Part shown: positions 1-64,000 of the stretch, one piece after another
Layout: every line of letters begins with the position of its first letter
How positions within the stretch are numbered: the stretch's first letter is position 1
Assembly (NCBI GenBank): GCA_013265495.1
Contig: MU057521.1
Coordinates: 1,376,335-1,440,334 of the forward strand
Length of the DNA stretch: 64,000 nucleotides
Direction: 5' to 3'
DNA from: Vicugna vicugna
Lineage: Eukaryota
Made by a program: the position numbers and the translations under genes
The notes under the pieces: generated by a model
What the model was told of the DNA's origin: nothing
Databases searched by the model: none
Seen by the model: the letters and a program-made list of their open reading frames with translations, nothing else

Positions 1-1279
1 AGAACAGGGTTAGCCAAATTGAAAGAGATCATTTTTCCTTAGTGTCATGAAAGCAAGAAGTCTGGTCTGAGCTCTCCTGCAAGGAGTTCAAGCAGGGCCC
101 ATGTCTGCTTTCCTTTATCCTTTATTTCTCCAGTGCTGAACGTCTAGGCCTGGAGAAAAGAAAAAAAAAAAAAAAAGTGTGTCATCAACTAAGCGGTGTT
201 AATTTGCAAAAAGTTTACACTGCTTTTTCTGTCTTCCTCTGATGCTCAGCCACATAAAACATCCGTTGAGAGTCTGCTCGCGGACAGACGCCAGCAAGGG
301 AACTGGATTCAGGCGAAGCAGCAGCCAGATTGATTTTTGAGGCTGTGCTGTTCTCTCCAGAATTACTTCTACGTGAACCAGCCTTCTGGTTCCTGGTCAG
401 CATAGTACTTTCTCATTATTCTTTTTTGTGAAGTGCCATAATTTATGTTCTATAAAACGTGTGAAAGAGGATGGAGCTGGGGTGAAAGTTAAAGAGTAGG
501 GGATGGGGTTAATCCTGTGTGATCTAAAAGCCACTGTGCTCTCAGGACTTGAGGGAGGTGGCCTTTTTATTGGCTTTTGGATTTTTGTATGTGAGTATTT
601 AAAAAAAAGAAAAAGAAAACTTACAACCAAATCAAGTGGTTTCTGCAGAAATGACATGGTTGGACACTTCCCCAGTAGGGAAAATTATCTCCTTTGCACC
701 CAACTTCCTTTTGAAGAGAATGATAGTTCTTCAAAGGGCTCCACAAGTGTATCTTTCAAAATGAATACCCAGTGGTAAGTCTATTTTAGCAATGTAACAG
801 CTCTTAAAGGACAGGGAGGATTATCAGCAAAAACCAGTGAAGGGGGAAAACATACTTGCGGTTTTGTCTTGCGTTAACCATGTTTTAATTTACGTCTTAA
901 ATTATCATCCTGATGACATGATGGTGGTTACCTTACTTACAAGCCCTTTCACCTGGAGTTTGGAGAATTCTGTGTCTAGAAAGTTATTTCATGTGAAAGA
1001 AAGAACAACTTCTCATGATTAACGTGCCGCTAGTTGGCCAGTGACTTGCTTCAGGCTCCTGAGATCACTTAATTGGTTCAGATATTTCTGAGCTGGAGAG
1101 AGAGGTTTATTTGCAGGGCCCACAACAGTTCTTAATGAAAACAAGCTATGTGTTTTTCTGTCAGATCTTTATTGAGGGTCCACTGAGACAAGGAGATTCG
1201 GAAAAGCTTGGAAAACAAGTAGGGATTGGTGCGAGGGAGTGGGAATGGACAACACAAAAAGAATCAGTAATTTGAGAAA

Positions 1280-1515
1280 GTGAGGCCTTCCACGGCCCAC
1301 CCCCTCTAACGTGCACGCTCTTGTTCCCCTTCATCTGCTCACCCACTTCAGTTTGGCCAAGACCTGTGCTTTCGGTGGAAACCTCTCCCTTTCCTGCTTC
1401 TGCACTGTAACGTGCTTCCCCTGGCAGAAGCCACTGTCTTGGCACTGCCCCCTTTTCCAGAGAGCCCAGTTCCTCCTGTGCTTCAAGTTCCAGCTCAAAT
1501 GCTGCTTCTTAAACC
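1280..1515 (+). mobile_element. L2 LINE fragment
   Basis: L2-like motifs such as ttcaagttccagctcaaatgctgcttct. Confidence 0.5.
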
Positions 1516-2974
1516 AGGGTCGCAGGTCAGCTGCCTCGGTGGCCTCTCTCCCTTCCGTGTCCTCGCCAGCCCCTGGTAATTCATCTTGGCATCGTTCTCA
1601 GGGAGCCCAGCATGTTCACACCTGTATCCACAACCGTCTCTAGGCAGCCACGATCAATCGGCAGGAATTTCCATGTCCTTCACCACACCTGATATTTCTG
1701 GTCTTTCCTAAGGCAGCTTAGTCACAGTTTGCTAAGTGAATACATGTTCAGAAGCTCATTCATTCATTCGTCCAGCCATGAGTAACTAGAGGAGCAAGAG
1801 ACCGTATCTCCTGTTTGCTCCCTGACTCACGTTCAGCCTCCACCTCTTCTGTCTGTTCTGGGGAGCAGGGGTTCAGGTGGGGGATGGAAGGACTGCCACT
1901 AGCTGTCCTGGACAGACTTAGGTGTCCTGGGTAGAGGCGGCAGAGATGACAAGTAAGGAGGAGCTTGTCCGTCCAAGTGGCACAGATACACCCAGGCTGA
2001 TGCCTGGGAGCCAAGGGCACTAGAAGGTGAGGGTACCCACCTGACTCCCAGTCACCATCCTCAGTCTCCCATGCCTGGGCCACACCCCAACCTGAAATGA
2101 CTATTCTTGACCACCCACTTCCATCCCGACAGATTTTCTTACCCAATTTTAGTTCCCATCCTCCCCACCCCTCAAACAATGGACAGTCCTCTGTTTCTGA
2201 CTTCCTTCTCTCCTGTTGAAATGCCATCCACTAACTCGTGTTTGACTTTTAGCTAAGTATTATAAGGGCAGGTATCAGTTCACTGATTCTATAAGTTAAA
2301 CGTATTTTATAATTTGGTTATTTGGTAATAATATTCAGCATTCATTGGTGCTAAGAGTCCATGCATTATTTCAAAATATACGAACAGTTCGTTCACTCTA
2401 TGCTTTGTTTAACTTCGAGTTGCTTGCCTTCTTTCTTTTCTGACGGGGCTCATTTGGAAGGACTTCATTCATGAGCCATTCTAAGTAATTTTCAAGCATG
2501 ATTCAGAATGGAACTATTAAATACTGCTTCCCTTCCCGTATCATCATAGACCCAGTTTCTTCCAAAAGCCTAAAGCAGAGCTTGCATTTCCATAAAAAAG
2601 AAAATCACATGAGAAGCATATGGGTTAAATATAAAATAAGTTTTTAAAAAATTCCGAAAGAGCCCAATATAGCTTGGATGATTTGAGTGGATTTGTGTAT
2701 ATTTTTAGTTCTTTTCCTTGGAAGAAAATCTGCGTGACAGTCGGGTGGTTATTATTTGCTAAGTCACATTAAATATTAACGTTAAGCCACGTTCAGTGTT
2801 AGAAACTCTTCAAACGTTCTCATTTAATAAAAATCCTCCTGTCGTGTTGGCCGTCAAATCATACCCTTGGGTAGCCTTCACATAGAATTCCGTCAGTGAC
2901 CTTGTGTTCAGAGACCCATTAAGATCGTTTTGACATCCGGAGGTTATGTTTTTATCAGTGACATCGTAGATGTT

Positions 2975-3125
2975 AATTACCAGGTGCTGGTTAAGTGCCT
3001 CAAGTGTATCTCCTTCCTAATTCCTCACTGAAGTCCTGTGGGCAAGTTCCTCGCCCAGGACCACACAGCTAGTTAGCTACAAAACCACGACTCAGATCCT
3101 GTTGCACAGCCTGTGCCTCAAACCA
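2975..3125 (-). mobile_element. MIR SINE fragment
   Basis: Resembles the MIR core reverse complement (cccaggaccacacagctagttag). Confidence 0.55.
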
Positions 3126-3789
3126 TGGCATCGTCTCGCCAACAGTGGGTGCCAGTGATACTGATTTCATTTGTTTACCACGCGCTGGAGAATCCTCAGT
3201 GTGCTGTGGAATAAGGGCAGACTCTGGCTGAGCACGGGGCGGGGGCCAGGCCAGGCCCAGAAGGATCCATGGGAAGGGACACTAGTGTCTGTGCTGGAGG
3301 TGGCGGCTGCCTTGGCCTCTGAGCCCCCTCTCTTCTGCCAGTTGTCTCAGGAAGTTACTGTTTTCACCATCAGTGATTCTTTTGTGAGGAAAGCTGTTTC
3401 TTCCACATGCCTCCAACTCCCCCCCTTTTTTTTTTGCAAGTGAAATAAAGTTAAAATAAATGGAAGGATGGCCTTGCTGGGGAGAGCTGGCAGAAAGAGA
3501 GCTGAGGGGAGTCAGGAAGGGTGGGGTGGGACGGGGGCAGGGAACAGGCCTGGCTTTGCTTGTATTCCCAGAAGGCTGAGGACTAATGGTACCTATAAAA
3601 GCCTTGAGCCTTCTAAAGGCATCCTGGACAGGCCTCACACACACCCTCCCCCCCTTTTCCTTTTCTCACTTCCCTGTACCAGCCACCAACAATAAGAGGG
3701 CCCTGCAGCACCCACCTCACTGACATGGGGTCCTATTGACTCCCAGGGCCCTCCCTCCCTCTCAGGTCCATTCCCCCAACCATGTAAAA

Positions 3790-4490
3790 CCCTCTGAAAA
3801 GTGGAAAGCAAATTTTAAGGAATTATTGCTTGTAAGCAAGGACAGTTCAGGAACATCCTAATCACCAGGAATTTAAAGGACTTTTTTTTTTGTCCTCCCC
3901 TGCCCACTGCCCCCCCGCAAGAATAATATTCTTGACCTGATCTGTGGATCAAAGAATTCTGAAATGTTTAAATACATCTCTTAGGCAAAAGGGTTTGAGT
4001 TCCATTTTGGAAAAAAAGTAGAAAATAAGGATATAGATCTGATACAATATGTCAAAGATACATTGTTGGCCATGAGGCAAAGATATGGAACGAAATTCTT
4101 AAGAAAAATTTAACACAAAGTCTTGATGTGTAAGATGATGGTTAAAAAAAAAAAAGGTTTTTACCTAAGTTCAGACAAATTCAAGATTCTGACAAGGGAG
4201 AGGGTACGCAACAGTGGATTCACGATGATGACTTGTTGCAAAATAAAATTTTAAATGATGGAGAAATTATATATACCATGACATAAACAGATAAATCTAT
4301 ATGAAGATATTAAATTCCAGGCCATAAATCAATCATGCAGTGGCTAGCCATGCCTTTTGTGCAAGTTTACATGATACTGTAGGACAACAGAACCAATGCT
4401 GTAATAATAAAAAGGTAGAGGAATTATATACCAAAGGGAAAAAAATCACACTTTAAAGCAACTTAAAATTGCTGCTTTGATTAAGTACAC
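3790..4490 (+). mobile_element. Degenerate Tigger/pogo-type DDE transposase fossil
   Basis: Frameshifted translation gives FKELLLV..HPN, FLT*SVDQRILKCL (cf. LIQPMDQG), AKIWNEI (cf. AW motif) and terminal KQLKI, in the order expected for pogo/Tigger/JRK transposases. Confidence 0.6.
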
Positions 4491-5088
4491 ATGGTATGTT
4501 TTCAATTGGAATAGAATGTTTATGGTATAGATGTGTTACTTTTGATTTTTCACTTTGACTTTTTCTGTTACTCGCGAGAGATCCCTCCACCCCGAGGACT
4601 TGCAAGTCACTCTGCTCACTCTTTCTGCTGCGGCTACAGCTCTTCGTTAGTAGTTACTGTGTTGCTTGAAAAAGTCATTTAAAGTTCATATCTTAAACAC
4701 CTTTTTAAACGTAAAACATGTGACTCACATCAACGTTGATTATTTTTCAGCATAGGGACATATGTGTTGGCTGATTGTAGTTTCCTGAGCCTTTTTTACA
4801 TTAACCACACCTTCTTAATTTCCAGTTTCTATTTCTTTAGTGTGGAATGAGGAGTTATAGACATTTGAAGAACAAATTTGAGTGCCACATCCACTCTGCA
4901 TTTTCAGAGTCTCCTTTTTGTGTTTTAACAGTTGCCACCACACACACTGGTTCCGTACATTGTTGATGTCTCCTGTTTTATGTTCAGTGGCTCACATTTA
5001 TTTGGTCCTTGCAAAGCCTTTACTTTAGTATTCATAGAAACATTTCTTTTTTTCTCACACTTACATTTCACAACTTTATAAAAAGACA

Positions 5089-5417
5089 CGGGCAGACCTT
5101 AGAGATATTGCAAGTTCTGTTCCAGACCACCACAATACGGCACATATCACAACAAAGCCAGTCACATGAATTTTGGGGGTTTCCCAGTACACATAAAGTT
5201 ATGTTTACACTACACTGTAGTCTATTAAGTGTGCAACAGCATTATGTCTAAAAAAACAATGTACGTACTTTAACTTAAAAATACTTTATTACTAAAAAAA
5301 ATGCTAACCATCATCTGACAATGCAATGCAGGGTTACCACAAACCTTCAACTTGAAAAAAAAACTCAGTATCTTCGAAGCACAGTAAACCCAAGAGCAAG
5401 AAAACGAGATCCGCTTG
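5089..5417 (-). mobile_element. Internally deleted Tigger1-derived MITE
   Basis: Both Tigger1 termini are present (cgggcagaccttagagatattgcaagttctgttccagaccac... and ...aaaacgagatccgcttg|TA) without the transposase. Confidence 0.85.
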
Positions 5418-7047
5418 TATTTAATTAGAGTTTAATTAGAGTTCCTTATGAGTTGGTTACAAACAGACTCAAGAACGAACTTGGTAACTGGTAGGGGCAG
5501 AAAGACACAGGCATGCTAGAGAATAAACACCTAGCTTGGAGAATGCTGGTGTTATGGGCACCTGTCAGTGTGGCTTTTAGAGGGAATGGAGAATACGGGT
5601 CAGTCTGGCTAGCTGGTGACTGGAATACTAGCTGGCCTTGCCCAAGCTGCTTGGGGACTTAATAGCCAAAAGAGCCCAGCCACTGCCCGTCTAGGAATAT
5701 ACCAAATACAACTCTAGGGGAGGAATAGCATGAGTCACAGATCCTCCCCGTGAATTTCAATTTGTTGCCTATATTTGAAATCTCTTTCCAATGGAATCCC
5801 TGTGCTTTCATCGGCCACTGTGCCCGTCTCAGCATCTCTACAGGTCCCCTGTGGGTGCAGGGAAGGCTCCTGGAATTTCCTGGATGCTGTTGGCATTTTA
5901 GTCAGACTATCTAAAAACTGCATTCCACATTTGGGGGAAATCTCTTCATGGGGAATAGTGACAGAAATGATTTCATTTGTATGAATGATTAAACTTCACA
6001 ATAGAGAAGAAAAAAAGATGAAGTTAACAGTGAGGAACTGTTTTGATGTTCACCTTCCCTGGTCAGACTGAAAGGTCCTGGTGGTGACGCTGAGTGTTGG
6101 GGCTTTTCTGCATCTGCTGGGTTTGTGGCACTTATTTTTGCCTGAGTCATTGCTGGAGCATCAGTCTTTACAACAGAAGAATAAGAGGTAGTAGGTTTCC
6201 TAACATTGTTGAACTATTTGTTTTTCAAAAGACCCACTAATTAAAGACTGGCCAAGTCCAGTCACCCACAAAAAGTGATGATAGAACCCCTGAGGGAGGA
6301 ACACCCCTCCCCCCACTTCAGAAGGAAAGAGTGATTTATAAGATTGTTTTTGGTTGGTTGGGTTTTTTCCATTTTAGTTTCCTGAATCTCTTTTTTTCCA
6401 GGAGTTTTTTGTTTGCTTTTTAATGCTAAGGAAATTGACTGACTTCTGCTAAATACTGAGCCTAGGTGGCCCTATGAACCTCCCGGCAGAGCTTAGGGAC
6501 CTCTTCAGGGAGGGTGAAAAGACCTGAATGAGTGTGGTCAGAGGGAAGGCCGGGCTGAGGTGGGCTGCTGGGTTCTATTAACAACCACCTTCCCTCCGGC
6601 TTTTGCATCCCTTCTTGATACATCTCACCATTGCTGCGCCACTATCTGTGTTTCCTGCGTATCCATCACTCGCGCGCACCCTCTGCAACATCTGAATCCC
6701 GTCTTGATTCTGAAATCCGGGTGTGCTCTCCTGCCAGTGTTCCCTGAACTCCGCGTGGCCAACGACAAAACTGGAGTGTGGCCCACTGCTTGCTTCCCTT
6801 CCCTTGTCTTCTTTCTCACTCCCTTCCTCCTTCTTCGGCTTCAGTCAGGCCCAGTGAGATGACAAATGAACTACCGGGAGTGCCTGATGCATTTTTGGAG
6901 ACGTGGGTGAGGAGGGGCCGCCTGTTAGACAGCTGGGGCGCCAGCGCCCCTCGATGCACTGGGAAACTTCCCCCTCACAAGACCCAAGTTCTCGCCCAGA
7001 ATTGATGACTCACCCTCTGCCTGTTCTCTCTTCCTCTCCCCTTGTAG

Positions 7048-7388
7048 GAAATGTGACTGGAAACAGTAACTCCACGTTTATTTCCAGCGGGCAGGTGATG
7101 AATTTCAAGGGCGACATCATCGTGGTCTACGTCAGTCAGAACTCGCAGGAGGGCCCGGCGGGCACGGGCGGCGGCGCCGGGGAGCCGGTGGGCCGCCCGG
7201 TGCAGGAGGAGAGCCCGCCGTGCTGCGACTCCTTTGCCGGCCTCGGGCCGCGCTTCCCGGACACGTGCACCGGCCTCGAGGTGGGCCCGGGGCTGCAGGA
7301 GCGCGGCGTCCCCGGGCCTGACAAGGCCTCGCGGCCCGTGCAGGAGCAGGGGGAGGCCGAGGCGGGCGCGCCCGGGGCGCGGCGCTGA
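7048..7388 (+). CDS. TNFRSF11A: TNFRSF11A (RANK) terminal coding exon, cytoplasmic tail
   Basis: Pyrimidine tract plus AG at 7046-7047 (ctctcttcctctccccttgtag|ga, phase 1). Translation (G)[35 protein letters not shown]...PVQEES...DSFAG...RPVQEQG...RR* matches the known RANK C-terminus, with the IVVY motif and two TRAF-binding PVQE motifs. TGA at 7386-7388. Confidence 0.97.
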
Positions 7389-7590
7389 GAGGGCGGGGAC
7401 CCACTGCGGTTCACCGCGCCCGTCGGAGCCGTGATGCCGCCGGGCGGGCGCCGACCTGCGGTGCGGGGCTTCCCGCCAGCCCTCTGCGCCGCGCACGTCC
7501 GGAGCCGCGATGCCACCTGGCGGCGCCCGCTGCGCACCTGCTCCTGCGCGGGGCCTGGGCTGGGGGGCGGGGCGGCGGCCACGATCTGAG
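7105..7590. promoter_or_regulatory. CpG island over the terminal exon and proximal 3'UTR
   Basis: Very high GC with dense CpG, against CpG-depleted flanks. Confidence 0.85.
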
Positions 7591-10074
7591 CCTTTATGCC
7601 CCTCCATTCGGTACATCTGAGTCCAATGACCTGGCGTTCTCTATCCACCTTGCTCTAAATAGAATCGGGGACTTTTTTTTTTTTTAAAAAGTACACTTGT
7701 TATTACTACTCACTGACATCCACAGTCGTGTATCAGCTAATTGCACAGATCCACTTTGCCCTCTTCAGTTGCCCCACTTTCTACCTCCTTTTATGGTTTT
7801 TCTCCTTTCCCTTTAACCTCCGCTCCACTCCATTATTATTTCATCAATCTTTTGTCTCTTTATGACACATGACGTTATGCTTGTCCTATTCTATTTGGGT
7901 CTGTATTCCCCCTCCCACATATTTGTATTTGTATTTCTCTTTCTCTCATAACATTTTTCTTGATCCTGGCCCGCTCTCCTTTTTTCCCTTGAAACCTAAG
8001 GATTTTCCTGAAAGTTCTCCTAGAGGTGATGGTCTTCTTTACATATGTTCTTTTGCACCCCTTCTCACAAGTAGATGCCTGTTTTGGTGATGGCTTGGGA
8101 GAGTGAGGGTCTGTACTAAGCACTTTTGGGAAAAGGCTAGAAATGTGAAGCCTGGGGAGAGGCTCAGGGAACCAGGGGAGGGACTTTACGTTTTTGAAAA
8201 TTTTTCTGAGTTCTCATTTTTCTAAAGGGTGAAAAAGAGGAAACTCCATTTTTGCACCTGAATGTTAGTTTGTGTCGGTCTCTAGGCAGCTCTAAGTGGC
8301 AATCTGTCGTCGTCCTCCTTTACCCAGTGGTTCATCCCCACGGGGTGAATGTATGTACCCGTTCCAGCAAAGGCATTCAGGCACTTGTGTCACTAAATCT
8401 CTAAAAATCCAAGTTGTTGCACTTGGCATTCTTACTCTTGGTGTTTCCCTGGAAGAGATGTGGAAAATGAAGAGGATGAGGGGATGGCTCGCACACAAAG
8501 TGAAAAGAAGGGGCCAGGGAAGTTCAGGAAAGAAAGAAAGAAGTTGAAATGTTATTATGCATTTTTTTCATTCTAAATAAAGACAGCATAAATGTGTTTA
8601 GGCAAGAGGCCTTATTTTCTTCCTAAGCAATTGTGTATCTATAATTTAGCTTTGTAGAGGTGGAAAATATTCCTGCTATTTTCCATCCATTTAAATTAAA
8701 AACCAAATCCTTATATTGTGAACTTAAGAAAATTTCTCATAGAGGTGCTTTTCTCTTAGCGTCAGTGCTCTTGTGAGGAAACATACAGCCTGAGTTAGAT
8801 TGAAAGGAATTACCTGGGATGTTCTAGCTGTTGTGGCCAGTGAGTGTTTGTTCTCCTCAAATATTAAAGTTAAATTACCTAAGCACATTAAAATTAATTT
8901 TGCAGACCTGCTAGGTTTTTAAGTGTGCTAATAGTTGTCACTGTCCGGACTTTAATGGCCACAAATCAGCTGAAGGGAATGATCACTGATCACTGGTTTC
9001 TCCCTGTTGGTTGCCTGTCTCTTGGAAACAATGGGATAGTAGCAGTCGATGATGATTTTTAATGGAGGACCAGAGGTAGCTCTATAATTTTTGGGGCTCC
9101 TTGGCTGACATGAAGAACTGCAGGAAATAACTGCACTGCCAGGATGACCCACTGGTGGGAATTTACTGTCTGTGCTGCTCTTTTAGTTAACATCCATCCA
9201 AAGAGAGATGCTAAAAAATGGAAGAAACCATTATACCTCTTAATATGGAATATATTAAACAAAGTATAGTTCGCAAAGTAGAAGGCTGAGCTAAAGACCC
9301 AAGTTTCTACTGTGACTGTCATTGTCTCACTGATACTACTTTGCCTTTCTGTGCTTTCTTTTTTTTTCCCCATAAAAAGGCACTAATGATAATTTTCGAC
9401 ACTTCCCCTACCTAGAGATGACAAAAGGATGCTACAGTGAATGTTAAGGTATCTTGAGCTCCTTAAAAGGTGCTAAATAAATACAGAAGAATCTCCTTTC
9501 AGAAAAAGGTGGTCTTCTTTCTCATACTGATTCCCTATTAATTCTAGATTGATCCAAAGACAATTAAATGATAGGAAATATATAGCAAATATAGGTCTGT
9601 TGTCTGTGTACTATAGAGATGTATATGACAAATGTAAACAGAATGAAATGAAGACAATGATGAAAAACTGTTTGGGGGATGTGGTAAAGAGATTGTGAAA
9701 CCCATATTTGACCATAAAAGGTTTTTTTCCCCCTGATTTGTTTAAACAAAGCTTTTTGTGAAATGGTGATCTGACTTCTTTCTGATCTCTGTGGTGTGCT
9801 GTGGTATCAAATGTTGGTTATGTGTCATGGATGGAACCTTCAACAAGAGTTGGGACAGAAAGTGCCCTGTTTTAACGCTATATCTACTGTTAGTCTCATA
9901 AGAAAATTCTTTAAAACACAAGTTGGCTGTGCAGTAAAAGAGAGTTGAAAGGGAAATGGAGTCTAGTGTTTTCTATCCACGTTTAATTCAGCTATCTGAA
10001 GAAGGAAGAATTAATTTCTTCTCCACCTGTAAGCTCAGAGAGCAGTTTGAATATGAAGTACTGGAACCTCCCTA

Positions 10075-10478
10075 TGGCAGGGCAATCTTGCTGTGTAACA
10101 AGCTACACCAAAACTCAGTGGTTGAAAACAACCGCCATTCATTTAGCTCCCAGTTCTGTGGGTTGGCTGAGCTTGGTTGGTTCTTTAGGCATGAGCAAGC
10201 CCGCATGCAGTCTGCAGGCTCGCTGGCTGGCTGGGGGTTGGCTGGGCTAGACTGAGCCCTCTCTACATGGCCCCTCACTATGCCCAGCAGACTAGCCTGG
10301 CCACCTTCTCACAGTGATGTCTGGGTTCCCAGAGAGCAGTAGAACCATTCTGTTGGCCAAAGCAAGACACAGGGCAGCCCAGATTCAAGGGCTGGGAAAA
10401 CAGTTACAGAGTGACATTGAGAGAGTGGTGGATACAAGGAGGGGAAGACTGGGGCCCTTCTTGCCAGCTCTCTACCAC
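10075..10478 (-). mobile_element. MaLR MLT1-type solo LTR
   Basis: MLT1 hallmarks gctgtgtaacaagctacaccaaaactcagtggttgaaaacaac and cattctgttggccaaagcaag; ends ctaccaca. Confidence 0.75.
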
Positions 10479-11639
10479 AGGGACATTGTTCATAATAAAA
10501 TGGTGCAGGGCAGAGTGCCTCTGGGAGCAGGAGAGGGGCCTCTCCCAGTGCCTAATAAGTGCTTCCTTCTATAGTGACCACATTCCTTTAATGCAGAGTA
10601 CAGTGAATTCTTACAAGTGAGAGACCCTCACATTCATATTTACATATTGAAATTCCTTCCAAATATCCATGTTTGGGGAACTGGGTCTCCTGTACTACTG
10701 CATTTCACTGGCACAGATCATGGAAAAGTGTGGATTTGTAAAGTCAAGAAAACTGGTGAGATCCTTTGGGTAGAGGCACCAACTACATAAACAAATAAAC
10801 GATGTCGTGTTCACCCTTTATGCTGATTCAACAAACTGTGGTAGGTACCAGGCAAAGGGTGAGTTTGAGCAAGAGTACTGTCTTTGTTGGAAGAGGCATA
10901 GTTTTGAAATGTTTATTCTTTGACGGTCTCTGATGGCAGATGACTTCCTTTGGCCATCTAATTTGGGGAGCTATGGGATGTTCTGGGCATGAGTTGCATA
11001 GGCCCCTTTTGGGAGAAGGGATAAAGAATTCAACAGCCTAAACATTCAGTGGATGAGTCATCATTTTTAGTTAGTGTACTTTTGATGTTTGGGCCCTGAG
11101 CATCCCTGAGAAAGGAGATGAAGGTAGCTGGAGAGTCCCAGAGAGTCTAGGGATGTCCTGCAGGGCTAGGGAAGACTGTGGACATTACTCTACTCCAGAG
11201 CACCAGGGAGGCTGCTGGGGAGGGGTTATCTGTGGAATTCCTGACCCCCCAGGACTATGCTGGTAAGCAGACTACCATGCAACTACTAAGCCTTGCCAAA
11301 AATATATGGGCAACTGAAATTGGGCAGGGGTGGGGCCAGCAGTGGGCAGAGGCATGTCAGGTAGTGTCACTGAAGCCAGTCTGTGAGGTACAGGGGAGCC
11401 GCAGATGCAGAAACCCCAGACCAGTACTCTCACAGCAGCCCCTACTAAGGCATTGTCTCCCTTGGTCAAACAGCCCAATATTCCCCAAAGTTTGAAAAAG
11501 AGAAGGATTTACTAAATTTCCAAGTGAGGATGGATGACTAAGTGACCTCTGGTGTGACCCTCTGTGACCTTCTCCACCATGGTTTCTCATGGCTGTTGAG
11601 AGTCTGACTTTCGGTCTCTCCACCTCACTACTCCAGCCA

Positions 11640-12197
11640 AGTTGTTGGCTGCATCAGCAGTTAGTTCCTTCTTATTGCCGAGTAGTATTCCACTAATGGA
11701 TGTACCGCAGTTTATGTAGTCACCTACACTTGGATTCTTTCCAGTTTAGGGCAGTTACAAATAAAGCTGCTATAAAAATTTGTGTGGACATGTGTTTTCA
11801 TTTCTCTTGAGTAAGTACCCAGGTGTGGGATTATGGGATCGTATGGTAAATATATATTTATAAGAAACTGCAAAATTGTTTTCCAAAGTGGCTGTACCAT
11901 GCTGCATTCCTGTCAGCACTGAAGGAGGGTTCCAGTTGCTCCACATCCTCATCGGCACCTGATATTGTCAGTTGTATGTTTATTTCGCTTTTAGCCATTC
12001 TAATAGATGCATAGTGTCTCACTGTGGCTTTAATTTAATTTACATTTGTGAATGACTTCACATCTTTTCATGTGCTTATTTGGCCATCTTTATCTCTTGT
12101 TTGGTGAAGTGTGTATTCAAATCTTTTGCCTATTGTTAATTGGTTTGTTTATTCTCTTACTGTGTTTTGAAAGTTCTTTATATATTCTGGATACAAG
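11640..12197 (-). mobile_element. Old L1 (L1M) ORF2 3' fragment
   Basis: ttttccaaagtggctgtaccatgctgcattcc...ccacatcctc. Minus ORF 11770-11958 resembles the L1 ORF2 C-terminus. Confidence 0.85.
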
Positions 12198-12397
12198 GAT
12201 ATAGAGGTTTTTAGGGCCTTTCTAGTTCAATGACAAAGAAAACATAGAAAAAATGTATATTTAAAGCTCTTACAGCTTTCTGTAAGTATTTACTACTATT
12301 AGTAAAGAATAAAAACATCCCGATTTTTTATTTTATTAAAAAATTAAGTTTTAGGATATGCACCCCAGTAACATTCATTCAGAGTAAGTGTTTCCAC

Positions 12398-12403
12398 AAT
12401 AAA
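12398..12403 (+). terminator. Candidate distal polyadenylation signal
   Basis: AATAAA followed by acttcttttcaca and then GT-rich sequence. A second AATAAA lies at 12308-12313. Confidence 0.45.
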
Positions 12404-13489
12404 ACTTCTTTTCACAGTGGGACTCCCAGTGTCAGGGCCCAGAGCCGTCGTTTGCTCTGTGGGCCACCGTGTCTGACAAGGCTTTACAGAATGCAGTGGT
12501 CACACTTCTAGGGAGCACATTCACCCATGGAAACTGTGAGTTTTGTGTTTTATATGCTGGTATAAATGTCTGTATTTGGTTGGAAACGTGGAATGTTTTT
12601 CTACTGATATTTTCTGATTTCGTTATTTTCTGTATTAATAACGTGATGATGATAATGAGGTGCTGGGAGAGGGAAAACTTGAAAACAAACTCCAAATGCC
12701 ACCATCTTCTGTGTCTGGAAATGGAGGGAGCAGGCGGCCTGGGATGGATCTGGATATCCTGGGAAGGGTTGTTTGGTCTCACGAACGTAAGGCCACTTGG
12801 TGTCTGTTGGCTGGAGCAGGTCAGGGTCATTTGTGCCCTGACAGTTGTGCTCCACCGTTGCCCTTGGTCTGCAGAACTAGTGCTGGGAGGCAAGGAAGGC
12901 AAGACTGCGGGGAAGCCCTGCAGCATCCTGGGAGGCTCAACACTCGGGAGGATGAATTAGGAGCACCCAAGGGAAGTCCTCTGGGAGAAGGGACACCAGG
13001 GGTTCCAAAGGGGCATTGGCCTGATGGTGAAGAGTTGGGGCTGGAGAAGCAGACGGTCCGGTAGGCCCAGTCACCTCCGAGTCAGCTCCCGAGCCAGTGG
13101 CTGAGTGTGAGCAAGGTAAGTCCAATGCTCCCTCTGGAGACTCCCCACCCCCTCAGCAGCACGCAGTTGTCTGTATGTGTGGAACAGTGCTCAACAGTGA
13201 CCAGAGGCCGTGACAGACCATGACTGAGCTCACTAGCCTTTATCATCCTCTCTGGGGTATTTGGAAGAATGTTTCCTCTTTGGACCAAATAAGACCTTGA
13301 GGTTCTTGGATGCCTGAAGGCAAGGTGGGGCTTTATATGTCAGCAATTTGACATATGGGGTCTCCAGCAACTAATAGGAAAAAGAAAAGAGGTGGAGCTG
13401 TATTTTATACTTGCAGCTGGTGAAGCAGACATGCAGAGATAAACAAATGATGGAAAAGAGGAGTCAGGACATTATGGACTTGTCCACAG

Positions 13490-13690
13490 CTACCTCCCAA
13501 AAAGACCAGAGTCTTTCACGTGGAATCCATGGCCCCCAGCCCTCCAGGCTCACCTCACACTACCCTCCCCCATTCCAGCTGCACTGGTCTCTCCTGCACG
13601 CCCACCTCCTCCCTCAGGGCCTTTGCACATGCTGTTTTCTCTGCCTGCAGCATTCTGCCACCAGTTCTTCCCCTGGTCCTGACTTCTTCC
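13490..13690 (+). mobile_element. L2 fragment
   Basis: ctcagggcctttgcacatgctgttttctctgcctg is a typical L2 motif. Confidence 0.7.
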
Positions 13691-15322
13691 CTCTGAGATA
13701 GACTGGGATGGTTTGAGTAGCTCTTTTTTTAACCAATCAGAAAACAAGGACACTCTAGACAGGGAGATACCATGACCTGGAGCAAGGTCACTGATGAGAA
13801 TATGTCAGAAGCAGAGAGTCTTCTCTCTCTTTCTGTATCTGCCCCTGTCCATCCGCCCCCACTGTTCCTCTCCAACTGACCTCTTCCCTGTTCCCTAATT
13901 CTGTGTCCTTTTCTCTCTTCCTGGTGTTCAAGCCAGTCTCTGACTCTCTGCCTCTTCCCCCAGGTACATGGTCCACTTCCCCCTTTCCATCCTTCCCTGT
14001 TGGTCCCACATTCCTTATTGTTCCTTCAATGACTGCTTTGTTCCTCCCTGCCTCCTGGGCCCTCAGAGCCTCCCCTGCAGTGTCCTCAGGTCCTATGTCC
14101 AAACCCTGCTCATGTGGCCCTCTGCCAGGCCCTCCATTTCCCTCCCTCACCCCAGGGCCCCCGGCTACCGAGGGTGTTGTGGTGAGGTCTTCTTGCTGGA
14201 GCTAAACCTTTAACCATCCACTCTCTTAGAACTTGGCTTTTTCTTGGAAATTACCATTCCTCTTGCTCCAGTGAGCCTTCTGCTTTCACGCCAAGGCAAA
14301 GTCCAGATTCCGTCTTCTTAGGAAGGACCCCTGAGACACAAAGGGCAGGGTTTGGACTCAGATCTCATCATTTCAACCTCTGGCTGCATGTGTGGATCTG
14401 GACCCCTGCGTTTTAAATGGTTTTCTGAACCTGTACGCCCTGCTCTGTGGTAGTTGAAACCAACGACTCTTTCTGACCGCCTCCAAGTCAAGCTTGCACA
14501 GAGGTTTCAGAGACAAGGAACCCACTCTGGTGAAATCAGGTCAGTTCAGGGAGGGATCTCAAAAACTCAGGGGAAATTGAACCTCAGATGTTGGAAGGAC
14601 AGGAACCAGGCAGCTCCTCTGTTCTTGCTCCCTCATGTCCCCCCTCTCTCAGGCTGTTTCTCTCCATCTCCCCTGTGTGTTGCATGTAATGGCTGCTCCG
14701 TTCCCAAATCTTCAGCTCCCAAATCCTTTCCTTTCCAGTGTCCACCACCCAGTGGCCCTATGTATGTGTGTGTATATGTATATGTGTACAAGTATAGATA
14801 AACTTTATAGATATAAACTGTATCCGGTTTATACATAAGACAGTCCCAAATTCTAAGAGATAGACTCTGGTTATCTCAACATAACTTTCAAGCAAGACTA
14901 CCATTCGTGGGACCCGTGGATCAGTCTAGTCAGTGGCCAAGGAGGGCCACTATCATCAGACAAGGCCACTTGGGACAGAAATCAGACCTGTGGGCAGGAA
15001 TTTGTCCAGAGAAGGATGAAGGAGGGTAGACCCCTGAGCCACCCTGAGGTCTGATAACAAGTGCAAACACAGTGAGGACAAGATCATTATAGGACTTTTA
15101 TTCTCTTCCAATTCCCATTCTGTCAGTAATGACTCAAGAAAAGATACATCTTCCTGGATGGGAGACACGATTTAAGGTTCTGCTCTGAGGACATTGGTGG
15201 AAATATGGGTCTATTTAGATAAGAGTTCTTTGTGTGCCTTCCTTTTTAAAGTAAGCATTTTTATTAAGCCAGGGTTGGCTATGGTTCAGAACGGGAAGGA
15301 AGGCTAGAGCAGTAATTCCTGA

Positions 15323-15818
15323 CAATATATGACTCAGCGGTAAAAAAAAAAGAAGGAAAACCTGCTGTTTGTGACACATGGATGGACCTTGAGGGCATCA
15401 TGCTAACTGAAACAAGTCAGACAGAGAAAGACAAATATGTATGACCTCACATGTGGAATCTAAAGAAGCCAAAACCATAGATACAGGGAGCAGCATGGTG
15501 GTTAGCAAAGGCTGGGGGTGGGAGAAACGGGGTGATGTTTGTCAAAGGGTACAAGCTCCTAGTTATAAGAGAAATGAATTCCAGAGATCTAATGTACAGC
15601 ATGGTGATTATAGTTAATGATACTGCACTAAATATTTAAAAGTTGCGAAGAAAGTAAATCTTAAATGTTCTCACTACCAAAAAGTAATTGTGTGAGGTGA
15701 CGCAGGTGTATCATGGTAATCATTTCATAATATATACATGTATCAAACCATCACGTTGTATGCCTTAAACTTACATAATGTTACATGTCAGTTGTATCTC
15801 AATAAATCTAGGGGAAAA
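15323..15818 (+). mobile_element. L1MA-type 3' end (L1MA9-like)
   Basis: atggatggaccttgagggcatcatgctaactgaaacaagtcagacagagaaagacaaata...tctcaataaa. Confidence 0.85.
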
Positions 15819-15934
15819 TAACTCTTTTTTTTTAAATTAGCATGCATTAACACTTTATTGCTTGGGAAAAAAAAAAAACCTTTATTGCTTGAGCTAAGCT
15901 TTACAATTCTGAAACCTTAAACTCTGGAAAAGAC

Positions 15935-16407
15935 AATTGTGAAAACCTTTGTAGAGGTAAGGACTGTCTTTTCAAGGACATTTATAGAGGAAACCGTCTT
16001 GGAAGACAGAGAGAGTGTCTCCCTCCAGGGTAGAGGGCAGATTTGCTTGTTGCCCAGGGTAGTAAAGATGTCTCCCTCCAGGGCAAAAATTGGGCAGATT
16101 TGCTAGCAGTCCCTTATAAAGTCGAGGGCTCACTAAGCTCAGGGTTCCTCATCTGGGGAATGAATCCACCATGTGTACCCTGTAGACCTAGGACCACCTC
16201 CTTATCGCCTCTTCAGAATTTGGAGGGAGTGGGAAGCACAACTGATGTAAATGCAAAGCTCATGTTGTCCGACGTGCTGTGAGTAATTAAGTCCTCTGTC
16301 TCGGACCCAGGAGTCTGTGTCTTCTGCCGGCATCCACGAAACTGTGACAGGCTAAATCATTAGTCTGTAAGCAGGGTAAAATCTCAGACCTTTCACAGTT
16401 CTTGACA
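15935..16407 (+). mobile_element. MER21-like ERV LTR
   Basis: Internal duplicated tgtctccctccaggg..gggcagatttgct units and 3' end gggtaaaatctcagacctttcacagttcttgaca. Confidence 0.7.
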
Positions 16408-16548
16408 GGGTGTGGATGTATAATTTCATGAGACAGAGGTGGGTATCCAATCTGCAGAATATCCTCAATTTACTCCTTCAGCTCCACTCTGCATTCCTTT
16501 GTCTTGCTCTGCCCTGGGAGGCCAGGAGACTGATCTGCCAAAAAAGAA

Positions 16549-16770
16549 TTTTTTTTTTTAATTGAAGTACAGTCGGTTGCAATATGTCAATTCCTGGTGT
16601 GCAGCACAATGTCCCAGTCATGCATACACATACGTATATTCCTTTTCTTGTTCTTTTTCACTAGAGGTTACTATGAGATATTGAGATAGTTCCCTGTGCT
16701 TTGTGGAAGTTGGTTTTTTTATCCGTTTTATATATAGTAATTAATATTTGCAAATCTCAAACTCTGAACT
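16549..16770 (-). mobile_element. Young lineage-specific L1 3' end, 5'-truncated
   Basis: Poly(T) then aattgaagtacagtc...; same family as 46200-46985, 51420-52160 and 30495-30585. Confidence 0.8.
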
Positions 16771-17129
16771 GAAAAATAATTCTTGATAAAAGAAACAAAC
16801 CTTAGGCCCCATAGGAGTTGACATGTCAGGGCTAGGGCGTGGCGTGACAGCTGAGCCAGGGGCCTGAAGCTCTGAGCAGGATCCTTGCCTTATGCTGAGC
16901 TGTCATTTGTCACTGAGCCCCGGGCTCTCGCACTGACAGCAGCCTCTGCTCTTGACCTTCAATTCCTGCTTGTAAAAAAATCCACATGTGGCTGCCCACG
17001 GGGAGGAAGCAACTGCGGCCATGACTGACCAGCCTGTTATAGGAAGACAGAAATATGAGTTTGGCTCAAAGTATAGGGAGCCTCACCTCGCATTGGTCAC
17101 AGGTAACACTTGGGCAAAATAACTACTGT

Positions 17130-17310
17130 TGAAGCGGCCTGCAAAGTTATTTACATATGTATTACCCCATTTAATCATCACAGCAAATCCGTGAGGTGAC
17201 TGCTGTTGTCTTTCAAAAGAGGAAATAGGATCTGCGAGGTCAATGAACTCCCACAAGCTTACAAAGCTAGTTTGTGGGGTTTGCAGCCAAGCCCCAAAGT
17301 TTGCATTCCT
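17130..17310 (-). mobile_element. MIR
   Basis: catttaatcatcacagcaaatccgtgaggt...cccacaagcttacaaagctagt. Confidence 0.6.
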
Positions 17311-18126
17311 ACCCACTGTTAGAATGACTTTGTGGATTGTGGTCGTGTTTATATCCGCTGTGCTTTGATTCTTCTAAGGTATTCTGTTTTCAGCTATAGC
17401 AAAATGATGTACACTAGAGTGGAACTGATGTGGTGGAGGAAGTCAATGATGGGAATACTTTTTTTTAACCCCCCAAGCCCTCTCATTATAATTAGATTCC
17501 CAAGTTCAATAGGCAGAACCCTAAAATTTTGCATTAGACATTTTATATCCTAAGCATACAGTCTCTTGGCCCTATGCCTCCAAAGAGATTCCATTCTGTG
17601 AGTAAGACAATACTGCTTATCCTTTTTAGCACCTCAGGCAGGTGTAGATTCATGTGCAATGAGAAGGATGAGCACCCCCGCTCATGGTGGCTCTGGGCAC
17701 TTGCCTGTCATTGCATCCACTGGATGTATGCTGGAGCACCCCCACAGATCTGTGTCGATGACTGTATATTCAACACAGCATTTATTAAAAAGGAACAGCC
17801 CCCACAGCATGGTTGAGAGGTCTTTAAAGCCAAGTAGACAAATGCAAACTCAGCGGTTACTTAGTACTTCATGTCTGGGCATCCGTGGACCATATGGACA
17901 GTGAGCAGATGTCCATGGGATGGAAGACATCTTCCAGAGGGAAATGTTCTCCAGGAGCACTCTGTCCCCTGCTCAGACAGAACAAAGCAGCTATAGCCCC
18001 ACATCTGGGCTAGATATTTGAAGTGTGAAGGATCTGCCCACCTTCCCCACACTTGTTTGCATCAAGAGTGTTAATGAAAGCTTTTACAACATCAGCATGA
18101 TACTTAGGAAGTCACAAAATGACTGG

Positions 18127-18730
18127 TTTTTAAATCAGTTTTATTGAGTCAGTATAATTTAGTACATGCAGTAAAATTCACCTTTTCCAGGACTGCCGGT
18201 CTATGAATTCTAACAAACCCATATAGTCATGTAACCAGCACCATAATCAAGACAGAGCGTTTCCATCTTTGCGGAAGTTCCCTCTCGCTCCTTTGTAGTG
18301 AATCGCTCTCCACCCCCAGTCCCTGGCACCCACGGATCTGTTCTCTGTCCCTCGAATTTTGCTTTTTCCACAAAAAATGGAATTGGTGTGTAGGCCCCAT
18401 CCGGCCACTTTCACTGGGTACCATGGTGGTTTTTGCGTGTGTCAATAATTTGCTCCTTTCTATTGTTGAGTAGTATCCTTTTGCCTTGGATGTAGTATAT
18501 AATTTATCTGTTCACCAGTTGAGTGGCATTTGGGTTTTTTCTGGTCTGGGGTCGTTATAAATACAACTGCTATACGTCTTTACATACAGCTTTTTGTGTG
18601 GATGTCTTGCACTTCTCTTGAGTAAATACCTAAGAGTGGGATTGCTGGACTGTGCAGTAAGTGTATGTTTACACCAGGGCAACGCATGAGAGGTCCAGCT
18701 GCTCCCCTTCTTTGTCAACCCTTGGTGCTG
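18127..18730 (-). mobile_element. L1MB/L1MC 3' fragment
   Basis: Typical old-L1 3'UTR and ORF2 end (ttgagtaaatacctaagagtgggattgctgga). Confidence 0.8.
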
Positions 18731-19939
18731 TCCATAGACTGACTCTAAAAACAGTTTAAAGTCATTACTAACAATGAGCAGAGTTTGTTTTGTTTTGTTT
18801 TCTACAAGCAAGGCTTCTCTCCAAAGAAGTTAATAGTGAGATAAATTATTTTCTGGGTCATTGCATTAAGTATGGCTTTTCCCTCTTTATCATATAATTC
18901 AAACTCTTACAACCAACATCCTTGATACCTAAGCAGTAAGTAGGTTCACAATTGATTTTGTGTTCAAGGGGTATTTTTAAACACTCAAGTGAAGTTGCAT
19001 TTTCATTAAAAGGAAGCTTCCAACTTCCTTAATGCTATTTTGAAAAGAATGTGAAGATTCCTGTGCTCTGGGGAAAACCAAAACCATAATTAGAACAACG
19101 GTAACCTTGGACTGTTCTCATTTCTCTTGCAGGAAATGGCTTTTTTTTTAAATTTTGCCATCTATATTGATACATACGGACAATCAGCTTCTAGAACTCT
19201 CACAACCAGTTTAGAATACATATTGAGTGGCCCCCAATTTGCCTCTAATTCTCCTCACTGCCCAAGCCAACTGATTTTTTTTCCCTGTCAATCCAGGCAT
19301 GCTACAAACTAATTTTAAATAATTAGCATTAGTCCAAAGGGAACATAATTAAAGAATCGACTGTAATCAAAGTAATTATACAAACCAGTATCAAGACAAA
19401 GACTCACAGCTTGAAATACTTACCATCTTCGGAGCATACATGGGGTGGTTCTTCGTCACCCAGGGAAATTGAGAGTAACGTGAGGTGTGTCAGCCACAGG
19501 GTGACAGGGAAACACATGGAGAGCCACCGAGGCGGGACTCTCCCTCTCTCCCTGGCCACAGTTCACAAACCAAGCGAACGGTATTGGTAAAGTCAGCACC
19601 TTACAATTAAAACAAGGAGGCTTCTTTCTGTAAAGACTTTAACTAATTGTCCCTGGTAGAATTGTTGAATGTTTGAATCATTATGTAGACGAAGGGCTAC
19701 TGGGCTAGTCTCGCTAGAATGGCCTCTACGTGGGCACGTTGTCTTCAGGGACCAAAGGCTGTCCCACAAATTGTCAGTCAGGTTCTGACTCCGAACTACT
19801 GAAGCCCTGTAGAAGGTGAAAGTTTCACATGTGGCTGTAGCCCTCACAATATCCCTCAGAAGTCCAGCAGAATTACTTGTTTCCTCAGCAACAGATCCCC
19901 CCAAAAGAGGGCAGTATGGGGAGGGAGTGGAACTCACAT

Positions 19940-20165
19940 TGGTTTAGCAGCTACTATGTGTAGGTAATTTGTGCTGGAGTCTGTTTCATGAATTTTCAGA
20001 TTTCATTCTACCAACCACCTCGTGAGGAAAGTTTTATCTCCTGTAACTACTTATAGCTGGGAAACTGAGGCTCAGCAAGGTTGATTAACTTACTCATGTT
20101 GCTAAGTAAGTGATCAAACTCAGTCCCACCAGATCTGACTCCAAAACATATTCTTTTCCCACCAC
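19940..20165 (-). mobile_element. MIR
   Basis: gggaaactgaggctcagcaaggttgattaacttactc core. Confidence 0.75.
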
Positions 20166-20239
20166 CCCACGACTGCCTCCCCAAAGACCTGACAGCACCC
20201 CTTAAAAGTCCTGCCCTCACTTGGGATCCCAGGAGCACA

Positions 20240-20403
20240 CAGGGTGCCCGGTTAAATTTTCAGATAACAACTAATACATTATTAGTATTTGTATGTCCCA
20301 AAGATTGCATGGGGCTTGAAGATTCTAAAAATGATCCCTTGTTTATCTGAAATGCAAATTTAACTGGGCATCCTACATTTCTGTTTGCTAAATCTAGCCA
20401 CCC
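20240..20403. mobile_element. MER53 palindromic hAT MITE
   Basis: Inverted arms gtgcccggttaaattttcagataacaa / ttgtttatctgaaatgcaaatttaactgggcatc around tatgtccca..tgggg. Confidence 0.8.
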
Positions 20404-21174
20404 CGACCCTAACTGATGCCGTCATGGAGATACCAGTATTCTGCGGTCACTTTCATATTATATCATTGCAAAAAGATTTCTTCCTGTTGTGTATTTTGGG
20501 TGATGGAGTGAGGAGGAAGGGCAGTAAGGGAGCCCTCTGAGCATGATCACGTGTGGGAAATTAACAAGCATTTCCCTCCTTAAGGATCATGGAACTATAA
20601 TCAGGGCAAGAAAATGCCCCGCTGGCCGAGTGGATTGCTGCGATCCCCACGTGCCTCGTTTAGAGCTGTGCAAAGTTTGTTTTTGTGGCGTCCTAGCCCA
20701 TGAGCAGTGTTGGGAAATGCTGCATTCAGCACCCCCTGGGCGAGTTCTGGAGCACATTAGATCACAGCCAGTCCTAAGAAAGCCTACAGGAAAGGCTGCC
20801 ATTAACTTTCTGGAATTGAGAGCTTGTCAGTCTCTGTGAATAGAACAGTTGGAGCCCCTGCCTGTGGCATGAGTGGAAACTCAGTCCTTCCTCAGGTTCT
20901 GAGTGTTTCTGAAAATCCTCAAGGAAAACGTTTATATGTTCCTTTTTATTTTAGGGGGATGGGTCTCAGAATGGAGTTGAGTCAGTGGTACAGTCTATAA
21001 ATCCTTAGAGGTATCAGCTCTCTGGCCTGGACTGTCTCCATCTACACCACCACTTGCCACCTCATCACCTCCTTGCCCAGGCTGCTGGGCTCTCCCATAC
21101 TGTGCATAGACACCAGTCTGCTCCTTAATTTTCCAGCATAGAAAAGACAATCAGTCTTGGAAACCAGATGACTC

Positions 21175-21592
21175 CTAGTGTGCTAGTAGGCATCTAACAA
21201 CTGGCTGGAGGGGGCTGATTCCTAGTTGTCGCACTTCCCGTGATGTGAATCCCACCGTGGTCAATTTTGGGCTGCCAGCTGTGATGTCACTGAATGGGAG
21301 CTGGGAAGACATGTACAGTGGCACACACTGTATAACCCTGTGTAGTATTTCCACCAGCCAACACATTGGACAACAGAAATACAGATGATGGAAATCTAGT
21401 AAAATAATTATCAAGTGATGAGCTTGAGTGCTTGAGTAGTTAACTTTGTTTTTAATATCACATATTTAATTACAAGTTTATATAGTTTAATTTTTAATGA
21501 TGGTAATGGTTATCAGTCAGCTTGCAAAATTTCGGAGAAGTTTACAATCATCTTTTGCAAGTCCACGCAGCCAGCTCCAGCACACACGCCAG
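21175..21592 (-). mobile_element. MER63-like hAT element
   Basis: TIR-like ends gtgtgctagtagg... / ...ccagctccagcacac; internal sequence matches the recalled MER63B consensus. Confidence 0.75.
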
Positions 21593-22092
21593 TGCAGCTT
21601 CAGGGTGACTTTCCCCTTCGCCTTCAGCCGGGCTCCATACTGTATGGCCTGTAGTTCCCACCCACACCTCCCTACATCCACTTCTCCCACCTCCACCTCA
21701 GGCAAAGGAATACACTTGGAACCATTTTTGCCCTACCCAAAATCCAGGCCCAACTGCTTCCCCTAGAAACAGTCAGTGAAGACAGATTTTTATATTATCA
21801 GAGTTTTTTTTTTATTTTTTATTTTGAGTCACCCTATCTCATAACAGGGTATTTGCTTTACTTTGCATAAGTGAAAGAACAATCAGTGTATTCTCCCCAA
21901 AGCAAAAGAATCCTATGCTCCAAAGATGACTTTTGGCCTCTAGATGGAAGCTAGCACAATGGAGAACCAGGTGCCAGGAAAAAGAAGGGGGGACTTTAGG
22001 ACTTAGATGGGGCCCCAGATCTCTCACTCAGGGATCCCTGTACTCAGTTGCTATGGAAGAAAGGCTCTTCCCTTACAGGTGGCCTATGGGGG

Positions 22093-22167
22093 TGTTGTAG
22101 GTTGAATTGTGTCCCTGTCGAAATATGTTGAAGTCCTAACCTCTGGCACCTGTAAGTGTGACCTTAG
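22093..22167 (+). mobile_element. MLT1 LTR 5' fragment
   Basis: tgttgtaggttgaattgtgtccc...atatgttgaagtcctaacc...tgtgacctta. Confidence 0.7.
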
Positions 22168-23077
22168 TGTTAGGGGGCAATCTTGTAACTCAGGCAACTG
22201 TGAATCCACCTCTACGCCAAAGGTTTGTCATTAACCATGGACAGCCCTCTCCACTCCAACCCCACCCATACCTCCCAGATAAATCACTTTCCAGGTAAGG
22301 ACTTCAGAGTTCCAGAAGTTTTAGGATTTGAAATAGTTTACCTTGGAATTCTTAATTCAGTTAGATTTTTGTCTCATAGCAGATGTTATATAAATATTTG
22401 ATAATTGAAGATATTCTCAATTTGCATAAATGTTTACACCATATTAAAGGAGATGAGAAGAGAAATGATATAATTACTGCAAGCTAATTGTACTAATTAC
22501 TCAGAGCATGACATATTCAGTGGTTTCCAAGGAGCAGAGAGAGGCCCCAAGTGCTGAGCTCTGAGGACTCAGGGTGCACAGGGGACCCAGCACAGGATGT
22601 GTGAGGTTGGGGAGCAACCAGGGTCCTTCACTGACAAATTCAGGAGGCAGCAGTACAGCTGAGATCTTCTTGGTCCCAGCTTCCGGGCCTGTCCCTGCAT
22701 CTTTTCTTCTGGTTCCTTCATCCACAGCTTCCTGCCCACAGGCTTGCTTGTCTGCCCAGTCGTCCCCTGCGTCCAAACCAGGTGGTGGGACCCACTACCC
22801 CTGGAGTCCTAGGAGAGATGGAACTCCTGAGCTGGCCTGAACTCAAAGGAGGTGGTTTTCCAGAAGCCATGTGGCATCTCCCAACCCTGGCCACCCTTAC
22901 CTGCCACCACTGTGCGTGGCAGCCCAGGTGTTTCCCACACTCAGCTTCTCTGCAGGGTTTTGCCTGGTGGGTTCTTTCTTACTGCCTCTGAAAGTCTTAA
23001 GTCCAAGTCACCTGGGAACCATTAGCAGAAAAAGAATTCTTCCAGAAGTCTGGCCTTAAGTAGCTAAACCTGGGTTA

Positions 23078-23440
23078 GCGTGCCCGCTGCAAGTTGTTAC
23101 GTAACTCACGGGCCCTAATGAAGCCTCCCCGCAGGCGGTGTGTAGGCGGGGTCGTCTCCTCCCTCATTGGCGCGGGCCTGGACCACGTGACTTGCCTCGG
23201 CCAATGTGCGCCGGCCGCGTGACCCAAGCAGAGGCTTGATAAACCTCACGTAGCGCCCGGGGCTTGCCCCGTGGAACGCTGCCGTCGCTGAGGGGGAAGC
23301 CGTGGCTCTTCTGCTGGAAGGGAAGTGCGGCGCCTGGCTGCGCGGCGGGACGTGCAGACGAGGCCTTCTTAGACCCCGCAGCCTCGTGAGGACCCCGCAG
23401 GAGACTGTCCAGCTGAGCCCAGACGGTGAGCAAATCCCGG
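23078..23440 (+). promoter_or_regulatory. Orphan CpG-rich promoter-like element
   Basis: Dense CpG. GTTACGTAAC 23096-23105, GC box 23145-23151, ATTGG 23166-23170, CACGTGAC 23184-23191, CCAAT 23201-23205. Confidence 0.6.
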
Positions 23441-23500
23441 TGGCTGTTTTAAGCTGATAAAATTTCAGGGTTTTTGTTACTCAGTGATAGATGGTTAAAC
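23290..23500 (+). mobile_element. MLT1-type LTR 3' half
   Basis: cagctgagcccagacggtgagcaaat...tgttttaagctgataaaatttcagggtttttgttactcagtgatagatggttaaac resembles the MLT1 3' terminus. Confidence 0.65.
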
Positions 23501-23529
23501 GCTGCCTTTGGTTAGCAGAATATCTTTTC

Positions 23530-23900
23530 TTTCATTCACTCAAGACAAAGCTTCCTGAGCACCTGCTGTGCCTCTCGGTCAGTGACAGGCAGTAGGGATG
23601 CAAAGATGAACACAGACGGGTCTTTCCTTCATGCAGCTCAAGGTCCCAGGACAGAATACGTGTTATCCTGGTCTGGACACGGAGAAGAGGTTCATGGTGA
23701 AGGTGGCATTTCCTTCCTTTATCCTCTATCCCTCTCTCTCTTCCCTTTTTTTCTTGCGTTAAGATGAGTATTTAGTGAGCTTCTCCTGTGCTCCAGGTTC
23801 TGTGCCAAGCACAGCAGTGAACACAGGAGATGGCCCCACGGAACCACCGGCATTCTTGATAGACGCTTCCATTCCAGGCCTTGGCTTAGTCCTGGAAGGT
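23530..23900 (-). mobile_element. L2 3' fragments
   Basis: ttcattcactcaa..tcctgagcacctgctgtgcc and tatttagtgagcttctcctgtgctccagg. Confidence 0.55.
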
Positions 23901-24129
23901 GACACGTGCCCGCCTTGCCCCAACAGAGGGAGGGCGGGAGACAGAAGGCATAACGTTGTCTCCATAATAAATGCCTTTAAGCAAGGCAGCCATTTAATGT
24001 TCTTCATATCCAGGTGGTTTAAGCAAAGAGGTTGGAAATTGGGATCTTGGCAAGAGTGGCTGCTCCAGGCCTCTCTGTGCGCTGGATGCGGGTGGTCTGT
24101 GGGCAGCGGGAGAGGGTGGGCTACGATGC

Positions 24130-24408
24130 AGCCTTGATGAAGACTTCAGCTAATCCTGTGGGGGCCTCAGAGACTGGCGTGGCCCTTCAGAGTTGTCTCC
24201 AGTCTCACTGAAGGCACAAAGCCTTTGTACTTCTGGGTCAACCCTTCACTGGCTGCCCAGGAGGTGGGGTTAATCTGGGCAAAACAGTTGCCTTCACATT
24301 CCTGGAGACGACAGCTGAAGGCCATCTGCTGGCAACCTTGCCGGCAGCTGACTAACTAGGTCCTTTATTCCTGAAGCGGGGCTGGGTGGGGTATCTGGCA
24401 TCCACCAC
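24130..24408 (-). mobile_element. ERVL LTR (LTR16-like)
   Basis: ggtcctttattcctgaagcggggctgggt...gcatccaccaca terminus. Confidence 0.45.
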
Positions 24409-25214
24409 AGAGAAGGAACAGGATCTGTCCTCAAGAAGACAGGAACATTACTGGTCATTGCTAAACTCTGCCTACCATTCCTTTTGGGGAGGGAGATGTC
24501 CAATTCTTCCAGATATAAACCTCCTATCTCCTAGAGTGCTCTCCCGTTTGACCTTCTCAGGTTAGAGTTGATGGTGATAGTGATGACACAGGTGATGCTG
24601 TAGGTGCAGGAGATATCATTTTATGAGATAAAGCTCAGTCCTTCATTTAAAAAGACCTACATTCTTAACCTGCACGTAATCAGTGCTCGATGATACTTGC
24701 TGACCGAGAGTTGGAATTGATGGACACGTTTTGGTCAACATGCTCACTACGTGTCAGGGACACTTTAGGTTTCAGGTCGAGGTACCCACACTGGCAACGT
24801 GGGGCCGGTCACCGTGTCAGGTCCTGGCCTCGTGGCTTAGCTGTAAGCTAGGTAACCTGGGGTTAAGGAGCCAATCTCTGGTGGCTCATGGAAGGGGCTG
24901 TGGGACTCGATGTTTGCAGGGATCTAGGCAAGAGAACCCAGGAGGTAGGTTAGTGCAAAGAAATGTTCTTTGTGAGAGTCAGGAAAGATTTTTCTTCTCT
25001 CTGGTCTCCACAAACTGGAACTACATAACAGTGTCGTTTCACACTGGATAAAATAATGCATTCTTGTTCCCTCAACCAAATATACTGTTGGGGCTAGTAT
25101 ATGTCCAAGTTCCCATCCTGTACACTAAAACAACCCCTTTATCTCATCAAATACAAAAACAAATATAGACTTTTCACACTAGTCACTGTAAAGCACCCAT
25201 TAAAATAAATAACT

Positions 25215-25965
25215 CTGACAAATTTTCAAACATGCACAAAATTAGAATAACATAGTAAACCCCCCACGTACCCATCACTCAGCTTCAATAGTTACTAATA
25301 TTTTGCAAATCTTATTTCACCTATCCCCTTAATTTTATTTCTTGAGTATTTTAAAGCAAATTTTAAACACCATGTTATTTTGCTGATAAAAATTTCAGTA
25401 TGCTTGTCTATTTGATGAAGACATTTTTTTCTTTTTTTACATAACCAACATGGCATTATCATATTTCAACATTTCCAATAATTCCTTGACATTAATAACC
25501 AGCCCATATTCAAACTTCTTTGATCGCCTTTTAAAAGTCTTTTTAAAGGTTGGTTTATTCAAATCGAGACCTAAATAATATCCATATATTCCATTTGATT
25601 ATTATGTCTCAAGTCCTTTTTATTCTATTTATTCTAATTTAGACTTTTAAAAAAAATGCTATTGATTTGTTTGAAAATGAGTCATTTATCCTGCAGAGTG
25701 GTCTGCATTCTGGGTTTATCCGATCACTTCCTCATGGTGTCATTTAACTAGTTCCTCCTACTGTTTCTCTTGTAAAATATTATTTACATCTGGAGTCACG
25801 ATTAGATTCAGGTTTAATTATTCTAGGCAAGAATACTTCCCAGGTGGTGGCATGTCCTACTTACTGCATCTCTGTTGTGAAGCACATTGTGTCTGGCAAT
25901 CTCACGTTTTCCACTGCCTGTGTCCTAGATAGACCAGCTGGTCTGATGATCACTCCATTAGAAAG
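25215..25965 (-). mobile_element. L1MC-type 3'UTR
   Basis: aattttcaaacatgcacaaaa...cccatcactcagcttcaa and ctaggcaagaatacttcccaggtggt. Confidence 0.7.
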
Positions 25966-26097
25966 CCTTTTTAAAAATTTTACTTTACAGGAATGTTTTA
26001 TCTCTTCCTTCTAGTAGCAACAAATATTTCAAAGGAGATAAAATACTTCAAAGAAAGAGGACTCTGCATGAGGCAACTCTAAGTATTAGTCTGTGAT

Positions 26098-26693
26098 CTT
26101 TTTTTTTTCCTGTTTACTAGTTTTTGAAGTATATTTGATGTATAATATTACGTAAGTTATAGGTGTGCAGTACGGTGATTCACAATTTTTAAAGATTATG
26201 CTCCATTTATAGTTATTATAAAACAGTGGTGGTATTCCCTGTGGTGTGCAGTATGCCCTTATAGCTTATTTTATATCTGATAGTTTGTACCTCTTACTCC
26301 TCTCCCCCTATATTGCCCCTCCCCTCTTCCCTTTCTCTACTGGTAACCACTAGTTGGTTCTCTATGTCTGTGAGTCTGCTTCTTTTTTGTTATATTCACT
26401 AGTTTGTTGTATTTTTTAGAGTCTGCATATATGATATCATACAGTATTTGTCTTTCTCTGTCTGACTTGTTGCACTTAGCATAATGCCTCCAAGTTCGTC
26501 TATGTTGCTGCAAATGGCAAACTTTCGTTCTCTTTTATGGCTGAGTAGTGTTCCATTGTATGCATATACCACATCTTTATCCATTCATCTGTTGGTGGAC
26601 ACTTAGGTTGTTTCCATATCTTAGTAGTTGTAAATAATGCTGCTGTGAACATTGGGGTGCGTGTATCTTTTTGAATTAGTATTTTTGTTTTTT
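26098..26693 (-). mobile_element. L1 3' end (artiodactyl-type)
   Basis: Poly(T), 3'UTR and ORF2 tail; ORF 26399-26584 (LGGIMLSATSQTEKDKYCMIS) is the L1 ORF2 end. Confidence 0.88.
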
Positions 26694-27199
26694 AGAAAGA
26701 CTTCATCTTTATGGTGTTCTTTCTAGGAGTGTTACCCTTTCTGTCCTCAAAGGCTCACCTGATGGTTGCAGCATCCACCAGTGATGCTGCTTACTTCTAC
26801 TATCTCAAAGTGGCAAAGTGATAATTATTAACTTCCGTTATTCCCTCTAAAGTTATTGGCTGGAAGTCTTGAATTAAAAACAAAAACAAACTCCCCTCAT
26901 CAACGTTTGGGCAAGAATTCATTTTAAATTCTATGGTTAAGCGTGTGATATTGTTTAATGTTTCCCAAGGTATCCCTAAAGGAAAGCATGATTTAAACAT
27001 CCATGACAGGATTTGGGGGAGAGCCTGGCCCCCATAACTGTGTGCCTGACGCCGTTCTCTTTTGTGGTCTTTCTGAGGTTAAGCCCTTGGTTAGTGCTTT
27101 TAATCACACTTCATGCCGCAACACCTGGGACCTTGCTATAGCAGTTGTATTATTTGATATTGGTCTTTAAACTCTGTCTTGATAGTTTCTATCCTCTGC

Positions 27200-27525
27200 C
27201 TAGAAATATACAGTAGTTTTCCCTATTCTGGGGGAAGAATCCTTCTCTTGTGCTTTACTGCTGAATCCTCAGCCTGGCACATGGATTCCTTGTGACCTGA
27301 GCCTTCCTGCCTTCCCTTCATCTCTTCTACCACCTCATGCCTCGGCCAAAACGAGTCCTATTACTCCCCTGTTACTCCAAAGCGGCCTGTGCATTCTTTC
27401 CATCACTCTTTTATTCACACCTTCTTCTGCCAGTAGCATTCTTCCCAGTGTTTGTCAACCCTATCTATTCCCAGAGGCTTGGCTCAAATGCCGTGTCTTC
27501 ATGAAACCATTCCTGGTTATCCTGC
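27200..27525 (+). mobile_element. L2 fragment
   Basis: ggctcaaatgccgtgtcttcatgaaaccattcctg. Confidence 0.55.
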
Positions 27526-27699
27526 CAGAAGAAAAAGATCCTGACCCCGATCCCCCCAGGAAGTGTAAACCTCTTTGGGATGTAATCTATTAAACTTTTG
27601 AAGAGGATCAATTAAGTTTTAAAAAAAAAGGATTAAAAAAAAAGACAGACGTACACAAAATTGAATGAAATAGAAAATAAAGATTAAGGAATAAGGATG

Positions 27700-28250
27700 A
27701 AAGCTTCCTGACTATTCTGGTGAGCAGAGTTGCTGTTACTGGGCAGTGGATCCATTTCTGAGCTTCCCAATAGCTTGAGAAAGTGAGGGAGATGCTTAAA
27801 GTATGTGATTGTCTTTATCAAAAGAAATCCCTTCAGTTCTGTGGTATAGGAAAATTCTTCTTGGCCTCGATTTCTAAAACTTTTCAGATGGCTTTATATG
27901 GATGGCATAGTGAAGAACATTTTATAGCAAAATTTTCTGGCCATTTCTTATAGCAATGTTGGATAAAACCTATCCAATTAAAGGTAATCTATTATGGGCT
28001 AATCTAATTATAGTCCAAATAGCGAGGCTTCTGGTGTTCTAATCTGATCAAAGGATAAAACTCAGAGTCCCTAAAGGAACTAATGGAGTGCACATGCGCT
28101 GTAGACAGTCGGCTCTGTTGATCACCTGTCCGATCCAAAAACGTGATAATAGCGGAGTGAATGCTAGTTTAAATTGCACCTACTGGTGAGAGTCTGGAAT
28201 GCTTGTCTCCTGTCTTGCTGCATCAGGGTAGATGCATATAATTTGGAAAG
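27700..28250 (-). mobile_element. Possible ancient LINE (L4/RTE-X-like) 3' fossil
   Basis: Minus strand gives an ENFA...LCHPYKAI*K-like zinc-knuckle remnant and gggaagctcaga; weak resemblance only. Confidence 0.3.
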
Positions 28251-29109
28251 CAAATGAGTAGATGATAAAGTTGATAACCTGCTATGAGAGTTGAGAAATT
28301 ACATACCTGTTTTCACTCACATATAAGGTCATTCTGCGGGTAGTTAGCTGATCAGAAAGCCAGAAGTTCCCTAAAAAGGCAGTATTGAAAACAAGGCTTT
28401 CTAGGAAAAAAAGCATTTTAGGGCCTAGAAAAATTTCAAAATTTTTGTTAAAACTTCCTGCAATAGTAGTAAATCCTCAGTAGTGTTTTCCTAGAACAGC
28501 TGGTTCTCTGCCATTTGGCTTCTGTGTGCCTCCGTGGGAACGCCCCCTTGCGGCTGGATGAGGAGGCTTTCTTAAAGGAATTATTTCATGCTATCCAATT
28601 AGTCCGCATTGGATTTTGGAGGGTATCCCCCCAAAATATGATGAGTTACTTGCTTTAGTTTATTTTTAAATTTCTTTATTCCAGAAGATTTCAAAATACA
28701 CAGAAGTGGAAATCATAATATGATAAATAATAATATAAGTTATAATAATAAATATTAATTATAATAATATAATAATAAACCCCAGCTTCAACAATTATCT
28801 ACAATTTGCTTATTCTTAATTGTAACATTACTAAGTACACATGATAAAAAAAAATCAAAGAATGCCAAAAGACGTTAAATTCAAAGTCCCTTCTACCTTT
28901 TGCCCCAAGATAACTACGTTTACAGTTTCTTGAGTATCCTTTCAGAAGTGTATGCATATTTGTACGTACCTTTGTCCTTTTAAAAGTGTGATCATATTGT
29001 TTTTATATGTCCTTTTCCTTTTATGCATACTGTTTTTCCCCTTTTTTGAACTAATATACCTTAGAGAGTACATTTTCATGTATAAATTCATGAAACTTCA
29101 TTTTTTTGT

Positions 29110-29330
29110 TAGTAACAATAATCACTCTTATGTACTCTTAACTGTTTACCTGCAGTTATTCATCTTTACATATATCAACCACTTTAATCCTCACAACAGC
29201 TCTACAAGGTAGGTACTGTTATCCCATTTTATAGATGGGGAAACTGAGGGATGGAGAGGTAAAGTAACTCACCTGAAGTTACACAGCTGCTGAGGGTCAG
29301 GATCTGTGTTCGTAGCCGCCCCACTGCCTG
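29110..29330 (-). mobile_element. MIR inserted in old L1 sequence
   Basis: tttaatcctcacaacagctctacaaggtaggtactgttatcccattttatagatggggaaactgagg. Confidence 0.85.
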
Positions 29331-29831
29331 CATCTATGTAACACAACACTGTACAGCTGTGTGGTGCTCCCTCGTGTGGACCTACTGTGCTTTAACACTT
29401 AAATATCTTTGGTGGTGCTTGAAACATCTGTGGGTGGGTGTTTAGGTTGTTTCCAATTTTGCTTGCTATTATAAGAATGCTACTGTGACTTGCACTTAAA
29501 CACGGAGATTTGAACTTGTATTTATTGCCTTTCCCCCCGATGTGACAATAAAAGTGTATGGGCGCATGCGTACACAAACACACAGACAAAGTAACAGGGA
29601 AAGCAGATGAAAGCACCATTTGGAAGCTGAAAAGCCGTTAGATGGCAGGTGACTGGTAACAGATCAGAAGAAGTTGAAACCTTCGTTGGCAGTGAGTGAG
29701 AAAAAAAGAAGCAAGTCTATTGGTGTTTCAGAGTCCTGGAAAAGCTCAGGTGCCTGGAACCTCTGAAAGAAGGGATGCTGAGTTTAAAATATTTGAGATG
29801 ATGAAACTTTTAAATGATAATGAAGCAGATC

Positions 29832-30151
29832 ACCTTTGGTCCTCCATATCTGTGGGCTCTGCATCCGTAGATGCAGTCAACCTCACATGTGAAAATATTC
29901 AGGGGAAAAATATTCTAGAAAGTTACCCAGAGCAAAACTTGAACGTGCCAAGCACTGGCTACTGTTAACATAGCATTTGCATTGTATCGGGTATTATAAA
30001 TGATCTAGAGATGGTTTAAGGTGTACAAGAAGATGCGCATCAGTTATATGCAAATACTATGCCATCTTCTATAAGGCACACGAGCATCCAAGGAGTTTGG
30101 TATTTCCAGGGGTCCTGGAACCAATCCCCCAAGGATATTGAAGGATGACTG
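29832..30151 (-). mobile_element. MER2-type Tigger MITE
   Basis: ggggtcctggaaccaatcccccaaggatattgaaggatgactg|TA terminus, with a complementary left end. Confidence 0.85.
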
Positions 30152-30154
30152 TAT

Positions 30155-31090
30155 TGTCATGACTTTAGGGAAGGATTTCATAAAGTAGACACAAAAGGGC
30201 ATTAACCATAAAAAAAATGGTATATTCAACTGTATTGAAAGAATTTCTCTTCATCAAATGCAATCATAAACAGAGTACAAATGAAAGCCAGAGGAGGGGG
30301 AAATATTTGAAATACATGTAACTAACAAAGGACTAGTATTCAAAATACAAATAAAGAATTCCTGGCAATAAGAAAAACACATTTTAAAAGTAAACAGTAC
30401 ACTTAAACAGGTACTTCACAAAAGAGAAAGTTTAAAGGGTTGATGAACGTGTGAAAAGCTATCCAAAGTTATCTTTCATCAAGAAAACACAAAGTATAAA
30501 TGGAAACGAACATATGCATGACTGCAACATTGTGCTGTACACCAGAGCCTGACACATTGTAATCGACTGTACCTCAATTACAAAAAAAACACAAAGCCAC
30601 CATGAGATCATTACATACCCAGTGGATTGGCGAATTTTGAACAGTTCTAATGATACCAGTTGTTGACAAGGAAACAGAGAAACAGGCACTTCTTACACTG
30701 CTGGTGGGAATGAAGGGGACAGCAGCCACCATGGAGAACAGTTTGGTGTCATGACGAGGTTCAAGGTATGCATTCCCTATGACCCACAATCCCGCTACCA
30801 GCCGTACACCCCAGAGAAACCCTTGCAGACACGCACCAGAGTGAACGAGCAAAGAGGCTCTGAGCATCATTCCTCAGGATAGCCCCAAAGTGGAAACAAC
30901 CCAAATGTCCATTAATAATCGAATAGATAAATAAGTTCTGGCATAGTCCTTCAGTGGGATACACTGTATGACAGGGAAAATGAATATACACTTCATACAA
31001 TAATTTGGATGAACTGCAAAAAAAAAGTTGAACAAAAGAAGCAGGATGCACAAAAATGCAATATGCCATTTATATAATCTTGTTAAACAT
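30155..31090 (+). mobile_element. Old L1 ORF2 3' region
   Basis: L1M motifs such as acactgctggtgggaatg and ggaaacaacccaaatgtccattaa. Confidence 0.8.
30495..30585 (+). mobile_element. Short young L1 3' end with 11-bp TSD
   Basis: Flanked by aaaacacaaag at 30484-30494 and 30586-30596. Confidence 0.8.
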
Positions 31091-31449
31091 CTTATAAGAG
31101 CTGAAAATATTATAACTTAATTTTATCTAGTTAAGCAAAATACAAAATCCCAAAGTCCATCAAGGAAATACATGGAGCCCAAGCTGTAGGTTATGTCCCA
31201 TGGACCTTTCCCAGGATCTCTGTGAATCCCCGATCTCAGGAGAGCGCCCGGGCCTCTGCTTCCAAGCTGGTTCCTGCTAATCTGGCTGCCTCCCAGCTGC
31301 CTCTTAGAGCCCTTCTCATCTCCGGGCTGCACCACCTTAGGCAGGAGCCCAGTGAACTTTTATTGCCCAAACCCCCCAATAAAAACATCCCCAAAGGGGT
31401 GTGTGTGTGTGTTTACATGCGCAGCGTGCCTGCAGATATGTGGTTGGGT

Positions 31450-31630
31450 GGCTGGGCCCCTGAGCTCGTCTTGAGCAAGTCACTTAGCCCTTTTGCACTT
31501 CCATCGTCACCCCCAAAATAAGCATGTTAACCCATTTCATACTGGCCACCGTGAGAAATGAATGAGGTAAGGCACCTAGCGTTCCAGGCAGAGCCTGTGT
31601 GCCTAGTAAGTGTTCAGTAGTACCAGCACC
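31450..31630 (+). mobile_element. MIR
   Basis: cttgagcaagtcacttagcc...tagtaagtgttcagta. Confidence 0.6.
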
Positions 31631-33109
31631 TACATAAGCAGGAATAACACACGTGAGCATTGTCTGGGCCCCCAGTGCTCGGGTTTTCTCATCAGACGGA
31701 CTCCTCCGCCACCTCTGATCTCTTTCTTGTCAAGTCCATGGCCCCTCCCACACCCAGCCAGTTCTTTCCCAAGACTGTGCTTTTCCGTTTCTGGACTTGC
31801 TTTGCTCCTCCCTCCTGACTCAGTTCTGTTATTTCCCAGAGCAGCGTGGCCCCCTCCTCAGCTCCTGGCCGGCCTCTGCACAGCCAGCGGTACCCGTGTG
31901 CCCTGCTAAGCACAAGGCCATCCACTCTGGGTGACAACAGACAGCTGAGGCTGAAGCTTCCCTCTCCCTGGCTCCCCCCCACCCCAAGAGCAGGAGGGAA
32001 TTCATTTTCCCGTGGAAATGAATGATGCCACTGCCCTTCAAATGGAGAGGCCACCAGTCGCTTCAGGTTTTAAATAACATTTTCACTCTCTGTTATAAAT
32101 AAGCCCATCCAGGTCCCTGTTTGATTTGCATCCACTGTCTTCTCGGCAAAACAGCTCCCCATGGGGGTGGGGAGACTTTGCTCGTTTCTGCTGCTGCATT
32201 TCTGGCTCTCATCCCTGGTCGCCGAGTGGATGCGGTCTAGAGAGTCCAAAACTAGTCAAGCTTGGAAACCAGCCATGCGTGTCATGCTCACACTTGAACC
32301 TGAAGGCACACTGCGTCCCCCTTTCTCAGGAGGGAAATTAAAGTTGGGGAAGGGCAAAGGGTTCTTATTACTGGAGCCCGGGAACTCTGATCCGCCCCAC
32401 TTGATAATGAGATGAAAATGGCCAAACTGCAAACTGTGTCTCTGCATGTTTTTTGGATTTTTTTTTCCCCTCTGTAAACTAGAAAAGAAAGAGACTGCAA
32501 GCCTTGGAGATAAGAAAATTCATTTTGTAAAAAGCTGGCCTCTTGGGGCAGATAATCAAGACAGGATGGGGAAGTGGACGCATCAGAATATTTGCTTTAG
32601 AAGCCAACCGTGCTGTGCCATCAATTGGGTATGAGTTTGTTCCACATTCAGGAGCAAAACACGTTCTATTACTACATTCTTTTCTAAATCAAGTTAAATG
32701 TGGCCCTGAGCTTCCACTTGACAAGAGTAGCAAGAAATTCACTATCAGCCGGGTTGTGGGGTGCCCCTCTGCGTCCCTGGAAGACCAGAAGTCTGTCCAG
32801 AAAATGTAGGGAAAGGCCTCTGGCTTCTCGTCTGTCCTTGGTGATGCCACGGAGCTTCACACACTTGCTGCCCCAGCCCCCGTGGCCCTCGAAGGTGGAC
32901 AGCCGTGTTCTTCCTAGCAGAGCTCACATGCAGAGGTCTTCAGCTTCATGGCATAGGGATCAGCCTTTCTGTTATCCCGTCGGAAACCGCGTTGCCAAGT
33001 GGGAGCTGTGTCGGGAGGGGGTGGGAGGAGAGATCTACCCCACTCGGGCTTGGGAGATCTAACCCCTTTCTCGTGAGGGTCACACCACTCCTCACTTCTT
33101 CGACCCTTT

Positions 33110-33580
33110 CATAGCAAGAGTAGTGGTCCCCTAAGATGCCCACATTCTAATCTCGGAACTGGAAATGTGACCTTCTATAGCAAAAGGGACTTTTTGGATG
33201 TGATGAAGTTGAGGACCATGAGATGGAGAATGTCTAGGCAAGCTCTAAGTGTGATCACAAGTGTCCTCATAAAGGAGAGTAGAGGAGGGTTTGACTACAG
33301 AAGAGAAGTCGACCTGATCTTGGAAGGAGATCCTGCAGTGATGTGCTTTAGGAAGGCACCACAAGCCAAGGAACATAGGCAACCTCTAGAAGCAGGAAAA
33401 AGTGAGGAAGCATTCTCCTGGAGGCTCCAAAAGGAATGCAGCCCTGCTGACACCTTGATTTTAGCCCAGTGAGACTTGTTTCAGACTTCTGACCTCCAGA
33501 ACTGTAAAAAAAAACACATTTGTGGTGTTTTAAGCCTTCAAATTCATGGTGATTTGTTATAGCAGCAAGAAACTAGTACA
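33110..33580 (+). mobile_element. MLT1D-like solo LTR
   Basis: gcagccctgctgacaccttgattttagcccagtgagac...ttctgacctccagaactgtaa...aactagtaca. Confidence 0.88.
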
Positions 33581-34385
33581 GCTGCTTTCTCCCCTTGGAC
33601 AGTTGAGCTTGTTGGCCAAGATTCTTGAAAATCAAAGTTTTAATGAGGTGAGAGAAATCCAACCCTCCAGGATGAAGAAACTGGGTTGCTTTCTGAGAAG
33701 GGGAAATGGCTTTATTTCTTTCATGATGAGTTTGCAGCAGAAGGTAAGATGTGGTTGACTTCTCATTCATTTTACCCTGTCACTTAGGACCCTTTGGAGT
33801 CTTCATCATCTGGGGTGCCTCCAGGAAACCTAGTGGATCTGGAAGGATGCAGTGCTGGCCCCATAAGTCTTGGGGGTCACATGCTGTGTAACCAACACTT
33901 GAGTAACCCATCCATGGCTGGGGGGACCTTGGTCACCTGGGCTAGCACAAAGCCTGCTGACCTGTTCTTCCTGGAGAGGAGATCTGTTGACCATCTCAGA
34001 AGGATTCCCTGAGAGGCAGGGTTCTTTGGAGACTCACCAGGAGAGGCAATGAGGGCAAGGCTATATATAGCTGGGCAGAGTAGAACCAAGTCAGAGCCTG
34101 AGGCACGCAGGATAGAGGAGGGGTGAGGTCCATCCCTCCCGCATGGGGTACTGGTGTGTGGACAGGACAGGGCTCCCCCTCCATACTCTCAGGCTGCAAA
34201 TGGGACATGAACAGGTTAAGAATTCTATTTATTTCAGGGAAATCTACGTCTTGTATCCTATATGTTAATCATGCTTTGTTTTACCTTCCCACGGGGATAT
34301 TTTATACTTCTAAGGGATAAGAAAAAAATCCCTCCTCTTTATTTTTCTTGCAAAAACCTTAGGTAATCATCTGAGTAAAGGCAAG

Positions 34386-34878
34386 TGTATCTGTTTCCCA
34401 TTACTGCTGTAACAAAGGACCACAAACTTAGTGGCTTAGAAAAACACAGCTGTATGATGTTACAGTTATGGAGGTCAGAAATCTGAAACAGGTCTCACTG
34501 GGCTAAAATCAAGGTGTGGCCAGTTCCTAACGGAGGCTCGGCAGGAATCTGTCTCTGCCTACTTCAGTTTTTAGAAGCTGCCCACATTCCTTGCTTGTGG
34601 CCCCTCCTCCACCTGCAGCCCCAGCCATCGGGTCACTCCCACCTCTGCTCCTGTTGTCTCATCTCCTTCTCTGACTCCCAGTCTCCCACTTCTGTCTTCT
34701 ACTTCTGAGGGCCTTTGTGACCACATCCAGCCTGTCCAGCTCACCCGAGATGACCACCCCCACCTCAAGATCCTTAATCACATCCACTACGTCCTTTTTG
34801 CCCTGTGAGGTGACGCAGTCACAGGTTCCAGGGCTGAGGACGTGGACATCCTTGGAGAGCCGTCATTCTGCCTTCCAG
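34386..34878 (-). mobile_element. MLT1D-like solo LTR
   Basis: tgtatctgtttcccattactgctgtaacaaaggaccacaaacttagtggctta...tcactgggctaaaatcaaggtg. Confidence 0.88.
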
Positions 34879-37094
34879 TGCAAGTAGACTTACTAAGATG
34901 TTTTAAAATCTGCCTACGAAACGTCTGTTCAGAGAACCTTCTCGAGGGAGCCTAGTGTTACCACAGGTGCCTGGCATGTGCTAGTGAGTCAGGGTTTTGC
35001 TTCTTTCTCATGACTGTCTGTGTCCATTTGTTCACTCACGAGTCTTTCCAGTCGACAGTCCTCAAAAGCATCTGCTGAAGATGATCCCGGTGAAGTTCCT
35101 AAGGCTTCTCACAAAGGGCCTGAGGCTGAACAAGAGGTTGGCTAGCCTCCACCTTCCCTCCCCCAGGGTCCAAGGGCCAGCTGCTCTGTCCCTTACTAGA
35201 AAGAAAACAGTCTTATTTCTAGCCGATCAGAAACACACATGGCTTCCAGAGGATGGGGCCAGGCCTTTCCTTACTTTTCTATGAGTATCACCACAGACAG
35301 AGCCTCCCTCCATGGGCTCCTGAGAGGGTCCCTGCTCCCTTTTCTCCTTCCTTCCCCAGGATGTTGGCTGCGTTCCAGCAGCAGCCCACAGGGTCATGGG
35401 CACCATTCATCCTGCACCATCCAGGAAGGCAGGGCTCCGTGCCTCCCTGCTGCCTTGCTTGGCAAGAGTCATAAAGCTTTCTGGCTCCTCAGAGCAAGAC
35501 ATGAGCGAGACAAACAAGCCCTTCTTGCTAAGGTTGACCACTAAATATAGATTCTATTTTGCATGTCTGCCTAGCTTGGCTGTCTTTCCAAAACCCTTTC
35601 CTCACTGGGATGGGAGCAGAAGGAAGAGGGAGAGAAAATTCCACTCTCCAACAAACAGGAAGTCAAGTGAATAAATAATTGAATGGATTCATGAATAAAT
35701 GATTGCTCCAATGTCTTTAACTTACCACTATCTCATATGTCGTAAAAGACTGGAAACTTTGGCCAGAAGAATTTGCCTTTACTGCGGAGGTCGACCAACA
35801 CCAACATCGGCTTGCTTTTCCCCCCTCTGTCCGGTAGGTACCAGCCTTTCACCTCAACTTTGGCTTCTCCATATTCTCAAACCGAATGCACCAAGAGCTA
35901 AGTTTGACTACTGGAGCAGTCCATCTTCTCTCCTGGAATGCTGGCAAACAGAATTCCAAAAATGTCAATTTAGAAGGTTATTTCATAATGGATGCTCCAG
36001 CCATCTCAGTATATTTTCTCAGCTGTTAATTGTCAAGGGCTCCACATGACTTCTGCCAAAATCTTTTCATTACCACACCAGCCATAGTTCTGAATTTCAA
36101 TTAAAAGTCACACAGCATGCTGGCACCTCCCTGCGTAACATGATGGGTAGTAACTATCAGCCAGGCTAGCACGTGCTATAATGTTAAACCCCTGCCAGGA
36201 ATATTCTCCTGTGACCTTTTGGGGAAATTCTAGGTGTCTGAGCAAAATTAAAGAGTTACCTCTTTAAGGAAAAGACTCCTGGAAATAGTCTTCATGGGGA
36301 TCTCCTGGGAGTTGCCTGGGCGGTAATGATGCCACAATTAGACTAACCAAAGTACATTTCAAGGAGGATTTAATTGAATCGTTAAAAGCTGTGTTTCGAG
36401 AGAACAGAGTTCGCCCACCTGAAAATCACTTGGAGAAGGCAATGTCTACAGTCTGAGATGATTTGATAGGAGTCCTTCAGCGTAAGTAGAAATAGGGAAA
36501 AAATCCTCACCGTGATCACCTTCTACTAGGACTATGGATTTTTCACCCTAGATTGAAATCTTCAATGAGCATGGCTTCATCAGCTACCAATTTATTTGAT
36601 TGTCAACCTATGAAGACAGTGAAATCAATTACGTTGGCTGTAGCGATTAAGGTGTGTCAAGTCAGCGCTGACCTGTAACGACTACTTGTAACACTTACCA
36701 TCACATCCCCTTAGCATAGATGATACCCTCATTAATACCCAAACTCACATCCATGTCTGCCTAACAGCCAGCAGAAGTCGCCCAGTCAGCGCCCACACCT
36801 CAAGCTAATGCATCTCTCTTACCTCTTTCTTTAGTTTTTAGACATTTTTCTACGAATGTTGACAATTCTTCATTCATCAGTGTGACTAAGGAAGGATATA
36901 TGATGCATAAAATATAAAATCAGCAAAAATGTCATATTTTTGATCAGTTTTGGCGCTTAATGCTGTAAAGTGGATCTTTTAAGTGGGGGATTGACTTTAC
37001 AGAAAGAGTCAACATAAAGTGTTTACAAAGAAGCACTCACTGAGTCTTTGTTTATCTTGTACTTCATTTTACCAGGTTGCCAGGTAGGTAGCAT

Positions 37095-37255
37095 GCTACC
37101 AATTTACTGAGCATTCAACAACATTTAGTGATGATCTTCTGTGGGCCTAGAACTGTGCTGGAAGCTGGGCACACAAAGATGGCTAATGTGTGCTTCCTTC
37201 CCTAGAGGAATCGACCAGGTGGTAGGGGAGACTGGCACGTAAACATATAAATTAA
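37095..37255 (-). mobile_element. L2 3' end
   Basis: cattcaacaacatttagtga...actgtgctggaagctggg. Confidence 0.55.
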
Positions 37256-37324
37256 TAGAACCTCTGACATGGGATCCTTCAGAATGTATTGTAATTATTT
37301 ACATATATTTCCACTAGTAGAGTT

Positions 37325-37990
37325 TACCTTTTTTAAATTTAGATACAGCTTTATTGCATTAAAGTTCACTTATACCATACAATTCACCCATTTGAAGTGT
37401 ACAGTTCAGGTTTGGTGGGGTTTTTGTGTGTGTGTGTGCGTGCGTGCATTCACAGAGTTGTGCAATCCATCACCACAATCGATTTTAGAACATTTTCATC
37501 CCAAAAAAGAAACCCAACGTCCCTTAACAGTCATGCTCATTTTCCTCCAACCCACTCCTCAGCCTTAGGCAACACTAATTCTTTCTGTCTCTACAGATTT
37601 GCCTGTTCTGGATATTTCATACAAGGAAATGAAAATGAAATCATACAGTATATAGTCTTTTGGGACTGTCTCCTTTCATTTAGTGTAATGTTTTCAAGGT
37701 TCATCAATGTGGTAGTATGTATGAGTACTTCATTTTTTTTTGCCAATTAATATTCCATTGATGGATATACCACATCTTTTTGTTGTTTATTGTTCTTTTA
37801 TTGAGATGACATTTATATACAATGAAATGTATACGTTTTAAGAGTGGCCATACCACATTTTAATTCCCTTATCAGCTGATGAACATGTAGGTTATTTCTA
37901 TTTGGGGGCTACATAAAATGTTATGAATGTTCTTGGGCAAATTTTTGAGTGGACACTTACTGAAATGACTAGGTTTAACCTTCTGAGAAA
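37325..37990 (-). mobile_element. L1MB-type 3' end
   Basis: cagctttattgcattaaagttcacttataccatacaattcacccatttgaagtgtacagttca. Confidence 0.8.
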
Positions 37991-37994
37991 CAAG

Positions 37995-39450
37995 CTCACT
38001 CAGGGAAGGAATGCATCTTCGTATTCCCAGGATCAAGTCAGTAGTAGAAATGTAGTAAGTTCTCAAGTCCTCGCTCAAAATAGGCATCCCATCGGTTTTC
38101 CTGTGTTTTGGAATTGAAAGAAACCTTTGCCATCAGCTGGCCTATGCTCTTGGTCAGGTGGTCATCCAGCCCATGGATGTGATGCGGTATTACCTGATTC
38201 CCATTTCTCCATCTTGTTTACGTGGTACCACGAGAGTTTTTGCCAGAATCCACATACGTGAGCTCTGTGACTACCCCATTTGCTGATCTGCTAGTAATGC
38301 TATGAACCAGGAAAATGTGGTTAGTTTGGAACCACCTGTTCTTAGTGCTCATGCCTGGGGCTACCACCAACTGCTTACTGATAGATTCTAATCCTTAGTC
38401 AGGAGTTAATGCTTCCTTGTCTGTCCGTCCCAGATTCCACCTTTTTCCTTTTTCCTAAATGATGACATCAGAATTGCCATTGGGACTTGTCGTTTCTCTG
38501 TCATTGAGCTGGTTCTTCAGTCACCGCCCCAGCCGTAGCTCCCAGCCTCCCTGAACAGGGTTCATGTGAGTTTGGGGGTCTGTCTGCTCTCATCGTCTCA
38601 GACACTCAAGACGTTAAAGCCGGAGGCTCCGCCCTCTCTGGGTTTCACTCCCGATGCTTATTTTCACTTTACACTTCCCATTAGGAAGATCATTGTCCGT
38701 GACACAGAAACAAAAGCACTATTGAGTAATGGAGTAGAAGGTCTGAGAAGTTCTGTATTTCTCCTGGCAGTTAGTTACATGGCCCCTCAGGCCAGGGAGT
38801 GGTCTTCCTTGTTCCTTGGCTTTGGTAGGTCGACAGAGCCCTCGGGATTGGCCACAGCATTGTTCACAAGCCCTGAACGCTGGAGTCTGACATGGTTCTT
38901 AATGGTCCAAGCTCCTCTTGGACGGCTGGCCATAGGGAAGTCACCCAAGGGCTGTTTGCCTGTGGGCTGTCTTAGCACGCGGGGTGGGGATGATGCCTCC
39001 CTGTTTCCCTTTTCAGTGGGTCCTCAGGCTGCTCTTCTTCTTAGCTGCTACCATCCTTCTCCGACTGGGGCACTACAAGAAGGAGCCCCACTGTCTCTCT
39101 TGCTTCCTGCCCTCAAACTCTAAATAAGTTAGGAAATATTTTTGAACTCATCCAAGACAACTTAATGCTGGCAAGGGCAGGAAAACAGTCAGAGGAAATA
39201 GCAGGAAAATCATAGGAAAGCTTAACTGTAATAGTTGTCCTTGGAACCAATTGTCACCTGATTAAATCTAGACGTGCTCTTTCTCAGTACCCTCATGGGA
39301 TCAACAAGTCAGGTCTCCCTGTCCGTCTAGCCCCGTGTTTGTTTGTAGGAACCCCTGTGAGTTTTCCTGTCTTCCCTCTCCTTCTGCTTATCTATACCTT
39401 CCTGCCTTAAATGAAGGATGCAAAGATTAGGCTACTTGGCCTACAAATCA
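37995..39450 (-). mobile_element. L3/CR1 LINE ORF2 (reverse transcriptase) fossil
   Basis: Minus-strand fragments in CR1 order: LNSAFVSV (cf. LNSFFASVF), KKVESGTDRQGSI (cf. KKVDPGNYRPVSL), TKNRWFQTNHIFL...TYVDSGK (cf. TKNKSCQTNLISF..YLDFSK), VNKMEK. The boundary near 39450 is approximate. Confidence 0.75.
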
Positions 39451-39639
39451 GAAGTCCTCCCCAAATCGAATAGCTTTTTTTCCCCATCTAGTGTAGTTAC
39501 TTTAATCAATACATCCCCCTCTCATCTGTGTGCATGTGACTGATCTGAGAGCCGGCTGAGCAGCAGTACTGATTTTTGTAGATGCCACCCTCCATCGTGT
39601 GGAATTCTATTAATACATCATAGAACTGTATGTGCATAT

Positions 39640-39720
39640 GTGTATGGTGTGTGTGTGTGTATATATATACACACTGGTGTGTGAATATATTATATATATA
39701 ATTTTATATATATATAATTT
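39640..39720. repeat. (TG)n/(TA)n microsatellite
   Basis: Visible dinucleotide runs. Confidence 0.85.
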
Positions 39721-39724
39721 GTCT

Positions 39725-40278
39725 TATTCACAGTAGTTACGGTCCCTAAAGTTGCCATAAACACTGAATTGGTAGAACTTGAACCATTGGTCCTAGAGAA
39801 AATACGGGGTGAGTTTCCTTCGAACCTTTGGCCACATTTTGTTTCATCAGTTGGTGAAACATAACCTTGCTTTATGTGTGCTTCTGTCGAAAGACACCTT
39901 ACTTAATATATATTGTTAATTACGTTGAACTCATGACAGCAGTGCTGTAACTTATGCCTGAAGGAAGCTTATTCACCACATGTATTTTCCCTGTAGCACG
40001 TTGCAGCCTTCTCTGGCTTAGGAACACCAGGCAACACTTCAGCACTACACTTGGGGCCTTTTAAACCATGAAATCAGCAGAAAGCATCAGTCTGTACTTG
40101 GCTGTATCCACAGGTGTAAAACCTGTAGATACGGATGGCCAACTGTGCTAATCCATTTTATATAAAGGACTTGAGCATCCTGGGATTTTGGTAAATCCAT
40201 GGGGTCCTGGAACCAATCCCCTAGCAGGTACTGTGGGACAACTGTACAGAATCCACGAATAATGAAGTTCAACACTCT
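39725..40278. mobile_element. MER82-like Tigger element interrupted by a MER2-like MITE (about 40088-40245)
   Basis: MER82 body (aaacactgaatt...aaagacaccttacttaatatatattg) and terminus (gaatccacgaataatgaag) are separated by a MER2-type segment ending gggacaactg|TA. Confidence 0.7.
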
Positions 40279-40346
40279 ACACACATGCACACACACACAC
40301 ACACACACATATATACACACCCACATAAACACCCTCATACACACAT
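40278..40346. repeat. (CA)n microsatellite
   Basis: Visible CA runs. Confidence 0.9.
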
Positions 40347-41139
40347 ATAACTCTGAGGGAAGATCTCATCTGTCCGTGTTGCACCTACCTTGACATTGGC
40401 CATGAATATGAACCAGGAGTTGTGTCACCTGGTCCCCAGTGTCTACTCTGAACCTTGTGCAGGGCCAGGCACATAATCCAATAAGGTCAGTCACACACCC
40501 ACAGAGAGACTACATTCCATTTACTCCAGGTCCATCAAGATTAGATGTAGTTGTATAAAAGCTACCAAGGCCATTTTAAAGTTACTCATCACGTCTTCAG
40601 CTTCATTAGACATGTAGTTTTTATTATTACAACTTTTACATTGACATAGCTCTTTATGGATCAAAAAACACATTCACATAGTTTCCAAGCCTATAGGGTC
40701 TATTCTATGTAAATATATAAGTGGATTGTTGATTCAACCAGCATGTGGAATCACAGTGGAATTTTTTTTCACTTTTAATAAAGCCTAGAGAAATACTGTG
40801 GTGAACGAGGTGGTCCATAGGCCCAGATCTGGATGTATTGACTTACTGGTAATCTGGTTGTGGTTCTATAACCATTTGGGACCCAAAGAGGGGAGACGTG
40901 CTCACTAATGGATTCTAAAGAGTTCAAGATCTTTTGGAGGAGAGAAAATAGGCACATCTCCACCTAGTGGTCAAAAGCAAAATGTGGGAATGTTGAGACG
41001 GGTTTGGACCATTAGGTGTCAGTCTACGCACCTAAACCTGGGCTGCTTTTCTTATGAGTCAAAGGCTGGGGAGAGGGGAAAAAAACCCCACTAGATTGGT
41101 TGAGGAAAACCCACCAGGATTACTGTGAAAAATATTAAG

Positions 41140-41380
41140 GTAGTCCAATATGAGCTTTGTAATCAAATTCAAATCTAAATTCCAGCTCCACCACTTAAAA
41201 TCTATGCAATTTGGGGCAAGATCTTAGTTATCCAAGTCTCAGCTTCTTCATCTGTAAAATGGGAATGACAACACTTACAGCATGTTTATTTTAAGAATTG
41301 AATAAAATAGTGCACATAAACCAATTAGCACAGTGTCTCAAACATAGAAGACAGTCAGTAAGTGACAGGTATCATTATTA
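41140..41380 (+). mobile_element. MIR
   Basis: ctcagcttcttcatctgtaaaatgggaatgacaaca core. Confidence 0.85.
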
Positions 41381-41992
41381 CATTTGTTTGAAAGAGGTTA
41401 AGTATTTCCCATAAGGACAGCACTTAAGTGTTGCACACATGCACGTGTTATCAGTAACGAGGCAACACAGACTTTAAAAAATATAAGGAATGAGAGTGCT
41501 ATCGGCTTTAGTGCAATAGGATCTATTGCATTATCTATCGAATAGATAATGTATTAAATAAGAAGGTATCCTAGATAAAAAGACTGAGAGGAAAGTTTCT
41601 ACGTATTTCAGGTTGACTCTCCATTTCAATGGAAATGCACAGAGAGTGTTAAGTGAGTCATATTTACTTCCTCTACACCTACTAAAAATAAAGGGCAGTA
41701 AGTTAGTGACAGATATGAACTGGAAGGATGTTCCAAGTAAATAATGGACCCCTACTACCTTTCTAAGGAAACGGCGTGTCTTTAGCAAAATAATAGTCGG
41801 TATGTGATATCATAGTCTTGTCTGGTGTTGCAAACATAGCCTCATGGATGGAGGCTATGGATGGATGAGAATGTGGGAATTCAGGAAAAGCACAACCAGC
41901 AGCACTGGGGTGTCCCTACATCCATTTCTCCTCCATCATACTTGTAACAGGTGTTGGTCTTGTGGTTTTCTGCCTGCTTTTGTCCCTTCCTG

Positions 41993-42082
41993 TTTCTTGT
42001 GGGTCAAATGTGTCTCCAAAAAGGTATGTTGAAGTCCTGTACCCCAGTACCTGGAATTGTGACCTTATCTGGAAATAAGATC

Positions 42083-42113
<31 letters not shown>

Positions 42114-42537
42114 ATACATGTATATATATATATTTTCAAGATATGAGTTAAGATGAGGTCACACTGGAGGAAAGTGAGCCCCTAATAAGGACTAGTGTCC
42201 CTATAAGAAGAGCAGAAGAGACACACAGAGTGAAATGCCACATGAAGACACCGGCATGCAGAGAGGGAAGATGACGTGAAGACACAGGGTGAGAACCGTG
42301 AGATGCTGAGGGAGAGACTGGAGTGTCTACAGGCTGAGGAACACCAGGGATGGTCAGCAACACCAGAAGCTGGGAGAAAGGCACATATCCTCCCCTAGTG
42401 CCTTCAGAGAGAGCATGACCCTGCTGACACGTTGATCCTGGACTTGAAGCCTCCAGAACTGGGAAAGAATAAATTTCTGTTGTTTCAAGTCACCAGTTTG
42501 TGGTACCTTATTAAGGCAGCCCTGGGAAATGAATAGA
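41993..42537 (+). mobile_element. MLT1B/C-like solo LTR with internal (TG)n
   Basis: ggtatgttgaagtcc...gcctccagaactgggaaagaataaatttctgttgtttcaagtcaccagtttgtgg. Confidence 0.88.
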
Positions 42538-43779
42538 TTATTTCCAGCAGAGAGACCTTCCAAAGTGGCTGGGTGGTGGGTGTTTATCTGAGCAGTTTTT
42601 AATCCCCTGAAATTCTGACCTTATAAAGTCATAGCGAGCTGCCTCTAAACAAGAGGCTTGAGGGGACTGAATCATTTGTGTCCTGGCCATTGAGCAACAG
42701 ATGATGTGGAAAGAATCTAGACATTTAGGATTCTAGAACAATGCCAGCTCACCTGGGTGGGGAAGAGATGGGAATTTTCCTCTTGATGGCTGAGAGCTTC
42801 TGAAGCCTGGGTTGCTGGGCCACCTGTTGGCCTCTGTTTTCGTGAGAATGATGTTCATTTAATCTGCCCACGCCTGATCTTTTACAGGAATTTCCAGGAC
42901 ATTGCCTTCTCTCCTCTCCTTCCCTGCTGCTTTCCCAGCTGCCAGGGACTGCATCCCAGTGTGGCAGGTCCACTTTGCTCCCTCAGTCAATGGAACTTGG
43001 ACTATTAGGCTGTGAAATCGCCTCACTCAATTAATGTCCACCCTGTTTAAATCCATGATGTGTTAACTTGGCTTATTTGGCTATAGGAAATGCCCAATCA
43101 TCCTGTGGACACAGCGCTTAAAATAAGATGCAAATGCCGAGTCCCTTAGCAAAGGGGACTTCCTGGGCGGCATAATGCTTGTATTTGAAAACAATTCCGC
43201 TAGATGGCGCTCCATTGAAGGTCGGACCCAGGGTCCTGGCGCTTCCCTTTCAGGATCGCAGTTAATGAGAGCAATCCGGGAATGAATGAAGATGTCAAGA
43301 AGGCAGTCCTAAATTGCTCTGGCAGATTTTAGAAGATGATGTTACTTATGCTTAATTTTCATATTAGATAGAACCTCCGATTGCTTCCCTCATGAAGAGC
43401 CTCCTCTGTGATCATGTTCCTTCTTACCTCCCTCCCGTTGAAGGGCTCCGCATCAACACACAACCAAACCATAAAGTCAGATGGAAATAAGTGAAAGGAG
43501 GTTCTCAGGGTTACGAGGCTGAACATAGGAGGTGACTCTCCGTCAGGGTTAGCCTGGTGCCGGGGTGGAGGTGGGTGGGTGGGCAGAGGAGGCACTGTCA
43601 GCATCTCATCGGTGGATGCCATCTGGCGCTGGCGAGACAGAGTTCTTTGTGCCCAGTTACACCCTCTGGGTCACTCAGAGAGTGACCAGCCGAGAAGGAT
43701 GGGATGGTTTGACATGACAGGATTAAGTGCATTTCCAGTTGGATCTGAGCCAAGTTCTCCCATTAAGATCCCTGTTAAG

Positions 43780-43870
43780 TACTGCGAGAGGGTATAGCTC
43801 AGTGGTAGAGTGTGTGCATTCAATCCCCAGTACTTCTGTTAAATAAATAAATACATATATATATATTTTA
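43780..43870 (+). mobile_element. Internally deleted Vic-1-type tRNA-derived SINE
   Basis: gagggtatagctcagtggtagagtg..ttcaatccccagtac plus A-rich tail; TSD aagatc(c/a)ctgttaag at 43765-43779 and 43871-43885. Confidence 0.85.
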
Positions 43871-45619
43871 AAGATCACTGTTAAGAATTTAAACATGGGT
43901 GTCAGACAGGCGTCAGACTAAAAACAAAAGGGACTAAAAAGTAAAAACAAAACTCTGAGCCGAGCTCTCTGGCTGTCACCACTGCAAACCTTGAAAGAGG
44001 CTTCCCCTTGTACTGACTATAGAAGAATTTGCTTTTCCTGCGTGACAAAGGTTCTGTTGGACACCAGCGGCTGGACAGCCTCCTGATCCTCAGTTTCCTC
44101 CGCTGAGTTGGAAAAATAGTTCTCTCCTTGTGGTGCTGTGATGAGGCTTGGAAGTAAATCTTGAAACTCCCTAGCAGGTCATCATGAAAGCACTCACTTC
44201 TCCTCTTCCTGCTACTCTTCTGAGAAGTTTGGAGACGGGCTTTATAAACACAAGAGATTGACGTAATTATTACACATCAGTCACCGAAGCGGAGCTGCAG
44301 AATGCCGTGGTACAGTTTTCTGCCGCGCACAGCAACTAAAACAAACCCCTTTGCCCCTTACCTCCGTGTTGGTTGTTGGTTTATGAATAGTGGGAAAGGA
44401 TGTGTGAGGCTCCCTGCTGCCTTCCAGTTTGCCAGCTGAATGGCTCAGGGGAAGGCTCCAAGAAGACCAAGCTAGGTGTGCTGACTTCCCTAAAATAATC
44501 TGGACACTGGAGCCTCATGGCGGGTGCACGTTCTGGGCCATCCCAGGGACATTGTGAAATAGATCTGATTTCAGGCCCCTTCCATTTCTTCTGATTCCCT
44601 TTCTTTCCCCTCTCATCGAAGTCGCAGGCCCCCATCTTTCTTCCCTTTTCTTCTCTATTAAAACTTGATCTCGGGGGGAAAAATGATTATCAATAACTTT
44701 GTCAGTGGACACTTGTACCCTGCTCTTCTCTGGACAAGATTTACCCCCATTTATTCACCACGCAGAAGGTGCGTAGGAGTCTTTTGGAAGGCAGGGGATT
44801 TCTGGTGTCCCTGAGATCACCCCAAAGGACACATCTGCCCTTCACTCTATGCAGGCTGTTGGAAGCCTGAATGTATTTCAGAAGCACCTCCCTAGTAACA
44901 GACGGAGGTTTGGAATAGTTGGATACTTGCTACTAGAATTCCTGAAAATAGAAGCAAATATCCATAAATAAACATTAGAAATGAAACACAGAATACTTGG
45001 CATTTAACGTATTTTAAAAACATTGTTTACCAATTTCTTTGCTCTTTGCCAATCATGAGAGTGGCCAAGCAGCTCTTTGAAGATTTGGCCTGGCCCTACC
45101 TCTCCAATGAGGAACCCAGCTCAAGGAAAACACCATCTGAAGTCAAACAAGCCAAAAGTGTATTCGTGCTTGCTTAAATCTCCAGGTTTTATTCCACTCC
45201 TGTGTCAAGCACATAAGGAAAGGGTGGCCTTAGGATGAAGGATGCAGGCTTGGCTTTGACAGCTGAGAAGCAAGAGCAGGGATGGCCAGTGCAGAGCTCT
45301 GTTTCTCCGAATTCTCTGCTGCCTTGTCCCTAGTGGGGATTACTCATCTATCTCAGCCTTCGTGCTCACGGGGCAGGGGTGCAGTCTCCCAGTCCTTCTC
45401 ATTGCAACTGTTTGAGCATGGGCACTGAGATAAAACTCCAATGAGAGCTTCAGGTCCTTAGTGGGAGGGCTAAAGCCATATCCCGACTGGTAAAGTCTCT
45501 AAGCAGTGCAGAGCAGGTCTTTCAAAAGGAACAACTGGTTGTCCCTAGAATTACTCCCCATTCCATGTTGTCTGATGCCTGAAATTCCATCATTAGAATA
45601 GTCCTCCCTGGAGTCCTTA

Positions 45620-45830
45620 GCTTTGATGCCCAGGACACCATACTAAGTCCTCTGCATATGGTTACTCATTTAATTTTCATGGACTGCTATTATGTCCATT
45701 TTACAGATAAAAAAGTCAAGACTCAGAGAATGAATTGCCCAAGATCAGACAGTCCGAAAGGGGCAGAACCAGGCTTATCCAAGCTAGATCTATTTTATCC
45801 CTCAAGACCCTTGCTTTCTCCACTGTATCC
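45620..45830 (-). mobile_element. MIR
   Basis: ccattttacagataaaaaagtcaagactcagaga...ttgcccaagatca. Confidence 0.75.
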
Positions 45831-46199
45831 ATCACACAGCCTTCAGTGGCTGAGGGTTTGAGAAGGAGCCAGGTGAAGAGACCATGGGAGGCAGAGGAAT
45901 TGAATTCCTGAGAGAGAACAGAACAGAAGGCGAGCTGTCGGGCCAGAGATGAATCACCCAGATTTCACGGTCCTGCCTTGGGCTGGTCTTGGGTTGAAAT
46001 AAGAGAACCTCAGCGTGAATGCTGATGTTTCTCCCAGAATCAAGGTTCTCGCATCCGACAGGATGCAGCACACACTCCCTTTGGGCAGCCACGAAGCAAA
46101 GCAGATGGCAAGTATCTGCTGTGTGATAAAGGTTAACCATGAAACTATAAATACTGATGTTGCTGCTATGGTTATTACAAAAATTTATATATTTTTATT

Positions 46200-46985
46200 C
46201 TCTTTTTTTAACATTTTTTTTGAGTTATAATCATTTTACAATTTGTGTCAAATTCCAGTGTAGAGCACAATTTTTCAGTTGTACATGAACATATATATAT
46301 TAATTGTCACATTCTCTGTGAGTACCATAAGATCTTGTATATATTTCCCTGTGCTATACAGTATAATCTTGTTTATCTATTCTACATTTTGAAATCCCAG
46401 TCTGTCCCTTCCCAACCCCCATCCCCTTGGCAACCACAAGTTTGTATTCTAGGTCTATGAGACTGCTTCTGTTTGGTATTTATGTTTTGTTTGTTTTGGG
46501 TTTTTTTAGATTCCACATATGAGCGATCTCATATGGTATTTTTCTTTCTCTTTCTGGCTTACTTCACTGAGAATGACATTCTCCAGGAACATCCATGTTG
46601 CTGCAAATGGCGTTATGTTGTTGGTTTTTATGGCTAATAGTATTCCATTGTATAAATATACCACACCTTCTTCATCCAGTCATCTGTTGATGGACATTTA
46701 GGCTGTTTCCATGTCTTGGTTATTGTAAACAGTGCTGCTATGCACATTGGGGTACAGGTGTCTTTTTGAAGTAGGGTTCCTTCTGAATATATGCCCAGGA
46801 GCGGGATTCCTGGGTCATATAGTAAGTCTATTCCTAGTCTTTTGAGGGATCTCCATACTGTTTTCCATAATGGCTGCACCAAACTGCATTCCCACCAGCA
46901 GTGTAGGAGGGTTCCCTTTTCTCCACAGCCTCTCCAGCATTTGTCATTTGTGGATTTTTGAATGATGGCCATTCTGACTGGTGTT
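46200..46985 (-). mobile_element. Young L1 3' end with open ORF2 C-terminus
   Basis: ORF 46634-47008 ([41 protein letters not shown]) is the L1 ORF2 CCHC region; poly(T) on the left. Confidence 0.95.
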
Positions 46986-47329
46986 ATTATTCCCTTATTA
47001 TGAGTCACATTTCTTGGGCAGAAACTCCCAGAATGTTATACCTACTCTAGAGACAGACCTCAGGTATTTCACACCTGGAGTGGATTCTTTTTTAACAACT
47101 CCCCTACCATATGACAAAGTTAGTTTTAGTAATAATCATGAAATTATAGAAGTATCTGTAACAGCGGAGAAACAAATGCAGACAGTGACATTTTTCTTTT
47201 ATTAAACTTCACATATATAATCATGGTGGTCAAATAAATAAGTAAATAAATAGTATATTACCAGAAAAGGGGGGAAAAGGGAATACTTTTAAATTGGTCT
47301 TTTTTTAAAAAAAAAAGAGAAGTTGAAAA

Positions 47330-47975
47330 TCTTTTGCCTACATGCTGGTAACAGTAGAACATTAAAGTTTTTGTTTTTGAGACTTCTGCCCATTTATCAG
47401 TGATTTTATCAAAATTAACCATGAATATCCACATTTAATATACAGCAGAGCCAGATTTGTCAACCTCTCTCATAGTTGATTGAGGAATGTTTTTCAGTCA
47501 TTTAACTTCTGATGTTTTCGTTCACCTGTAATAAGAGACATATAAGCAGTTGGGGAAAGTCCTAAGCATAAAGATAAGTTTGACATAGACTCAGCTCAAT
47601 CTCGTGTCACAGCAATTTCCAGAATCAGTGATATAACCTCTGTTTCTTCAGGCTCAAGCTTAGCAGCTTTCAAATGTCTCCGTAGTTGAAAAATTTTCAC
47701 GAGAGCCCATCACCAGGAAACTTATCACAAACTTCTACTGTGTTTGGTTCTCCAGTTTTTCTTCTGCAAAAATCAGAGACAGTGTCAGAATGACAGCAAA
47801 CGAGATTTACTTGAGCCACTGAGTATTCGTCTAGTTTCTGGGAAAAATGACTCAGGCTTCAAACACTGCCCTTTTCATTTCATCTGGCAAATGTAATATT
47901 GACAGCTTTGGTCATTTCTCTCAACATTTCTTCTTTGAATATGATTCTCTTTTCTATGCAGCTGTCCGTTTCTTC
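47330..47975 (-). mobile_element. hAT transposase fossil (Zaphod/Tip100-like), C-terminal dimerisation domain
   Basis: Frameshifted minus translation LKNIPQSTMRE..LTNLALLYI..VNFDKITDKWAEV matches the hAT pattern KLIKNYLRSTM..RLTNLAILSIE..NFDEVIDKFA. Confidence 0.75.
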
Positions 47976-49399
47976 CCTTTTGTTCATTCATTCATTCACT
48001 CCATTCATTCATTCATTCACTTATTCGCTTATTTATTTACTACAGAAGTTGCAGCCCTCTCCCCAATTTCTTTGCAAGAAACAGTTTTAAAAGTGTTGTT
48101 ATACCTTGTTCAAGCAGGGTTAACAGGTTGTGGATATTTTTCTGTGGTTCCATAGGACAGTTTCATAGAATTGAAGTCACTCAAGTTCGCACCTCTGTCT
48201 ACAGTTGCCCCAGTTAACATTTCATGCCCGAATTGGAAAGAAAGGCATGTAGCTCAGTTCTCTCCAGTTGACAGGCAAATTTATCTCCACGTAGGACATT
48301 TATTAAAGGATAAACAACACGAATGTGCTCATTCAGGCCTAAGTATATAATATTAAACTCCACAGGAACCACAGTTGTTTAAGAACTTTGACCAACAAAA
48401 GGTTACGCTGGGAGGAGTGTTTGTTGCATCACTAACGTTTAGAATTGCCAGGACGCGTGATAGCGAAAGGCAGACCGACTCATACATGGTTTTGCCAGCA
48501 GTTTAAAATTCTCTGCAATGTGCTCTCCCCTCATTCCTACACCAGGCGACTGCTCCCACTTGTCTGCCTTTTAACTCACAACCTTTAGCCAGAAAACTCA
48601 CCAGCCTCAGCCCTGGGGCGTAGGTCTCAGGAACCTCCCATTCTGCTCCCCAGACCCAGTAACTTCTTACTGTCGGGCTGATTTCATTACACAGGATTAA
48701 AATCGATTTTAAAACAAAAACCCTGCAGGTGGATTTTCTCCTACTCAAGCTACCGCCGTTTTCCTGGGAAGGGACCCACGGTGTCAGAGTCCAGCTCCAG
48801 GCCCCTAGCCTCAGGGCCTACCTCCCAAAGCCAGCCCTGCCCAGGGAATGCGGACTCCCCTCCAGCTCCCTGGATGTTCTCGTTTTCCTGGTACCCAGAA
48901 AGTGGGCTTCTCGTCCCTCTTAAGCCACTAATTTGGGATCCTGGTGAAAATGACTTTTCCTCCTGCTTCCTCAGAAGCAAACGTTTAACCGAGTCATTTC
49001 TAAGGCCCCTGCTAGTGTCCTCTGGGCCTGGCCGCGAGGTCCAATGACCTTGACCGGCTGTCCTGGGTGCCTGCAGGCGGTGCTGACGCGGGGAAAGGTC
49101 AGCTGCTGGCACCGCCTGTCGCAGGCTGTTCCTGGTACCCCATCCCCGGGGCACTGCAGCCTTTTCAGACTGTCACCTTTCCTTGTTTGGCATCTCAGAA
49201 TGATTGGCCCTGGAGACTTTCAGATACCTCTTTAACAATCAGAGCCGGATTTCCAGAGCAGCGCCCTTGGCCTGCAAACGTGCTTATTTACCATGGCGTT
49301 GCCCTTCGATTGCGCAGGAACGATTGCTAAAAGACGACTCCCGCTCTTTCCCCGCCAACGCTTCCACCCCATACATGCCTCACACCAGCCCGTGTTGGA

Positions 49400-49530
49400 A
49401 GGTAGGCATGGAATCTCACTCCCATTTTAGAGATGGGGAAACTGAGATGCCAAGGGTTGAAGTTACTCATGGTGGCACATGCCGCTGCTCTTAGGGGCAG
49501 AGCTGGGACTAAAACACTGCCACCCCCCAT
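49400..49530 (-). mobile_element. MIR
   Basis: cccattttagagatggggaaactgag. Confidence 0.7.
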
Positions 49531-50669
49531 TTCTTACTCACTTATCCACCCCCCACTCCAATGAGTTTATTAGCTCGGGCCTGGCCTAAACCCAGTAATC
49601 CTGGTTACACAACCAATACCTAGCACGCACTCGGCTGGAGAGTATAAACAGATGGGGTGCCTCGCCTCTAAGAATTCACTGTTTAGAAATCACAAGACAT
49701 GTATGTTGAATATCAAGATGTCTTTAGAAATATGAGAAAATAGTCATAACATAGAAATAGCTTGTTTCTATGACTTTATAAATTTTTACATCAAGATGTA
49801 AAAATCAGTTACCTATATCTGGCAACAACATATTTAGGAAATGGCCCCTCAAAAGCTATATACCAGGGATGACAGATTTGCAGCACACGCCCTGAGAGCC
49901 CCTGGGGGTGTCTGTGGCAGATGGTGGCTTTATCCTGGCTCTCTTCCCACTAAGCACCCAGATGCAGCCTCAGAATCATTCCTAACACAGCATTCTGCTC
50001 AATCACACATCTTCTCACCAGATTTCAACTGGATTTGCCATCCCTGCTACAAATTTTAGGCTTATTATTGTAGGAAATGTGAAATGAGTGAAATGTGGGT
50101 GATTTGCCCTTTCAGGCGGCTGCTCTGTGGTCCAGTTCTCTTTTGGCCACCTGTGTGTCCTCCCAGCTACCCCAGACAAATGCTAGGGTCAATGACGTGC
50201 CAGGAAGTGGATAACCATAGTTTGCAACAGAAGTTACACACCTGAGATGTAGAAAACATTTGCAGGAGTACCAGCGTTTTACCATGGAAGTGATTTATTT
50301 GCAAGGTACTCCTTCCCGCCACCTCACACCCCATGCAGCATTCCTGGGGCAGGTGTTCTCTGTAAGAATCCCCATCAGATGATTCTGATGTGCCCCACCC
50401 CCTTGAGAATAGCAGCTTGAGCAATTATTTCTCGGAGGTATTTACCATTTCTCAGAGGATTGAGTCTTGAAGATTGAGTCAGATTGCTTAGAAATTGTTC
50501 ATAGGGAAACCTCAGCCATAGGAGTAAGTGATGCAGGAGATACTTTGAGCACCAGCTCTTTATCCCCTTCCATGGCATCTACTCTCTAACCTTTTAGGTG
50601 AGTCTCACTGTCAACGTTAGGTAATTCCGGAAGGACCTGAAAGGATCCTTGAGCTCCGTGCTGCATAGA

Positions 50670-51005
50670 AATGTGATGTCCTCCCAGAACCTCAGAATGT
50701 AATTAAAGAAAAGGTCAAGATTATAGGACTCAGGTGGGCTCTAAAACCAATGCATGTATCCTCATAAGAGAAACACACAGACGGTGGCCACATGTTAGGG
50801 TTATAAGCCGGGAATGCCGAAGATTGTGAGCAACTGCCAAGAAGAGACGAGGAAGGGTTTTCCCCTAGAACCGTCCGAGGGAGCGTTGCCCTGCCAACAT
50901 CTTGAGTTTTGACTTCTGGCCCTAGAACTGTGAGAAAATACGTTTGTTATTTTAAGCCACCCAGTTTGTAGTGATTTGGTGCAACAAACTCAGGGAATGA
51001 TTACA
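50670..51005 (+). mobile_element. MLT1 LTR, apparently nested in an older ERVL-type LTR (ending about 51081)
   Basis: gacttctggccctagaactgtgagaaaata...ttaagccacccagtttgtagtg, followed by ctcaggctctgctcttggg...ccaggctaagaca. Confidence 0.7.
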
Positions 51006-51419
51006 GTTTCCGAGTAGTCTGTCTGCTCCCAGTTCTTTACTCAGGCTCTGCTCTTGGGAGGGAGGAAAGCCAGGCTAAGACAGCAGGTTTAAATACCCTC
51101 AGATTACAGACAGGGGCACAGATTGCTCACAAAGCAGCTGTGGGATGCCAGCACCCAGCAGCTGTGTTGTAGCTTGACAGAGGTATAGCCCAGTCCCTGA
51201 GCAGCCTGCTGTAGAGCATCAGGGATGCTGGATGTGAGCTGAAGGACCACAGCAGCTTTAAGAGCTCAGCAAAGGACTTGAGAAAGATGGAGGCAACTGT
51301 GGGCTGCTGGGCGCTAGAAATAGGGTCCTAAAAACATAAAAAATGTGAGATCCTTTTGTAAGCAATGGTTGCAGTGAGAAGGACCATGGGGGAGTGAGGA
51401 ATAAGGGAGTAATCCTTTT

Positions 51420-52160
51420 TAAAATTTTTTTATCTTTTTTCTTCCTTTTTTTAAATTGAAGTATAGTCAGTTTACAATGTTGTGTCAATTTCTGGTGTAA
51501 GCATTATGTTTCAGTCATACATATACATACATATAGTCCTTTTCATATTTTTCATTATAGGTTACTATAAGATACTGAATATAGTTCTCTTTGCTATACA
51601 GTATGAACTTGTTGTTTATCTATTTTATATAGTAGTTAGTCTCTGCAAATCTTAAACTCCCAATTTATCCCTTCCCATCCCCTTTCCCCTCTGATAAGCA
51701 TGTTTGTTTTCTATAACTGAGTTTTCTTTATAAGTGAGTCTGTTTCTGTTTTGTAAATAAGTTCATTTGTGTCATTTTTTTAGATTCTACATATAAGTGA
51801 TATCATATGGTATTTTTTATTTCTGTTTCTGACTCACTTCATTTAGAATGGCCATCTCCAGGGTCCATCTATGTTGCTGCAAATGGCATTTTTATGGCTG
51901 AGTAGTATTCCATTATATACATATACATACACACACACACACACACACACACATACATACGTACATACATATACACCACAATTTCTTTATCCATTCATCT
52001 GTTGATGGACATTTAATTTAGGTTGCTGTCTTGGCTATTGTATATCGTGCTGCTATGAACATTGGGGTGCATGTACCTTTTCAAATTAGAGTTCCCTCCC
52101 TCTGGATATATACCCAGGAGTGGGATTGTTGGATCATATGGTAAGTCTGTTTTCAGTTTT
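51420..52160 (-). mobile_element. Young L1 3' end with internal (CA)n
   Basis: Poly(T) then aattgaagtatagtcagtttacaatg; ORF2 tail motifs. Confidence 0.9.
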
Positions 52161-55100
52161 TCACAATCTCTTCTTTAACATGCTTACTCACCAGGTGCAT
52201 ACTTCACTTATATGGTCATTGGTTATGAGAATACAGTTAATCAGAGGATTTTGCCTGAGAAAACTGCTTTAACAATTAATAGCTCAGAAGACAAAACAAA
52301 GAAACTTTTCCTTCTCTTGTTTGATTATATTTTTCAAGGTTTTATATATATATATATTATATATATAATTTATATATTTATATATAAATCCTCAAGTCTT
52401 CTTGCCTTTTCCTTAGTTTAGAGTTATCACTGAAAATAATAGAAAAACATTAGCAACCTATGCCGTGTATTTCCATAAACTTAAATAATCAGCTGGCCAA
52501 TAATCCTTTATGCCCTTTGGAAAAGAAAACTACCTTTTCCAATAAAGCAGTGTCCCCATTAGTGATGACTTAAATCTCCGTGGTGCTGTTTATTCCCCTC
52601 TAGTGGATGGGAAAGAGGCCATTTTCAGAACACTGGCAGAGTCTAGACAGGACGATCACCTGGTCTCCTTGTGCTCCCAGCCGGCAGGGGCTGGTGTCTG
52701 GAGGCCTCAGGAATGGAGGGATCAACAGAAGCAGATGAGAAGGAGGCAGACAGGACATCTGCGCACAGAGTCTCTGTGGCCTTGAGTTGCTGCTTTTTCC
52801 TCCACCTCCTTCCCTGGGACAAGGCCCACCTGCACCTGCTCAGCTGCCTCTTTGCTCCTAGCATCTCTCTAAGGATAACTCAGAGGCACTGCTCACCAAG
52901 GCATTCCTGCGGGCTGGCAGGACATCCGTTTGCCCCCCATGGCAGTGAAATGCAGAGGAAGGCCCGTGTGAGTAGGAAAAGAAGGCAGTAAGGCCTCTGG
53001 CTACAGGTTTCCAGGAGATGCAGCAGCTGATGTCAGGTCACCCACAAGACAGATGGAAATCTTGGGAACTGCTCACACCTTCCTGGTAAGGTCCACTGCC
53101 CACCCCACTAACAGAAGGAGTCGCACGAATGCATGGAACATGGCTGCATTGTTGCTACCTGCTGGAGCGGGTTCAAGGAAGGCCATTGTGTATTCTCAGG
53201 ATACATACCAAACCTATGCTTTATCTCCATGTTTCCTGAAGCATATTTTGATAAACTAGTGTGATTATTGGATATATTCCAAACAGAAGTTAGTTTGTCC
53301 CACTCTGGGTATCACATTGCCCAGGGTGCACCGCGGAAATTCAGTTACTCCAAAAGGATTGTACCTTCCAAAAGTCAGGAGAGACTCGCGGAGCTGCCTG
53401 GGAAACTGCCCTCGTGCAGGGTGTAAAGAAGAGGGATCAGGAGCCCCATGGGGGAGTGACTGTGACCTGGTCTGGATCTAGACCCAGCTCTGCTACTAAC
53501 GACTAACTAGTTCTCAGATGTGGAAACTTCCCTCCTTTGAGTACAAGTGAGCTCACGTGCTGGATTGGCAAGCTGGCCTCTGTGGTTACCCAGGTGCCAG
53601 CTATTCCTGATATTTCCTGATCTTGAAACCCAGTAAGCGTCCAGGTTACCCTCAGACCACTGGACAGATGCCCCACGGTTCTCTTGGATGGTTCAGAACC
53701 TTTGTAGCCCTGAAAAGCTTGTAAATGAAAAAGAAGAGAACTTTCTAGTTGGCTGGCTGCCCCTTCCAAGATAGTAAGCTTGAAGAATAGCCCCCTTCCT
53801 GAGGGATGGAGGAAACCAATCGGTAAGAAATAAGGGGCGACTGTTGAGGTCAGGAAAGGATTTGTAAGGGACAGCTTCAGGGCTGTTAAAGAAGATGAGG
53901 CCTGTCAATTTCCTCCCCATAAACTGTCACAAAACTATCGAAGTAAACAAATAAGCATGCTGTCTAGCACGTGGCTCTGGCAGCTGCCGCTGGGAAGGGG
54001 CTGGGAGAGAAAACTGCTACCCTCGCCTTCCAATGACGCGATGATAATGGTTTAAATTTTATTGAGTAAAAATTATCTCTGTGGAGTTCACACACAGAAA
54101 ACACCACACAGCACAACACCCACTAGTCATCTGTCTGAGGTAACACTTAAATGTGTATTTAACACAGGCATTTTAAAAAATTCAGCGCCCTGATTCAGAG
54201 CAAGGGAGGAGCTATTCCAGGGGGGTTAAATGACTAAGTTCTTTTGAAAAATTAGGTTTCTGTTTTCATCTCTTATTAGAATCATTGTTTGGGGTTTTTC
54301 ACTTATTTTGAACCAAAGGCAGGAATGGAGGGGAACATGTGACCTAGGTGACAACTGGGTGTGTGTTGTAGAAGGAATACAAGCCCAGTGGGGTTTCCAT
54401 GGGCCCCGGTCACAATGGACCAGGAGGAACGTAATTGTGCCCGAAACAAAAAGGGAGGTGGATGGCAGGGCTTCGGACACACTAACTTGTCCTTGAAAGA
54501 GTATATTGCATAAGACCTCTTGTAATGTCTGTGCTGGGCTGAAAACGAAGGCTTTGTGGACAGTAACAGCAGGGACAACATTGAGGGAACGTGGAGGGGT
54601 GAGCAGTACGTTTCCCTCCTGATTATAGAAGTCAGATCAAAGCCTGTGGGGCTGCTGTCCATTCAGCCGTCAATTCAGACGACAGCTCTCTCTGATTAAA
54701 AAATGAAGACATGAGTCATTTTCTGAGGTGCTGGCCGCTGATGTGAGGTTCCATGTTCTGGAGTCTCTCATGGTCATGACTACATCTGTGTCTTCCTGCC
54801 CACCTGGGACAGGCTGAGGGAATTGAAACTGCTATGATTGGAAATGAGGATAATTATGGGGACTTGGGACTAAATAGTAGAGCCCTGTCCTGAACCTGGG
54901 GGGAGCTGTGAGGCTCTGGCAGAGAGATGCCAGAGAACACAGATAGTGCCCCTTGGTGCAGATGGAAAAGTATGTATGGTCATGCTTTGGAAAACTTTAG
55001 GTAAAGTTGAGCCATGTGGTTGTGACAAGGGAGAACTTGAATGAAAATCTGGGACTCTGTGTGAATTTCCTCATATGACACCACTCCTTAAAGAACCTTT

Positions 55101-56269
55101 CGTCTTGGTTTGCTGCTAAGCCTGGTTCCTCATGGAAAAAGAAGAAAAAGAATTTTGTGTGCTTTCTTTGCCTTTGTTGGCTAAACCGTCTTGTTCTAGA
55201 TTGAATCTTCTGGAAGCGTAAATCAAAGGCTGTGAGTGTCCAGCCAGGTGCTCTCCACCTGGCCGGCACTCTTGTCCCCTACTGCTTACAGCACCCAGGA
55301 GCTCACTTACTCCCCACCCTGGAACCACGCGACCCCTGCCAGCTGCAGCCTGACTAACCACCAAGGTACAATGACAGGGGCACAAAAGGCCAGTCCCCTT
55401 ATGTCAGGATGGGACAGCTCTGCCCTGCAGTTTGTGTTCCAGAGCTTTCTTCAAGTTGAATGACAGTAGATCCCAATAATTCCTTGGAGAGCTTTGTGCA
55501 GGAGGTCATGGTGGCCCGGACAATTCATTGCGTCCTTCTGGCTAGACTCCTGCATGCGGGAGCAAAGGCTTGATTCTCACATTGGTGAGGAAGCTGCTAA
55601 AGTTTACTCTAGCTGTGTTGGGAAAGTCATATCTGCCCTTTGTAACCAGCTAACCCCAACGTGCAGCTTTGTAGGAGAGTGGTTCCGGGAGCTGTGTGAG
55701 GCAGCTGACACCAGGGGAGCAGTACGGTCCCCAAGAAAAGACCTGTTGACCAAAGCAGAGCTTAAGGCGGTAATAACAACTTTGATTTATAACAAGAACT
55801 GTTTGTACATAATTACTAAAATATTGATTGCACATTCAGCAGTGTGCTTAAAGACAAACCAAATCTGATAACAGTGCCAGAAGAATCTTATTGTGAACCA
55901 TTTAGTCACCATTTAGCCCTTTCCTGCAATAATCTGGTGGGATTTTATAGAGCACATTTGAATATATTGAGCATTGCATTTGATGACTGTGGCTCATCTG
56001 TGTCCTTAAAGCGCTCCTGGTTGAAGGCATCAAACAGCAAACCTGATACAATGGCAGTTCTGTAAGTACAGAGTGAGAGAGGAACAGGGATCAGAGTGCA
56101 AATAAATCAGACAGAAAAGGTCAGGGAAAACATCAGAGACCGGGGACTCAGGGGAGGAGAGGATTCCAGACACAAGAGAAGGGATGCCAGACAACCAGGA
56201 TAGAAGAAGCTTTAGGATCACTTGTAAGCCAAATTTTACAGTTAAATTCAAATTTAAATTCAAAACCAC

Positions 56270-56785
56270 TGACCTTATAAGGGCCTTTAAGGTGTGACTG
56301 CTGCCTGGCATCATCCCTTAACCATCCCACAGGCCTCAGGACCTGCCCCCTATTACCTCTGAGATGCCCACCCCACCTTTCCACCCACACTGACCTCTTT
56401 TCCAGGTCAAATGCATCATGTGTACCTCTACCTCTGAGCCTCTATATTTACTGTTCCCTTTGCCTGAAATGTTTTTCCCCTCAGTATTTTCATGGGTTGT
56501 TTCTTGGTCTCTTTGAAATCTTTACCCAAATGTTTGTTTCTCAGTGAGGTCTTTTTTGTTTTTCCTATTTAAAATACAGCTCTATGCACACCTAACATTC
56601 TCTATCCTTTCCCCCTGATTTATGGTTTTCAAAATATTATGCTATGTATTTTATTTGTCACTTATTTTGTGACCTGTGTGGGCAAGGACTTTTGTCTGTT
56701 TTGTTCACTCCTATACTCCCGGGCCTAGAACAGTAATTGACTTGTGGTAAATGCTCACTAAAAATTTGTTCAAGGATTAAATAAA
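56270..56785 (+). mobile_element. L2 3' end
   Basis: gggcaaggacttttgtctgttttgttcactcctatactcccgggcctagaacagt...ctcactaaaaatttgtt. Confidence 0.85.
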
Positions 56786-59599
56786 ATGATCTCTTCAGCT
56801 ACACTAACTTGCTCTTTTACCTCCTCCCTGAGGTGTGTTTCGTTAACCTATGCAATTCTATTTTTCATTTTCCAAATTTACTTTTTTTCTAAAATCTTCC
56901 CAGTCATTTTTATAGTCTCTTACTTCTTACTCTGTCATTCCTTTTTTCAGTCTTCCAACATTTGATACATTATTATTTTATATATTTTTGTGTCTGATTT
57001 AATTTCTTTACCTGAAGGAAGGGAGTTTAATTCTATGGTTCATAGTTTATGCTGATTCTCATTCATGGTGGCCTATTGGCTTGTATTTTTCATGTTTGAT
57101 TCTGAACTCATTGGTTAATCTGAATATGGGGGATCCTGAGGGCCTAAGATGGGGATGTTTTTACCCAGAGAGGACTCAGATTTTCTTCTACTGCAGGCCA
57201 GAGGCGCTGCCCCAGACTAACGCAAGAATCTCTGTTTCTCCTCCTCACCCCCTTTCACTGCAGCCAGTGGCTTAGACTAACTAATAGCGCTGACCCTGGC
57301 AGCCACGCTCAAGGCAACTAACTCTCCCTTCCTCAGTTGGCTTGCTCCCCAACGTTCCCACTCTGCCTTCATCTCACTTTTTCTACCTGCCCCACCACCG
57401 CTTACTTAACGTGAACCCAACAATGCAATAAAGAACCTGATTTATACCGGAGTTACTTGTTGGATAGTATGCAGCACTGCTAACCGACATCCCATTTTCC
57501 TTCCCCCACGCATTTCCTCTCCACTGTAAGCTCTAGTGGTGGGAAGTGATGCTGAAACTCTGGCCTCTCAGTTACCTCTCAGCACAGTGCTTTGTCAGTA
57601 GGAAATGTCCAGTTTATAACTCCTGACTTGTCGGTTAATATTCAAACGTCAAATCAGGCAAATTAGCATGCTTCACCGTGGTGTTTTACGTCAATGCTCT
57701 AGTCCCGTGTGGTATGGCCTCTCCTAACTATCTGGCCTTGAATTATTCTAGAGAGCTTCCTCTCTTTACTCACAGGGGTTTGTACAATGTGGTTGGTGTG
57801 ATTTCGCCCACCATCACCTCCAAGCTCGTTGCCAACCGTGCTTCGGAGTGCCTGGGCCGGCATCCCGGAGCCCTGTTTGTCCTGGTATTCATTACTGCTT
57901 GGCTCTGCTCCCATTCGCAGCCAGTGCAGAGTTATTTATATCAAATCAGGGAAGCCTTGGTGAGCTTTGCCATGATAACTCACATGCTCAGAATGCCTTG
58001 CATCCCCAAGGACTTTACACATGGTATCCTCACAGGAAACCCCTCCCCGCTGACCCAGGGGGATCTCCTGGCTTCCCTGGGAAGTGGCAGCTGCTCCATC
58101 CATCTGCTTAGACAATAGGGCCTTTGCATTTAAATTAAGAGCCCTGGCCCACAACACGGAAGGTGGAACTTGCCCAAAGAGGTCATACAGCTGAGTCACG
58201 GAGAATAGCACTGAAACTGCAGTCCAGGGCAAAGGAGAGTGCCTCCCTGGAGTGGAGCCAGAGCTCTGGCTCACGCCTCTGAGGCCAGCGTTACTTGCTG
58301 TGCGTGTCAGAGCTTCCAGGAGGACACACTGCTTCGAAACCACCAGTCTTCCCCTCCCGGGCCTGCTCTGTGAGCGCTGCCGTTCTGAGACCCATGCATC
58401 CCCACCTGGGAGTGATCGACTCTCATCAATGTCACGTTCAGACTGTCATTCATCAATTCTCATTTGTTTCAACCAACACAGCTTTATTACCGTCAGCGTT
58501 CCACCGTTAGACCCTGGACAGAGCCCAGTGAAGATCTTCTGATGCTCTGGCAGCAGCTAACTCAGTTAACAAATTAACAGGAGTCCACAGGCACAGATCA
58601 CGAAAGAAATTAGATCAGCTCTGAGAGAAATCAGGCTGGGGGCAGGGAGGGTCAATAATCATTTTAAGTAAAATCAAACAGACAACTGACAGTCCAGTCC
58701 ATATTCTCACTGGTGCTCACACCAGGCAGCATCAGAGGCTTTTTATTGGGGAAGGCCCAATAGAGAGTATTCATGTCCTGGCAAAATTTTGTGCTGAAAA
58801 TAAAAGTTCACATCCAGTTAATTTGCAAGTCCGCTGCCTGCCATCAAATCACCATGCAAGGAAACTGCTCCGAGCAAGCCTGCCTCATCCTAGAGCCTCT
58901 GGGAAGGAGTTCCTGCCAGGGGAATATCAACATTGCTCCACTAGACCAGTGTTGAAATTCAGTGGGTGCAGGGAGGTGGCAAGCGTGGGCGGCAAGTTTC
59001 AAAACATTCACTTTGCACAGCCATGGTGCCTAGCATCATAGGTTCTGTGGCGGGCAGAGTCATCTGTGCTGTTTACACATCCAGGGAAGATTCTTCTGAG
59101 TCTCCTCGAGTGAGAAGACCATCCCAGTTCTAGATGAGCAAAACTGACTCCTTTTTCTTCAATGCAGGACTTGTCACCATGCGTGGTCGTGGGCCAAAAT
59201 TTTCCCTTTGCGCTGAGAGGTTTCCTTCTGGTTCTCAGAAGGTTCGTCAGAATAAATCTTACAACTTGGACTTTAAGCTTCAAACAAGCGGCTGTTAGCT
59301 CTTCCATCACTTTCCCTTCTGGAGAATGGTAAATAGATCATGGTTTGTAGAGATTCTTCAGGACTTGATGGTGTTCTTTGATGGAGGAGTTTTTCTTGTA
59401 GACCAGCAATTCACTGCAAAGATCAAATACATAATTTTTGTTAATTGGTAAACCATTTTAAGGAATTTTTTTCATTTGATTTTTATCACAGAGTACAAAA
59501 AATCAGGACTAAAAAGCCAAAACCTTAGAAATTTGATTAACATTATATCTCTTCTCTCTCCTGGTCTCAAGCCTTCAAAATCCTGCTCCCCCTCTTAAT

Positions 59600-60050
59600 T
59601 ATTGGCAGTTGATCTTACTTCCCCATCTAGAGGGTACTTCTTTTCTGCTTCCTTCTGTATCCCCGTCCCCCAGTCTGCTAGCCTGCCTGCCTCTGTCTCC
59701 TCTTACTTTGGGTTCCCTCAGTTACTCTAGTGACCTGACCTTCGTCCTCCTACAAGGTGTCCCATCCCCTCCTACCTACTTAAACACTTTGCTTCTATGA
59801 CTGTATGTCCTTTTCAGCATGGGCTTCTTCCCAGAAGCATACAAACATGCTGTCATATTTCCTATCTTAAAAAAATCCTCCTGACCCCATGGCCCTCTCT
59901 AGCCACAGGCTCATTTCTGTTTCCTCTTCACCTCCTTTCTTCCCATTTTCTGCTGAACCCACTTAACTCAGCCCTTTGTTCTCATTACAACAGTAAAATC
60001 ACTCTTGTCTAAGTCACCAACCTGGTCTCCGACGCCAGAGTCAACAGCAG
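59600..60050 (+). mobile_element. L2 ORF2-region fragment
   Basis: ctgctgaacccacttaactcagccctttg...actcttgtctaagtcaccaac. Confidence 0.6.
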
Positions 60051-60504
60051 TGTGTCCAGTGTCTGGGTTGAGGATGGTTTCTTTGCCAGTTGGTTCTGTG
60101 AAATGCTTTGGGGTGTCTTTCCTGTTTCAGAAGCCCTTGTCCAAGCCTGGTTCTCCGACCATCTCAATGTTTTACTAAATTCCACTTGGGATTAAATTAG
60201 CTAGAGCTGGTTTCTGATGCTTGTAGTAAAGAGCCCTGAACTGATTCACTGGGGGAGTTAGGCTGACCTGGTTCTGTGGAGTTGCTCCTGGGATATGAGG
60301 ATTTGGGAGATTTCCCCAGGCTCTGCACCACTGGGAGGAGTGGGGCAATGTTGTGGTTCTACCTGCTGATGGCTGAAGAGTGGCCTGTTACCACCATCCA
60401 GACAAGTCGTCCTCTCTTCCCAGTATTACCCCTTGGTGATGGCTTCCCCGCTTTCAGGGCTGACCAGGATGCTCATCCTGTCCAGATCTGGCCATCCAGA
60501 AATA

Positions 60505-61480
60505 GGGCAAACAACTTAAAAATTAAAATGAGCAAATGATATGAACACAAAAGGATTCCTAGAGGTCACACCAATGGACAATAAACACAAACATGTATAC
60601 TAAAATTAGTAGTTAGGGACATGCACATTAAAACCTCTCAGATTAACAAAACTAAGTCTGATATTTCTGAGCTGATGGAGCTGATGGAGCTGATGGGGCT
60701 GTGGGGTAGTGGGAACCAGAAGAGACAGCTCTCTCAAAGAGCAGATGGGTGACATCTAGAAACGTGAATGCCAGGCAGACCTTTTGATCACAGCTATATA
60801 GAGACCCAAAGGAATTTGCACAGGATTATGTACAAGAATATATGTTGCATCATTGTTTTTAATAATAAAATGCTAGAAACTGCCTAAATATTCATCCTTA
60901 GAGACTGGATAAATAAATGGTCTGTACACATGAAGGAGTGTTAAATAGCAGCAAAAATGAACTTGAGCTGCTTGTTCAACATGAATAACTTTCATGGACA
61001 TCATGTGGAACAAAAAAGTTGTAGAAAGAAGCATTCAGTATCCTTATAAAAGTTAAAAAAACATGGGAAGAAATGCTGTATTTTGTTTAGGGATACAAAC
61101 ATGTAGCAAAGTATAAAGAACTGCATGAGGGGAGGGTATAGCTCCGTGGTAGTACACGTGCTTCGCATGCACAAAGTCTTGGGTTCAAGCTCCAGGCTCT
61201 CCATTAAAAAAAAATATATGAATAAATAAAACTAATTACCTCCCCCGCCAAAACAAACAAACAAACAAACAAAACTTTTTTAAACAATGAAAAATACATG
61301 GGAATGATGGACACTAAATTATGAATAATTGTTGTTTCTGGGTACAGGGGTGTGAAGGCATAAAGAGAAGGGCATAATAATGAGGAAAAGGCTCACTCTG
61401 TTATGTTTAATAAGCTGCTGAGGGTATACCTTTTCACGTATCTGAAATATTTCATAGTACAAACTTAATGAAACAAAAGG
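60505..61480 (+). mobile_element. Old L1 (L1ME-type) 3' region
   Basis: ctagaaactgcctaaatattcatc...actggataaataaatgg; interrupted by a SINE. Confidence 0.7.
61129..61275 (+). mobile_element. Vic-1-type tRNA-derived SINE (camelid)
   Basis: ggggagggtatagctccgtggtag (A box) ...gggttcaagctcc (B box), followed by poly(A), ctaattacctcccc and an (AAAC)n tail. Confidence 0.85.
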
Positions 61481-62659
61481 ATCAGGGAGGAAAGGTCAGC
61501 CAGAGAGAGTTTTCCAGGTCACTCAGGGCAGCCACGGGTTCTGCTGATCTTTCTAGAAGTGGCCTCGGGGTCAGTCTGGGTGCTGATTTGGCTAGCATTT
61601 CCACCAACATCACCCCGTTTCCTGGTTCATAAACTAATGATTCTGTTGGTACTAAATCTGCCTCCTGCTGCTTATATTACATGATTTGTGGAGAGGAAAT
61701 ATAAGTAGCTTAACAGCACTTTGGTTCATTTCATCTCCTCCTTTCCCATCTCCTTCCTGTTAGGGATTGGATTTGTTTCGGGGGAGAAAGCATTGGTAAC
61801 TGATTTCTGGCAATGCTTTCTTCTCTCTGAGTTTTTGGTCTTACGCTCACTAGCCTTCAACAACAGTGGGAAAAAGTAATGAAAGTATTTGAATAAAATA
61901 GGAAGGGGGCTGCTACTGTGGACTTATCAACATCATTGTACCTAAAAAAAAAACAACTCCCTAGCACCCCATACCAGGACAATGGCCTCTTTCTCCATGA
62001 AGGGCTGTTCATCCATATGTTGTAAAACAAGTAAAAGACAAAGAGCACAGTACAAACTTTTTGGAAATGGATTAGCATTTATCAAGATCCTTTCAAATGC
62101 CTGTGCTCTTTAACCCAGCAATTCTATGTTTAGAACACTAACCAAAGGAAATAATAAAATGTTATCAAATATATATGCCCCCAAATTACAAAACAACCCT
62201 AAACAAGGGACAGTTAATAAAATTATAGAAAATCCAAAAAATGTACTATTAAATGGCCATTTAATATGATGCACATAGCAGTGACATGGGGAGATATAAG
62301 GGCTCTTTAACTGGAAAAGCAGAATATAATACTGTAATCTGCAATATCCACTCTACAAATTTATCTACCATCTGTCTACACAGATACATAGGACAAAATC
62401 AGAAACAAAGTATACAGGACTCTAAGCAGCAGAGATCTCTGAGGAAAAAAAGAGATGATAGCAATTTAAAAATATACTTTTCTGATTTTTTCAAAGTTTT
62501 ATACGATGGCTGTGTACTACTTTAAAAATTAGGGGGAAGTTATAAAAAGAAAAGCACATTGGATTAAGAAACAGGTAAACTAGGTGGTCTAGAGAATGCT
62601 TTTTCACAGTTCTCTTCTGGGTCTCCGCATCCCAGGCTGTAAGCAGGGACGTTAGTAAC

Positions 62660-64000
62660 CCTTTCTTGCCCTGGTGGGGAAACCTGAACTGTAATTGATG
62701 AATTGCTGGAGGCTCCATGTGGGCAACTTTGAGAGTAAAAGCTCCAGAGGTCCAGTCATAGGGAGCGTCCCCACAGTACTGTGAGTTTTACCTCCAAAAG
62801 CTTGATCAGCTCCTACAGTAAATATCAGGGGGAAGTTATGGGGAAGGGAACAAGGAACTATTCTGAAATACACCAGAGTGCTCTGTTCTCAGCAGAGCTT
62901 CTGCCTTCACGGAAACCAGTTAACCAGAGCCTGACCAACTGACCTGGGGAAGGGAAATACCCGACTCCAGCACATTCTAGTCATCCTATCCCACTTAAGG
63001 GGGAAGGAACACGCATGAAGCTCGCTGTCCAGAAGCACAGGCTCACTTAAAGGCTCAGACTCAATTGTGGGACTACAGACTATAGCTTCCCCTCCCCCCA
63101 CACCTTGCCATCATATTACTTAAGGTCTGTTTACGTCAGTTCTTTTACCCAGTACATCACATCTGGCTATCAAAAATTATAAGGTATGCCAAAAGGCAAA
63201 AACCCAATCTGAGAGACAGAACATATATCAGAACCAGACATGATAGGTATGTTGGGATAATCAGACTGGAAATTTTAAATGATTATGATGAATATGCGAA
63301 AGATTCTGACAAACAAGAACCAGTGGGCAAAGTCCAGAGAGATGGAAATCCTAAGAAAGAACCAAAAAGAAATGCTAGAGAGAGAGAAAAAAAATAACAC
63401 TAACAGAAATGAAGAATGCTTTTGGTGATTTTATTAGTAGACTGGACATGTCTGAGGAAGGAATCTCTGAGCTAGGGGATATATCAATAGAATCCTGTAA
63501 AACTGAAAAGAGAACAAAGACTTAAAAAAAATAAAAAACCCAGGATACTGAAGGGCTATGGGACAACTGCAAAAGGCGTACACAAAATGGGAAATCAGAA
63601 GGAGAAGAAAGAAAGGAATAGAAGAAATATTTGAAACAAGAATGACTAAGAATTTCCTCGAATTAGTGTCTGACACCAAACTACAGATTCAGGAAGCTCA
63701 CAGAACACCAAGCAGGATGAATGCCACCCCCAAACTACACCAAGGCATATCATTTTCAATTGACAGGAAGTCAAAAATTAAGAAAAAAAATCCCAACAAA
63801 AAGCAGAGGGGGGAAAAACACCTTACCCACAGAGGAATAAAAATAAGAATTACATCTAACTTCTCAGGATTCATGCAAGCAAGAAGAAAGTGAAGTGAAA
63901 TATTTAAAGCGTCGAGAGAAAAAAAAAACTACCAACCTAGAATTCTGTAACCTGCAAAATCATGCTTCAAAAGTGAAGGAGAAACAAAGACTTTCTCAGA
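62660..64000 (+). mobile_element. Old L1 5'UTR/ORF1 region, running off the window
   Basis: ORF 63558-63893 (EEIFETRMTKNFLEL..LQIQEAHRTPSRMN...GIKIRITSNFS) is an L1 ORF1p remnant. Confidence 0.88.

Follow-up and report, generated by a model that had tools for sequence, protein, structure and literature searches.

A CpG island in Vicugna vicugna that most likely coincides with a solo MLT1 LTR, and its possible use as a promoter

How does a dense patch of CpG come to lie in intergenic DNA of Vicugna vicugna, and does it start a transcript? The question is raised, in the 64,000-nucleotide stretch of DNA analysed here (the window), by positions 23078-23500, which hold 36 CpG in 423 bp at a GC content of 62% and an observed/expected (o/e) CpG ratio of 0.88, between CpG-poor flanks (4 CpG and o/e 0.11 in the 500 bp upstream; 12 CpG and o/e 0.38 in the 500 bp downstream). 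The patch qualifies as a CpG island (at least 200 bp, GC above 50%, o/e of at least 0.6). Its peak 350-bp stretch carries 34 CpG, compared with a median of 4 and a 95th percentile of 10 among 182 tiles of the 64-kb window, and it ranks second in density after the last exon of the gene that we take to be RANK (57 CpG per 350 bp). That gene, whose peptide fits RANK, ends with a TGA stop at 7386-7388, 15,690 bp from the island; the last exon and the start of the 3' untranslated region carry a strong CpG island of their own (7049-7600; 75 CpG, o/e 0.98). The patch at 23078-23500 gave no Rfam match and contains no credible coding ORF, the largest frame being a stop-to-stop frame of 121 codons on the minus strand. 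An initial annotation had described about 350 bp of dense CpG, 15 kb beyond the RANK stop and without a recognisable gene, and our measurements agree with it on all of this. By pig gene order (PMC12189728), the next gene is ZCCHC2, which lies beyond the window.

The same annotation pictured the patch as a separate promoter fused to half of an MLT1-like LTR. Our comparisons point to a simpler anatomy, in which the island is most likely a single whole solo MLT1 LTR of F-H type. The elements concerned are as follows:

23070-23500, plus strand: probable solo MaLR LTR, MLT1 F-H type; 5' end uncertain, 3' end near 23490-23500
23079-23438, no strand: CpG island core with 36 CpG, within the LTR limits
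23432-23500, plus strand: AT-rich 3' tail of the LTR, without AATAAA
10075-10480, minus strand: comparison copy, a CpG-decayed old MLT1 LTR, 2.7-3.1 kb beyond the RANK stop

The MLT1-like tail was borne out: positions 23405-23500 match three other MaLR LTRs of the window at their 3' ends, with scores reached by 10, 8 and 0 of 2000 shuffles, and the summed score (324, against 193.5 ± 23 in shuffles) was reached by none of 2000, while a fourth candidate tail at 48840-48980 was equalled in 73 of 2000. The 5' part of the island is unmatched by the type of those three tail-matching copies (two were tested). Homology to the copy at 10075-10480, on the other hand, continues upstream through the motif cluster, which argues against a half LTR fused to a separate promoter. 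This copy was spotted by eye ahead of the block tests, and the ranking of tiles is therefore the fair test of the relationship: with the annotated interval 23078-23500 as the query, it was the best of 490 tiles, with an excess of 76.8 (median, 4.1; standard deviation, 16.0; runners-up, 72.2 and 63.4). It was also the sole non-self match of the island in an nhmmer search of the window (E 0.12, covering island positions 23269-23486), and the reverse query with the copy recovered the island tail only (E 9.4). Under three gap settings, 3-14 of 500 shuffles scored as high as the alignment of the whole island with the copy; for the E-box/CCAAT block (23154-23204) the figure was 5-16 of 1000 and for the tail block 3-18 of 1000. 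The match is weak in the middle block (18-500 of 1000) and not significant for 23000-23230 taken whole (486-834 of 1000). Blocks 23154-23204 and 23273-23325 and the tail are collinear with the copy, and 172 of 278 aligned columns are identical (62%, against 56-59% in three runner-up alignments). The pattern of CA/TG partners of the island CpGs is the same in the runner-up alignments as in the copy. These homology statistics are modest. The MLT1F/F2/H consensus also appears collinear over the whole island, including the TGATAAA region, which we use as a lead only; with this lead included, the motif block and the middle are very probably homologous to MLT1.

No close second copy that could serve as a partner LTR was found in the 64-kb window by blastn or by the tile and nhmmer scans, so the element stands as a solo LTR. 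From what is known of the family, the LTR is about 100 million years old. No target-site duplication was detected at the island; its loss is expected at such an age, and its absence at the 5' end also suits the anatomy of the initial annotation, in which a CpG promoter of the host, not of LTR origin, occupies 23078-23360 and adjoins an MLT1 3' half that supplies the donor. The same can be said of the 5'-most 75 bp (23078-23153, with the palindrome and the GC box), which have no significant homologue in the window. We nevertheless consider a host promoter very improbable, because an MLT1 copy matches blocks 23154-23204 and 23273-23325 in the same order and because the spacing of E-box and CCAAT is that of the MLT1 module. 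A search of plasmid sequences returned one 39-bp match (E 0.4), a search of phages returned none, and a motif scan for other MLT1 copies gave no hit in viral contigs. Ten motif matches in metagenome contigs were rejected as chance; they lie in microbial-looking DNA without flanking homology.

The subfamily name F-H is presumed, in part from the likely human MLT1H orthologue of the comparison copy. Position and length suggest that this orthologue is probably represented by three human MLT1H pieces in TNFRSF11A, 421 bp in total, in the rows of Table S6 of PMC5538554 that are named TNFRSF11A or ZCCHC2; a list of MLT1 subfamilies is given in PMC5753468.

A whole MLT1 LTR of this age would be expected to be poor in CpG, as are the further MaLR solo LTRs of the window, which serve as controls:

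33130-33580, plus strand: CpG-poor MaLR solo LTR
34390-34880, minus strand: CpG-poor MaLR solo LTR
41995-42535, plus strand: CpG-poor MaLR solo LTR
50660-51005, plus strand: CpG-poor MaLR solo LTR

We take these four to be of MLT1A-D type. The CpG o/e of five other MaLR copies in the window is 0.09, 0.10, 0.15, 0.25 and 0.46, against 0.88 in the island, and their GC content is 44-55%, against 62%; AATAAA is missing in four of the five comparison copies and retained only at 42468-42473, so its absence from the island tail carries little weight. MaLR LTRs are described as CpG-depleted (PMC5538554), and long-term retention of CpG requires low germline methylation (PMC12582260). The difference in o/e between the island and the other old copies thus points to a long-term lack of germline methylation, and the island, with CpG retention as the one indicator, is probably hypomethylated in the germline. 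The initial proposal of a separate promoter that has stayed unmethylated in the germline therefore stands in part: this is the best explanation of the CpG excess in so old a MaLR element, but the promoter would not be separate from the LTR. Binding of USF, NF-Y and SP factors together with promoter use would most simply account for the hypomethylation. The CpGs (23079-23438) are confined within the LTR limits, which we count in favour of the whole-LTR reading.

The GC difference from the other copies would also fit an excess of CpG and GC produced by GC-biased gene conversion at an old hotspot, or by passive escape from methylation, in a whole LTR that is functionless now. Mismatches to the comparison copy favour strong over weak bases by 52:28, a ratio confounded by composition. 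Such an origin seems improbable to us, since the rare motifs of the island are exactly those of active MLT1 and the five other MaLR copies in the window are CpG-poor. In being short, CpG-rich and intergenic, the island resembles orphan CpG islands (PMC12582260); it differs from them in its LTR make-up, which is rare (LTRs contribute 1.3% of human CpG-island bases and 0.2% of the bases of CpG islands at transcription start sites), and its core of about 360 bp falls below the 400-bp cutoff of that study.

Elsewhere in the window, a weaker CpG patch at 49000-49400 (21 CpG, o/e 0.62) lies directly past an MLT1-like tail near 48920-48945; the tile at 48550-49400 was the runner-up in the homology scan and is possibly an old LTR beside an unmethylated site. 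An LTR-like element at 15950-16410 on the plus strand has a donor-like GTGAGT near 16279, and at 43786-43850 and 61133-61230 there are two short SINE-like copies of tRNA origin that end in A-rich tails.

Whether the island LTR could still be bound and used depends on its motifs, which in order are:

23096-23105, no strand: palindrome GTTACGTAAC, with core TTACGTAA
23143-23152, plus strand: GC box TAGGCGGGGT, a variant decamer
23166-23170, minus strand: second CCAAT box (ATTGG), 13 nt from the E-box, overlapping TTGGCGCG at 23167
23183-23191, no strand: USF-type E-box, CACGTGAC at 23184 (GTCACGTGG on the minus strand)
23201-23205, plus strand: CCAAT box, 11 nt after the E-box with centres 16.5 bp apart, forming the MLT1 USF/NF-Y module
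23201-23219: CCAAT-N9-CCGCG, ERSE-like with one mismatch
23237-23243, plus strand: TGATAAA, a putative TATA-like or GATA site, 36 nt past the start of CCAAT

Every motif listed in the initial annotation lies where it had been placed, the GC box being a variant and not the GGGCGG hexamer. The chance baseline was taken from 3000 dinucleotide shuffles. Against it, only three motifs are rare, all of them chosen after the sequence was inspected: the arrangement CACGTG-N10-12-CCAAT occurred in a single shuffle (and in none of 149 other tiles), GTCACGTG in 9 and the TTACGTAA core, which we take to be a PAR-bZIP/NFIL3-type site, in 5. Counts for the other classes were 302 for the GC-box decamer, presumably of the SP/KLF class, 234 for WGATAA and 839 for G|GTRAG. 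The palindrome, the E2F-like site TTGGCGCG and the ERSE-like match had been offered as meaningful signals; any perfect 10-bp palindrome arose in 1147 of the 3000 shuffles, the E2F-like class in 1177 and an ERSE with one mismatch in 47, at or near chance, and these readings were dropped. The resemblance of CCAAT-N9-CCGCG to the ERSE (CCAAT-N9-CCACG, ATF6/NF-Y) breaks down in the CCACG half, where the mismatch departs from the exact consensus, and the island carries no other sign of ER stress. The palindrome, the E2F-like site, the ERSE-like match and the donor thus add little. The DUX4 motif TAAYYYAATCA is absent from the plus strand of the island, and the motif strings of the island were not found in print in the open-licence literature searched.

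The pair formed by E-box and CCAAT appears to be a property of the family. NF-Y-USF site pairs within repeats fall nearly all in MLT1 (PMC3431495), NF-Y binding at MLT1 and LTR12 is accompanied by an E-box at -12/-11 (PMC3730095), and MLT1K has its E-box and CCAAT at a centre-to-centre distance of 16/18 bp (PMC12065363). The pair described here has the same orientation, E-box then CCAAT, as the USF1/2 and NF-Y module of human MLT1 in these studies; the human module is found mainly in MLT1J/K, at sites that are mostly unmarked or enhancers, whereas the copy in the island is a CpG island whose module is known by sequence. The place of the E-box is decayed in the copy at 10075-10480, while the island has a perfect CACGTG, and this optimal state beside a decayed sister copy is suggestive. 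Since the LTR inherited both the USF/NF-Y pair and the 3' donor from its family, neither counts as independent evidence for a selected host promoter.

Most NF-Y-bound MLT1 loci lack marks or look like enhancers, few are promoters, and 58% make eRNA (PMC12065363); orphan CpG islands, too, can act as enhancers (PMC12582260). Accordingly, the island might be a whole, unmethylated, USF/NF-Y-bound LTR that acts as an orphan-island enhancer of RANK or of the next gene, or merely an open site with short unstable RNAs, its donor being an unused relic. The CCAAT boxes on both strands that flank the E-box and the unremarkable donor would suit such a role, which we think unlikely, though credible: the TATA-like site and the donor are spaced as for a first exon, and the RNA word shares would correspond to roughly a third of the stretch, as shares that carry no placement.

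It is plausible that the LTR acts as a plus-strand promoter whose first exon ends at 23425, with two predicted features:

23267-23425, plus strand: predicted first exon, ATG-free and about 160 nt long, its start placed about 30 nt past TGATAAA
23426-23431, plus strand: splice-donor-like GTGAGC (CG|GTGAGC, 23425/23426), where the family carries its donor, close to the LTR 3' end

The donor is located at 23425/23426, as had been annotated, and three other MaLR copies have their GT at the position of the island GTGAG. It matches U1 at 6 of 11 positions, a score reached by 601 of 3547 plus-strand GT sites in the window. The first plus-strand AATAAA lies at 23966, and 17 strict acceptor candidates for a second exon are predicted downstream, the first at 26014. 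MaLR donors are located near the LTR 3' end and are lost with age, and MLT LTRs provide 252 human and 125 bovine 5' exons (PMC5538554); MLT1-initiated spliced transcripts in testis include MLT1B-PPCS, MLT1E1A-NT5C1B and an MLT1C-lncRNA (PMC3836709). With the MaLR "promoter platforms" of these two studies the island shares a solo LTR, a promoter (putative in the island), a predicted transcription start, a donor near the 3' end and the lack of an acceptor; the platforms are CpG-depleted and transcribed in oocytes, embryos and testis, whereas the island is CpG-rich and known from sequence. The promoter activity of old MLT1 copies is weak and dispersed, and transcription starts derived from transposable elements are usually CpG-poor (PMC12963367). 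The polarity of the LTR, the 11-nt module, the TATA-like site and the family donor all indicate the plus strand, and the GC skew is slightly positive (0.08), which is not decisive. A bidirectional or mainly minus-strand promoter, with a transcript toward the RANK 3' end, is extremely improbable in our view, even though a minus-strand CCAAT and the palindromic E-box are 13 nt apart, a good minus-strand donor match (9 of 11) is present at 22900 and the 1 kb left of the CCAAT contains no minus-strand poly(A) hexamer.

An RNA look-up covered 24 runs with 51 sampled words, and 18 runs contain part of 23050-23520, as shares that give no position or strand. Six raw-read runs with the same species label were set aside because they look targeted or amplified. 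Six runs of unstated kind, with word shares of 0.82-1.00, are probably DNA, one of them maybe from the source sample. Eight further runs were counted as no evidence (seven at 0.10 and one at 0.06, the recurring value of 5 words being odd). Four runs from three studies (X1-X4) have shares of 0.22-0.33; X3 is recorded as RNA-seq with a reproductive system label, and for X1, X2 and X4 an RNA origin is a guess. The exon at 23267-23425 predicts a share of 0.29 of 31-mers, and DNA of a relative at 3.5-4% divergence predicts 0.28-0.33, so that the four shares fit a first exon of about 160 nt and, equally, the DNA of a related species; we treat them as a lead. Cattle RANK presumably lies on chromosome 24. 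The bovine co-option table of PMC5538554 has no MLT row for the locus among 11 chr24 rows and thus no record of its use in cattle oocytes, TNFRSF11A, ZCCHC2 and MLT1F go unmentioned in the seven supplements of PMC12963367 that were searched, and the open-licence literature yielded no description of the element or of a camelid transcript between TNFRSF11A and ZCCHC2. In rodents, row 1960 of Table S5 in PMC5538554 records an ORR1D1 MaLR LTR as the full 5' exon of Zcchc2, with very low oocyte expression, and the neighbouring gene thereby offers a separate instance of a first exon supplied by a MaLR element.

Our combined results are consistent with a whole solo MLT1 LTR (about 23070-23500, plus strand) that is still active, staying unmethylated and serving as the promoter of a spliced plus-strand transcript, a reading for which we hold belief and doubt to be evenly balanced. 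The island would have kept the inherited E-box/CCAAT module in its optimal form; USF at 23183-23191 and NF-Y at 23201 would maintain the LTR in an open state, free of methylation in the germline, with assistance from an SP/KLF factor at the GC box (23143) and perhaps from a bZIP factor at 23097, and in an open, unmethylated LTR the CpGs would be spared from decay. TGATAAA would act as a TATA-like site and direct a plus-strand start about 30 nt on, near 23267. The first exon, some 160 nt long and free of ATG, could then be spliced from the LTR donor at 23426 to downstream exons, and the product would be a lncRNA or, less likely, the 5' exon of the next gene. Factor binding, start site and splicing are each put forward tentatively, at or a little below that point of balance.

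The island resembles a co-opted MaLR promoter or an orphan CpG island, both known kinds of element; homology within the window supports its MLT1 membership, and its role as a promoter is putative. MaLR LTR promoters are already well known, and single new copies are of little weight. What makes this one noteworthy is that old MaLR LTRs are normally CpG-poor and that LTR sequence is strongly depleted in promoter CpG islands (PMC12582260); moreover, a decayed sister copy 13 kb away provides an internal control, and the site lies beside RANK and upstream of ZCCHC2.

There is a slim possibility that, within a single mammalian lineage, the LTR turned into a true CpG-island promoter from which a long transcript runs toward ZCCHC2 in the germline. 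Such a transcript might supply an alternative first exon, or its transcription over the ZCCHC2 CpG island in oocytes might lead to lineage-specific maternal methylation. LTR-initiated units that lay down maternal methylation have been described in rodents and pigs. If true, this would be one of the rare cases of a transposon giving rise to a CpG island, and a datable one; and if the island is unmethylated and transcribed, it would cleanly illustrate the emergence of a CpG island within a transposon.
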